IMG/VR virus record: IMGVR_UViG_3300012361_000002 | Reading direction: 5' to 3' (one strand) | Origin: an uncultured virus (IMG/VR IMGVR_UViG_3300012361_000002) | Lineage: Duplodnaviria > Heunggongvirae > Uroviricota > Caudoviricetes | DNA length: 35,237 nt | Part shown: positions 1-35,237 of the stretch, one piece after another | How the letters are laid out: each line of letters begins with the position of its first letter | Position numbering within the stretch: position 1 is the first letter of the stretch | Translations under genes and position numbers: made by a program | The notes under the pieces: model-generated | Told to the model about the DNA's origin: nothing | Seen by the model: only the letters and a program-made list of their open reading frames with translations | Databases searched by the model: none

Positions 1-447
1 ATCACCGCGCCAAATATCGGCGATCGTGTTGACCGTACGATTCTTGCCTTCCTTAATTGGTACCACGCAGAACTTACAGCTTAGCCGGCAGCCGCGTTGC
101 GTAAAGCCGAGTGACCCTGTGAATTTCGGATAGAGCGAATAATCTGGTTTTATCCGTTCAATATCGTCGTCGAGGATCACCGAAGCCCCAGATGGGCCGA
201 GTCCGGTACCTCCGATGATGGCTTCCGGCCACACTTCGCGAAGCTTGGCGGTACGTTCCTTTGAAAACTCGAATATCGTTGACCCGTAGATCTTTGTCGG
301 CGGACTCAAGAACATATCCTTGCGTTCCGGGATGCGTCGTGTCAACTCGATGTGGTCGCCACGCTGGTGATGCCATGCCGCCAGCTTCATGAGTGCGAGA
401 TTGGGAAGTTTCCCGTCTAGATGGACGAGTAGAACACGTTCGCTCAT
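1..447 (-). CDS. Radical SAM protein, 5' part (runs off window edge; absent from ORF track)
   Basis: Manual translation from ATG at 447 is open to base 1: MSERVLLVHLDGKLPNLALMKLAAWH...IIGGTG...PDYSLYP...GFTQRGCRLSCKFCVVPIKEG. CxxxCxxC at 67-90 in an RGC..C.FC context. Confidence 0.88.
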   Translation of the reverse strand, partial: MSERVLLVHLDGKLPNLALMKLAAWHHQRGDHIELTRRIPERKDMFLSPPTKIYGSTIFEFSKERTAKLREVWPEAIIGGTGLGPSGASVILDDDIERIKPDYSLYPKFTGSLGFTQRGCRLSCKFCVVPIKEGKNRTVNTIADIWRGD

Positions 448-512
448 CGCTTGATCCTTTTGGCATCTTCGATGTTGTCGCATGCCGCAGTGAATAAGTC
501 GATCGTCCTCAT
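444..512 (-). CDS. Possible 22-aa peptide (MRTIDLFTAACDNIEDAKRIKR)
   Basis: Short ORF whose TGA overlaps the radical SAM ATG (ATGA coupling). Confidence 0.3.
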   Translation of the reverse strand: MRTIDLFTAACDNIEDAKRIKR

Positions 513-538
513 TCCGCCGCCTGCAGGCCCGTTCTACT

Positions 539-889
539 TCAGATCCTGACGTAATGGGCTTGATGGAAATCCTTCGCCCTCTCCTCGTACAGACCGGCAT
601 CACGGTATTTCTTTTCATTGGCGCACTGCTGCGCCTTCCACATGGCCCACGCCTCCATGTTTTCCAGAGTACGGCTAGAAATGCTAACGTTGACCGGAAA
701 CGATCTGGGAAGATTACCACCGCTGATGGCGTCTCTCAGTCTTTCCAGCGCATGCGGGTCTTCTCCGTACAGCGCCACATATCCTGCATCTGGTCTCTTG
801 GTGTAAGTGACGCCGCTCAAGATACCAATAAGAGCGCCGAACTCGGCTCGATCTCTAATCTCAATATCCCAACGATCATCTGTCCTCAT
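539..889 (-). CDS. Hypothetical protein
   Basis: 116-aa ORF starting 6 nt after the helicase stop, with GGAG upstream. Confidence 0.7.
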   Translation of the reverse strand: MRTDDRWDIEIRDRAEFGALIGILSGVTYTKRPDAGYVALYGEDPHALERLRDAISGGNLPRSFPVNVSISSRTLENMEAWAMWKAQQCANEKKYRDAGLYEERAKDFHQAHYVRI

Positions 890-895
890 ATCAAT

Positions 896-2407
896 CTACT
901 CCGCTGCTTGCAGATGCCTCACGGCATTCTGCTTCGATTTCGCGAACGCAATATTGCGCGAACGAATCCACTGCGCAACCTCGAACGAGACCTCCGTCGG
1001 GACTTTCTGCATGTAGTTCGGCCATACACCGAACTTCTCACGAAACATGTGCGCCGCGCGGCCGTCCTGGCTGCCTTTCTCGCGGCAGTATTGTAGCAGC
1101 TGCGAGTAGAACAGTTGCTTTTCTGCTGGCGTATATTGCCGGCTCAGCGCCTGCCCCGTCTTCTGCATCGCGCCAGGGACGTACTCGACCAGCACGCCAT
1201 TGCGCTCGACCACGCCTGACGCCAGCGGGAGCATGTGGCCGCACTCGGTGCATGTCCGATTGAGCCGCGGGACGATCGCCTGGCACTCGGTGCACGCCCG
1301 CGGCAGCGGCTTCTTGCGCTTGGCGTCCTTCGCCTTGCCGTTCGGTTTGCCGTCGTCCAACCGATCATAATGAATATCGGTTACCAAACCGAGTTCCATC
1401 GTTGAGTTACTGTGATCCAGAATTATTGCGCAATCCTTGTTCGTCGCTGTGCGAAGACATCTGCCAATAATTTGGGTATATAGGATGGGACTCTTCGTCG
1501 GCCGCCCAAGAACCAAACACCTCACGTCCCAATCTACCCCACAAGTGAGAGTCCCGATATTTACAACCACGTCGATCTGGCCGTTGTGGAACCCGCGCTT
1601 GATCTCCTGGCGTTCCGCCGACGGCGTCTCGCCATCTTGGTACGCCGACGACACGCCCGCTTCCTGGAACCGGTAGTGGACCGTCTCGGCGTGCTTCCTA
1701 TCGACGCAGAACACGAGTGTGTTCGGCTTCCCCCACATGCGCTTCCATGTGTCGATGATGTCCGCCGTCAGCGTCCCGCCGCACATGGCGTCCGAGAGTT
1801 GATCCTTGACGTACTCGCCGGCGACGACCTTCACCTCGGACAAGTCCGGCTGCCCGGTGCAAAATACCTTGAACTTCGACAGGAGACCCTTGTCGATGAG
1901 TTCCTGCGTCGTCGCGATGATAAGCAAGGACTGGAAATACTTCCCTAGCCCCTTGGACCACGGCGTCGCCGACAGACCAATGAACGGGACGTTCTGCCAC
2001 GCAGCATCTGCCAGCCATTGCTTGTGGAAGTCGTGCAGCGAGTGCACCTCGTCGAAGATCACCGTCTTCGCCTCGGGATACGCGCTGCGGCTTTTCAGAG
2101 TTTGTATGCTGCAAATTTGGACGGGTTTTGCCCAATCAGTCATCGAGTGGTTCGCCTGGATCACCCCGATGTCCCTGATCCCCTCGGCGTAGAACGCCTC
2201 CACCGTCTGATCGATGAGACCGATCGCGTTCACTACGAACGCCAGCCTGTTACCCTTGCGAATCGCCCCATCCACGATCGCCGCCGCCATCCGCGTCTTG
2301 CCTGCCCCCGTCGGTGCCTGCATCACGACCCGCCTCACACCCTGCTGGATCGTCGCGCGCAGGTCGTCCAAACCTTGCTGCTGGTGTTCCCAAAGCGATT
2401 TGTTCAT
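896..2407 (-). CDS. SF2 DExH helicase with C-terminal Zn finger (RadD/YejH-like)
   Basis: Walker A APTGAGKT, DEVH, motif III LSATP, motif VI QIIGRCLR, and CTEC...CTEC. Confidence 0.93.
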   Translation of the reverse strand: MNKSLWEHQQQGLDDLRATIQQGVRRVVMQAPTGAGKTRMAAAIVDGAIRKGNRLAFVVNAIGLIDQTVEAFYAEGIRDIGVIQANHSMTDWAKPVQICSIQTLKSRSAYPEAKTVIFDEVHSLHDFHKQWLADAAWQNVPFIGLSATPWSKGLGKYFQSLLIIATTQELIDKGLLSKFKVFCTGQPDLSEVKVVAGEYVKDQLSDAMCGGTLTADIIDTWKRMWGKPNTLVFCVDRKHAETVHYRFQEAGVSSAYQDGETPSAERQEIKRGFHNGQIDVVVNIGTLTCGVDWDVRCLVLGRPTKSPILYTQIIGRCLRTATNKDCAIILDHSNSTMELGLVTDIHYDRLDDGKPNGKAKDAKRKKPLPRACTECQAIVPRLNRTCTECGHMLPLASGVVERNGVLVEYVPGAMQKTGQALSRQYTPAEKQLFYSQLLQYCREKGSQDGRAAHMFREKFGVWPNYMQKVPTEVSFEVAQWIRSRNIAFAKSKQNAVRHLQAAE

Positions 2408-2416
2408 GTTGCGCCC

Positions 2417-2632
2417 TCACCGATTTGCAACCGTTGGTCCAAAACCGGTGTCGCGCGCGTGTCGCGCGTATACGTTCCCCCCTAGTTTGTTTAAGAAAGA
2501 TTGCTCTCCAGTACAAAGTTTTCCTTCTCTTCCTGCCTTCCTCTCTTGTTTCCCTTCTTGGAGAGGCAAAACAACAAATGAAGGAAGCAAGATGGGGTTA
2601 CCTGCGCGCGCGAGGGCAAATGTCTGGAACAT
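2417..2632 (-). CDS. Hypothetical small protein or replication-region remnant
   Basis: GAGGAG 8 nt before ATG at 2632; purine-skewed tract and CGCGCG runs. Confidence 0.35.
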   Translation of the reverse strand: MFQTFALARAGNPILLPSFVVLPLQEGKQERKAGREGKLCTGEQSFLNKLGGNVYARHARDTGFGPTVANR

Positions 2633-2733
2633 GGGCACGTCTCCTCGTTCCCAGGGAACTTGTCCCGGGTGGTTGTGGTGGTATCAATGTGGTTCACACC
2701 TCGCCGTGGCCTTTGGCGAGGTTCGACGTTACT

Positions 2734-3084
2734 TCAGGCAGCGAGCTTCTTTTGGGATTTAGACTTAGCGAAGTGCTCAGCCAGTTTTGCCAGAGCTTGA
2801 TCCTGATCAGACTTCGTTACCTTGCCGCACGGCTCTCCGGACAGGTCGACGCGATCGACGTCTTCGACAAGGCAGCGTCGGTATCTGATTGTCTTGGTAT
2901 ATCGGTAGAGGGTACGGTTGATCTTCTCTTTGCTGAGGAGCGGTAATTGTTCTTTGAGATCGACGTGGATGCCGATCTTGAGGGGTTTTGGATTAGCCTT
3001 CCAAGCAAAAAATGCCTTTGGAAATACGGCTATCAATACCGGAAGCATCTCTCCGGGGATGTTTCGTTTGGGACTAGGCGACAT
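2734..3084 (-). CDS. ProQ/FinO-domain RNA chaperone
   Basis: FPKAF...PKPLKIGIHVDL...LYRYTKTIRY...RVDLSGEPCGKVT matches the ProQ/FinO signature (PLKIGI, Y, RxDLxG). Confidence 0.92.
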   Translation of the reverse strand: MSPSPKRNIPGEMLPVLIAVFPKAFFAWKANPKPLKIGIHVDLKEQLPLLSKEKINRTLYRYTKTIRYRRCLVEDVDRVDLSGEPCGKVTKSDQDQALAKLAEHFAKSKSQKKLAA

Positions 3085-3089
3085 GGAAA

Positions 3090-3111
3090 CCCCTCATTCT
3101 TGGTCGAGGGG
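3090..3111 (-). promoter_or_regulatory. Hairpin sequestering the ProQ/FinO Shine-Dalgarno
   Basis: mRNA reads CCCCTC-GACCAAGAAT-GAGGGG-TTTCC-ATG; the SD is paired in a 6-bp stem. Confidence 0.6.
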
Positions 3112-3112
3112 A

Positions 3113-3141
3113 TTGACGAGACGAGATATTTTACATATTTC
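3113..3141 (+). promoter_or_regulatory. Sigma70-type promoter of the antisense sRNA
   Basis: TTGACG-17 nt-TATTTC immediately before a two-hairpin, U-tract unit. Confidence 0.55.
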
Positions 3142-3146
3142 ATCTC

Positions 3147-3225
3147 TTGGATGCGTAGCCGACCAAAGCACTTCGCATCCGAACCCGGCGGTTGAGGCTA
3201 CGGCCTCCTGCCGGGGTTTCTTTTT
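3147..3225 (+). ncRNA. ~80-nt two-stem-loop sRNA antisense to the proQ-operon leader
   Basis: Stem TTGGATGCG/CGCATCCGA with a loop containing CGACCAA, then a C(UACG)G-capped hairpin and TTTCTTTTT. Confidence 0.65.
3182..3225 (+). terminator. Intrinsic terminator
   Basis: CCCGGCGG-TT-GAGGC-TACG-GCCTC-CTGCCGGG followed by a T run. Confidence 0.75.
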
Positions 3226-3495
3226 GTAATCCCGCCGTCATGTGTTCGTCAACCAGCATTGTGCTGTTGATAACTATGTGAATACGCAACGTCTCGTATA
3301 GTGTGCCAGCGCTAACGCTAGGGATTGATTCCGCGGGTCGACATCCTTGTCCGGCAATGAGTACACTCCGCTTTTGCGGAAGCGCGACAAGGAACCGGAG
3401 GATGTCTTTCTGGGAACTATCGAGCCCCGCGGTGCCCGACAGGGAATACACCTTGCCGCACCGATGGGAGCATAGCGCCATGGTATCGCGTTGAG

Positions 3496-3536
3496 GTCAA
3501 CACCGGTTGACGCCACGAATCATCTGGGCATAAGGT
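3496..3536. promoter_or_regulatory. Back-to-back -35 elements (palindrome) with a rightward promoter
   Basis: GTCAAC-ACCG-GTTGAC palindrome; TTGACG(3507)-18 nt-TAAGGT on the + strand. Confidence 0.5.
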
Positions 3537-3541
3537 CACTT

Positions 3542-3678
3542 GCTCCGCGGCAGCTACAACAGCCTTTGACGATTTGGGAGTCGGAGGAAGCTATGTGCTG
3601 GAGACGGTCATTCCCAAAGGCCAACCCTCCAGATTACCTTCCCACGCTGGGCTGGCGACCAAGGGCTAGCTGCGGAGC
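3542..3678 (+). ncRNA. ~140-nt structured RNA with closed ends and complementary loops
   Basis: Stems GCTCCGC/GCGGAGC, AGCTA/TAGCT, GCCTTT/AAGGGC, GGAAG/CTTCC and CTGGAG/CTCCAG; loops TTTGGGA and TCCCAAA are complementary. Confidence 0.6.
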
Positions 3679-3693
3679 GCTTCTCCACCACTG

Positions 3694-3723
3694 TTGACGC
3701 CGCGTCCCGCGCGGGATTAGCGT
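3694..3723 (+). promoter_or_regulatory. Putative sigma70 promoter
   Basis: TTGACG-18 nt-TAGCGT upstream of the hairpin/tRNA-like cluster. Confidence 0.4.
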
Positions 3724-3869
3724 TCCACATGGTTCGTGGTGCGCCTTGCTGAGTCACCATCTGCGGTGCCAGGGTCGGGTCCATCGCCCCCCTATCCCTC
3801 CGGCCCTGGCGTCGTCAGCTATTAATTCTGCCGTGTGCTTGGACGTGGAAATCTAGTACTCGGCAGATC

Positions 3870-3917
3870 GACGGCGGCAGGCTGGGTAGGTCGCAAGACT
3901 TGCAGCCTGCCGCCGTT
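3870..3917 (+). other. Long GC-rich hairpin with GCAA tetraloop
   Basis: ACGGCGGCAGGCTG/CAGCCTGCCGCCGT perfect 14-bp stem capped by GTC-GCAA-GAC. Confidence 0.6.
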
Positions 3918-3923
3918 AGCTAC

Positions 3924-4018
3924 GATCCCGTGGCGGAACGGTAGACGCGGCAGGATAGGTCTGCCGGCATCGGAACCACTCTCACGATGCCGTGGAGGTT
4001 CGAATCCTCCCGGGACCT
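3924..4018 (+). tRNA. Degenerate tRNA-Leu(TAG)-like RNA (pseudo-tRNA)
   Basis: Acceptor GATCCCG/CGGGACC, Leu-type D arm TGGCGGAACGGTAGACGC, T arm GGAGG-TTCGAAT-CCTCC and long variable arm. The anticodon loop is shortened and no CCA is encoded. Confidence 0.65.
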
Positions 4019-4045
4019 CTTAACAATGCAGGAGACATCAACAAC

Positions 4046-4705
4046 ATGGCAAAAGCGGCAACGAAGAAGAACAAATCCGGCAAGGTCGACGGCCGGTCGA
4101 AGGCGGCGCGAGCCGCGAAGGCAAAGACTGGCAGTGGCGGCAACGGCCGCGATCTGCATCTGTCAGATAACGGCGGGAATCAGGAGGCGATCCAGGCCAG
4201 CTTCCTGCAGCACCGCAACCTATGGAACAACGCCATCGCCAAGCTGAAGGTGGCCGAGAAGGCGCTGAAGGAGGTTGTAGCCGACGCCAAGGCCGAAGGA
4301 TTCTTGAAGCTACACTTCCAGATCGCCGACGCGCTGACGGCTGGTCCCAAGAAGGAGGCCAAGGTCGTCGGCGAGGTGAAGAACCGTCTTCAGGTGGCCC
4401 GCTGGATCGGCCACGCGATGGGCAAGCGGATCGACCTCAACCAGCTCGACCTGTTCGCTCCGGACAAGCCGGCCGGCGACCCGGTCCAGGCTGCCTACGA
4501 GGACGGCGAGAGGGCCGGCCTGGGAGGCGTTACGGCGAACGTGCCTGGACAGTATTCAGCCAACGAACTCTCACAGGCGTGGCTCTCAGGCCACCACAAG
4601 GGGCAGTCCACGCTCCATAAGGGCATCAAGCCGCTGGAGGAGAAGACGGACAGCGTCGTCGGGCCTGCCGCCGGCTGGGGTGCGTCGAAGGCGACAACGG
4701 CATGA
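4046..4705 (+). CDS. Basic protein with GapR/DUF2312-like middle and Rmf-like C-terminal segment
   Basis: AGGAG upstream; Lys-rich N-terminus; LKEVVADAKAEGF; AYEDGERAG...QAWLSGHHKG. Confidence 0.6.
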   Translation: MAKAATKKNKSGKVDGRSKAARAAKAKTGSGGNGRDLHLSDNGGNQEAIQASFLQHRNLWNNAIAKLKVAEKALKEVVADAKAEGFLKLHFQIADALTAGPKKEAKVVGEVKNRLQVARWIGHAMGKRIDLNQLDLFAPDKPAGDPVQAAYEDGERAGLGGVTANVPGQYSANELSQAWLSGHHKGQSTLHKGIKPLEEKTDSVVGPAAGWGASKATTA

Positions 4706-4890
4706 CCACACTCCAAGAAGCTGAAGCCAAGCTGAAGGCTGCGCGCGCGGCTCTCCCGCAATGGGATGATCTTCCGACGGCCCCAGCTGTCATGGAGCGT
4801 CTCATAGACGCAAAGATCGACGTGGCACTGGCCCCGATCATCAAACGGCTGGAAGAATTATCCGGCGACGTATGGAAGCGCGGAACATGA
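4702..4890 (+). CDS. Hypothetical protein
   Basis: 62 aa, ATGA-coupled at both ends. Confidence 0.75.
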   Translation: MTTLQEAEAKLKAARAALPQWDDLPTAPAVMERLIDAKIDVALAPIIKRLEELSGDVWKRGT

Positions 4891-5426
4891 GCCCGCTCGT
4901 CGTCGGCCTCGACATAGCGACGGACTGCGGCGTCGCCTATGGGCATCCCAGCGACTACCCAAAATGCCAGAGCTGGGACCTGCGCAAGGGCGGCAAGGGT
5001 CGTCCGCGCCGGCTGGCGGCGTTGTGGGACTACCTGCACGACTTCTGCAACGTCCATAGCCCCGACATGCTCTTCTACGAGGCCGGGATGGGCCTTCAGA
5101 CGGCGCTGGGCATAGGCACCAGCGAGGAGACATTCGCCTTCCTGCGGGGCGCTATCGGCGTCGTGGAGGCATGCGCCATCAAAGCCAGAATACCCTACAT
5201 CAAGTCGATCGGCGTGCAGGATGCCAGGAAGCACCTGCTGGGCGCCGGGAGGCTTCCGAAGGGCGAGGGCAAGAAGCTGGTGTTCGACCGCTGCCGCGCC
5301 CTGCGCTGGCCAGTGACGAACGAGGACGAGTCGGACGCCGCGGCAATCTGGTCGCTCGGCTGCGGGGAGGCCAACCCGCTGTCCAGCGCGATGGTAACGC
5401 CGCTGTTCTCGGGAGCGCCGCAGTGA
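4887..5426 (+). CDS. RuvC-like Holliday junction resolvase
   Basis: VVGLDIATDCGVA, FYE and NEDESDAAAI acidic motifs of the RNase H fold. Confidence 0.82.
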   Translation: MSPLVVGLDIATDCGVAYGHPSDYPKCQSWDLRKGGKGRPRRLAALWDYLHDFCNVHSPDMLFYEAGMGLQTALGIGTSEETFAFLRGAIGVVEACAIKARIPYIKSIGVQDARKHLLGAGRLPKGEGKKLVFDRCRALRWPVTNEDESDAAAIWSLGCGEANPLSSAMVTPLFSGAPQ

Positions 5427-5590
5427 GGTACGTGGTTTTGCTGCCTGATGGCCAGCCGTTGATCGGCACCAAAAGCGACACGTCTCAATCCGCCATGGCC
5501 AAGGCCATGATGATGGATATTCCGCACGGCTGCCGAGTGGTCGAGATCACGGACGAAGATCATTTCATGGTGTTGACCGCGCAACGCTAG
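5423..5590 (+). CDS. Hypothetical protein
   Basis: GTGA overlap with the resolvase stop; 55 aa. Confidence 0.55.
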   Translation: MRYVVLLPDGQPLIGTKSDTSQSAMAKAMMMDIPHGCRVVEITDEDHFMVLTAQR

Positions 5591-5608
5591 CCGTGTCTCT
5601 ATGGTCGC

Positions 5609-5785
5609 ATGAGCGACCATCCCTCAAATCACGTGAAATACTTTCGTTACGTACCCCATCGTCTCATCCTTGACTATGAGCATGACGGCTGGATCGTGAT
5701 CGACGATATGGGCGGCCGGCATGGCGAGTGGTCAGTGCTGATGTGGTGGCCGTTCCGGTGCAGTTTCGGGGGATTATCAACATGA
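5609..5785 (+). CDS. Hypothetical protein (not in ORF track)
   Basis: MSDHPSNHVKYFRYVPHR...HGEWSVLMWWP, 58 aa; stop overlaps the helicase ATG. Confidence 0.6.
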   Translation: MSDHPSNHVKYFRYVPHRLILDYEHDGWIVIDDMGGRHGEWSVLMWWPFRCSFGGLST

Positions 5786-7173
5786 GCTACCAAGATTTTC
5801 TTGAGAGAAAATCGCAGCTTGGCTCAATGCACGGCTTCGATCCGTTGTGGATGCCGAGCGCCGCTTTCGATTTCCAGCGATCCTTGATCGAGTGGTCCTT
5901 GCGCAAGGGGCGCGCGGCGATCTTCGCCGACTGCGGTTTGGGTAAGACGCTGATCCAACTCGCGTGGGCAGAGAACGTGGTTCGAAAGATGAACAGACCG
6001 GTGCTGATCCTGACGCCGCTGGCGGTATCGCACCAAACGGTGGCGGAGGCTAGCAAGTTCGGCATCGAGGCCAAACGATCCCATATCGGTACCCCCAGCG
6101 GCATCGTCGTCGCCAATTACGAGAAGCTTCACCACTTTGATCCAAACGACTTCAGTGGATGCGTATGTGACGAAAGTTCCATACTCAAGTCCTTCGACGG
6201 CGTGAGGCGCAAGGAGATCACGGAGTTTATGCGCAAACTGCCGTATCGTCTGCTTTGCACGGCGACGGCGGCGCCCAACGATTACGTGGAGTTGGGAACG
6301 TCGAGCGAGGCGCTCGGTGAGCTTGGGTACACCGACATGCTGACGAAGTTCTTCAAGAACGACCAACATACGATCAAGCCGATGCGCGGAGGATACTGGG
6401 ACAAAGGGAAAGATCATGCGGCTTTGGCTGAAGCCGCCAAATGGCGATTCAAGGGTCATGCCGAAGTGCCGTTCTGGCGCTGGGTGTGTTCGTGGGCTAG
6501 GGCGGTACGTCACCCTTCAGACCTCGGCTTCAGCAATGACGGTTTCATCCTGCCGCCGCTGATCGAGCGGGATCATATGATCGACGTGGACAAGCCGGCC
6601 GACGGGATGCTGTTCTCGCTACCTGCGGTAGGTCTCAAGGAGCAGCGCAGCGAGCGGCGCAGGACCATCGACGAGCGGTGCGCGAAGGCGTCGGAGTTGG
6701 TCAACGGACACCAGCCGGCGCTCGTGTGGTGCCACCTGAACGACGAGGGTGACTTGCTCTCGAAGATCATCCCGGGCGCGGTCCAGGTGAGCGGCGATGA
6801 CGCCGACGATGCCAAGGAGGAGAAGTTCATCGCGTTCGTCGCCGGACATATCCGCGTCTTGGTGACGAAACCCAAGATCGGAGCATGGGGATTGAACTTC
6901 CAGCACTGCAATCACGTCACGTTCTTCCCGTCGCATTCTTTCGAGCAGTATTACCAGGGAGTACGAAGGTGCTGGCGGTTCGGGCAACAGAGGTCCGTCA
7001 CCGTGGACATCGTGACGACAGAGGGCGAGAAGGCCGTGCTCGCCAACCTGCAACGCAAGGCGAAGGCCGCGGACAAGATGTTCTCCGACCTGGTGCTCCA
7101 CATGAACGATGCTCACACGATCGCGAGGGCGTCGGTGTTTTGCAAACAGGAAACAATCCCAAAATGGTTGTGA
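5782..7173 (+). CDS. SNF2-related helicase/ATPase (methyltransferase-associated)
   Basis: ADCGLGKT, CDESSILK, TATAAPND, GLNFQ and QGVRRCWRFGQ motifs. Confidence 0.9.
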   Translation: MSYQDFLERKSQLGSMHGFDPLWMPSAAFDFQRSLIEWSLRKGRAAIFADCGLGKTLIQLAWAENVVRKMNRPVLILTPLAVSHQTVAEASKFGIEAKRSHIGTPSGIVVANYEKLHHFDPNDFSGCVCDESSILKSFDGVRRKEITEFMRKLPYRLLCTATAAPNDYVELGTSSEALGELGYTDMLTKFFKNDQHTIKPMRGGYWDKGKDHAALAEAAKWRFKGHAEVPFWRWVCSWARAVRHPSDLGFSNDGFILPPLIERDHMIDVDKPADGMLFSLPAVGLKEQRSERRRTIDERCAKASELVNGHQPALVWCHLNDEGDLLSKIIPGAVQVSGDDADDAKEEKFIAFVAGHIRVLVTKPKIGAWGLNFQHCNHVTFFPSHSFEQYYQGVRRCWRFGQQRSVTVDIVTTEGEKAVLANLQRKAKAADKMFSDLVLHMNDAHTIARASVFCKQETIPKWL

Positions 7174-7201
7174 CTGAGGAAACGGTGGCGTATAACGTCG
7201 C

Positions 7202-7942
7202 ATGGTCGATTGGTCAAAGTACAATGTCGAATGTGCGGAATGCGGTGCCTATCTTTCCCGGATATTGTTCAGACCCAAAGATGGCAGGCGCATAGAGAGA
7301 TTTTTTTGCGATTTCCACTGCAAAGGACGATGGCAATCAAAGCAACATCCGGTTTCCAATGAGTGGCTCAGAGAAAAATACGTCGTAGAGGGTCTTGATT
7401 GTGTGCAGATTGGTAGACTCGTTGAGCGCGATGCGAAGTCTGTTTGGAATTGGCTCAAGTCAGCAGGCATTCCGACACGGCGGCGCGGCTCCGACAAACG
7501 GCAGCATTTTATAAAAGGGCAGAAAAATCTCTTCGAAGGACGGAAACATACCGAGGAAACAAAGCAGAAAATGCGTGAAATCGCTTTGGCAGATGGTCGC
7601 GTTCCATTCGATCCGGCCATCGGTTCTTACATGAAGGGGCGTAAGGGCGCGTCAACGCCCAGTTGGAAAGGCGGTATAACGCCGGAACGTCAGGCGTTTT
7701 ATTTGACCCGTGAATGGAAAGAAGCCGTCAAGGAAGTCTGGAAGCGTGCGGGTGCAAAATGCGAACGATGTGGAGTTGAACACAACACGTCGGAGCGGCG
7801 CGGGACATTTGATATTCATCATATCGTCAGTTTCGAGAACAGGACACTACGGGCCGTAGTGAGCAATCTGGCGCTGCTTTGTGAGCTTTGTCACATGTTC
7901 GTTCACAGCAAAAAGAACGTCAGCCGGGAGTTTCTAAAATGA
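7202..7942 (+). CDS. HNH homing endonuclease with NUMOD3-like motif
   Basis: GRKHTEETKQKM, PSWKGG, CERCG...IHHI...NLALLCELCH. Confidence 0.88.
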   Translation: MVDWSKYNVECAECGAYLSRILFRPKDGRRIERFFCDFHCKGRWQSKQHPVSNEWLREKYVVEGLDCVQIGRLVERDAKSVWNWLKSAGIPTRRRGSDKRQHFIKGQKNLFEGRKHTEETKQKMREIALADGRVPFDPAIGSYMKGRKGASTPSWKGGITPERQAFYLTREWKEAVKEVWKRAGAKCERCGVEHNTSERRGTFDIHHIVSFENRTLRAVVSNLALLCELCHMFVHSKKNVSREFLK

Positions 7943-8907
7943 CAGTACATGAACAAAAAATCACGGAGCGATATGCGATCTATTGTGGGGACTGCTGTGA
8001 GACAATGACTAAGTTTCCAAGTGAGAGTATCCATCTTTCATTGTACAGTCCTCCATTCGGCGGCCTATACCATTATTCGTCCAGCGACCGCGATCTGTCG
8101 AACTGCCGAGACTACGATCAGTTCTTCGATCACTACGCCTTCGTCGTGTCAGAGATTTGTCGCCTCACGTTGCCAGGTCGAATGACCGCGGTCCACTGCA
8201 TGGACGTGCCGAGCGGGAACAGCGGGACGGACTTCCTTATCGATTTTCCTGGCGACATCATTAGACTTCACGACAAATACGGATTCAAGTTCATCGCCCG
8301 CTACGCCATATGGAAGGAGCCGCTCGCGGTCCGCAACCGGACGATGGCCAAGAACCTGGCTCACCGCACCGTGGTCGAGGACAGCTCGAGGTGCAGCGTC
8401 GCGTCCGCCGACTATCTCCTCGTGTTCCGCCGCAAGGGTGAGAACAAGATGCATATCGCTCATCCGACAGGTTTCCTGGAATATGCAGGCGAACGTCAGC
8501 CTCCAGTGGACATCCTCAAGTACCGCGGATGGACTGGCAACCAGATCGAGAACCGCTACTCGCATTGGATATGGCGACAGTACGCCAGCGCCTTCTGGGA
8601 CGATATCCGCATCGACCGTGTGCTGCCGTTCAAGCAGTCGAGGGACGAGGAGGATGAGAAGCACGTCCATCCATTGCAGCTCGACGTGATCGACCGCGTG
8701 ATGGCGCTGTGGTCCAACCCGGGAGAGAAAGTCCTGACGCCGTTCATGGGCGTCGGTTCCGAGGTTTATAGTGCGGTGATGAACGGGAGACGCGGAATAG
8801 GCATCGAACTCAAGCCGTCGTACTTCAAGCAGGCCATGAAAAATCTTGCTGATATAGATGCTGCAAAGCATCGTCCGAAGAACCAAGACGAGCTTTTGTT
8901 TTCATGA
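7939..8907 (+). CDS. Amino-DNA methyltransferase (N4-C/N6-A, beta-class motif order)
   Basis: Motif IV SPPF, then HVHP, then motif I VLTPFMGVGS. Confidence 0.92.
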   Translation: MTVHEQKITERYAIYCGDCCETMTKFPSESIHLSLYSPPFGGLYHYSSSDRDLSNCRDYDQFFDHYAFVVSEICRLTLPGRMTAVHCMDVPSGNSGTDFLIDFPGDIIRLHDKYGFKFIARYAIWKEPLAVRNRTMAKNLAHRTVVEDSSRCSVASADYLLVFRRKGENKMHIAHPTGFLEYAGERQPPVDILKYRGWTGNQIENRYSHWIWRQYASAFWDDIRIDRVLPFKQSRDEEDEKHVHPLQLDVIDRVMALWSNPGEKVLTPFMGVGSEVYSAVMNGRRGIGIELKPSYFKQAMKNLADIDAAKHRPKNQDELLFS

Positions 8908-8937
8908 CAATCAGCAAGCCGCCGCCAGGAGTGATAC

Positions 8938-9222
8938 ATGTGCAAATACTGCGAGAAATTGCCGACTGCCGAGGAGATCGGGTTCAAGTCGGGTCACCGG
9001 ACAAGACAGGGGAGGGCGCTCGTCTACGAGGCCTTCCGGAAACGCGGGAAGCTGACCATTGATGAGATCCGTATGGTCGTCTGGCCAAACGGGGAATCCA
9101 GGAACGACAGCAGCATTAACGTATTCTTGTCCAGGATGGAGCAAGTCCTTGGGAAGCACGGTCTAACGATCTTGAAGGGCGTCGGTAAGGACAGCAGCAC
9201 CTACCGACTGGGGCCAGCGTGA
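8938..9222 (+). CDS. Stand-alone OmpR/PhoB-type winged-helix DNA-binding protein
   Basis: EIRMVVWP...SINVFLSRMEQVL...GVG...YRL resembles Trans_reg_C; AGGAG RBS. Confidence 0.65.
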   Translation: MCKYCEKLPTAEEIGFKSGHRTRQGRALVYEAFRKRGKLTIDEIRMVVWPNGESRNDSSINVFLSRMEQVLGKHGLTILKGVGKDSSTYRLGPA

Positions 9223-9362
9223 GACAGACGTTCGTCAGATTGGTGATTGGATCAATCTGTGCCATCATTGTCGTCGCCTTCGTCTATTTTGAGATGGGCG
9301 TATGGCGGGAATGCAGGCAGGCCAACTCTTGGTACTATTGCGCGAGGATACTAGCCCGTTGA
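9219..9362 (+). CDS. Small membrane protein
   Basis: GTGA-coupled 47-aa ORF with one hydrophobic stretch. Confidence 0.5.
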   Translation: MRQTFVRLVIGSICAIIVVAFVYFEMGVWRECRQANSWYYCARILAR

Positions 9363-9370
9363 GGTCGGTG

Positions 9371-9399
9371 TTGACCGTCACCGATTCGTCGCAATAGGG
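9371..9399 (+). promoter_or_regulatory. Putative sigma70 promoter
   Basis: TTGACC-17 nt-TAGGGT in the intergenic gap. Confidence 0.5.
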
Positions 9400-9431
9400 T
9401 CGCGCATTCTACCAAGAATGGAGAAGGCGCG

Positions 9432-9623
9432 ATGTCAGACATGTATGAGGTGTGCTTCGATGAGCGGGCGTCCTCTATCCCCAGCAGGTTCATGCGCAAC
9501 CTATCGACTCGCGGCCATGCCGTGGTAATTGCCAAACAGTTCTGTCAGGAGGATGCCACGAGCGTCGAGATATCCCACCTAGCTGATGCCATTCTAGCGC
9601 GCAAGCGCAGGCTTGAGGCATGA
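9432..9623 (+). CDS. Hypothetical protein
   Basis: GGAG RBS; coupled to the next ORF. Confidence 0.65.
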   Translation: MSDMYEVCFDERASSIPSRFMRNLSTRGHAVVIAKQFCQEDATSVEISHLADAILARKRRLEA

Positions 9624-9877
9624 TGGACCAGATCGACCATCTCGAACAGATCGCGCTGCTAAAGCGGACCATCCGCGCGCAGATCAACGCGTCCGTTCAG
9701 GATGGTCATCTATGTGGCGAGCAGATCCTGGGCATTCTCATGAGCCTGAGCGCCGAGATCATCGCCAGCGTCTCCGACGACAAGATGCGCGGCGAGTTCG
9801 TCGACATGGTGGTGTCCCAGTTCCCGGACGCGGTCATGTTCGAGCGCGAGGTGCCAGGCGAGGTGACTTGGCAATGA
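9620..9877 (+). CDS. Hypothetical protein
   Basis: ATGA-coupled; GC3-rich codons. Confidence 0.75.
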   Translation: MMDQIDHLEQIALLKRTIRAQINASVQDGHLCGEQILGILMSLSAEIIASVSDDKMRGEFVDMVVSQFPDAVMFEREVPGEVTWQ

Positions 9878-10101
9878 TTACCGACGAAATCGATAAGCTG
9901 AAGAACCTTCCATCCCTTGAGCAGCAGGTATGCGGGTCATGTCAGTTCTTTCGAGAGAGAGGCAGTTATCTGGACCTCAGCAAATGTCTTGCCGTTGGCA
10001 GTCGTGACGCTCATGAAGCGTGGCTGAAAATATGTAAGGGCAACCTCTGGCAACCGCGGCCGTCGATCTGGAGACGCTTCAAGCGCTGGGCATGGCAATG
10101 A
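9874..10101 (+). CDS. Small Cys-rich protein
   Basis: ATGA-coupled; CGSCQFF...C...C. Confidence 0.65.
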   Translation: MITDEIDKLKNLPSLEQQVCGSCQFFRERGSYLDLSKCLAVGSRDAHEAWLKICKGNLWQPRPSIWRRFKRWAWQ

Positions 10102-10328
10102 AACAGCTCAGCGATCGCGAGGAGTTGGTGCTACTGCTGCGCGAAATCATGCGGTGGGAGAAGCGCAACCGTTCGTTAGTCGGTCTAGCCTATGATGCAG
10201 GTATCGATCGATACGAGGAGTGGGACGACCTTTCCGACATCCTCAACCGCGCGCACGTCGCCATCAGCACGGACACCCGCAAGCGCGTGAGGCAGAGACC
10301 GCAGAAGCCGGTGTTGACCGCGCGCTGA
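10098..10328 (+). CDS. Hypothetical protein
   Basis: ATGA-coupled. Confidence 0.65.
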   Translation: MKQLSDREELVLLLREIMRWEKRNRSLVGLAYDAGIDRYEEWDDLSDILNRAHVAISTDTRKRVRQRPQKPVLTAR

Positions 10329-10369
10329 CATCCGGTTTTGTATCGGAATCGTACCGATGGAGAACCGCT

Positions 10370-10546
10370 ATGATCCAAGCACTCATCGCGACAATCGTTG
10401 AGTTGGTGTCATTGATGTTCGCGATATCAGCTGGATTGTTTCTTGAAAAAGCACAGTCCGATTCTACAAATTATCCGAAGGCAACGACCTGCATTGTCCT
10501 GATGCTGATAATGGCCGCGTGCGCATTGGGAGTGGCAGCCAGATGA
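10370..10546 (+). CDS. Small membrane protein
   Basis: GGAG RBS; two hydrophobic stretches; coupled to the nuclease. Confidence 0.6.
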   Translation: MIQALIATIVELVSLMFAISAGLFLEKAQSDSTNYPKATTCIVLMLIMAACALGVAAR

Positions 10547-11538
10547 CCGGCGCACTCATTCCCCTAGGTCTGCACTTCGGCTTGCCTTTCGAGCAATACC
10601 TCGGTGACCCCGGGTTGGGCTCCGGCGACATCAAGGATTTATTTACCAACCCTTCCACCTATTGGTGGAAGTCGGAGATGAACCCGAAACGTCCCAAGCG
10701 CAAGGAGAAGCCGCACCACGTCATGGGGCACGCCCTTCATAAGCTCGTCCTGGAAGGCAAGGATGAGTTTGACGAGGTGTTCCTGCGTGGTCCCACCGTT
10801 GACGATGCGCTGTCGTCTGGGATGAAGGGCGTCGCCACCAAGGCTGCCAAAGCCGAGGCGAAGAAGATCAACCGAGTCATGCTGAAGGCTGACGAATACG
10901 ATGGCATCGCGGAGTGGGCAGGAGCGATCCTCCGCAATCCTTTCCTCGCCGAGGCGTTCAGGGGAGGGTTCGGCGAGGTGTCGGTGTTCTGGGAGCGCGA
11001 GGGAGTACGTCTCAAGGGCCGGTTCGACTATCTCAAGATTATGGAGCGTTCCGGCTACATGCTAGCGGCCAACGGTGATCTGAAGACTGTTGAGAACATC
11101 TACGACGACAACTTCAAGCGAATCTGCCGGCAGGCGATCGAGCGTTACCACTACGACGCTCAAGCCTCGCACTACATCGACGGTCTGGCACATGTCCCTA
11201 GGATGGTCGACGCTGGTACGTTTTATGCCCACGAAGGACCAGTTCCGTCCGAGGAGTGGTTAGATCAGTTTCTGGCCGATAACATCCGCTACGCCTGGCA
11301 ATGGATCTTCGTCCAGAAGAACGGATTCCCGACGACGTGCTCGTTCTCGATGACGCCGGGGATGGACGGCGCGCCTGGCAGCGCGATCTTCGAAACCGGC
11401 GCGGCCAAGGTGAACCGCGGACTCCAGAATTACATAAACTGTATGGATAAATTCGGGTCAGACAAGCCGTGGGAGGAGTTCGAACCGCCCGAGGAGCTGA
11501 TGGCTGAGGAAATGGGCTACAACTATGGGAGGCGGTGA
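10543..11538 (+). CDS. RecE/exonuclease VIII-like PD-(D/E)XK nuclease (DUF3799-like)
   Basis: GHALHKLVLE, EVSVFW, KGRFDYL, DLKT and YDAQASHY motifs. Confidence 0.88.
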   Translation: MTGALIPLGLHFGLPFEQYLGDPGLGSGDIKDLFTNPSTYWWKSEMNPKRPKRKEKPHHVMGHALHKLVLEGKDEFDEVFLRGPTVDDALSSGMKGVATKAAKAEAKKINRVMLKADEYDGIAEWAGAILRNPFLAEAFRGGFGEVSVFWEREGVRLKGRFDYLKIMERSGYMLAANGDLKTVENIYDDNFKRICRQAIERYHYDAQASHYIDGLAHVPRMVDAGTFYAHEGPVPSEEWLDQFLADNIRYAWQWIFVQKNGFPTTCSFSMTPGMDGAPGSAIFETGAAKVNRGLQNYINCMDKFGSDKPWEEFEPPEELMAEEMGYNYGRR

Positions 11539-11936
11539 TGCGCGCGCTGATCATCGACGATGAAGCCAAAGCAACGGCGGCACGCATCCTAGCCTACGCG
11601 GACACGCATCACTATCACCCCGGTCGTCCCGGTCAGATGACGCCCGGCGATGATCCGAACTTCGTCGCTCATTTCGACACCTACCTGGCGGTCTTCTCCT
11701 ATACGCACGCCGACGGGATCGTGTACCGGCATCTGTCGGTATCGGTGCCGGGATCGAAATATCCCAATCCATTTGCGGCATTCACGATTGCCGAAATGTT
11801 CGGTTTCACCGGGTGGAACCAGCGCACGGTCGAGCCGCCGCCCGAAGGCTGGCAGATCGATGTGAGCCAGCGGGAACACTGCATCGTGCTCGCCCAGGTC
11901 TGCGGTCACGACCATCTCCGCAGGGAGGCGCATTAG
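11535..11936 (+). CDS. Hypothetical protein
   Basis: Overlap-coupled 133-aa ORF with RHLSVS. Confidence 0.75.
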   Translation: MMRALIIDDEAKATAARILAYADTHHYHPGRPGQMTPGDDPNFVAHFDTYLAVFSYTHADGIVYRHLSVSVPGSKYPNPFAAFTIAEMFGFTGWNQRTVEPPPEGWQIDVSQREHCIVLAQVCGHDHLRREAH

Positions 11937-12187
11937 TGGGCAAGCCAGGCAACTGGAAGGCACTCCAGAACAAGAAGAAGTCGGCCGTGGCGATGAGGCA
12001 GGGCTTCGACACCGCCGGGGCTCTGAACCGCACCGGTGCCGGACCCAAGAAGGGTCACGGCATGATCAAGGAGGAGTTGCGCGCCCAGGCCGCGGCGGCG
12101 GTCGCCAATTTCGCCGGCGAGGTCAGAAAGGTTCCCACGATTCTGCCCGGCGATAGCCGCAAGACGAGGTCCAACAGGGAACTATGA
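11936..12187 (+). CDS. Basic hypothetical protein
   Basis: GGAGG RBS before GTG at 11936. Confidence 0.65.
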   Translation: MGKPGNWKALQNKKKSAVAMRQGFDTAGALNRTGAGPKKGHGMIKEELRAQAAAAVANFAGEVRKVPTILPGDSRKTRSNREL

Positions 12188-12220
12188 GCGCGCACTTCGA
12201 ATACATTGCAAGGACTGCTG

Positions 12221-12442
12221 ATGATGGCCGTGTCACGCAAAAATATCCTGCAATTGGATGCTGGCGTCGGCAATACGATCCATTTCACGAAGATGGAGAA
12301 TGGCAACCTGTACGTGGAGATCGAGAACGAGTGGGCCGGATCGACAGAAACGGGATTCGGCGCGACGACGTCGATCACGCTGGACCCTTCAGACATCGAG
12401 ACCTTCCTGGAATGGTTGAGCGGTGTTGACGCCGCCGGTTGA
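12221..12442 (+). CDS. Hypothetical protein
   Basis: AGGA RBS; globular-looking acidic product. Confidence 0.6.
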   Translation: MMAVSRKNILQLDAGVGNTIHFTKMENGNLYVEIENEWAGSTETGFGATTSITLDPSDIETFLEWLSGVDAAG

Positions 12443-12599
12443 ACCGTTGTTTGCTTGATCTAAGGTCGCCGCGTCCCAGCAACAGCCGTTTGCGTTTCCT
12501 GAAGGGAGGTCAACCGGGATTCATCACGCGGCTGAATGCGTGGCCCTCAGCAAGTTACCGGGGACGGGCGACCTGCCCAACAGATGGAGAACCGCCACC

Positions 12600-13805
12600 A
12601 TGACCGACCAGTCCACCGAGCGCGGCACGGCGCTCATCGAATCCAAGCTCGACCGCGAGCGCACGGCATTGATCCCGATGGGGCAAGGCGCTGGACAACC
12701 CTATGGGATAATCTTCAGGAACGTCGGCGAGATCATGGAGTGGGCGAAGATGATGGCGCTCGACCCGACGATGCCGAAGCACCTGCAGGGGAAGCCGGCC
12801 ACGTGTCTGCACGTCGTCAGCGACGCGCTGGGGTGGCGCATGGACCCGTTCAAGGTGGCGCTGCTGTCGTTCGTCGTCAGCGGGACGCTCTGCTACATGG
12901 CGCAGATATCCACCGCCGTCATCAACATGAAGGCTCCGATCAAGGGGCGCATCAAGTACCGCCACGACGGGGAGGGGGACAGGCGGCGGTGCACGGCGTC
13001 GGCCACGTGCTTGCATGTGGATGATGAAGAGGTCGTCGAATACACGACGCCGGAGGTCGGCAAGATCAGCCCCAAGAACAGCCCGCTATGGAAGACCGAC
13101 CCCGATCAGCAACTCTGCTACTACGCCGGACGCGCGCTGTGCCGGCGATACTTCCCCGACGTTCTGCTCGGCACCTACTTCCGCGACGAGGTCGTGGACA
13201 ACCCGAAGATGATCGAGCACCGGGAGTACGAGCGCATCTCCAACCCCCTCGGCGGGAACGGGGAGGGGGTACCGGACAAGACCGCCGGAACGGTAGAGGA
13301 GTGGAACGGTGGTATAGTCTCCGGACCAGGGTGCGTCGGAGCAAGCCGTAGGGAGCCCGCTGGTGAACCGGATGTCGAGACGGTTAGTAACCAGCCCAAG
13401 GACCAGAAAGCCTCTCCTGGGTCTCCTACCAAGGCTGGCGGGCCTACGGAAACCCATATGTCATCCGGGACCAAGCGGGCACCCCGGAAACAGACCCGTC
13501 CCGACGAAGGGACGGTAGCGGAGGGAACCCGGAAGACTACTGGTGATGGGAGCGACATGTCCAGTAGCGTGTCGTCCCCTCCGCGCCTCGACACATGGAC
13601 AGCAGCGTTCCCGACTCCGTGGAACCGGCAGAGTTCGGCCAGCTACGTTGGATACGCGCTAGTCTGGATGGATGCTGCCCCCAGCCAGGAGCGCGCCAAA
13701 GAGCGCTGGAACACCGAACGCGCCATCCGCAACGGCCTCGCCAACCCTCTCGACAAGGAGCAGATGGCGGCGTGCCAGGATGCGCTGGGGAAGGTTGGAT
13801 CATGA
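12600..13805 (+). CDS. RecT-like single-strand annealing protein with long low-complexity linker
   Basis: MPKHLQGKPATC...WRMDPF...NSPLWKTDPDQQLCY...RRYFPDVLLG; GGAG RBS; RecE-like gene nearby. Confidence 0.88.
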   Translation: MTDQSTERGTALIESKLDRERTALIPMGQGAGQPYGIIFRNVGEIMEWAKMMALDPTMPKHLQGKPATCLHVVSDALGWRMDPFKVALLSFVVSGTLCYMAQISTAVINMKAPIKGRIKYRHDGEGDRRRCTASATCLHVDDEEVVEYTTPEVGKISPKNSPLWKTDPDQQLCYYAGRALCRRYFPDVLLGTYFRDEVVDNPKMIEHREYERISNPLGGNGEGVPDKTAGTVEEWNGGIVSGPGCVGASRREPAGEPDVETVSNQPKDQKASPGSPTKAGGPTETHMSSGTKRAPRKQTRPDEGTVAEGTRKTTGDGSDMSSSVSSPPRLDTWTAAFPTPWNRQSSASYVGYALVWMDAAPSQERAKERWNTERAIRNGLANPLDKEQMAACQDALGKVGS

Positions 13806-14041
13806 GCCTGAACCATCTCTTCACAAACAAAAATCAGCGCGTCGCAGTCGTGGCTGGCGTCATCATGCACGCGTCCGATCGGGGATCAGGATGTCCAGCC
13901 TGCGGCTATGAGGGGTTCGGCACGCAGTGGAACAAGTGCCTCGCGCTTGCAGAGTCAATCGTCAACGACCTGGATGCTGTCGAAAGCGAATACTGGAGGC
14001 AGGATAACATTCGAAAACGCGACGGGGCGCAATCGACATGA
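13802..14041 (+). CDS. Hypothetical protein (CPAC)
   Basis: ATGA-coupled. Confidence 0.6.
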   Translation: MSLNHLFTNKNQRVAVVAGVIMHASDRGSGCPACGYEGFGTQWNKCLALAESIVNDLDAVESEYWRQDNIRKRDGAQST

Positions 14042-14205
14042 CCGCGGCCAGGATCTACGACATTAGGTGCCGCGACCTCGCCGACGCGTTTCTCGTTGAC
14101 TACAAGGACCTCACCGATAAACGACGCCGTGAGTTGGCACACATGCTGGCGCTCGATATCCAGACGGCGGTCGATGAGTTCCTGGAACATGAGGTGTGGT
14201 CATGA
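14038..14205 (+). CDS. Hypothetical protein (not in ORF track)
   Basis: MTAARIYDIRCRDLADAFL...DEFLEHEVWS, ATGA-coupled at both ends. Confidence 0.65.
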   Translation: MTAARIYDIRCRDLADAFLVDYKDLTDKRRRELAHMLALDIQTAVDEFLEHEVWS

Positions 14206-15020
14206 CAACGCTCATCCGATGCGTCGACGTGGAGACTACTGGGATCGATCCTGCGGTTCACCGCGTCTGCGAGATCGCGACGGTGGACGTGATCATCAGC
14301 AAAAATAAGCTTCCAGACATGGAAAGCGGCGGTAGCGTCATAAAGGATAATGCGCTGATGACGGTCGAGCGCGGCGCGATGTGGTCGTCCATTATCAACC
14401 CGGGTATACCTATTCCGCCCGAGGCCAGCGGCATCCATGACATCACCGACGAGATGGTGAAGGACGCGCCGTCTTCCGGAGATGTCCTCATGCATATCGC
14501 TGCGATGGATCCGCCGGACTACTATTGCGCCCACAACAGCCGGTTCGACAGCAAGTTCTTTATGCCAGAAGATGCGGTATGGCTCGACACCTATCGCATC
14601 GCGCTGTGGCTGTGGCCGTCCGCGCCAGAGCACAAACTCGCGACGCTGCGGTACTGGCTGAAATTGAAATTGGAAAGCTTCAGGGATGCGCTCGATGCAG
14701 TCGTGATGGCATACGGCAGGGAATATCTGCCATTGCGGCGAGGACATCTCGCTATACTGGACGCCTACATCTGCGCCGCCGTCCTGCGCCGCGCGTTCAT
14801 GGCCGGCGCGACGATCGAGCAGATGGTCGAGGTGTCCAGCCAGCCGGCGCTGCTGCCGAAGTTCTACTTCGGCAAGAACGCAGGCGTTCCGATAGAGAAA
14901 ATTGATGGTGGCTATCTAGACTGGATCATGTCCCAGCGCGGCATGGACGAAGACGTAACCCATACGGCGTTTACTGAGCTTCAGAGGAGGCGCAACCTTG
15001 AGCGACTTCAATCCTCATAG
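14202..15020 (+). CDS. DEDDh 3'-5' exonuclease (exonuclease X-like)
   Basis: DVETTG, AHNSRFD, HLAILD; C-terminal FGKNAG..I...YLDW tail. Confidence 0.9.
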   Translation: MTTLIRCVDVETTGIDPAVHRVCEIATVDVIISKNKLPDMESGGSVIKDNALMTVERGAMWSSIINPGIPIPPEASGIHDITDEMVKDAPSSGDVLMHIAAMDPPDYYCAHNSRFDSKFFMPEDAVWLDTYRIALWLWPSAPEHKLATLRYWLKLKLESFRDALDAVVMAYGREYLPLRRGHLAILDAYICAAVLRRAFMAGATIEQMVEVSSQPALLPKFYFGKNAGVPIEKIDGGYLDWIMSQRGMDEDVTHTAFTELQRRRNLERLQSS

Positions 15021-15049
15021 CCATCTCCTCGTGTTCCAGGAGGACAATC

Positions 15050-15250
15050 ATGACAACGTTGAAGATCGGTCCGCGGGAACAGCAACTTCGGACCCAGCGC
15101 GAACAGCAGGTAAAGGAGCACGGGGCCAAGCCGAAGACGGGACGCCCGCGCAGCCGACAGAGCAAGGCCATCCCCGAGGAGGACAAGCACTGGAGGCAAC
15201 AGCTCCGTGCCGTCAAAGCCAACGCAGGCAGGAAGGATCGCCGAAAATGA
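15050..15250 (+). CDS. Basic hypothetical protein
   Basis: AGGAGG RBS. Confidence 0.7.
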   Translation: MTTLKIGPREQQLRTQREQQVKEHGAKPKTGRPRSRQSKAIPEEDKHWRQQLRAVKANAGRKDRRK

Positions 15251-15360
15251 GAGCCAACCCTGATTTGATGATTGTGATCGGCTATTGCGGGCTAGTCCTA
15301 TTCTCGGGCTGGACAGCAAGCTATATCGCTGAAACCTTCGAGGAGATTTTACGCCGATGA
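15247..15360 (+). CDS. Small membrane protein
   Basis: ATGA-coupled at both ends; hydrophobic. Confidence 0.55.
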   Translation: MRANPDLMIVIGYCGLVLFSGWTASYIAETFEEILRR

Positions 15361-15764
15361 AACCGGTTCTCAAACGCATCATGATCTTCCTCGCGCTCGT
15401 CATCGCCGCGATGCTCATCATCATCGGCGTGGCCTCCGTCGGCCGCGCGGCGGAGTGCCTCCCGAGCGCTCGCGCCGTGTGGGCGGCGCATCCTGGTTCT
15501 CACGCCACATGGAACATAGTCGACGATGTGAAGTGCTATCGCGTCGGCTACGGCCGACATCATTCCCGTGCTGGAGCAAAGCCATCTCTTGCATCACCAA
15601 CGAAGGCGTCTGCTAGCCACGCCAGCGCGATGCATGGGCTGAACAGCGGGTTCGATTCCCGCGACGGGAGCCACCCTTTTCGCTGGAAGAACTCCGAGCA
15701 CGCCAAGCTGTTCGAGGAGTTCGAGGACTGGCGGATTCGGCAAGCGATAGGAGGATGGAGATGA
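15357..15764 (+). CDS. Exported/membrane-anchored protein with an internal tRNA-like element
   Basis: N-terminal signal/TM segment; ATGA-coupled at both ends. Confidence 0.65.
   Translation: MKPVLKRIMIFLALVIAAMLIIIGVASVGRAAECLPSARAVWAAHPGSHATWNIVDDVKCYRVGYGRHHSRAGAKPSLASPTKASASHASAMHGLNSGFDSRDGSHPFRWKNSEHAKLFEEFEDWRIRQAIGGWR
15564..15673 (+). ncRNA. tRNA-like element inside a CDS
   Basis: TCCCGT/ACGGGA acceptor-like stem, T arm GCGGG-TTCGATT-CCCGC and G-CCA end. Confidence 0.55.
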
Positions 15765-16042
15765 AGATTTACCTCACACTGCCATACGATCCGGATGGGA
15801 TCGAAGAAGTAGAAACAACTGAAGATCCGAAGGACGATAGCCGCCTCGCCTTCATCAAGAATGGAACCTATTACACAAGCCAATGGTGGTATCGCGAGGG
15901 CGTGACGTGGCATCGAACGGAAGAGGCTGCGCTAAATGCCGCTCGTAAATTCCGCGAAGATTGGATCAAAGAGACTACGGCGGAAGCGGCACGTATTGCT
16001 AATTTTCCATCAATTATAGAGCGGGGCGCACCTGGCAGGTAA
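15761..16042 (+). CDS. Hypothetical protein
   Basis: AGGAGG RBS; coupled. Confidence 0.7.
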   Translation: MKIYLTLPYDPDGIEEVETTEDPKDDSRLAFIKNGTYYTSQWWYREGVTWHRTEEAALNAARKFREDWIKETTAEAARIANFPSIIERGAPGR

Positions 16043-16046
16043 TGCC

Positions 16047-16138
16047 CCCGCGGTGGCGGCGGTCGATTTCTCCATCTCCCGCGCCGCCGGGTCGGCCTCC
16101 TTCCCCCACGCTGGAGGCCGGCCTTCTCTTTCCACGGG
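16047..16138 (+). ncRNA. Two-hairpin element with C/U-rich loops ending in a terminator-like stem
   Basis: CGGTGGCG/CGCCGCCG and GGTCGGCCTCC/GGAGGCCGGCC stems, then TTCTCTTT. Confidence 0.5.
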
Positions 16139-16152
16139 TGTTGACGAGGAGC

Positions 16153-16284
16153 ATGACAATGGCTGATGTCGGCGTCGAGGTTCGCGATTGCCCGGTCTGC
16201 GGCGAACCTATGAGCAAGGTTATGGACATCTGGTTTTGCACCAAGTGCTCGGAAGACGAAGACCAGGAAGATCAGAGTGACTGA
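16153..16284 (+). CDS. Small Zn-ribbon protein
   Basis: GAGGAG RBS; CPVC...CTKC. Confidence 0.6.
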   Translation: MTMADVGVEVRDCPVCGEPMSKVMDIWFCTKCSEDEDQEDQSD

Positions 16285-16489
16285 TGCCAATCCCCTCAAG
16301 TTCATGTTCGCGACGCTGGTCACCGCGCTGTGCCTCGACAGCGTATTCACCCACATCCAGGTCTTGCAGGTAAATCCTGGCATCCTCGGGTGGGTGGTCG
16401 TCATCTTCTGCACCAAGCTCGTCGGCGCTGCCATCATGGTGGCGATCGCGCTGTGGTGCAGGAGCGCGTGGAGGTCTTGGCGATCATGA
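16277..16489 (+). CDS. Small membrane protein
   Basis: Two hydrophobic stretches; AGGA RBS. Confidence 0.6.
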   Translation: MTDANPLKFMFATLVTALCLDSVFTHIQVLQVNPGILGWVVVIFCTKLVGAAIMVAIALWCRSAWRSWRS

Positions 16490-16536
16490 AAGCAATCACG
16501 ATCCACCGACTAGCCTATAACAGGAGATCACCGCCT

Positions 16537-16977
16537 ATGGCATGGGGAGATAAAAAAACCACCCGCGACGACACCGACCATAAGGTGCCACAGAAGCTAC
16601 CGACGAACGGGTGGAACAAGCCAGAGCAGCGCGCGACAGCGCGGGCCATCGAGGATCTCAACCAACGCAGCGACATTCACACATATACGCCAGACATCAT
16701 CGAGATTGACGACATGGCTGGAGACAAAGCCGAGAGGGCGCAGCAACGCGCCGCGGAGATGCGTCGTATGGATGATCTGGAGAAGGAGATGAGCAAGTCG
16801 AAGATCGAGCAGATCAAGGACCTCGTGAAGGCGCTCACCTACGGGGAGATGATCCAAATCGCCGAGCAGTTCTCCGATTCCATGCCATCCGGCACCGTCG
16901 ACAAGGACCAGTTCAGGTTCATCCTGCCCCCGACGCTGCACGCGTGGGCGACATCGAATCCTCAGAACGAGGTTTGA
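16537..16977 (+). CDS. Hypothetical protein
   Basis: AGGAG RBS before MAWGDKK. Confidence 0.7.
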   Translation: MAWGDKKTTRDDTDHKVPQKLPTNGWNKPEQRATARAIEDLNQRSDIHTYTPDIIEIDDMAGDKAERAQQRAAEMRRMDDLEKEMSKSKIEQIKDLVKALTYGEMIQIAEQFSDSMPSGTVDKDQFRFILPPTLHAWATSNPQNEV

Positions 16978-16979
16978 TC

Positions 16980-17072
16980 ATGGTCGCCTACAATTTCAAG
17001 CAGCGGTTCATTGCACCGATCCGTTGCGGCCATTCATCGCCGTCGCTTCGTGATCTCGTCCACGGCAACTAG
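16980..17072 (+). pseudogene. Truncated ORF resembling the N-terminus of ASCH-like phage proteins
   Basis: GAGG RBS; MVAYNFKQRFIAPI..G, then a stop after 30 aa at the convergent junction. Confidence 0.4.
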
Positions 17073-17452
17073 CCAGGAACGCCCTCTCCCTGATGGGGAT
17101 GCCGTTTCCTCGGCTGATACATGATGCTGCCGCGGACGCACATCACCAGGACGTTGATCATGAGCAGCACATCCACGGCGGCCCCGGTCGGACGGTGTCC
17201 CTCGATCAGCATCCAGTTCGGAATGTCATAGACGGCGTTAGCGAACAGCGCGATCGACAGCAATGCGAGCGACATCCGTTGCAGATGAACAAATGGCGTA
17301 TGTTCCTTGAGGATGACGACAGTCAGGTAAAGGCATCCGACCGCCGCCACCGCGCATGAGATCGACGTGATGGCGTCGAGGTTCACGACGATGGCATCAA
17401 CTGCCTTGTTGGTTATTTCAATCGACCTGGTGACGACCTTCCCGTCAGGCAT
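17069..17452 (-). CDS. Multi-pass membrane protein (lysis cassette)
   Basis: Three hydrophobic segments; overlaps the holin-like gene. Confidence 0.7.
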   Translation of the reverse strand: MPDGKVVTRSIEITNKAVDAIVVNLDAITSISCAVAAVGCLYLTVVILKEHTPFVHLQRMSLALLSIALFANAVYDIPNWMLIEGHRPTGAAVDVLLMINVLVMCVRGSIMYQPRKRHPHQGEGVPG

Positions 17453-17789
17453 TCGGCCCCCCGCTATTTGGAGTTGACGATGGCGTCGTGCCTGAGTTCA
17501 AGCGCTTGCGCAGCATCGAGGAGAGGGATTCCAATATTTGCACGCCGATGTAGCCGATGACGAACGAGGTCGGGACGAGAGGAAAGTTGACGAGCTTGGC
17601 TATGGGCTCTCCCAAGTAGACGGCTATCAGGGTTGATGACGCCACCGTCGCGATGACGATAAGCGCGTTGAGCGCCTTCATGCGCAGAACGTTTACGACG
17701 CCCCCGCTGAACCCCGCCACAGCGATCGATGGATCGATCCCGAGCTGCGTGAGGACTTCCCTCCACGAGCCAACGCCATCGTCCATCAT
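17445..17789 (-). CDS. Holin-like membrane protein
   Basis: AGFSGGVV, 2-3 TM segments, basic C-terminus; downstream of the endolysin. Confidence 0.6.
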   Translation of the reverse strand: MMDDGVGSWREVLTQLGIDPSIAVAGFSGGVVNVLRMKALNALIVIATVASSTLIAVYLGEPIAKLVNFPLVPTSFVIGYIGVQILESLSSMLRKRLNSGTTPSSTPNSGGPNA

Positions 17790-17825
17790 GTGCTACTTCC
17801 CAGACATTTCTCCCGCACTGTGGAC

Positions 17826-17857
17826 AAAAAGAAGGCGTCGCACAAGGCGACGCCCTC
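17826..17857 (-). terminator. Intrinsic terminator after the OMP gene
   Basis: Minus strand GAGGGCGTCG-CCTTGTG-CGACGCCTTC-TTTTT. Confidence 0.8.
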
Positions 17858-17888
17858 AGTCTGTCCTTTCCCAGGGAGGAGAAAGTTC

Positions 17889-18617
17889 TCAGAAGTGATA
17901 GCTCAGCCGCACTATGGTCGCGCTGATATTGTGTTTGATATCGGCACCGACCGGGATGGGACCGGTGCATTCGTTGCCGCTACAGACAACGCCTGTCGTT
18001 CCCGTGTGAACATCGCCAAGGAAATAATGACGATACTCAACTCCGAGACCCCAGTTACGGCTGAGGGCGTATTCCAGGCCGGCGCCAACGACAGCGCCGT
18101 TGAGCGTCGGCTTTGTCGAGAATTGCGAGCCGTCGGTCCCCGTCACGATGAACTCAGACCCGGACCAACCCCAGCCGGCCGTTCCGTAGGCCATGAGGTT
18201 GGGAGCAAGGATGAAGCCGAACCGGCCGCGGATCGAAGCCAGCCATCGGCTTTTGCTGTTGATGTTGCCGATGAAGCCGGGGTTCTTGACGTCTCCGTCC
18301 ATCGTCGCGATGTCACCGTCGCCCTCAATGCCGACGTAGAAGTTGCCGCCAAAGTGGGTGCCGATGCCGGCATGCAAGCCACCGATGGCTCCGAACGGCG
18401 CCGTGTTGAAGTCCATGCTACCGAACGGGTCGGATGCGGTTCCCGAGCCGCGGTCCCAACCGACGCCACCATGCCCACCGACATAGAAGCCGTTGAAATA
18501 ATCGTAGACTTCAACAGCCGCCGGTGCCTTGTACTGGGGCGGCGGCACCCTTAGATCGGCCGCATAAACGCTGGTGGAGCAGAGCAGCGCGGCGGTTGCG
18601 ATGATGAGCTTCTTCAT
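17889..18617 (-). CDS. Outer-membrane beta-barrel protein (Omp25/RopB-like)
   Basis: Signal peptide then AADL..P..KAP, FNGFYVGGHGG, SIRGRFG, GAGLEY and C-terminal YHF; GAGGA RBS. Confidence 0.9.
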   Translation of the reverse strand: MKKLIIATAALLCSTSVYAADLRVPPPQYKAPAAVEVYDYFNGFYVGGHGGVGWDRGSGTASDPFGSMDFNTAPFGAIGGLHAGIGTHFGGNFYVGIEGDGDIATMDGDVKNPGFIGNINSKSRWLASIRGRFGFILAPNLMAYGTAGWGWSGSEFIVTGTDGSQFSTKPTLNGAVVGAGLEYALSRNWGLGVEYRHYFLGDVHTGTTGVVCSGNECTGPIPVGADIKHNISATIVRLSYHF

Positions 18618-18663
18618 GGGTTGTCCTTCCTCTGAAGCGGTGTGGTTTGCAGGGCACCCTACA

Positions 18664-19281
18664 CTAGGCCGCTTGCTGGGCATGTGTCTCCGCAGCAACA
18701 GTCAATGACTTTTCCGTGGTGACGAACCCGGATGCCAACTCTGGAGACATGGTGGCCAGCTTCTTGGCGATCGCCACCGTGCCGAGTTGATGATCAAATG
18801 TCCCGCGGCTCCAGACTCCGTCAGCGATGTACTTGCCGCCCCGGTAGATGCTCGTCCCAGCCCATAGGTAGCCGCTGGGGCGTCCGTGGTGAAGCCTGGG
18901 TCCGAAACCGTTCCATAGTTCCCAATAGTAGCAGGCGCGCTCCCAGGTCCATACGGGGCATGCCGTGATGTGGTCGAGCTTCAACGAATCGATGACGCCG
19001 TCCTCCCACGTTGAGAACGGACCGCGCCCCTTGGGCACGTGGGTTGTCGGGTGCGAGAGTGGGTCACCATTGCCGAAGTAAGCGTCGAAGGATGGTCCCT
19101 CTCGTTCGAAGACAGGCATCAACCACAAAGCCGGGACGCCGCACCCTGCCTGGACCTTCTTGAAACGGCCGACGCTCGCCAACAGTACCCTCGCTACGCT
19201 GGAAAGTTCGGCGTCATGCGCGGTGGTCTTCATGGTGGCTAGGTCATTGGTGTAGTCGGCCTCGAGTTGGTCGAACGTCAT
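18664..19281 (-). CDS. Endolysin, lysozyme-like (COG5526-type)
   Basis: GVP...FERE, GNGDPL, VPKGRGPF, E.WNGFG, SGYLWAGT, GKYIADG and D.QLG motifs. Confidence 0.85.
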   Translation of the reverse strand: MTFDQLEADYTNDLATMKTTAHDAELSSVARVLLASVGRFKKVQAGCGVPALWLMPVFEREGPSFDAYFGNGDPLSHPTTHVPKGRGPFSTWEDGVIDSLKLDHITACPVWTWERACYYWELWNGFGPRLHHGRPSGYLWAGTSIYRGGKYIADGVWSRGTFDHQLGTVAIAKKLATMSPELASGFVTTEKSLTVAAETHAQQAA

Positions 19282-19327
19282 TTCATCCTCTTCAGCATCT
19301 CGATGGTCAGCATGGCCTCGGTGTTCC

Positions 19328-19807
19328 TCAATAAGTCGAGCAGGTGACCTGCATTTCCCACCCGCCACCAGCCGGCGAGCCGACACCGGAGTTGCTGGCC
19401 TGGAAATCGATCCACACCATGTTGGCTCCGTTGCCCTGGATCTGCGGGTCGTTCGGCGACAGAATGGGACTGTGCACGGGAATGGTCGGCTCCGTCGACA
19501 GGTGGTGCCCCTGCCAGACCGTCTCGAAGTTATCGATCGTGCCGACCACGACGCGCGCCAGCAGTTCAACGTTCATGATCTTGATCGTCTGTGTTCCGCT
19601 GCACTCCCGCAGGATCTTGCCTGATGGGATGGCGGCGCAGTTGCTTCCACCCTGATTGGGCGATCCGCAGTAGCCGGTCCCGTTGTAGCCGGTCCACTGG
19701 ATGGTGAACCCCTGATTGACCGTGTACTGAACGCCGATCTCGATCGTGTCTGCCCGCGCCTGGACAGATGCGAGGAGGATGGATGCGGTGACTAGAAATA
19801 TTCTCAT
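19328..19807 (-). CDS. Secreted protein
   Basis: AGGAG RBS; signal peptide ending ARA-D; four Cys. Confidence 0.7.
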   Translation of the reverse strand: MRIFLVTASILLASVQARADTIEIGVQYTVNQGFTIQWTGYNGTGYCGSPNQGGSNCAAIPSGKILRECSGTQTIKIMNVELLARVVVGTIDNFETVWQGHHLSTEPTIPVHSPILSPNDPQIQGNGANMVWIDFQASNSGVGSPAGGGWEMQVTCSTY

Positions 19808-19845
19808 GGGGATGGGTCTCCTTGTTGGACCCGCACAGTGCAATC

Positions 19846-20154
19846 TCACTTACCCATCCGCGTCAACATCGCGTGTCGGTCCGGGTCCTCGCACCACCAG
19901 TTTGACTTGGTGGGAGGATAGTTGGCGCTCATACCAGCAGGGCCCATCATCAGGACCGGGGCGCGCAGGCGACATGAACCGCTCATCACGAACCGGCCGT
20001 CTACCGATCTCTCATATTGGACTGCGCCGTTCTCGGTGACAGGCTTTCCATCGTTTCCGGTCATCGGCACGAGGACTTCCTTGCCGTCGTAGTCGGCTCC
20101 CTTTGCGAACGCCGGACAATGCTCGCAGGTATCCTTGGGATCACGCTGCATCAT
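19846..20154 (-). CDS. Small Cys-containing protein
   Basis: CEHC...CRLRAP...YPPT...WWCE. Confidence 0.65.
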   Translation of the reverse strand: MMQRDPKDTCEHCPAFAKGADYDGKEVLVPMTGNDGKPVTENGAVQYERSVDGRFVMSGSCRLRAPVLMMGPAGMSANYPPTKSNWWCEDPDRHAMLTRMGK

Positions 20155-20665
20155 CGGACTCCGTGCGCGCGGCGTCAGCCTCGGTCTGCGCAGCGGCCAC
20201 CTGGGCATCAGTCGGGCGTAGCTTCTTCATTTTAGTGATCTCAAACGTGAGCGTGTCCAGCAGTGATTGATTGATCGCGATCCTGTCCTTGTCTGTCGAC
20301 GCGGCGATGTCGGACGCGAGTCCAGCAGCAGCAGCCGTGTTTGACGTGATCGCCTCGTCTACGTGCCCCTGCTGGCGTATGAGCGCGTCAACCTTATCGA
20401 CCTTGGCATTCGCCCGCGCCCGCAGCCACGCCTTGACGTATGGCGCGAGTTGTTCCCTGTCGGCGAAGCCCTCCATCGCGCCGTAGCCCTCGATGCTGCC
20501 GTGGTTGTGCGCGCCGTGCCACTGGACGGCAAGGATGCGGTCCGCCGGCACCTTGCGTACGGAACCCTGCATGTCCTGCACCTCGATGTCGGGACAGTTG
20601 TAGGCCTCGCCATCGATGATGATAGTGTGGCCAGGTAGGGCGCTGAGGTTGGTGAAGTTTCTCAT
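20141..20665 (-). CDS. Hypothetical protein after the tail fibres (possible fibre assembly)
   Basis: Position; AVQW motif followed by a coiled coil. Confidence 0.55.
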   Translation of the reverse strand: MRNFTNLSALPGHTIIIDGEAYNCPDIEVQDMQGSVRKVPADRILAVQWHGAHNHGSIEGYGAMEGFADREQLAPYVKAWLRARANAKVDKVDALIRQQGHVDEAITSNTAAAAGLASDIAASTDKDRIAINQSLLDTLTFEITKMKKLRPTDAQVAAAQTEADAARTESDDAA

Positions 20666-20678
20666 GTTTTCAGATATC

Positions 20679-21944
20679 TCAAATAGCAGCATCTGCTGAA
20701 ACGTGGACGTATATGTTGCTGTTCTGGGCAGCAACGGTGGCGGTTGTCTCGATGAATACCCGATCTGGGCTCAAAGCGGTGTTGGGGTCAACACTGATCG
20801 CCACGTCAGCGGCTCCGGTAACGTTGCGCGCACTGGAGTTTGCGGCCGATGGGTTGTAGGTCGTGATGACTGGATTGATTCGCATCGATACCGGGAAGTT
20901 CCAGTTCCACGACACGTCGGAGGTGGCCACCTGTGTGTTCGCACCGAGCGCACCAACCACTCCAGCGTTCTGCGCCGGCGCAGTACCATAGGCGAACGTC
21001 TTTGCAAAATGCCGTTTGCATCCCAGCAGCGACCTCTCCAGTGGAACTCGTTCGAACGGCGTCGTCGTCCCGACCTCGAGCTGCACATCGTCGATCGTGA
21101 TCGAGTCGTCCGCGCCAGCAGTCCCCACGGGGGTCCACGCGAACGTCACCTCTGCCTGCGTGGCGTTGGCTGGGACGGCAACGATGGCAGCTGACGCCAG
21201 GTTCGATGACACCTGGGAGCCGGCAGTTATGTTAATGGCGGATCCGAAGACCTGGACCTCTCCGGTGAAGGCACCCGTCCCGCGCTTTCCGACGGCGCCA
21301 GTTCCAGTGAACAGGAAGCAAGTCAAGGTGCCGCTGGCTGGCGACCAGTTAGCGCCTGCCTTCGCCACGAAGCTGATGCTTATCAACTTGCCCCGTATCC
21401 TGATGATTTCGTCGGTGTCGAGCGGGAATGCGAACACCACGAAGGTAGTGCCGGTCTGGCCGTTGTTCCTGGTGATCTTGGCGGCGAGGTTGGAGTTGGT
21501 CGTCAACCCGGTGACGGCGGCGATGACGGAGGCCTGGTTGGCCCCGTTCTGGTAGTACCATCTGTCGGCAGTGTAGGTCGTCGACGATGCGCCGACCGCG
21601 AAACTGGCGCTCGAACCCGCTCCCCTCTGCCATACCTCCATGCCGCCGTTGTCGCCGATAATGTTGCGCCATGACAGCGGCGGCGTCGCCGAGTGGCTGG
21701 CAGGGTCGATCGCTGCGTGCAAGCACCAAGTCGTGCCGTCCCACACCTTCCACACGTGGACCGACAGGGACGTGTCGAGCCACGGCTGCCCCTCCACCAG
21801 CGCGCCGGACGCGCCCGGCCCAAGCGTCGGGGCAGCCGCCCCCGAGAACAGGGAGATCATGGCCGCCCATGCGGCGTTCATGTCGCCAGCGGCAGCAGCG
21901 CCGGTGAGCGGGGAACCGGGGAGGATGACGGGAGCTTGCGACAT
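20679..21944 (-). CDS. Tail fibre/receptor-binding protein, paralog 2
   Basis: RNIIGDNGGMEVWQRG, YTADRW, VQLEVG..TPFE, CKRHF and FPVSMR..P motifs. Confidence 0.8.
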   Translation of the reverse strand: MSQAPVILPGSPLTGAAAAGDMNAAWAAMISLFSGAAAPTLGPGASGALVEGQPWLDTSLSVHVWKVWDGTTWCLHAAIDPASHSATPPLSWRNIIGDNGGMEVWQRGAGSSASFAVGASSTTYTADRWYYQNGANQASVIAAVTGLTTNSNLAAKITRNNGQTGTTFVVFAFPLDTDEIIRIRGKLISISFVAKAGANWSPASGTLTCFLFTGTGAVGKRGTGAFTGEVQVFGSAINITAGSQVSSNLASAAIVAVPANATQAEVTFAWTPVGTAGADDSITIDDVQLEVGTTTPFERVPLERSLLGCKRHFAKTFAYGTAPAQNAGVVGALGANTQVATSDVSWNWNFPVSMRINPVITTYNPSAANSSARNVTGAADVAISVDPNTALSPDRVFIETTATVAAQNSNIYVHVSADAAI

Positions 21945-21945
21945 G

Positions 21946-23220
21946 CTAGATCCCCGCGTCAACGATTAGATGGACACCGCCAGTATCGCCAACCGTTCCG
22001 CTAGCGTTTCCTGTCGCCGTGACCGTTATGGTTTCTGAATTGAGGTTGGCGGTAGCTGTGGCGCTCATATCGCCAGGGGTTCCTGTCTCCAATCTCGCTT
22101 GCGCATTTGCTGCCGACGGGTTGAGCGTCGTCACTGATGGGGATGCTCGCATCGAGACTGGGTGACGAACCGCCACGACGAAACCGAGGGCTGTTGCGCC
22201 CGCCTTCCCAATAGTGTCCTGTATCTCCCCGGTGTTAGCTCCCGCGTTGGTCACCGGCGCAGTCCCATATAGGAACGTCTTCCAGAAGTGCCGCTTGCAC
22301 TTCTGCAGGATGAGGTCGAACGGCATCCGTTCGAACTGGCTGGCGAACACGCCGATCTCGACCTGCACGTCGTCCAGGGTGATCGAGTCGTCCGCGCCAG
22401 CCGTACCGACCGGCGTCCATGTGAACTGGAGTTCGCCCTGCGTCGCGTTCGTCGGCACCACCGCGGCGCTCACCGCCGAGTTTCCGGTCGGCCCTGCACT
22501 CGGCGCGATGTTGGTGCTCATGGACACGACGCTGATTTCGCCGGTGAACCCGCCACCACGCTTCGCCACCGCGCCCGTGCCGACGTAGAGCGTTCCTACA
22601 ATCGTGCCGGCCGTCGGCGACCAGTTCGCACCCGCCTTGAAGAACGCACTCATCGTCACCTTGCTGCCGCGCATCCGCACCACCTCGTCGGTGTCGAGCG
22701 GAAAGCCGAAGGTGTAGGCGGTAACGCCGGTCTGTGCGTTGTTGCGGGTGATCTTTCCAGCGAGGTTGGACGCGTTCGTGAGTCCCGTCACCGCCGCGAC
22801 CACGGATGCCTGATTCGCTCCCGTCGTGATGTACCACCTGTCCGCCGTGTAGGCCGTCGATGACGCGCCTACGGCGATCGATGCAGACGATCCGGCCCCG
22901 CGCTGCCACACCTCGAAGCTGCCGTTGTCCATCAGGATGTTGCGCAATGCTTGCGGCGGTTGCGAGAAGTGGTTGGTCGTGTCCAGCGTCAGCAGCGGAA
23001 CGAACTGCGCGCCGTCGTGAACTCTCAGGACGTGGGGCGTGGTCGACGTGTCCAGCCACCACTGGCTCTCGACGAGCGCGCCGCTGCCGCCAGGACCGAG
23101 CGTCGGCGCGACGGTGCCGGAGAACTTGGAGATGATCGCTGCCCACGCGGCGTTGATGTCGCCAACCATCGTACTTCCGGCGAGCGGCGACCCAGGCAAT
23201 ATGACGGCGGACTGCGACAT
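21946..23220 (-). CDS. Tail fibre/receptor-binding protein, paralog 1
   Basis: Same motif series; colinear with 20679-21944. Confidence 0.8.
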   Translation of the reverse strand: MSQSAVILPGSPLAGSTMVGDINAAWAAIISKFSGTVAPTLGPGGSGALVESQWWLDTSTTPHVLRVHDGAQFVPLLTLDTTNHFSQPPQALRNILMDNGSFEVWQRGAGSSASIAVGASSTAYTADRWYITTGANQASVVAAVTGLTNASNLAGKITRNNAQTGVTAYTFGFPLDTDEVVRMRGSKVTMSAFFKAGANWSPTAGTIVGTLYVGTGAVAKRGGGFTGEISVVSMSTNIAPSAGPTGNSAVSAAVVPTNATQGELQFTWTPVGTAGADDSITLDDVQVEIGVFASQFERMPFDLILQKCKRHFWKTFLYGTAPVTNAGANTGEIQDTIGKAGATALGFVVAVRHPVSMRASPSVTTLNPSAANAQARLETGTPGDMSATATANLNSETITVTATGNASGTVGDTGGVHLIVDAGI

Positions 23221-23263
23221 TTATCGTGCTCCGATTATTTCTTTGACAATGAGTTTTGGCATG

Positions 23264-24460
23264 TCAAAGACAAATATACCAAGTCCCAGTAGCCGTAGGC
23301 TGTAAAATCTTCACTGCTGTTCCGCTGCCGCCCGAGGCAACGCTGATGCCTGTCGTACTGGTCGAGGTGTTGACCGTGTTGAGCGTATCGAAGGGCGCGG
23401 TGCCGCCGGCAGCTGGTTTTTGGTTCCCACTCGTTACGGCTATACTATAGGTGTGGTTGTGACCAGAATCGGTCACCGACCAGTTGAGGCTCGGCAGGTT
23501 GGCCTGGAGGAACGTCAGAGATTGCCCGCCACCGGTCGCCATCGGGGTCACGCCGTCAGGCGTCATCGTCAGGGACGTTAGCCGCGACGCCGCCGAGTTC
23601 CCCATGTCGTCGAGTCCGGCCGGCACGTTACCGCGCATGTCCGGGAGGCCGATAGTCTTGTTGGCGGCGAAGTCGGCCGCCGCCGTCGCGCCGCGCCCGC
23701 CGCTGACCGGCGCTGCGATGTTCGACAGGTTGTTCCACAGGAACGCGTAGAGGTTCGACGCCGTGGCGCTGGCCAACTCCGTCGCCCCCGACGCAGCCGA
23801 ACCCAACGTCCTGGCGTTGCATCGCACCGCGCCGCTGATCGAGACGTTCGCGCTCGGAGTCCAGAACGTCGCTCCCGTCGGCAGGGAGAACCCTGCCGCG
23901 AAGGAACCGCGGGAAAACCCGAAGATGATCCAGACGCCAGCGCCCTGGTAAACGACTGTGCAATTGTCGCCGGCGTTCGTCGTAATGTTGACGAGCCCGG
24001 GAGTGATGATGGCCGCCGGGTTGTAGGTCAGTTGGAGCTGGCCGGAGAACTGTACCTTCTTCTCTTGCCCAACCGTAGCGTTCGCGCCAAAGCTGGTGAT
24101 CGTTACCGAACCGCTGATGGTTATGAAATTCTCGCCATGCCCGCCGACGTCTACCGTGGAACTGCTGGCCAGCGTGATCATGCCGCCGCCCATCTTCGGC
24201 AACCAATTGTTGCCGGCGACATCGAGCGCCCCGACGAAGTCCCAATTCACGCCATCGAATATGTTCAGGCTCGGGACAGTGACGTTCGTCGTGTTGAACC
24301 AGGTCTGGAACTCCTGCGGCGCGCTGCCGGGACCGTTGGCGGGTGCAGACGCACCAGCGCTCTGACTGGCCAGCGCGTTGTAGGCACCGTTCATCAGCCC
24401 GGCGAACGTCACCATCGAGAAGGAGCCGCCGGTCGGAACGTTGTAACTCGCTTGGCTCAT
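23264..24460 (-). CDS. Tail fibre protein with collar-like domain
   Basis: LPTGA...CNARTLG...LYAFLW...LPDMRG...G.D, SGHNH and C-terminal ILQPT...YICL. Confidence 0.8.
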   Translation of the reverse strand: MSQASYNVPTGGSFSMVTFAGLMNGAYNALASQSAGASAPANGPGSAPQEFQTWFNTTNVTVPSLNIFDGVNWDFVGALDVAGNNWLPKMGGGMITLASSSTVDVGGHGENFITISGSVTITSFGANATVGQEKKVQFSGQLQLTYNPAAIITPGLVNITTNAGDNCTVVYQGAGVWIIFGFSRGSFAAGFSLPTGATFWTPSANVSISGAVRCNARTLGSAASGATELASATASNLYAFLWNNLSNIAAPVSGGRGATAAADFAANKTIGLPDMRGNVPAGLDDMGNSAASRLTSLTMTPDGVTPMATGGGQSLTFLQANLPSLNWSVTDSGHNHTYSIAVTSGNQKPAAGGTAPFDTLNTVNTSTSTTGISVASGGSGTAVKILQPTATGTWYICL

Positions 24461-24464
24461 GGCA

Positions 24465-27400
24465 TCAGTACCCCGCGAACTCAATGTTGACCGTCCTGGC
24501 GACGGGGCTGCCTGCATTGGTAGTGGTCACGATGGCAGATGACAAGGAGAGAGCGGTGACGGTCAAGAGATCACCGGCCATCTCGTTGGTTATCGTCGCC
24601 TGCCACGTCGGGAGTCCAGGCACCGACGGCCCTCCACCGGGTCCACCGTTGAACGCCGCAGCCACCAGCGATCCGTCCGACGTGAACGTGACGGTGACGC
24701 CGCCCGGACTGCTCGGCGTAGCAAGACCGATGTAGTGGTCGATTCTCGATGGGATGTGCACCGCATACGAGAAGGCGCTCACCGCGGCGATCGTGTTAGG
24801 GTCGACCGATTGGAGGAACATCTGCATCGCGAACGACCTGCCGACGTAGAACCCGGCCCGGTAGCGACGCCACCCCGTCGACGTGATACTGAACTGGTAA
24901 ATGTCCGGCACGGTGTAGATGTCAGTGATCGCGAACACGTCGCCGTCAAACACGCCATCCGACGACACGTTGATGTTCGGGAAAGCCGAGATAAACACGT
25001 TCGCCGATGTCGAGAAGATGTCCGTGATCGAGAACACGTCGGTCCACGAGAAGATGTTCTGCCCGATCGGAATTCCTTCGGACACCCACGAGACGTCCAC
25101 CAAACACCCGACGACGCGGCCGACGTTGATGAAATGCGAGGTCGGGGCGGTGTATGTGCCGGTCACCACCAGGGACGTATTGATGAAGTAGAAATCCGGG
25201 ATGATGTAGACGTTAGGGATCGTGTAAACGTCGCTAGGGACCGAACCGAACGCGAAGTTGTAGAAGTCGAGCAATCCGTAGAGGTCCGGCACCGCGTAGA
25301 GGTCGCCGGTCCCGAACGTCTCGATGGTGCCATTGTTGTTGTAGGCGCTGCCACCGAACGTGCCTGTCAGGATTCCCGTGACACCGGAGAACTCGTCGAA
25401 GCTCTTGACGATATTGAGCGGGATCACCGAACTGCCGCTCACGATCGAGATCGTTGCCGCATCTGCCGAGTACACGTCCAATCCGGATATGGGCTGGCAG
25501 TGCGCCTTGATGAGGTACAGCGTGCCGCCGACTGACGAACCGATCGCGGGAACGTTAGGGTGGAGGTAGCGGCCGATGACCTGGGCGGAATCCCAGGTGG
25601 CACCGCGCCTGATCTCGTAGTCGATCGGGTTCCTAAAGTCCCTGATCTCGTCCCACGCGAACAGCGTGATGTTGCTCTGGTAGTTCGTGGTGAAGTTCTG
25701 CACGTCCGGCAGCGGTGAAACGAGCGCTGTCCCGACGATCGTGTAGGTGTACGGCGACACGCTGGCCAGCGTCTGCGGCCCGGCACCATAGTGGTTGAAG
25801 TTCACCAGCTTTATGAACAGCGTTTGCCCGATGCGGTCCTGCGTGAACGGGATGCGGAACACTCCCGCGTCGATGCGCACGAACGTCGTTCCGGATGGAA
25901 CCGTCTGCGGGGTCGTCCCATATCCGGCGCGGTTGAGCGTTGTCAGGTTGTAGGAGTTTGCCCCGGTCGGCGTCGCGTCGCGGTACGCCAGGAACTCGCC
26001 GCCCACGTAACAGAGCGTGGCGAACCCGAGCAGGTCGGCTTGCGTGGCGGATATGAGTTGCGATCCGCTCTCGGTCAAGTTAATGGGCAGCGTGCTGGAC
26101 GAGTCAATCGTGGGTGGAGACGTCGCCTGGGTCACAGGCGGAAGCGTCGCAGTGGTAACGCCCATCCTCGTCGGGCCGAGCTGCTGGCCGGAGAACTGGT
26201 AGTTGATCCCGTCGTAGCTGACGTAGACGTTGGCGCCGCCCCACGTCGCTAGGTTGACGCCAGTGACGGCCATCCACACCTCGAGGCCTCCGGCGAGCTG
26301 GTCCGTGGGCTCGAAGAAGAACGGCTGCAGCGTCACGCCCGGGTCGATGTTGCTGTTGAGGACGAACCCGGAGCCTGCCTGCGCACCGAACAGCGGGGAC
26401 GATGCCGAGCCGATGAGCATGTCCTCGGCGAGGAACGTGAGGGTGTAGTCTTGGTTTTCGGTGATCTCCTTGATGCGCACCAGCTTGCGACTGAGCCCGA
26501 GCGCCACGTCCGTCAGCGTCACCAGGTCCATGGGCTCCAGCAGGACGAACTTTGCCCCGAGCGAGAACTGGTAGGTGGTGATCACCTGCTCGCGGCCGAG
26601 CTGGAGGAGCGCACACTGCTGCGCGGCAGGCCCGTAGCAGAACAGGTCGAGCTGCTTCGTGTCCCGCGCGCGCAACGTGTACTGCTGGATCAAGGCGTCG
26701 TCCTTCACCTCGACGACCGTCGGGTTGTAGTCCGGCGTCGAACCGGCCGCCCCCGCGTAGTTGAAGTTGCGGTCGAGATATTGGACCTTGACGTTGTTGT
26801 AGATGTCCGCCACCGCCTTGATGGTGACGATGACCGGAGACGAGTAGCTGTTGTTGCCGCCGGCCTGGAAGTCGTCGTCGGTCAGATCGTAGATCGGCGA
26901 CAGGTTGGGCGTGAACGACGCGCCGTGTCCGCTGACCGGCGAGTCATAATAGGGCACGACCTTGAGTTGGCCGTTCGACCACACCGCCTCCGCCACGCAA
27001 CCGTAGAGGATGTCCTGCATGAAGGAGTTGGCATCCTTCTGCGCCGACAGGATAGGCGACATCCAGATGCCGACGGACTGGCAGTAGTTGTAGAGCGTGA
27101 CGAGGTTGGTGTCGCCGATGCGGCTGGACGGGAACTGGAGTCCGTATTTGTTGTTCGTCAGGAAGTCGACGATGATGTCACGCGGGTTCGCGTCGAGCGT
27201 CGTGTTGGAAGGTTCGAGGAACCCGAACATCACCTCGAAGTTGAGCGCCGGGAGTTCCGGCGACGTGTGGAGGTTGAACGGTGCCGCCGCAACATAGGCC
27301 ACGCCGCGGTAGGCGCGCGCATCGTTAGGGTGGTTCGTCATCACGAAGGACCACGCCGTCTGCGTGTAACTGCCGGTGAACAGCGCAAAGTTGAGCGCGG

Positions 27401-27893
27401 CCAGGGACGAGATGTTGCCGCTCACCCATACGCCGTTGCCGATGGGGGACGTGGTGGTACTGGTCAAGATCTGACTTATGAGCGTCTTGATCGTCGCCTG
27501 CGTTATCGGGTTGTTGAAGCCGTTAAAGAACAAGTTGTTGTTCTGGCTTCCGAATACATTGCCGGATACGGCGGCCGTGCTACCCACCTGCGTGCCGACG
27601 CCTAGGATCGGCCCCTCACACAGCCCGCACACCACCGTGGCGGAGTAGTTAGTCTGGGTTCCCCCTCCTCCACCCTTCCCGCCGCCGCCAGATCCAGAAC
27701 CTTTGCCGCCACCGGAACTCTGCTGGACCTCTGTCGCCAGGAAGTCGTTGTAATATATCAAATTAGGCGCAATGCGGTTGGTACCCCAGCCGATCGGGAT
27801 CGGCGTGCCGGCGACGGCCGTCTGGACCCGCAGCTGGGTGGCTGGCGGTGTCGGCGCTGTCTTCCGGCCGCCGCCGCCGAAGAAGTTGGTCAT
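24465..27893 (-). CDS. Tail tip/host-specificity protein (GTA megatron / gpJ-like)
   Basis: 1142 aa; GTPIPIGWG.NR, AYRGVAY, LNFEV, DANP, LEPMDLV; follows NlpC/P60. Confidence 0.88.
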   Translation of the reverse strand: MTNFFGGGGRKTAPTPPATQLRVQTAVAGTPIPIGWGTNRIAPNLIYYNDFLATEVQQSSGGGKGSGSGGGGKGGGGGTQTNYSATVVCGLCEGPILGVGTQVGSTAAVSGNVFGSQNNNLFFNGFNNPITQATIKTLISQILTSTTTSPIGNGVWVSGNISSLAALNFALFTGSYTQTAWSFVMTNHPNDARAYRGVAYVAAAPFNLHTSPELPALNFEVMFGFLEPSNTTLDANPRDIIVDFLTNNKYGLQFPSSRIGDTNLVTLYNYCQSVGIWMSPILSAQKDANSFMQDILYGCVAEAVWSNGQLKVVPYYDSPVSGHGASFTPNLSPIYDLTDDDFQAGGNNSYSSPVIVTIKAVADIYNNVKVQYLDRNFNYAGAAGSTPDYNPTVVEVKDDALIQQYTLRARDTKQLDLFCYGPAAQQCALLQLGREQVITTYQFSLGAKFVLLEPMDLVTLTDVALGLSRKLVRIKEITENQDYTLTFLAEDMLIGSASSPLFGAQAGSGFVLNSNIDPGVTLQPFFFEPTDQLAGGLEVWMAVTGVNLATWGGANVYVSYDGINYQFSGQQLGPTRMGVTTATLPPVTQATSPPTIDSSSTLPINLTESGSQLISATQADLLGFATLCYVGGEFLAYRDATPTGANSYNLTTLNRAGYGTTPQTVPSGTTFVRIDAGVFRIPFTQDRIGQTLFIKLVNFNHYGAGPQTLASVSPYTYTIVGTALVSPLPDVQNFTTNYQSNITLFAWDEIRDFRNPIDYEIRRGATWDSAQVIGRYLHPNVPAIGSSVGGTLYLIKAHCQPISGLDVYSADAATISIVSGSSVIPLNIVKSFDEFSGVTGILTGTFGGSAYNNNGTIETFGTGDLYAVPDLYGLLDFYNFAFGSVPSDVYTIPNVYIIPDFYFINTSLVVTGTYTAPTSHFINVGRVVGCLVDVSWVSEGIPIGQNIFSWTDVFSITDIFSTSANVFISAFPNINVSSDGVFDGDVFAITDIYTVPDIYQFSITSTGWRRYRAGFYVGRSFAMQMFLQSVDPNTIAAVSAFSYAVHIPSRIDHYIGLATPSSPGGVTVTFTSDGSLVAAAFNGGPGGGPSVPGLPTWQATITNEMAGDLLTVTALSLSSAIVTTTNAGSPVARTVNIEFAGY

Positions 27894-27928
27894 GGTGTTG
27901 ACGCCGTCCTTGCCGACGGAGTCATACT

Positions 27929-28141
27929 ACGCGGCGACGACGGACAGAAGGAAGTAAACCAACGCGCAAGTCATGCGGCACATGCAAACATTGGCTGCGA
28001 GATCAGGATCCGCCGTCCTGCGGATGGGAAGAACCGAATTTGCCATTCTGGGCGTCCATCAGCAACGGCGACCATGGTGATTATACCGAGGCAACGGATG
28101 GCGCGCGATGTCTAACGTGGGAAGAAATTACCAGAGGCTGA
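27929..28141 (+). pseudogene. Counter-oriented Cys-rich reading frame with no canonical start before its Cys motif
   Basis: Frame reads ...RKSCGTCKHW...SCGW...LPFWA...DGARCLTWEEITRG*; GGTGTTGACG upstream. Confidence 0.45.
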
Positions 28142-28610
28142 AGAACTTCACCTCCCTTGCCATCGCGAGGTGCGCCTGGTCTCCGCGCACCTCGTAGATG
28201 ATCTTGGCCCCCATGTCCCCGTGGATGATCCACGGCCACCCTACGGCCTGTTCGAAGTCCTTGACGTGCTCTGGCCAGTCGTGGGCGTTGACGATCCCGC
28301 CGTGCGAGAAATCCCTCGCGATGTGGAACATCGCGATGTCACCGGGCCGTACCCGGTCACGATCCACCTCGTGGGCGTACTTCCTGATGTGCTGAAGGTA
28401 CTGCCCAGACGCGCGATGCAGATGGGCGTTCGACGAGTAGACAGATATCGGTACCTCTGGGACAAGGCCAGCCTCCTCGTAGACCTTCGCGAAGAACGTG
28501 CAGTCGGCGGCGACGCCCTTGATGCGGGCTCCGTGGCGGTACGGCGTACCGATCCAGCTATGTGCGATGGTGACGACGCGTTGACGCTGGGCAAGTTCGG
28601 TGGTGTTCAT
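28128..28610 (-). CDS. NlpC/P60 tail-associated peptidase
   Basis: WIGTPYRH...ADC, PGDIAMF, SHGGI and IIH motifs. Confidence 0.9.
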   Translation of the reverse strand: MNTTELAQRQRVVTIAHSWIGTPYRHGARIKGVAADCTFFAKVYEEAGLVPEVPISVYSSNAHLHRASGQYLQHIRKYAHEVDRDRVRPGDIAMFHIARDFSHGGIVNAHDWPEHVKDFEQAVGWPWIIHGDMGAKIIYEVRGDQAHLAMAREVKFFSLW

Positions 28611-29392
28611 CTCGCCGCAGCAATCTTTTCTGCGCGTCGGCTCACGAAAGCAGCCTTCGCCTCTGGCGTTAGCGATGCCCACCAGTTCTTGACTTGGGAC
28701 GAAAGCCTGGATTGAGCGCCCGGCTTAGCTGCGGCGGCACGCGCGGCCTGACTAGAAATCTCGGAGCGTCGTTCCTGTGACAAGTTGCGCTCGCGCGCCT
28801 TGGCGATCTTTTTGCCTATCGCTGATCGTTCTTCTGGAGACCGTTGAGCCCATGCATCGTTATTGCGTGCTGTTGCCATCTTCGAGCGTTGATCATGCGG
28901 AATGGCATCCCACATAATTCGGATACCTTCATAAAGTTTTTCATCTTCCTGGGCAGTTCGTTTCCGACCTGGCTTGAATTGTGTTTTGGCCGCTGCTTCA
29001 CGTCCCTCTGGGGTCCAATCATGCGGTTTGCCACGTGTTACCGCACCGATGCGCTCACCCCATCCGTCTGGTTTCTTTTTCCCTTTCTTGATCATGGACC
29101 AATGTTCACGAGAGGCTTGCGTCTGAACCCATCGTCCACCGAAAGTGTCCGTCAATTTGTTCGATAAAGCAGGATTGATGCGGCGATAAAGCTTGATCCA
29201 CTTTGATTCGGCATCGTTGCGACTGACACCTACCCCAGTTTCCAAAACTTGCACTTGCGGTTTGTATCCCAGAACCTTCTTATGTTCTTTCAGCCGACGT
29301 TTAAGGTCATTCGTCGAGCCGACGTAAATCGGAATGGCGGATTGGTTGAACAGAAGATAGATCAGCCATTTGTGGTTTATCAGCTTTGTCAT
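28607..29392 (-). CDS. GIY-YIG homing endonuclease
   Basis: LIYLL...IYVGST..LKRRLKEH...E..WI, followed by a basic repeat-like tail. Confidence 0.85.
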   Translation of the reverse strand: MTKLINHKWLIYLLFNQSAIPIYVGSTNDLKRRLKEHKKVLGYKPQVQVLETGVGVSRNDAESKWIKLYRRINPALSNKLTDTFGGRWVQTQASREHWSMIKKGKKKPDGWGERIGAVTRGKPHDWTPEGREAAAKTQFKPGRKRTAQEDEKLYEGIRIMWDAIPHDQRSKMATARNNDAWAQRSPEERSAIGKKIAKARERNLSQERRSEISSQAARAAAAKPGAQSRLSSQVKNWWASLTPEAKAAFVSRRAEKIAAAR

Positions 29393-29395
29393 AAC

Positions 29396-30325
29396 TTAGA
29401 CCGCGACCTCTGGTTTTGGTATCAACGATTCTCCGCCGTGATTCACGAGGTTATTGAATTTGTTAGCACAAGTTTGCTCCGATTTGTCGCATCCCGGATA
29501 AGCCGTGAACCCGTCTCCCACCGCCACCGCGAACGGGAACGGCGCGATGAGGAACATCGTTGACCCGTCGAACGATTTCACCATGCGGCGGAACCCGGCG
29601 TTGAGCCCGCTCACCATCGTCACCTGCCCCAGCGTGAACCATCCGGCAGGAGGACCGATCCCCGTGGCCACGATCTGGGACTGCGTCGACCCGGCTTGGG
29701 CGTTGCCGTTGATGTGGAAGTCCACCTGGTTCAGGGCGCACCCAGCGTCGAACAGCGTCCACCGGCACGGTGCCTGCCACAGGTTCCGCGGCATCATCAG
29801 GCGGAACTGGTCGAGCCACGAGTTGATGGAGATGACCGCCTGGTTGCGCATCACATCGACCGCCGCGACCCGCCCGGCGAAGTAGTCCACGATCACGAAG
29901 GTCCCAGAACCGTCAGAGAAGGCCGCCAGTGGGCTTTTCCACGGCTGGGGCCAGGATGGCCAGTAGGCCCGATGGATGTCCACCTGGGCTCCTGCGAGCG
30001 CCCCAGCGGCCACCGCGGCGAGGAACGGCGTGCTGCCTATGGTGATGGGGAACAGCGCGAGCGTCACCGGGTCGAACTCGACCGGCATGGCGTAGACCTG
30101 CCACGTGTCGGTGTCGAGGCCGGTCTTCCAGTGCCCGACCGCCTTGTTGCCGCTCTGGTCGAAGAACAGCGCCGACGAGTAGGTGTTGCCGGCATAGGTG
30201 ATGTCCACGTCCGCGGTCGTGTAACGCAACACCTGTCCGGTGATGAGCGTGAACTGGTAGAGGTCGCAGAAGACGAACTGGCCGGTCCCCAGCAGCGTGA
30301 CGAGGCCGGTCGGCGCGGTCTTCAT
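29396..30325 (-). CDS. Tail hub protein (DUF2163 / BR0599 family)
   Basis: LRYT..D, PCRWTLFDAGC, YPGCDKS..TC..KFNN..N.GG motifs. Confidence 0.9.
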   Translation of the reverse strand: MKTAPTGLVTLLGTGQFVFCDLYQFTLITGQVLRYTTADVDITYAGNTYSSALFFDQSGNKAVGHWKTGLDTDTWQVYAMPVEFDPVTLALFPITIGSTPFLAAVAAGALAGAQVDIHRAYWPSWPQPWKSPLAAFSDGSGTFVIVDYFAGRVAAVDVMRNQAVISINSWLDQFRLMMPRNLWQAPCRWTLFDAGCALNQVDFHINGNAQAGSTQSQIVATGIGPPAGWFTLGQVTMVSGLNAGFRRMVKSFDGSTMFLIAPFPFAVAVGDGFTAYPGCDKSEQTCANKFNNLVNHGGESLIPKPEVAV

Positions 30326-30558
30326 TTGATGTCCGAGGTGTCTATCCGAGGCGTGGCCATAGACATGACTTCCGTAAGTCTCTCAAACTGATCATCGAAC
30401 TCTAGAATCGCGAGCCTAGCTCTCGCGTCAGCCAACCTAGCGATGTCATCGCCAATCGCATTGGCATGCAATGGACCAACAGCCAGTAACAGATGACGCT
30501 TCAACGCGTCGACGGCACTATCAAATTCATGGCGGACTTCTTCTGTTCGTTTTGTCAT
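30322..30558 (-). CDS. Hypothetical protein
   Basis: Abuts both neighbours; codon usage differs from the tail genes. Confidence 0.55.
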   Translation of the reverse strand: MTKRTEEVRHEFDSAVDALKRHLLLAVGPLHANAIGDDIARLADARARLAILEFDDQFERLTEVMSMATPRIDTSDIK

Positions 30559-31191
30559 CTACTTGCTCTGCGTCTTGATGGTCGTGAATTTCAGACTCTT
30601 GACCTCCCAAAGCGCACTCATGAACTTCGAGAAGTCGAGGTTGTCGTCGTCGAAACGGCACAGCCACCGGAAGGTCCCCGTCCACGTCAGGTTGGCACCA
30701 CCCGCCGGGGGACTGTTGAACGTGATGAGCCCCTGGGTGCCGAGCGTGAACAGCACGGTCGGCGTGCCGTTGATCTTGACGACCGGCGTTCCGACCGGGG
30801 CGAACACCGGCTCGTTCCAGACGAAGCCGCCTGCCCCCGTCATCGTGCGCGTCAGCGGGAACCCCACCGTCGTCCCATCTCCGACGCCGAATAGTTGGTC
30901 CGTTACCGAGCTGTCGTCGGTGTCGAGGAACTGGAACACGCCGAACGATCCGTTGAGCTGGTTGTAGAACGCGTTGAGGGCCTGCCATTCAAGGGCAACG
31001 GCGTTCTGGAACGCCACCGACTTGGAGTTCAAGAGCGAGATCGGCAGGTCGTACATCCACCTGTTGAAACTCCAAAGCGGGATCGGGTTGTCCATCCCGG
31101 ACACCGATTCCTGGTGCAGCGTCCTCCATATCGGCGAGCGCGTGGCCGGGTAGGTGATGAAGTTGAACGTCGGGAGGATCGGGGGGGCCAT
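30559..31191 (-). CDS. Distal tail protein (DUF2460 family)
   Basis: SG.D, F.F.D..D, FGVGDGTT..F.L, PPAGG and CRFDDD motifs. Confidence 0.88.
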   Translation of the reverse strand: MAPPILPTFNFITYPATRSPIWRTLHQESVSGMDNPIPLWSFNRWMYDLPISLLNSKSVAFQNAVALEWQALNAFYNQLNGSFGVFQFLDTDDSSVTDQLFGVGDGTTVGFPLTRTMTGAGGFVWNEPVFAPVGTPVVKINGTPTVLFTLGTQGLITFNSPPAGGANLTWTGTFRWLCRFDDDNLDFSKFMSALWEVKSLKFTTIKTQSK

Positions 31192-31192
31192 A

Positions 31193-31375
31193 TCATCGTT
31201 CCTGCACTGCCGCGTGGCAGTTTGGTTCGTGGTCGCAATAGACGCAACGGCCGTTGGTACCGATCTCAAATGTCCGGCACGGTCCGAGGTTTCCTACATA
31301 TGTGTTGCACTGGCAGAATGGGTTCGAGAAGCGCTCCGTCAGCGTAGTTTCGCAACGTCCCTGGTTCTCGTCCAT
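31193..31375 (-). CDS. Small Cys/His-rich protein
   Basis: Fills the gap exactly; GAGG RBS; CVYCDH...CH. Confidence 0.6.
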   Translation of the reverse strand: MDENQGRCETTLTERFSNPFCQCNTYVGNLGPCRTFEIGTNGRCVYCDHEPNCHAAVQER

Positions 31376-31376
31376 G

Positions 31377-33476
31377 TCAGTACCTCGGCCGCAGCGTCGG
31401 GTTGGCGTTCATCGCCTCGACGACGTGGCGCGCTATCATCTGTCCGCCGCCGCCGCGCAGCCAGCTCTGGATGCTCGACCCATCCCACGCCGAGATGTTG
31501 AACGTCGCGGCGAGTCCTCCACCACCTCCATACGGTTTGATGTTCTCAGATGCCGGGATGATCGCCTCGCCCTGGTGGATGAGCGCCATTCCGGTGCGAG
31601 GCACGTAGTCGGTGCCGGTGTCGAGCGCGACCGCGGCAGTCGCCGCCGCGACCGTAGCAGTCGCCAACGCAGCACCCTCGGCGGGTGCCGCCGGCCCCTG
31701 CACGGGGGCAAAGAACGCCGTGAACCCAGCGAACAGCGGACCGAACATGCTCGTGATGACCTTGATGAGAGCGCCCAGTATCTCGGACGGGGCCGCCAGC
31801 GCCGACGCTAGCATGCCGCTCAGGGGTTTGATGACGGCCAACAGGAGGAACTCGTCGATGATCTTAAGAACGAGTTCAAGCATGATGTTCTTGATCGCTT
31901 GCGACCATGTGGTGGTACCCTGAAGGATGCCGCGGAGTTGGCTGGTGAACGCGGTTGAGATGCCTCTCAAGGTGGATTCCCATTGCTGTGTCGACCTTTT
32001 CAACTCCTCCAATTTAAGTTTCTCTCCCTCGCGCGTGATCTCAAAGGTTTCCTTCTGGTAGTTCCGCTCTATGTTGGCCCGTACCCTGGCGTTGTCGCCG
32101 TACTCCGCTATCTCGTTTGCAAAAATCTCATCCGTGGCCCTTTGGCGCGCCGCCAGCGCCTCTCTGAGTGTCGCGACTTTCTGTCCTTCCGTTATCTTAT
32201 ACGTTGCGAGGTCTTCATCTTCTTTGATCTTCAACAGCGCATATTTTTCTTTCACGGCGTCCAATTGAGCACCGAACTCACGCAGCGCCGTCGGGTCGAA
32301 TTTGTCCTCCTTGTCACTGCCTGGGAATTTGATTGCATCGAACTTCTTCCCGGTCGCGACGAGTCCATCGAATTCACCGCCAAGGTTCTCAGCCTCTTTG
32401 ACGGAGCTTGTGAGCGATGCCGATAATTTCGTCGTGCTCGTGGCTAGGGCTCTAAGAGAACCTTCGGCTGCTCCGAATCGACCAGCGAACGTGTCAACAT
32501 CGCCGGCCCACTTGGACGTGACGTCCTGGAATGTGCCCTTCAACTCTGCGAAGATGGTGGCGAAGGCTGCCCGGATGGCTTTGGCGACGGCCATTCCCCA
32601 CTCTTGCAGAGATGGAAGAAGCCCAGCCAGTTGCGCCTTGAACCAGGTGGCCATGTTAGAGGTAGCGGCATTCCACTCCTTCTCGAAATCGGCCGCTTTG
32701 TGAACTACTTCCGCGTCGAGACCAACACCCAAGTCTTTCGCCTTCTTCACCATGGCATCGAACGCGACAGGCCCCTGTTGCAGCACGCGCACCAATTCTT
32801 GCGACAGGCCGAGGGATTCGCCGACTTTACGGGCCAGTGGTGCGCCTCCCTCGGCGACTGCCTGCTGAAGCAGCCGAGCCGACTCCCTAATGAAGTCGTT
32901 CGTCGAAACGATATTGTCCTTGGAATCCTTCCACTTGATGTTGTTGGCGTCGAGAAACTTCCCAAGTTCGCCGGAGTCGTATTTAATGTTCGTCAGTTTC
33001 TTCGATACCTCATCTAGGCTTGAGATAATCTTGTCTGAGGAAACACCCGCCGCATTGAAAGCTGACTGAAGAAGTTGGAACCTCTCTATCGACACGCCCG
33101 TCTCATTCGCGGACCGCTCTAACTTGATCATCTCTTCACCGAGAAGATGAACGCCTTCGGCGAGGCCAGCGACCGCTGCGATAGCGATCCCGATGCCGGG
33201 TGCCTTCGACAATATTCCTATGATGCCGGACGCCGCTGAAACGTTACCTCCCTTCTGGATCGTGTCGTTGAGAGATTTTAGGACCGTATCGAAATGGGTG
33301 AGGCTGGTCGCAGCATCATCGAAAGCCGCCCCCATCTTCTCCCCGAAGGCGGTGAACTGCGACGACATCGCGTCGGTCTGATCTCGCAGTTGGTTCAGCT
33401 TGGCCGAAACGTCGGCGGCACCCTGATCAATGCCATCGGTCTTCGCACCAAATTGCAGAGAGACATCATCAGCCAT
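31377..33476 (-). CDS. Tape measure protein
   Basis: 699 aa, helical and Ala-rich; C-terminal GTDYVPRTGMALIHQGEAIIPA; follows the chaperones. Confidence 0.9.
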   Translation of the reverse strand: MADDVSLQFGAKTDGIDQGAADVSAKLNQLRDQTDAMSSQFTAFGEKMGAAFDDAATSLTHFDTVLKSLNDTIQKGGNVSAASGIIGILSKAPGIGIAIAAVAGLAEGVHLLGEEMIKLERSANETGVSIERFQLLQSAFNAAGVSSDKIISSLDEVSKKLTNIKYDSGELGKFLDANNIKWKDSKDNIVSTNDFIRESARLLQQAVAEGGAPLARKVGESLGLSQELVRVLQQGPVAFDAMVKKAKDLGVGLDAEVVHKAADFEKEWNAATSNMATWFKAQLAGLLPSLQEWGMAVAKAIRAAFATIFAELKGTFQDVTSKWAGDVDTFAGRFGAAEGSLRALATSTTKLSASLTSSVKEAENLGGEFDGLVATGKKFDAIKFPGSDKEDKFDPTALREFGAQLDAVKEKYALLKIKEDEDLATYKITEGQKVATLREALAARQRATDEIFANEIAEYGDNARVRANIERNYQKETFEITREGEKLKLEELKRSTQQWESTLRGISTAFTSQLRGILQGTTTWSQAIKNIMLELVLKIIDEFLLLAVIKPLSGMLASALAAPSEILGALIKVITSMFGPLFAGFTAFFAPVQGPAAPAEGAALATATVAAATAAVALDTGTDYVPRTGMALIHQGEAIIPASENIKPYGGGGGLAATFNISAWDGSSIQSWLRGGGGQMIARHVVEAMNANPTLRPRY

Positions 33477-33832
33477 CAGAGTTGTCCTATCCCGTCGATC
33501 TTCCCGCCAGTCGCCGCCATGTGCCGCTCGAACTGCTCGAACGTCATGTGGCCCTTCTTGGGCGTCAGGTCATAGTCTTCGGCCGTCAAGTCCTTCACCG
33601 TCTTAACGTTATACAATTTCTCCAGCGGGATACCCAGCGCTGCGGCTACGGTGCTGACGAGAACGCGCAGCGGTGGGTTGCGCTTCCAGTATCCATGGGC
33701 GATCGCTACGTCGTGGAGCGTCATCCGCCTCACCTCCTCGAACCCTATCCCGTGGTCCAGGAACGGGCCGAACACGTCCTGCCAGAACTCTGGATCGGTC
33801 AGACCGCGGGCGTCACCGCCGTTTGAGGGTTT
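33476..33832 (-). CDS. Tail assembly chaperone, T portion (-1 frameshift product)
   Basis: The -1 frame is open from the slippery site through ...MTL...YWKRNPP to the stop overlapping the TMP start. Confidence 0.7.
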   Translation of the reverse strand, partial: KPSNGGDARGLTDPEFWQDVFGPFLDHGIGFEEVRRMTLHDVAIAHGYWKRNPPLRVLVSTVAAALGIPLEKLYNVKTVKDLTAEDYDLTPKKGHMTFEQFERHMAATGGKIDGIGQL

Positions 33833-34098
33833 GCGGTGGCTTTCAACCCCGCTAGATCCATGATCACCTTCGACGCCTCCATCACCTCGTCGAGGGTGGC
33901 CTCGAGAGAGCCGACATCACCGACGCTGGGATCCGCGCGCAGCAGCGCCAGCTTGAGAATCATGAACGAGCGCGCCGATGCCTGGACGTTGTCGTCGGAG
34001 ATGATCCCGGCGAGTTGCTCCAGTTCGTCGATGTTGAAGGCATGGACGGTGTAACTGTCCCCGTCCAGCATGATGGTCGCGGTCCTTTTTCCTGGCAT
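33799..34098 (-). CDS. Tail assembly chaperone (gpG-like)
   Basis: AAGGA RBS; position before the TMP; slippery site near its 3' end. Confidence 0.8.
   Translation of the reverse strand: MPGKRTATIMLDGDSYTVHAFNIDELEQLAGIISDDNVQASARSFMILKLALLRADPSVGDVGSLEATLDEVMEASKVIMDLAGLKATANPQTAVTPAV
33826..33832 (-). promoter_or_regulatory. -1 ribosomal slippery heptamer A-AAC-CCT
   Basis: X XXY YYZ pattern in frame (GCA AAC CCT). Confidence 0.7.
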
Positions 34099-34206
34099 GG
34101 CGGTGGTTCCTTTGGTTTTCCTTGCAAACAAACTACCCGATGAAATCATTGTCGCAGAAGGACGAAAACTGAGATTGCCAAAAATTGGCGTTAAATATGC
34201 GCGTGG

Positions 34207-34458
34207 CTATATACGCCGCTTCGCCTTGCTCTGGAGCCGCTTGAGCGTCGCCTCCCGGCTGGCGCCGAGGATGAGCCCGACCCTGACGTTGATGAGGATG
34301 AGGCTGGAGACCTTCAGACCGGCGGACTCCGCGGCCCGCCGCACGGCATCGATCAGCACATGGTCAATGGGGTCGAGGGACGGGCGGCCACCACGGTTCC
34401 GCCCCGCGGCTCCTCCACCACCTGCTTTGCTGCCTTTGACGCGCGGCGCACGAGCCAT
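34207..34458 (-). CDS. Basic hypothetical protein (GGRP motif)
   Basis: AGGGA upstream of ATG; overlaps the alternative ORF 34353-34691. Confidence 0.45.
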   Translation of the reverse strand: MARAPRVKGSKAGGGGAAGRNRGGRPSLDPIDHVLIDAVRRAAESAGLKVSSLILINVRVGLILGASREATLKRLQSKAKRRI

Positions 34459-34691
34459 GCCGGTATCCCTAGGATACGAGGCTCGTAGGGTGACATAGGG
34501 GGCATCAGGATGGCAACGGGCAGGATGGCTAGGGCAATGCCGGCCAAGACCATGTCGGCTCTCAGGAACGTCCCCACGGGCGTGGCAGGGGTATATACGA
34601 CGGCGGCGGTGAGCAGCAGGCACCCCACCGAAAAGGAGACCACTGACACCGCCGCCGCGCTCACCCGCACACCGCCAGGCACGGGGATCAC
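34353..34691 (-). CDS. Possible two-TM membrane protein
   Basis: GTGA overlap with the tail tube stop; two hydrophobic stretches. Confidence 0.4.
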   Translation of the reverse strand: MIPVPGGVRVSAAAVSVVSFSVGCLLLTAAVVYTPATPVGTFLRADMVLAGIALAILPVAILMPPMSPYEPRILGIPAWLVRRASKAAKQVVEEPRGGTVVAARPSTPLTMC

Positions 34692-35236
34692 GAGATCTCG
34701 GGGAATGTCATGCTGTAGACATTGCCGGCAGCGTTCGCGAATAGCGAAAAGTCAAACTCGGGGATCATGAAGTCCTCAAGTTTGAACTGCAGCATGTGCT
34801 TCGCAGCAACACACGAGAAGATGCGCACCACGAACGGCTTGGACGCCGGCTGGTTGAAGTTCGTGTAGTAGTCGAGCTGGAACGTCGGCGTCGAGCCGAT
34901 GAGCTGGTTCGTGACCAGGATGTTGCCGCCAACGGACGTTGTATTCGTGTAGGTGATCTTGACGAACGTGCCGCCAGCGGCACCGGCCGTCGTGTCGCCT
35001 GCCGCGAAGTTGTAGAGGCCAGGAGAGGTCGAGCCGACGCTGTACTTGCCCGTCGCCTCGTTGCCCGTCGACACCCGCTGGAACGGCAACCCGGTGTTGA
35101 CGTAGGTGATGCCGAGGTCCGCGTCGAAGGTGAGGGACGACCCGACCTGGACCGCGGCCGTCGACGCCGTGGACAGCGTGAACGTCGACCCGATGTTCCA
35201 TGCGATCTGGTTGGTCGTCGATTCGGCGTTGCCGTA
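34688..35236 (-). CDS. Major tail tube protein, 3' part
   Basis: Frame open to the window edge; G.TPTFQL, KLEDFMIPEFDFS.FA..AGNV; upstream of the chaperones and TMP. Confidence 0.8.
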   Translation of the reverse strand, partial: YGNAESTTNQIAWNIGSTFTLSTASTAAVQVGSSLTFDADLGITYVNTGLPFQRVSTGNEATGKYSVGSTSPGLYNFAAGDTTAGAAGGTFVKITYTNTTSVGGNILVTNQLIGSTPTFQLDYYTNFNQPASKPFVVRIFSCVAAKHMLQFKLEDFMIPEFDFSLFANAAGNVYSMTFPEIS

Positions 35237-35237
35237 G

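Follow-up and report, generated by a model that had tools for sequence, protein, structure and literature searches.

A candidate pseudoknot and antisense RNA switch in the leader of a phage ProQ/FinO-domain gene

To our knowledge, a hairpin loop for which a pseudoknot and an antisense RNA compete has been described only for rep genes, in a few enterobacterial plasmid groups. In ColIb-P9, base pairing of a GGCG loop with CGCC beside the rep SD holds the initiation region open, and Inc RNA vies for this loop through a kissing contact (PMC4705826). Inc is in turn bound by the FinO-domain protein FopA, which accelerates the pairing (PMC9977716). The loop motif 5'-rUUGGCG-3' is named in the title of reference 37 of PMC4705826.

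The soil phage locus analysed here resembles these systems in several respects. As in the IncI-alpha (ColIb-P9 repZ/Inc), IncB, IncK, and IncL/M groups, a short cis-antisense RNA is predicted in the leader, about 100 nt before the start codon (PMC4705826, PMC10724649). As in the IncI complex, a UUGG-type target loop is complementary to a distal site at an SD-masking structure, and the predicted antisense RNA would compete for it (PMC4705826, PMC10724649). The phage loop, UUGGUCG or UUGGCCG, resembles the 5'-rUUGGCG-3' of plasmid rep control (PMC4705826), and its UUGG fits the YUNR-type motif (PMC4485353). The locus is also similar to FinP/traJ/FinO and to RepX/repA of pRSF1010, in which a cis-antisense RNA of about 75–80 nt has two stem-loops and a 3' U tail and the element encodes a FinO-domain protein (PMC8136791, PMC9977716), and to FopA-Inc (pCol1B9) and PcnR (IncI2), in which a mobile element encodes a FinO-domain protein that works with an antisense RNA and a structured leader, or alongside them (PMC9977716, PMC8053102).

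In contrast to the IncI systems, the element is a phage rather than a plasmid, and the cistron that would be regulated encodes a ProQ/FinO protein, not a replication initiator. Whereas the rep genes have a GUG start with a weak SD, according to the portion of the source available, proQ has an AUG with a strong SD (PMC4705826). FinP and RepX cover the target RBS, whereas the phage antisense RNA would stop about 65 nt upstream and act via loop competition. Unlike in FinP/FinO, the leader here precedes the gene of the FinO-family protein itself, and one relative, L011, has the RNA elements without proQ. The locus also differs from FopA-Inc and PcnR, for which the available text of the two reports does not give the protein's own gene as the regulated cistron (PMC9977716, PMC8053102). 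By sequence, the phage RNA does not appear to belong to the Inc, FinP, or ctRNA families; the locus would rather represent the logic of the IncI switch, simplified and in a new context. Keyword searches of open-access papers retrieved no phage example and no such switch ahead of a FinO-family gene, which is not proof of absence.

The locus and its proQ gene

The window, that is, the whole stretch of 35,237 nt analysed here, is a phage replication and recombination region as judged from domain and profile matches. It carries genes for an SF2 helicase, a RuvC-like resolvase, a second helicase, an HNH endonuclease, a DNA methyltransferase, exonuclease VIII, and RecT. The part around proQ is arranged as follows.

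896–2407, − strand: SF2 DNA helicase with ResIII and Helicase_C domains (phrog_16, E 4.5e-76), downstream in the leftward gene row that it shares with proQ
2417–2638, − strand: conserved small ORF of 73 aa between proQ and the helicase gene, open in the relatives L011 and L012
2734–3084, − strand: proQ/FinO-domain gene, 116 aa, start ATG 3084, PF04352
3085–3990: divergent non-coding control region upstream of proQ

The assignment of 2734–3084 as a ProQ/FinO gene, which had been made in the original prediction, was confirmed by the match of its product to PF04352, which scored 88 bits, above the cut-off of 27 (E 5.1e-25, covering profile positions 7–108 of 109). The best solved relative in a PDB phmmer search was the NTD of E. 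coli ProQ (5nb9, E 6e-11), and 6s10, RocC (7rgs), and NMB1681 were also found. The conserved RNA-binding residues of E. coli ProQ are K35, G37, D41, K54, R58, Y70, L71, R80, D82, and G85, as listed in the accessible part of the source (bioRxiv 10.1101/822791). Eight of these ten are kept in the phage protein (K36, G38, D42, K52, Y68, R78, D80, and G83), whereas N56 aligns with E. coli R58 and R69 with L71; the mapping follows the PDB phmmer alignment, with an inferred offset of the PDB-chain numbering.

For comparison, the analysis relied on three distinct leader sequences, namely the window, L001, and L011. L001 is another viral contig, the ProQ of which is 88% identical, and L011 was located via its helicase, which is 90% identical. 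Two metagenome contigs (L002 and L003) were identical to the window across 1885 nt. Between the window and L001, proQ exhibited a dN/dS of 0.074 and is therefore under purifying selection. The start at ATG 3084 is favoured because the N-terminus, comprising the first twelve residues, is conserved in the homologues P0002 and P0003, the latter being a 73% identical protein, and because codon 13, the alternative start of the gene caller, is Val (GTT) in one relative. The initiation signal at this AUG is a strong SD, GAGGGG, at a spacing of 5 nt.

The 73-aa ORF downstream of proQ matched nothing in Pfam and PHROG searches, and its frame is maintained across indels in L011 and L012. The original prediction had put the switch in front of the helicase operon; since this conserved ORF intervenes, the switch does not lie directly ahead of the helicase.

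The folded leader and a predicted opposite-strand RNA

The − strand leader upstream of proQ folds into four hairpins with a free energy of −66.8 kcal/mol (z −4.72), and none of 200 shuffled sequences was equally stable. The + strand at 3140–3232 gave −40.6 kcal/mol (z −4.46; again 0 of 200 shuffles). In the relatives, the corresponding folds had z values of −4.41, −3.28, and −3.72, the last being that of the L011 equivalent of the antisense RNA (−37.1 kcal/mol). The elements of the leader are as follows.

3223–3252, − strand: putative promoter of the leftward mRNA, TTGACG (3252–3247), 18 nt, TACAAA (3228–3223), predicted start near 3216
3215–3184, − strand: hairpin 1 (H1), the mRNA reading of the + strand terminator
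3149–3180, − strand: hairpin 2 (H2), the target stem-loop, with the stem GGAUGCG/CGCAUCC and an 18-nt apical region in the MFE fold
3160–3166, − strand: loop 7-mer UUGGUCG in the H2 apical loop, including the YUNR-type UUGG
3118–3146, − strand: hairpin 3 (H3), overlapping the spacer of the putative antisense promoter
3090–3111, − strand: hairpin 4 (H4), SD-sequestering, with the stem CCCCUCG/UGAGGGG, an 8-nt loop, and the SD GAGGGG at 3095–3090
3100–3106, − strand: partner 7-mer CGACCAA, in the H4 loop and the top two stem bases
3113–3141, + strand: putative promoter of the antisense RNA, TTGACG (3113–3118), 17 nt, TATTTC (3136–3141)
3149 to about 3224, + strand: predicted cis-antisense sRNA, about 75 nt in length between putative ends, with two hairpins and a U tail
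3184–3225, + strand: intrinsic terminator of the + strand RNA, stem 3184–3215, U-run 3217–3225, read on the − strand as H1
3113 (+), 3252 (−), 3507 (+), and 3694 (+): sites of the form TTGACG-N16-18-TA

In H4, CCCCUC (3111–3106) is paired with GAGGGG (3095–3090), five bases before ATG 3084, and the hairpin has a free energy of −10.8 kcal/mol in the window and −12.0 kcal/mol in L001; it is absent from L011. Five bases of the partner 7-mer (ACCAA) lie within the 8-nt loop, and C3106 and G3105 form the top two stem pairs. It had been predicted that the SD is paired (CCCCTC/GAGGGG) around a loop carrying CGACCAA and that a stem-loop upstream exposes TTGGTCG (3160–3166). The folds agreed with both claims at the coordinates given, with the qualification that the top two bases of the partner are stem-paired; TTGGTCG was found in the H2 apical loop, 53 nt upstream of its partner. 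H3 is predicted in all three phages with differing sequences, and the strand on which it would act is ambiguous in L011.

The conservation between the window and L001 begins exactly at TTGACG 3252–3247 and extends to the start codon. Over this leader, 15 of 169 columns differ (counted by eye on a MAFFT alignment), as compared with 41.0 of 81.2 synonymous sites, or about half, in proQ. The leader is therefore about five times more conserved than neutral sites. The core of the leftward-mRNA promoter is invariant in the three phages.

Unlike in IncI, a leader peptide was not found: no plausible one precedes proQ among the upstream AUGs inspected in the window, L001, and L011. None of the AUGs at 3178, 3143, 3135, and 3098 is preceded by a suitably spaced SD, and none is conserved in L011. 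AUG 3143 opens a frame of 37 codons that passes the proQ start out of frame, and the L001 changes in it are non-synonymous.

On the opposite strand, the terminator scan called the inner part of the + strand hairpin 3184–3215. The hairpin was more stable on the + strand than on the − strand in each of the three phages (−26.4 versus −20.9, −26.7 versus −20.8, and −23.0 versus −21.6 kcal/mol), because its G.U pairs would be A.C on the − strand. The advantage of the + strand thus amounts to 1.4–5.9 kcal/mol, the differences between the phages preserve this strand bias, and the U-run is invariant in all three. The −35 box of the putative antisense promoter, TTGACG, is likewise invariant, and would place transcript initiation around 3149, at the base of the antisense hairpin. 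The −10-like box, 16–17 nt past the −35 box, reads TATTTC, TATCTC, or TATGTC, in which the usual final T is missing. The original prediction had claimed on this strand a promoter, two hairpins, and a U tract opposite the upstream loop. The hairpins and the U tract are present at these positions, with a conserved terminator that is favoured on the + strand, and the putative promoter has a TTGACG box conserved at promoter distance.

An RNA with these ends would be about 75 nt long and fully complementary to H1 and H2, corresponding to about 69 nt at the 5' end of the mRNA. It would not overlap the RBS, since it begins at 3149 as compared with the SD at 3095–3090, and it would end about 65 nt upstream of the start codon. 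Unlike the IncI antisense RNAs, it is predicted to have two hairpins; an Rfam search with E up to 1 gave no match in this region, tRNA being the only family retrieved.

Complementary loops in three phage leaders

UUGGUCG in the H2 loop (3166–3160) is the exact complement of CGACCAA (3106–3100). To estimate chance, a complement of at least 7 nt to the loop within the next 110 nt was counted in dinucleotide shuffles, and was found in 206 of 5000 for the window, 202 of 5000 for L001, and 296 of 5000 for L011, or 4–6% per phage overall. The word TTGGTCG is not enriched in the window (8 found versus 5.7 expected). Therefore, the 7-nt match by itself is only modestly unlikely, and it is because of the comparative data from the relatives that the pairing is lifted above chance.

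In L001 the pairing is UUGGCCG/CGGCCAA, and in L011 it is UUGCCGG/CCGGCAA. Two of the 15 leader differences between the window and L001 form a matching pair, namely a T-to-C change in the H2 loop that is answered by an A-to-G change in the H4 loop. In L011, CCGGCAA lies 61 nt downstream of the loop, at the spot that MAFFT aligns with the window partner. When the base pairs of the three distinct leaders (n = 3) were tabulated by hand, 21 of 21 were Watson-Crick, and three of the seven positions had changed on both sides in the ungapped register. MAFFT places a one-base gap inside the L011 loop, which makes the count of compensatory columns register-dependent, whereas the 7-bp match in each phage is independent of the register. 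The original prediction had proposed testing the two 7-mers for covariation, and the hand tabulation of the three leaders is favourable, with two-sided changes in both L001 and L011 and all pairs kept. This covariation in two relatives supports the view that the loop-to-loop pairing is evolutionarily maintained.

A 7-bp complement of the IncI type is present in each leader, and the partner forms part of the SD hairpin in the window and in L001 but not in L011. For the window and L001, the helix can be lengthened to 9 bp by adjoining U.G and G.U pairs. The pairing of 7 bp, up to 9, differs from the four-base GGCG/CGCC core of the plasmid, as given in the available text of the source (PMC4705826). 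The partner is, in addition, already exposed in a hairpin loop, not buried as in IncI.

With respect to energetics, the MFE was −57.2 kcal/mol, exposing both 7-mers costs 5.0 kcal/mol, and the duplex gives −11.2 kcal/mol before any pseudoknot penalty. A nested fold with the identical 7 bp lay 7.4 kcal/mol above the MFE; the pairing is therefore plausibly a loop-loop (kissing) pseudoknot.

Two further pairing candidates were rejected. The helicase RBS contains GGACCAA, which complements 6 nt of the window loop; it is invariant while the three loops vary, and the match was attributed to chance. A second TTGGTCG at 3656–3662 (− strand) is not conserved in L011.

Readings of the locus

The reading that we favour, with a probability of roughly 0.55, is that 3085–3252 is the control leader for the leftward early (replication/recombination) genes, in which an antisense RNA and an internal pairing compete for one loop in an IncI/IncB-like manner, the pairing permitting and the antisense RNA blocking ProQ synthesis. 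It builds on the structures, the complementarity and its covariation, the conservation of the leader, the terminator with its strand bias, and the conserved −35 box. The leftward mRNA would start near 3216 and fold into the four hairpins, and the opposite strand would yield the RNA of about 75 nt running from about 3149 to the terminator at 3184–3225. The H2 loop UUGGUCG could then pair with only one of two sequences at a time, the loop of the antisense RNA or CGACCAA 53 nt downstream. Internal kissing would loosen the SD hairpin and permit translation of ProQ, and the antisense RNA, on taking the H2 loop, would prevent the internal pairing and turn ProQ off. From the analogy with the plasmids, we infer that the pairing activates rather than represses, by opening the RBS. 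The IncI/IncB logic was already part of the original prediction, and it fits the antisense-versus-pseudoknot competition for one loop described in the accessible passages of the published work (PMC4705826, PMC9977716).

The relative L011 has preserved the promoter block along with H1, an H2 whose stem is shifted, an H3 of divergent sequence, the terminator, and the covarying pair; it has neither proQ nor the 3' arm of H4, and homology picks up just past the proQ stop. Its partner 7-mer lies 93 nt ahead of the start of the next conserved ORF. The pairing and the antisense RNA could both be real without any activation of translation. The pairing would then shield the H2 loop or lock a compact leader, the antisense RNA would set off cleavage of the duplex, decay, or polarity affecting the entire leftward transcript, and the SD hairpin would be a bystander that carries the partner. 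In addition to the retention of loop, partner, and antisense unit in L011 without proQ or the SD hairpin, this account is favoured by the roughly 69 nt at the 5' end of the mRNA to which the antisense RNA is complementary and by the limited effect of the pairing on the SD: it necessarily breaks only two of the seven H4 pairs, which frees just G3095 of the SD, and AGGGG can remain paired. However, the partner is located exactly in the loop of the SD hairpin in both proQ-bearing phages, which is the IncI-type arrangement, and no ribonuclease or Rho site is readable from the sequence. We regard this account as unlikely, though it deserves to be kept in view.

It is also conceivable, though improbable, that no discrete sRNA is made. 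The + strand hairpin and U-run would then insulate the rightward genes from stray transcription, and a cis pseudoknot would answer to another input, for example temperature or binding of ProQ to the leader. Consistent with this account, a generic sigma-70 consensus scan called neither putative promoter, and the −10-like box of the antisense promoter is without the usual final T. In addition, the FinO-family protein PcnR is reported to bind an mRNA stem-loop directly and independently of the antisense RNA (PMC8053102). On the other hand, TTGACG is invariant in the three phages at the right distance from the hairpin, despite the divergence of the surrounding H3 sequence in L011. Furthermore, the four TTGACG-N16-18-TA sites of the 35-kb window all fall inside 3113–3719, as compared with 1.58 expected window-wide, and may represent the kind of promoter that the control region uses. 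The ORF map shows no + strand gene to the left of the terminator that would need one.

Two other accounts are less credible still. The 7-mers could be half-sites of a protein-bound inverted DNA repeat, an operator or initiator in this divergent promoter region, the halves of which co-change since both fit one protein; an inverted repeat does give the same two-sided changes as an RNA helix. Nevertheless, the spacing of 53 nt in the window and L001 versus 61 nt in L011 loses the helical phase, each 7-mer sits in the apical part of a conserved RNA hairpin, and the U.G/G.U extension to 9 bp in the window and L001 exists on the − strand RNA only, which makes this account very improbable. Attenuation of the pT181/pIP501 type, in which antisense binding would let H4 terminate transcription, draws on the G+C-rich H4 followed by UUUCC in the window or UUUUC in L001, but is highly unlikely, because no − strand terminator was called in 2300–4100, the run after H4 has just 3–4 U and continues into the start codon, and L011 has no H4.

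The original prediction had described a self-contained RNA switch; around ProQ it is not self-contained, since L011 has the RNA elements but neither proQ nor the SD hairpin. Because L011 keeps the RNA elements without proQ, proQ together with the SD hairpin may be an indel cassette, and the switch may be older than proQ or have a wider role than opening its RBS; alternatively, L011 may have lost proQ recently. No additional distinct leader was obtained in scans of viral and metagenome contigs, and neither the phage collection, searched with DNA and protein, nor the genome contigs, searched by protein, alignment, and DNA pattern, yielded a match. L013, the helicase of which is 75% identical, was discarded as a comparison leader, its upstream region being non-collinear and without an antisense terminator. 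By tblastn, the nearest relatives of ProQ were found on Mesorhizobium and Sinorhizobium plasmids at about 40% identity. Five distant ProQ loci, two of them on viral contigs (38% identity) and three on rhizobial plasmids (about 37–41%), had no obviously similar leader, antisense terminator, or SD hairpin, and therefore provide no test either way.

If the favoured reading of competition for the H2 loop is correct, the pseudoknot/antisense mechanism reaches phages of soil bacteria, and it works without a leader peptide, via two pre-exposed loops. The 116-aa FinO-domain protein and the two-hairpin RNA of about 75 nt would then form a compact candidate pair for minimal RNA choice by a FinO domain. 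Leaders that are nearly the same apart from having or lacking proQ would amount to a natural experiment on the recruitment of an RNA chaperone behind an existing switch.

The ProQ protein may itself have a role in the switch, and the original prediction had it possibly feeding back on its own sRNA. We tentatively suggest, as an extension that is possible rather than probable, a homeostatic loop, in which ProQ binds the two-hairpin, U-tailed antisense RNA in the manner of FinO with FinP and FopA with Inc, speeds its kissing with H2, and so represses its own synthesis. The loop and its partner would then be a fast-changing specificity determinant, by which co-infecting relatives escape each other's antisense RNA, and proQ would be a cassette that an older switch acquired exactly at its partner site. 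Such a loop, if real, would be a phage counterpart of the plasmid incompatibility groups. The predicted shape of the antisense RNA, with its two hairpins and U tail, is like that of the known FinO ligands described in the accessible part of the literature (PMC8136791).

TTGACG sites and hairpin 3 in the control region

The hexamer TTGACG is enriched in the window, with 40 occurrences found versus 24.4 expected and none of 100 shuffles reaching 40. All four window sites that conform to TTGACG-N16-18-TA lie within a 600-bp stretch, 3113-3719, of the divergent control region.

TTGACG-N16-18-TA sites in the window
3113, plus strand
3252, minus strand
3507, plus strand
3694, plus strand

Two of these, the 3252 and 3694 sites, additionally have GGGATTA in common ahead of the -10-like box.

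Hairpin 3 of the proQ mRNA leader (window 3118-3146; about 2953-2988 in L011, a related phage without proQ) is an imperfect inverted repeat that, in the putative antisense promoter, separates the -35 box from the -10-like box. The hairpin of the other strand is far more stable in L011 (-16.9 versus -9.4 kcal/mol). Hairpin 3 could be a protein operator, instead of or in addition to an mRNA hairpin.

Upstream of the leader, an island of about 28 nt (window 3314-3341, minus strand) is kept in all three phages. In L001, a contig with a closely related ProQ, the rest of the surrounding stretch has diverged or been replaced.

Genes between proQ and the helicase, and a distant ProQ-like locus

Between proQ and the helicase lies a small ORF of 73-79 aa, the reading frame of which is open in all three phages compared.

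Small ORF between proQ and the helicase
2417-2638, minus strand, window
1484-1723, L012, another relative
within 3036-3317, L011

Despite several indels the ORF returns to frame, and it is conserved at its two ends, with a low-complexity middle; its stop overlaps the helicase SD. Comparison with Pfam and PHROG gave no match. L011 carries an additional 70-aa ORF (3292-3504), inserted directly before the helicase, which is absent from the window and L001.

For the distant viral ProQ-like gene of L007 (38% identity), a long-range 10-bp stem was seen upstream, at about 1390-1440. The stem ends right at the SD-like AGGGGA of this gene, and may represent an alternative way to mask a ProQ RBS. The next gene in L007 is of a replication type.

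The tRNA-like gene and the first rightward protein

A 96-nt tRNA-like gene with an extra arm of 26 nt was observed at 3924-4019 (plus strand). ARAGORN assigned it as tRNA-Thr(GGU), and its Rfam tRNA score, 31.3 bits, is barely over the threshold of 29. At the equivalent position, L011 has an unrelated 111-aa ORF.

The tRNA-like gene overlaps the 5' end of the ORF for the first rightward protein (3992-4705, plus strand; 237 aa as listed), the true start of which is probably ATG 4046. The protein matches phrog_26995, and its C-terminal part exhibited a weak, sub-threshold match to ribosome modulation factor (PF04957, E 0.0018, 18.7 bits versus 27.9). Homologues are carried by both L011 and L013, a phage with a more distant helicase.

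Follow-up and report, generated by a model that had tools for sequence, protein, structure and literature searches.

Genes and promoter-like sites at the locus

The window analysed here is the whole 35,237-nt stretch of DNA from a soil siphophage whose host is probably an alphaproteobacterium. Positions 3085-4045 form a non-coding, mosaic early control region lying between a leftward replication operon and a rightward operon. The leftward operon starts with a minimal FinO/ProQ-domain gene (proQ, 2734..3084, minus strand, 116 aa), which is followed by a helicase and further genes, and the rightward operon consists of gene 4046, a RuvC-like gene and further genes. The first rightward gene (4030..4705, plus strand) has the RBS AGGAGA at 4030-4035 and its ATG at 4046. 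Its 219-aa product, of unknown function, belongs to PHROG 26995 and has an 87% identical counterpart in the related phage contig L169. Genes for replication and recombination are present in the phage, which may simply be virulent; a repressor switch would then not be expected. HTH, repressor and integrase families were not found in the ORFs scanned.

BLASTN of 2700-4800 against phage GenBank records gave no match, and neither did 3085-4045 against plasmids. A metagenome scan returned only the identical copies L002 and L003 and, again, the contig of the relative L001. A helicase relative, L172 (75% identity), shared no control-region DNA, proQ or tRNA with the window.

The original prediction held that the interval has no convincing protein gene, and comparison with two related phage contigs agrees with it. 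Seventeen ORFs of at least 30 aa lie in or overlap 3085-4045, and 16 of them are frame-broken (by indels) or stopped in every relative covering them. The only one free of frame breaks is 36 aa long and overlaps the proQ start; proQ itself, used as the control, showed 0 indels and 0 stops against L001. Pfam gave no match for the five largest ORFs of the interval. That one or more small protein genes are hidden here is hardly credible: ORFs of up to 113 aa are present, and by our reading an ATG at 3593 with GGAGGA 5 nt upstream opens a 34-aa ORF, but the region of that ORF is unconserved and its frames differ among the relatives.

An RNA chaperone gene had also been predicted beside the interval. 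Pfam family PF04352 identifies the product of 2734..3084 (minus strand) as a FinO/ProQ-domain protein, with an E value of 5.1e-25 and 88 bits (cut-off 27) over profile positions 7-108 of 109. Using phmmer against solved structures, the protein matched the E. coli ProQ NTD (5nb9, 6e-11), Lpp1663 6s10, RocC 7rgs (~1e-7) and NMB1681 3mw6 (1.4e-3). In the alignment, the conserved Tyr and Arg columns (Y68, R78) line up with residues important in E. coli ProQ. The counterpart in L001 is 88% identical at the protein level and 83.8% identical over the coding sequence, and a further ProQ homologue (P0003, 73% identical) is found on a 1947-nt NCBI contig. A stem-loop without a U tract (2700..2722, minus strand; 7-bp stem) is located 12 nt past the proQ stop codon; in L001 one of its U-A pairs is replaced by C-G, both sides having changed. 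This stem-loop belongs to the proQ cassette and is absent from L169. In the proQ leader, a hairpin of the form CCCCUC-N10-GAGGGG (3091..3112, minus strand) ties up the Shine-Dalgarno sequence GAGGGG (3096..3091), which lies 5 nt ahead of the start codon (ATG at 3084). The fold of 3225..3085 on the minus strand has a z score of -5.53, and L001 has an identical hairpin stem with one loop change.

TTGACG elements were found on the plus strand at 3113, 3507 and 3694, exactly where they had been predicted, and two more lie at 3566 (plus) and 3252..3247 (minus). The window has 40 copies of this hexamer against 24.4 +/- 5.3 in shuffled sequences (0/100 shuffles reach 40), and five of them fall within these 961 of 35,237 bases. 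The hexamer fits the Caulobacter RpoD -35 consensus TTGaCgS as described in PMC8144410. The extended pattern TTGACG-N15/16-SATWW, which is post hoc in that it was drawn from the sites it finds, has four matches in the whole window, all in 3113-3719, against 0.21 expected, and none in 163 unrelated loci. A scan with an E. coli-type consensus called none of the TTGACG sites, its sole call in 2300-4400 being at 3338 (plus).

A predicted small RNA gene and its possible place opposite the leftward operon leader

The best-supported unit of the region is sRNA1 (3147..3225, plus strand), a predicted RNA of ~80 nt made up of two hairpins and a U-tract terminator. Hairpin 1 (3147-3182) has 9 bp and a variable 18-nt loop. 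The terminator hairpin (3184-3215) carries an A3183/G3216 mismatch below its closing C-G pair, and the tail (3217-3225, UUUCUUUUU) is invariant in three phages. A folded unit had been predicted after the 3113 element; it was recovered at -40.6 kcal/mol with a z score of -4.92 (0/200 shuffles as stable), and the same architecture occurs in L001 (z -4.96) and L169 (z -4.09). Upstream lies the promoter-like site P1 (3113..3141, plus strand, TTGACG-N15-CATAT). Its -35 hexamer is identical in L001, and L169 has a TTGACG of its own 37 nt before hairpin 1, the distance being 34 nt in the window.

The comparison of sRNA1 rests on three sequence versions, those of the window, L001 and L169. Identity to L001 is 93.4% over 3085-3145 and 91.6% over 3146-3228, against 83.8% for the proQ coding sequence. 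Seven of the ten differences from L001 in sRNA1 are in unpaired columns, and the three in stems keep pairing through G-U on the plus strand. When both strands were treated symmetrically against L001 (24 pairs), the plus-strand MFE structure kept 3/3 changed pairs, while the minus-strand structure kept two and lost three. MAFFT and Infernal both mis-registered hairpin 1 of L169, and two double changes in L169 were therefore read by eye: U-A is replaced by C-G at the outer pair of hairpin 1, and C-G by G-U at the inner terminator pair, each keeping the pair. The MFE structure of the window's terminator, applied to L169, kept two changed pairs and lost three, owing to a deletion of 2 nt and to one change at the foot of the stem.

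Covariance model R1, for which the window and L001 supplied the sequences, recovered sRNA1 of L169 with 37.6 bits (E 5e-9) and found no further copies in 87 sources of 465,503 bases, among them 80 bacterial and 2 viral proQ loci. The structural pattern of hairpin 1, at 80 viral loci, came down by BLAST to the known contig and chance matches. The whole window gave 0 Rfam families at gathering thresholds. In E-value mode (E up to 10, positions 2400-4300) only the tRNA model and chance-level matches (E about 1 or more) were returned, and sRNA1 was unmatched.

FinO domains need a terminator hairpin and at least 4 U (PMC7367173), and in the FinO ligands FinP and RepX, as described in PMC12001967, A stands opposite G in a mismatch just under the closing G-C pair. 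The A-G mismatch at the base of the sRNA1 terminator is present in the window and in L001, both of which carry proQ, and the proQ-less L169 has an A-U extension at this place. The sRNA1 terminator bears the features recognised by FinO-domain proteins, and sRNA1 is a candidate ligand.

A leftward promoter-like site, P5 (3226..3252, minus strand, TTGACG-N15-GATTAC), abuts the tail of sRNA1. Both L001 and L169 retain its TTGACG. The -10-like hexamer is the same in L169 and reads CGTTAC in L001, where similarity to the window ends just past P5, at 3255. The predicted start of P5 lies near 3218, within the complement of the sRNA1 U tract. P5 faces sRNA1 head-on, and a leftward RNA would therefore be complementary to the whole of sRNA1. 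Upstream of sRNA1, L001 has a gene for 66 aa that runs in the same direction as proQ, and no minus-strand U tract follows the sRNA1 hairpin in the window or in L169, which together argue that leftward transcription crosses sRNA1. Provided that leftward transcripts start at 3252-3226 or further upstream, sRNA1 would be placed opposite the operon leader. Another -10-like hexamer on the minus strand, TAAAAT at 3133..3128, could give proQ a short leader with no sRNA1 overlap.

L169 is without the proQ gene, yet sRNA1, P5 and the second unit described below are all present in it. The chaperone-plus-sRNA module of the original prediction therefore stands in part. A proQ gene beside a promoter-to-terminator sRNA is present, and both are kept together in L001; of the two, L169 retains only sRNA1, which makes the chaperone an optional cassette open to exchange rather than an indispensable partner. 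At distant proQ loci, the 400 nt upstream of the gene held an opposite-strand terminator in 20/81 cases, against 279/1530 background windows, which is no enrichment. When the loops of sRNA1 and sRNA2 were scanned for duplexes with both strands of the window, no target surpassed shuffled seeds: the strongest hit other than self was -28.3 kcal/mol, and the best of 10 shuffles -26.1.

From the spacer to the first rightward gene

Right of P5 lies a spacer with two alleles (3256..3315), nearly identical in the window and L169 and unrelated in L001 (31% identity). It is followed by a conserved non-coding block of 230 bp (3316..3545), which is about 80% identical to L169 and 86.8% identical to L001; the alignment with L001 has four indels of 1 nt and an insertion of 207 nt. 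Inside the block are a long hairpin with a variable tip (3335-3401) and two back-to-back -35-like hexamers, GGTCAA at 3495-3500 (TTGACC on the minus strand) and TTGACG at 3507-3512. The latter, with the -10-like CATAAG at 3529-3534, makes up the plus-strand promoter-like site P3, which is destroyed in L169. An 18-mer from this second block matched one unrelated contig, L175. The fold z scores are -1.18 (plus) and -2.87 (minus). A conserved RNA fold was ruled out, the MFE pairs being kept on neither strand; in its right part, compared with L169, the plus strand kept 5 pairs and lost 11, and the minus strand kept 3 and lost 14. With no conserved fold on either strand, the block looks like promoter or operator DNA. 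That it, and possibly more of the island, works as DNA, either as a replication origin or as operators for a phage regulator, is an unlikely explanation of the locus. The block is common to all three phages and adjoins helicase and recombination genes, and a triple GTTGA/TCAAC repeat (3490-3511) overlaps the back-to-back hexamers; against such a function, the block (GC 0.54-0.59) has no iterons and no AT-rich unwinding region, a repeat search gave only short two-copy families, and sRNA1 would be left unexplained.

An RNA of 140 nt had been claimed after the 3507 element (3541..3690, plus strand); this variable leader is not supported as a structured RNA. It has a closing helix of 3542-3556 with 3667-3679, 3538-3700 has a z score of only -0.80 (44/200 shuffles fold as well), and the sequence differs in each relative, with 51% identity to L001 and no BLAST match in L169. 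Among the three RNAs of the original prediction, this one is unsupported.

The promoter-like site P4 (3694..3722, plus strand, TTGACGC-N14-GATTA) is identical in L169 and absent from L001. It precedes a second unit, either an sRNA (sRNA2) or a leader attenuator (3725..3830, plus strand), in which a small hairpin at 3725-3739 is followed at 3760-3818 by one of 19 bp whose 19-nt loop is C-rich. Over 3689-3823 the identity to L169 is 95.6%, against 86.9% for the adjacent coding sequence. In L169 the 19-bp hairpin is followed by T8 and then by AGGAAA and ATG; the tail is degenerate in the window (CUAUUAAUUCUG) and U8 in L169. A terminator consensus scan of the window's unit called only the small inner stem at 3806-3818, and the fold z score is only -2.2 to -2.4. 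In the strand test one changed pair was kept and one broken on the plus strand, and one kept and two broken on the minus strand. A search with a 30-mer of sRNA2 matched only the contig of L169.

Two hairpins without U tracts follow on the plus strand (3827-3867 and 3870-3917; inverted repeats I4 and I12), the second having 14+7 bp and a GCAA tetraloop. The hairpins of the original prediction were confirmed here and are very stable, 3824-3923 having a z score of -7.65 (0/200 shuffles as stable). The pair is found only in this phage, and L169 has an ORF of roughly 70 aa there instead.

The pseudo-tRNA that had been noticed next to these hairpins is a degenerate tRNA-like element (3924..4019, plus strand) with a canonical T arm and D loop, which ARAGORN and Rfam RF00005 both detect. 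ARAGORN called it tRNA-Thr(GGU) with two mismatches in the five anticodon-stem pairs. RF00005 scored it at 31.3 bits against a gathering threshold of 29, in the permissive E-value mode only, and it was absent from the whole-window gathering run; six phage tRNAs of L168 scored 33.5-67.3 bits. The element had no counterpart in L001, L169 or L172, nothing matched 3820-4045 in one Mesorhizobium genome or in the records of two relatives, and the exact 24-mer of its T arm and acceptor was found only in a tRNA-Met of the unrelated phage tRNA cluster in L168.

This identity, the score above the gathering threshold and the accepted L168 tRNA at the low end of its range would suit a working tRNA, UAG (Leu) or GGU (Thr), serving as a decoding supplement or replacing a host tRNA cleaved by a defence nuclease, with the preceding hairpins as part of its precursor. 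We regard this as rather unlikely. The acceptor has an A2/C71 mismatch, the anticodon stem is shifted or defective, the variable arm is 26 nt long, 12 nt of which form its loop, and the sequence does not encode CCA. A perfect stem, GGCAG/CUGCC, can be drawn instead, but by our reading of the sequence it costs position 26 and leaves A in the place of U33. A regular 5-bp anticodon stem, a 7-nt loop with U33 and a fully paired acceptor do not occur together at 3924-4019. The cloverleaf is not the MFE fold (z -1.44). CUA makes up 25/528 Leu codons in 18 phage genes, a count that is uninformative on the need for the element.

A possible antisense control and its alternatives

What the sequence shows directly is the protein family, an interval lacking conserved ORFs, the folds, the sequence conservation and substitutions that are strand-specific. 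Transcription, pairing, binding and processing we infer as follows, at about even confidence and by analogy with plasmid systems: a cis-antisense sRNA1, together with the FinO-domain chaperone, would restrain the leftward replication operon, and a terminator or attenuator unit would act on the right-hand side. Leftward transcripts from P5 or from further upstream would have to run across the sRNA1 gene, so that their leader would begin with a perfect complement of sRNA1. sRNA1 would pair with this leader, by analogy with FinP/FinO/traJ and Inc/FopA/repZ, first through a loop-loop contact and then in a duplex of roughly 70 bp, and expression of the leftward operon would be lowered by duplex cleavage, by head-on transcriptional interference, or by both. 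The 116-aa protein, the operon's first gene product, may bind the sRNA1 terminator through its hairpin, U tail and A-G mismatch, stabilise sRNA1 and speed the pairing, giving negative feedback. sRNA1 stops 63 nt before the proQ ATG and so cannot mask the proQ RBS as FinP does. On the right, the stretch from P4 to the 3760-3818 hairpin would act as a terminator or attenuator heading the rightward operon and possibly release a second sRNA, its U tract having decayed in this phage. The long hairpins and the tRNA-like fold are most likely RNase III and RNase P/Z processing signals upstream of the first RBS.

One alternative for the left side is that the two promoters are simply divergent. If proQ has its promoter inside 3146-3119, using TAAAAT, sRNA1 and proQ would be back-to-back transcripts that share the AT-rich spacer with no antisense overlap, and sRNA1 would act in trans on host or distal phage targets, with or without the chaperone. 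This arrangement seems improbable, though several observations agree with it: the hexamer is there to be read, 3085-3145 is the best-conserved stretch of the region, and sRNA1 without proQ in L169 fits a function independent of the proQ leader. The TAAAAT site has no acceptable -35, however (ACGCAT stands there), the promoter scan is silent on it, the loops have no target in the window beyond shuffled seeds, and leftward transcripts from upstream, such as those including the inserted gene of L001, would still cross sRNA1. It is also unlikely that the region is plumbing only, in which insulating terminators accompany ordinary early promoters, no regulatory RNA is made and the FinO-domain protein works on host RNAs or phage mRNA 3' ends. 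Terminators just downstream of early promoters are common in phage early regions, the T8 of L169 directly before an RBS is attenuator-like, and proQ shows no general link to upstream opposite-strand terminators (20/81 loci against 18% background). But in three phages a promoter is followed ~35 nt on by an additional conserved hairpin and then by a terminator, and no gene lies in between; an sRNA gene is built in this way, an insulator is not. Moreover, hairpin 1 has a variable loop on a stem that is kept, and the A-G mismatch tracks the presence of proQ, in three sequences only.

The original prediction went further and proposed that the chaperone-plus-sRNA module replaces or complements a repressor switch. 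An all-RNA early switch in place of a protein repressor would have sRNA1 and the chaperone in negative feedback on the replication operon at the left and, on the right, a tRNA-like element controlling sRNA2 read-through into the rightward operon by kissing. In the proposed contact CCUAUCC (3791-3797, the C-rich terminator loop) would pair with GGAUAGG (3953-3959, the anticodon-like loop). The logic would be T-box-like, by analogy, with the phage supplying both partners. We consider such a switch very unlikely.

Comparison with known RNA-based control systems

Alphaproteobacterial FinO/ProQ proteins are said to be recent and mostly mobile arrivals. Phage genes of this family are known, as covered in PMC9977716, only from sequence surveys, and in the literature searched we found no phage-encoded member with an assigned RNA partner. 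The minimal FinO domain is similar in size to RocC of Legionella (partner of RocR) and NMB1681, the minimal ProQ of Neisseria, whose ligands are terminator-ended sRNAs. Those sRNAs have many trans targets, whereas no trans target beyond shuffles was found in the window here. The tRNA-like element at 3924-4019 resembles a tRNA (RF00005) in having acceptor, D, T and variable arms and a canonical T loop, and it differs in its marginal score, defective anticodon arm, acceptor mismatch and oversized variable arm. It also resembles tRNA-like processing signals in that an RBS follows directly, and putative cleavage by RNase P/Z at this place would set the mRNA 5' end.

Phages have antisense immunity RNAs, namely c4 of P1/P7, sar of P22 and OOP of lambda. 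Like these, sRNA1 would be a small promoter-to-terminator RNA in an early control region opposing an early transcript; no Rfam family including c4 was matched at E up to 10, and we know of no such system described with a FinO-domain chaperone of its own.

There is a close likeness to FinOP of F-like plasmids, where a FinO-domain protein accompanies a short RNA of two stem-loops with an intrinsic terminator opposite a 5' leader, as sRNA1 would be. Shared as well are the mismatch of two purines, A and G, that sits right under the terminator's closing G-C pair, described for FinOP in PMC12001967, and loops that vary between alleles while the stems are kept. The differences are that the element here is a phage and not a plasmid, with no sequence similarity in Rfam (E up to 10, 2400-4300); that sRNA1 leaves the RBS uncovered and the proQ Shine-Dalgarno is sequestered by its own cis hairpin; and that the leader that would be regulated belongs to the chaperone's own operon, the chaperone gene being dispensable in a relative. 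In FopA/Inc RNA/repZ of pCol1B9 and in PcnR of IncI2, as described in PMC9977716, a FinO-domain protein of a mobile element aids a cis-antisense RNA or a leader stem-loop against a replication gene; here the downstream genes of the operon under putative control are likewise replication helicases. Inc disrupts a pseudoknot required for translation, which has no visible counterpart here; the gene order and host element also differ.

The locus offers a concrete and cheap test case, in which a minimal FinO domain of 116 aa, a candidate ligand of 80 nt encoded at a distance of 63 nt, and a defined candidate target, the replication operon's leader, stand together. L169 provides a natural control, having the RNA without the chaperone and A-U pairs in place of the A-G mismatch at the terminator base. 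If the antisense reading is true, plasmid-style antisense control of copy number and fertility would extend to the timing of phage replication genes, and the locus would illustrate how a chaperone gene may come and go as a cassette inside the RNA gene that it serves.

The gap between the divergent operons

The window derives from a tailed phage of soil metagenomes. The gap at 3085-4045 is flanked on the left by a leftward operon (-) with proQ (2734..3084), a helicase gene (896..2407) and more genes, and on the right by a rightward operon (+) with a gene at 4046..4705, a RuvC-like gene at 4872..5426 and more genes. PHROG and Pfam scans of the window named two helicases, a RuvC-like resolvase, an HNH endonuclease, a DNA methyltransferase, an exonuclease VIII/RecT pair, a DNA polymerase exonuclease subunit and a tail gene block. 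No HTH, repressor or integrase family was found in the translated ORFs scanned (sets of 12, 21 and 33). Between the replication module and the tail module, 17889-18698 (-) encodes an outer-membrane beta-barrel protein (Pfam OMP_b-brl, 2e-12; the OmpA_membrane match was weak). Among the tail genes, 28607-29392 (-) encodes a probable homing endonuclease with a GIY-YIG domain (8.4e-8).

Only three distinct versions of the region were obtained: the window, L001 and L169. Contigs L002 and L003 were 100% identical to the window across 2401 nt. L001, an IMG/VR contig that ends about 1 kb upstream of proQ, encodes a ProQ protein 88% identical to that of the window. L169, another IMG/VR contig, was found through the 219-aa rightward protein (87% identity). 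A helicase relative (L172, 75% identity) had no control-region DNA in common with the window, and the remaining relative scans returned the same contigs again or chance matches only.

The original prediction held that the gap has no convincing protein gene, and comparison with the relatives bears this out. Seventeen ORFs of at least 30 aa lie inside or overlap 3085-4045, and 16 of them carried non-multiple-of-three indels or stops in every relative covering them; the sole exception was a 36-aa ORF, in another frame, overlapping the proQ start. The proQ CDS, used as the control, showed 0 indels and 0 stops against L001. The conserved non-coding stretches exceeded the adjoining coding sequence in identity. 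Compared with L001, 3085-3145 and 3146-3228 were 93.4% and 91.6% identical, respectively, versus 83.8% for the proQ CDS; compared with L169, 3689-3823 was 95.6% identical versus 86.9% for the adjacent gene (4046-4705). No Rfam family was found in the whole window at gathering thresholds, and the notable match in E-value mode over 2400-4300 was a tRNA only.

The 326 nt separating the proQ stop from the helicase start (2408-2733) also looked non-coding and highly conserved. Identity to L169 was 91.7% at 2414-2686 and 82.5% in the helicase CDS, and ∼45 nt just upstream of the helicase RBS were invariant in the three phages. The - strand of this stretch has a purine-rich tract with many GGA motifs, and a 73-aa ORF at 2417..2638 (-) kept its ends, not its middle, in L001.

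Promoter-like TTGACG elements are present at 3113, 3507 and 3694, as originally predicted, and also at 3566 (+) and 3252..3247 (-). The whole window contains 40 copies, compared with 24.4 +/- 5.3 in shuffles, and the gap holds 5 of them in 2.7% of the length. Four sites (3113+, 3252-, 3507+ and 3694+) share the layout TTGACG-N15/16-(C/G)AT(A/T)(A/T). This pattern, derived post hoc from these same four sites, had no match elsewhere in the 35-kb window (0.21 expected) or in 163 unrelated loci. An E. coli-type promoter scan accepted no TTGACG site. Three hints point to a possible alphaproteobacterial host: the housekeeping sigma factor of Caulobacter has TTGACG(S) as its -35 consensus (PMC8144410), the phage has a DUF2460 tail protein, and the nearest cellular ProQ homologues (35-47% identical) came from Mesorhizobium, but also from Halomonas-type and Methylomonas genomes.

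A candidate small RNA and the chaperone gene

sRNA1 is a candidate RNA of ∼80 nt at about 3147-3225 (+). Hairpin 1 (9 bp, 18-nt loop) begins at about 3147, with the TTGACG of 3113 located 34 nt upstream, and is followed by a bipartite, GC-rich terminator hairpin and the tail UUUCUUUUU, which extends to about 3225. The fold of -40.6 kcal/mol (z -4.92) was matched by 0/200 shuffles. The same architecture was found in L001 (z -4.96) and L169 (z -4.09). The folded unit first proposed after this element is thus real as a predicted fold. Seven of the 10 differences from L001 fall in unpaired columns, and the 3 stem changes all still pair via G-U on the + strand. In a symmetric strand test against L001, with the MFE of the window taken separately for each strand, 3/3 changed pairs are kept on the + strand, compared with 2 kept and 3 broken on the - strand. 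The 5′ half has diverged in L169, which has its own TTGACG and a hairpin 1 of different sequence with the common core UGGAUG/CAUCCA. Two double-sided changes in L169 keep pairing, one in hairpin 1 (U-A to C-G) and one in the inner stem of the terminator (C-G to G-U); both are given as manual readings because automated aligners mis-register the L169 hairpin 1. A covariance model of the window and L001 sequences recovered L169 (37.6 bits, E 5e-9) and found no further copy in 465,503 bases of other loci. Overall, sRNA1 is quite probably a genuine sRNA gene.

An RNA-chaperone gene had been proposed beside the gap, and the proQ product was confirmed as a FinO/ProQ-domain protein (PF04352, 88 bits, E 5.1e-25) with solved-structure matches to the E. 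coli ProQ NTD, Lpp1663, RocC and NMB1681. The 116-aa reading of the gene is correct: the N-terminal PKRNIPGE is kept at the protein level in 88% and 73% homologues and GAGGGG lies 5 nt ahead of the ATG at 3084. The Shine-Dalgarno sequence is sequestered by a predicted stem-loop in the leftward leader (fold z -5.53).

The FinO domain of ProQ requires a terminator hairpin and at least four U (PMC7367173). FinP and RepX, both ligands of FinO, carry an A-G mismatch immediately beneath the closing G-C pair of the terminator, where ProQ ligands instead show an A-U extension or pyrimidine mismatches (PMC12001967). In the window and L001, A (3183) and G (3216) sit on either side of the closing C-G of the sRNA1 terminator. 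L169, which is without proQ, lacks two G, and there the stem continues by A-U and G-U pairing with the U tract. The A-G mismatch tracks the presence of proQ, a striking correlation across three sequences only.

The right-hand part of the gap

The block at 3316-3545 is kept in the three phages (86.8% in L001, with four 1-nt indels; about 80% in L169). No fold of it is conserved on either strand; the fold z is -1.18 on + and -2.87 on -. It contains a long hairpin at 3335-3401 (in L169 the base is kept and the tip deleted), a back-to-back pair of -35-like hexamers around 3495-3512, and the promoter-like site with TTGACG at 3507. L001 has this site intact; in L169 it is destroyed. We take the block to be, probably, promoter/operator DNA that forms local hairpins rather than a structured RNA in its own right. 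Three copies of GTTGA/TCAAC lie in alternating orientation at 3490-3511 (GTTGAggTCAACaccgGTTGA) and overlap both hexamers; this repeat, a possible operator, is kept in L001 and partly in L169. The 140-nt RNA originally placed after 3507 found no support: its z was -0.80, 44 of 200 shuffles folded as well, and its sequence is unrelated among the three phages. No small ORF is conserved within that stretch.

What is here called the second unit extends from the TTGACG at 3694 to a 19-bp hairpin with a C-rich loop at 3760-3818 (+), and L169 matches the window across it with 95.6% identity. In L169 a U8 tract comes after the hairpin, with AGGAAA-N5-ATG of a ∼70-aa ORF immediately behind it; the hairpin there would terminate transcription at the start of the rightward operon. 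The tail in the window has decayed to CUAUUAAUUCUG. The z of the second unit is only -2.2 to -2.4 and the strand test favours neither strand clearly; it may be an attenuator, a second sRNA, or both. The ∼70-aa ORF (L169 2282-2500) occupies the site of two hairpins and a tRNA-like element in the window, a module swap at the operon head.

These hairpins, at 3827-3867 and 3870-3917 (14+7 bp, GCAA loop), are window-specific and together have a z of -7.65. The tRNA-like element was called by ARAGORN and matched the Rfam tRNA family (RF00005) at 3924-4018 with 31.3 bits in E-value mode over 2400-4300 (gathering score 29); six tRNAs from an unrelated phage cluster scored 33.5-67.3 bits. Its T arm and D loop are canonical. 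Its irregular features are a mismatch of A2 with C71, a variable arm of 26 nt, and the anticodon arm, which is mismatched in the ARAGORN structure or, in the alternative, displaced by one position so that A takes the place of U33; CCA is not encoded. The predicted hairpins and pseudo-tRNA are both present in the window and absent at the L169 position. The element ends 10 nt upstream of the RBS of gene 4046. Long, perfect hairpins and then a tRNA fold just upstream of an RBS would fit processing signals for RNase III and RNase P/Z.

Inverted repeat I19 consists of CCUAUCC (3791-3797), in the C-rich loop of the 3760-3818 hairpin, and GGAUAGG (3953-3959), in the anticodon-like loop of the tRNA-like element; the two are perfectly complementary over 7 nt. 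The loop reads CCAAUCC in L169, which has no tRNA-like element; the complementarity could be chance. A 14-nt direct repeat with 86% identity (family D7) has one copy at 3874-3887, on the 5′ side of the long GCAA hairpin, and the other at 3947-3960, in the anticodon arm.

Proposed antisense geometry and comparison with FinOP

On the - strand, a 15-nt spacer separates TTGACG at 3252..3247 from GATTAC (3231..3226), which abuts the tail end of sRNA1. A leftward start ∼7 nt past GATTAC would begin inside the complement of the sRNA1 U tract. The resulting RNA would carry the complement of the entire sRNA1 at its 5′ end, then a hairpin, and then the stem-loop sequestering the proQ Shine-Dalgarno sequence. 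We infer leftward transcription across sRNA1 from three observations: in L001 a 207-nt insertion upstream of sRNA1 carries a 66-aa gene that lies on the proQ strand and has a good RBS; in neither the window nor L169 does a U tract follow the sRNA1 hairpin on the - strand; and L001 conservation ends right past the leftward TTGACG. Weak points are the -10-like hexamer of the leftward site, which is CGTTAC in L001, and the rejection of all these sites by the E. coli-type promoter scan. In addition, proQ could start instead from the -10-like TAAAAT at 3133..3128 (-), with a short leader that does not overlap sRNA1. The L001 insertion, at about window 3320, is flanked by ∼18-nt imperfect direct repeats; its 66-aa protein (597-797, + in locus orientation) is acidic and had no homologue in the window by tblastn.

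L169 aligns on both sides of the chaperone gene, at 2414-2686 (91.7% identity) and again from 3185 on. In place of about 2687-3184 it has ∼130 nt holding only its own promoter-like site and hairpin 1. The window segment that is replaced in L169 comprises the proQ 3′ hairpin, proQ, the Shine-Dalgarno hairpin, the 3113 promoter-like site and hairpin 1. The chaperone gene is a cassette: in two of the three phages it is an inserted first gene of the leftward operon. The fact that L169 has sRNA1 without proQ indicates that sRNA1 is not dependent on a neighbouring proQ. In L169, sRNA1 would be directly antisense to the helicase-operon leader, and antisense control of the leftward replication operon would be common to the three phages. 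The full model of antisense control plus chaperone has, in our estimate, an even chance of being right. An opposite-strand terminator lay within 400 nt upstream of proQ in 20 of 81 distant loci, compared with 279 of 1530 background windows, indicating that adjacency of chaperone and sRNA is no general rule of the family. Within the window, the sRNA loops had no trans target that stood out. The sequencing runs listed as containing the sequence included no RNA-seq run.

FinO/ProQ genes on phages have been acknowledged (PMC9977716). FinOP is the closest known system to the locus: both have the protein domain, the RNA architecture, the A-G mismatch and, as predicted for the phage, a cis-antisense placement opposite a leader. 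The phage locus shows neither the RBS overlap nor the sequence homology that define FinP. Unlike in FinOP, the phage chaperone would lie inside the regulated operon and be optional.

Follow-up and report, generated by a model that had tools for sequence, protein, structure and literature searches.

The PeSL (promoter-early stem-loop) cassettes of T4-type phages couple repeated strong early promoters to stem-loops within hyperplastic regions of the genome (Arbiol et al. 2010, PMC2839356). Recombination between the repeats best explains how the cargo is shuffled, and related phages differ by the insertion, deletion or replacement of modules; each stem-loop forms a compact hairpin, with a protein gene outside it as the cargo (PMC2839356). 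These cassettes appear to be the closest known kind to the element that is the subject of this report. Phage morons and accessory small-RNA cassettes are autonomous promoter-cargo units that occupy swap-prone slots. In phage T7 the tandem early promoters A1-A2-A3 are followed by an RNase III site, and in the msr-msd RNA of retrons the 5' and 3' ends pair (the a1/a2 inverted repeats) and enclose a structured, variable interior. A narrow literature search found no description of hairpin-framed RNA cassettes of the type considered here.

The element lies at positions 3542-3678 (+) of a 35,237-nt stretch of DNA from an uncultured virus, which we call the window. The explanation that we rank first, and hold tentatively at a little under even confidence, is that it is a cassette of non-coding cargo, framed by a hairpin, within a tandem array of early promoters. 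Selection looks to keep the promoter and the closing helix of this cassette, not the fold of its interior. The original prediction had described an ncRNA of about 140 nt; a promoter-driven, non-coding unit with paired ends is probably what the sequence specifies, and it is the defined tertiary fold that finds no support.

The window is phage sequence with a GC content of about 59%, and its gene groups were assigned by PHROGs and Pfam scans. The tail genes mark this uncultivated phage as siphovirus-like; they comprise tape-measure, tail and tail-fibre genes on the minus strand from 17 kb onward. Genes for a RuvC-like resolvase, a helicase, an HNH/NUMOD3 endonuclease, a DNA methylase, an exonuclease, a RecT-like protein and a polymerase exonuclease run rightward from 4046 to about 17 kb (+), a second helicase gene is read leftward (896-2407, -) and a gene for a FinO/ProQ-domain protein, here proQ, lies at 2734-3084 (-; Pfam PF04352, E = 5e-25). 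The element sits in a gene-poor divergent region of about 960 nt between two early operons, each of which has a helicase. The HNH and NUMOD3 domains belong to a free-standing, homing-endonuclease-like gene (7202-7942, +) between the helicase and DNA methylase genes.

Protein and DNA anchors led to two related viral contigs and eight metagenome loci, a comparison set that amounts to six variants from a handful of contigs. L013 and L015 match the window with 100% identity over 2300-4300; L010 and L016 are of the L002 type, L011 is of the L001 type, and L009, L012 and L014 are new variants. The DNA around the element is well conserved in this set, with 77-87% identity in the upstream flank (3402-3537) and 77-96% in the segments 3480-3537 and 3689-3823, the latter reaching 95.6% between the window and L002/L010. 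The element itself (3542-3678) is replaced by unrelated sequence of different length in L001/L011, L002/L010, L012, L014 and L009. The part that varies, the cargo, occupies 3556-3663 (+) in the window, and the corresponding interiors of the relatives measure 44, 74, 76 and 107 nt, the L009 contig ending within the cassette. The most elaborate arrangement is that of L012, where four promoter-led modules stand in tandem: a 44-nt cargo in a perfect 15-bp helix (module 1), a module without the standard arms (module 2), the L011 cassette (module 3) and, directly 5' of the first rightward gene, the conserved terminal module (module 4), which is similar to its L014 counterpart. Between the L011 cassette and its copy in L012 (L012m3), 4 of 104 positions differ; two of these are unpaired and the other two keep the pair (C-G to U·G and U·G to U-A). 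Judged from these sequences, the region appears hyperplastic, with relatives that differ by module insertion, deletion or replacement at repeats. The proQ gene is present in the window type, L011 and L009 (55% identity) and absent from L002/L010.

Wider searches added little to this set. A blastn search with 3100-4100 against 50,697 phage records gave no match, and the region is absent from the nearest virus record, G001. Scans of the genome collection with the 113-aa ORF that adjoins the element, the downstream DNA anchor, the promoter pattern and the two-loop pattern returned 0 hits; among viral contigs the promoter pattern found nothing new and the anchor patterns found just the two relatives already in hand. 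A helicase relative at 75% identity, L008, was rejected as it is not syntenic in this region.

Other parts of the divergent region also vary among the relatives. The 113-aa ORF (3140-3481, -) is doubtful as a gene: it has a GC3 of 0.60 and no Pfam or PHROG match, it overlaps a plus-strand terminator (3185-3228), and its frame is broken or carries an insertion of about 200 nt in L002 and L001; its L009 counterpart has a single frame with 51% identity over 112 aa. A tRNA-like gene of 96 nt at 3924-4019 (+) is odd, scoring 31.3 bits against the Rfam tRNA threshold of 29: its variable arm is very long, A2 and C71 are mismatched and the anticodon stem-loop is irregular. ARAGORN reads it as Thr(GGU) with two stem pairs mismatched, and an alternative, perfect 5-bp stem would present the loop GAUAGGU. 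This gene is absent from L001 and L002, which have other sequence in the slot, and it is likewise replaced in L010 and L014, apparently by small ORFs; in L012 there is nothing in its place.

The part of the locus that is repeated is the promoter. The original prediction had noted a -10-like box about 6 nt before 3542; this was located at 3530-3536, and a -35 box (TTGACG, 3507-3512) accompanies it. As read from the sequence, promoter P1 (3507-3536, +) comprises this -35 box, an 18-nt spacer and the -10 hexamer TAAGGT (3531-3536), and ends 6 nt upstream of 3542. A second promoter, P2 (TTGACG-N18-TAGCGT, 3694-3723, +), was identified by pattern match and conservation. The pattern TTGACG-N18-TAnnGT occurs twice in the window when both strands are scanned (at 3507 and 3694) against an expectation of 0.025, and 11 times in the six variants, in one orientation throughout; we take it to be a repeated sigma-70-like early promoter motif, as predicted from its boxes and their spacing. 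P1 is kept at this position in five of the six variants. In L010/L002 both of its boxes are missing, yet a cassette with a helix is present, so the promoter is not attached in every case. The cassette and P2 are joined by a conserved linker, CTTCTCCACCACTG(T) (3679-3693, +). This linker belongs to the repeated promoter unit. It is similar to the 12 nt that precede the P1 -35 box, with which it makes up a direct repeat, D1 (3497-3517 / 3684-3704), and it is kept in L011, L012 and L014.

Further promoter-like sequences were seen in the window. In the palindrome GGTCAACACCGGTTGACG (3495-3512) two -35-like hexamers, TTGACC reading leftward and TTGACG rightward, stand back to back with 6 bp between them; the palindrome is invariant across the variants, except for its rightward half in L002/L010, and may represent an operator or a pair of divergent promoters. 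Upstream of the RecT-like gene, an intergenic segment (12423-12466, +) contains a third GTTGACGCCGC box, which is followed by TTGAAC-N16-TAAGGT and may be a related promoter. A likeness of P1 and the 5' part of the cassette to the region upstream of the RecT-like gene (12418-12540) was rejected; it came down to the -35 box and a short CAACAGCC word.

Each complete cassette is closed by a helix. The pairing of the two ends of the window element exceeds chance; it extends over 14 bp in two segments, with an optional U·G pair, and not over the roughly 18 bp in three segments first proposed: 3542-3551 pair with 3669-3678 and 3552-3555 with 3664-3667, A3668 being bulged. The 5' arm (3542-3555, +) is defined by the minimum free energy (MFE) structure, pair probabilities of 0.98-1.0 and shuffles, and the 3' arm (3664-3678, +) by folds. 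The terminal duplex is worth -26.3 kcal/mol against a shuffle mean of -7.7, and none of 1000 shuffles equalled it. Helices of 9-15 bp close the MFE structures of all six complete cassettes (window, L011, L012m1, L012m3, L014 and L010), and they start about 6 nt past the -10 box in the five complete cassettes that are promoter-led; the partial L009 cassette has the same 5' arm at that place. Arms of the sequence GTTCCCGCGG / CCGCGGGAAC, with cassette-specific extensions, are common to four variants, and since these have nearly the same arms, part of the conservation of the helix is common descent. The window arms, GCTCCGCGGCAGCT / GGCTAGCTGCGGAGC, depart from the common ones by a double change from U-A to C-G, by the loss of one C-G pair on both sides and by extensions of their own, and the L010 arms are unrelated to the others. 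In the MAFFT alignment the inner helix pairs fell out of register, so pairing was assigned from the fold of each sequence separately.

These helices have some features that would be expected of RNA. They contain six G·U pairs against one C·A mismatch, a count that is merely suggestive (one-sided binomial of about 0.06). The MFE is clearly lower on the plus strand in two of the six cassettes (L012m3, -43.2 vs -30.7 kcal/mol; L010, -46.6 vs -30.8 kcal/mol) and slightly lower in L011 and L014, and the two strands are within 0.3 kcal/mol of each other in the remaining two, including the window cassette, which has no strand asymmetry (-56.7 vs -56.8 kcal/mol). The terminal duplexes favour the plus strand in four of five cassettes, L011 being left out. 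The pattern favours a plus-strand RNA helix, in small numbers of sequences. No U-tract is present 3' of the closing helix, which was not among the sites called by the terminator scan.

The DNA downstream of P2 contains a conserved terminal module (3730-3825, +), defined by a consensus fold of four variants and a single fold. It consists of a short hairpin, a long hairpin with a C-rich loop of 19 nt (UCCAUCGCCCCCCUAUCCC) and a U-rich tail; the two hairpins are found in the window, L010, L012 and L014, and the tail in the window, L010 (T8) and L014; the L012 module has no such tail and leads directly into the first rightward gene. A terminator-like site is located at 3806-3818 in the window. The segment 3694-3825 (+) looks like a gene for an sRNA with a loop of anti-Shine-Dalgarno type, or else like a leader and terminator before the early genes, and in the window P1 transcripts would probably end in this module.

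On the other side of the cassette lies the leader of proQ (3082-3180, -), for which a fold of three hairpins is predicted (z = -3.93; none of 200 shuffles equalled it). The last of these sequesters a Shine-Dalgarno-like GAGGGG in the predicted fold, and its loop, CGACCAAG, is complementary to the first-hairpin loop, UUUGGUCG. The loop pair co-varies, being UUUGGUCG/CGACCAAG in the window, UUUGGCCG/CGGCCAAG in L011 and UUGGCCGG/CCGGCCAA in L009, and may be a loop-loop switch that an antisense RNA could block. The arrangement brings to mind the Inc RNA of IncI plasmids and the control of repZ. A candidate small-RNA gene of about 80 nt (3113-3228, +) is divergent from the leader and antisense to it. 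Its features are a -35 TTGACG at 3113, the hairpin GGAUGCG...CGCAUCC and, at 3185-3218, a strong terminator followed by a tail, UUUCUUUUU. All three of the variants that carry proQ keep it (window; L011:925-1052; L009:765-905); among their differences are one compensatory change of a base pair and several G·U changes, consistent with the plus strand. RNAs bound by FinO/ProQ proteins have a terminator hairpin with a 3' U-tail and are antisense to, or linked with, the regulated mRNA (PMC9977716). By its sequence features the antisense RNA (3150-3228, +) looks like a better candidate ligand of the ProQ-like protein than does the cassette, in an arrangement like FinP/FinO or Inc/FopA. The cassette was rejected as a FinP-like ligand; its sequence and the terminator scan give it no terminator and no U-tail.

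What, then, does the interior of the cassette do? One answer was that the element is a discrete ncRNA of about 140 nt with a pseudoknot made by two kissing hairpin loops, of the sort found in riboswitches and self-cleaving ribozymes. The words from which that model was built are in place: TTTGGGA (3573-3579) and TCCCAAA (3612-3618) are a perfect 7-nt complement with their coordinates correctly given, and the arm words GGAAG (3586) / CTTCC (3638), CTGGAG (3598) / CTCCAG (3627) and GGTC (3606) / GGCC (3619) were also located correctly, with pairing that is modest (pair probabilities of 0.6 for the CTGGAG hairpin, 0.84 for GGTC, 0.4 for hairpin 1 and 0.2 for GGAAG). The enforced arms lie just 2 kcal/mol above the MFE (-53.1 vs -55.1 kcal/mol), the 7-bp loop-loop duplex adds about -7.9 kcal/mol, and L011 has an analogous 7-bp pair, GGAUUUC / GAAAUCC, that forms an ordinary nested helix there. 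However, a perfect inverted complement of at least 7 nt arises in 234 of 1000 dinucleotide shuffles of the interior (23%), and the MFE structure pairs UUUGGGA with the CUUCCCA region instead of UCCCAAA. The whole element has a z-score of -1.98 (6 of 200 shuffles as good; minus strand, -1.90), and the interior alone (3556-3663) is no stabler than shuffled sequence (z = -0.19; 79 of 200 as good), the five interiors that were folded giving -0.19, +0.30, -0.03, +0.14 and -1.18. Relatives replace the interior wholesale with unrelated sequence and conserve it in no case, which would not be expected of a specific tertiary fold; the other copies of the window cassette, in L013 and L015, are identical to it and offer no covariation. 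The scan for the two-loop cassette pattern found no further copy (0) in the viral contigs or the genome collection. The expectation that no named family would be matched was borne out by Rfam 15, with 0 gathering-score matches over the whole window; at E up to 10 over 3000-4300 there was no relevant ribozyme or riboswitch model, at E up to 1 the five related loci gave nothing relevant, and the only match overlapping the element was to a miRNA model on the minus strand (19.2 bits vs a threshold of 80, E = 1.1). GGA motifs, judged by eye with a CsrA sponge in mind, look near the expectation from base composition. A retron is excluded by the lack of any reverse transcriptase family (17 proteins against Pfam, 35 against PHROGs) and of an Rfam match. 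On this evidence the kissing-loop pseudoknot is very improbable, and with it goes the elaborate riboswitch- or ribozyme-like fold. We give less credence still to a micro-protein, which would be translated from the SD-like GGAGGA (3583-3588) and the ATG at 3593 for 34 codons to a TGA (3695-3697) within the P2 -35 box. All five cassettes examined are open throughout in the frame leading to that TGA, four of them with an ATG, and L012m1 also has an SD-like AGGAAGAGG. Against this, stops are scarce in all plus-strand frames of these GC-rich cassettes (0, 1 and 4 over the five), the candidate ORFs have a GC3 of 0.55-0.62 where most confident genes of the window have 0.70-0.87, the ATG is missing from L012m3 and the SD from L014 and L010, and the peptides share just 3-5 residues, encoded by the conserved linker. 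The same GC3, the SD or ATG missing from several variants and the scarcity of stops speak against a protein-coding ORFan as cargo.

Two further readings were weighed. If the locus acted as DNA, the inverted repeats would be recombination scars or sites, protein-binding half-sites or part of a replication origin between the two helicase-containing operons, and the GTTGACGCC boxes would be iterons or operators. Replication-type genes do flank the region on both sides, the repeats are spaced 118-187 bp apart, the upstream palindrome GTCAACACCGGTTGAC is operator-like and the window cassette folds equally well on both strands; the 6:1 ratio of G·U pairs to C·A mismatches and the much better plus-strand folds of L012m3 and L010 point the other way, as do the irregular spacing of the boxes and the lack of an AT-rich unwinding region. 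Every box has a TAnnGT correctly spaced 18 nt downstream, and promoters therefore fit better than iterons. The wobble asymmetry and the regular -10 boxes together disfavour a purely DNA-level role, which we consider improbable. A functional interior deserves more weight, if still rather unlikely: the cassette would yield an early, strongly expressed, trans-acting accessory RNA (a regulator, a decoy or a counter-defence agent) in which the helix is a scaffold and hypervariability reflects diversifying targets. In the window, single-stranded CGACCAAGG (3656-3664) would mimic the proQ leader loop, pair with the first-hairpin loop CUUUGGUCG and modulate translation of the FinO/ProQ protein. An accessory, swap-prone slot directly after an early promoter suits such a role. 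The identity of the cassette word at 3656-3663 with that of the proQ leader loop was correctly noted in the original prediction, the only other copy of it in the window being at 3099-3106 (-), in the leader hairpin loop; the stretch GCGACCAAG (3655-3663) is unpaired in the cassette MFE structure, the leader partner of the word co-varies in relatives, and L012m1 carries CGGCCAAA. Yet the L011 cassette, in the other relative that has both proQ and a complete cassette, contains no L011 version of the word, and neither does the partial L009 cassette. Complementarity between cassette and leader is at shuffle level (81 of 100 mononucleotide shuffles as good for the window, 26 of 100 for L011, by duplexfold, which is crude at this length), as is word sharing with the rest of the window on both strands (13 identical or complementary 10-mers observed vs 11.9 expected), and the interiors are no more structured than chance. 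A bolder version would make the locus an undescribed RNA cassette system, an RNA counterpart of the PeSL and moron cassettes, with a fixed promoter-and-helix 'socket' that would express swappable, hypervariable cargo as infection begins. The cargo RNAs would be diversified effectors acting in trans, whether as counter-defence decoys, as exclusion RNAs or as regulators of the FinO/ProQ module, the effect on proQ being exerted through the CGACCAAG loop mimic. We think this joint proposal distinctly unlikely.

In the reading that we prefer, of a non-coding cargo framed by a hairpin, each unit would consist of an early promoter of sigma-70 type (TTGACG-N18-TAnnGT), a cargo with 9-15 nt at either end that pair as the closing helix, the linker and the next promoter. 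From the position of the boxes we infer that transcription from P1 would start at about 3542 (3542-3543), coinciding with the first base of the helix. The 3' arm would be made about 135 nt later, and the RNA would then snap into a self-contained hairpin domain with its 5' end buried. There is no terminator after the helix, so this domain would lead a transcript of about 285 nt extending to the terminator of the conserved module downstream (about 3825); an alternative fate would be for the RNA to be cut off at the helix. Most likely the helix would insulate or protect the RNA, whether as a shield for the 5' end or as a site of processing, and it would keep an arbitrary cargo from disturbing the conserved RNA downstream. 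Recombination between the repeated promoter and linker segments would allow cargo to be gained, lost and exchanged among related phages.

If the cassettes are expressed, swap-prone early regions of phage genomes trade short ncRNAs in a standard promoter-and-helix socket, besides small protein genes. Such cassettes would have a simple signature, namely a repeated promoter, paired ends and unrelated interiors, by which accessory phage RNAs could be recognised in metagenomes, and they would be a natural example of RNA 'insulator' design. If they are not expressed, the locus is a caution that a GC-rich stretch of 137 nt can show a convincing pseudoknot by chance, the terminal helix being the sole selected feature.

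Comparison with the known systems places the locus nearest to the PeSL cassettes. The likeness lies in repeated, sigma-70-like early promoters with a stem-loop, in a hyperplastic region and in variable cargo between the repeats; a stem-loop coupled to the promoter is present at our locus too, though with its arms separated by the cargo. The analogy is partial, because the PeSL stem-loop is a compact hairpin at the promoter with its protein-gene cargo outside, whereas here the cargo is inside the stem-loop, between arms that are 44-108 nt apart. The cargo also seems not to code for protein and is much shorter than an ORFan gene, there is no U-tract at the helix and no sign that it terminates transcription, the phage is GC-rich and siphovirus-like instead of T4-type, and there are 1-3 cassettes per genome instead of about 50. 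The cassettes resemble morons in being units with their own promoter, in a slot that is filled differently in close relatives and whose neighbours hold accessory cargo (the tRNA-like gene, small ORFs and the proQ module); they differ in having no terminator of their own, and we know of no description of cargo-specific closing helices in morons. As in T7, the early region opens with two to four strong host-type promoters placed one after another at intervals of 120-190 bp, and the leader contains a double-stranded RNA element. That element is an RNase III site in T7, and cleavage of the helix by RNase III would here be purely putative; to our knowledge the inter-promoter segments of T7 have not been described as hairpin-closed or hypervariable. 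Retron RNA offers the same plan of paired ends around a variable interior, in company with a reverse transcriptase that the window lacks and as a family that Rfam does not find there.
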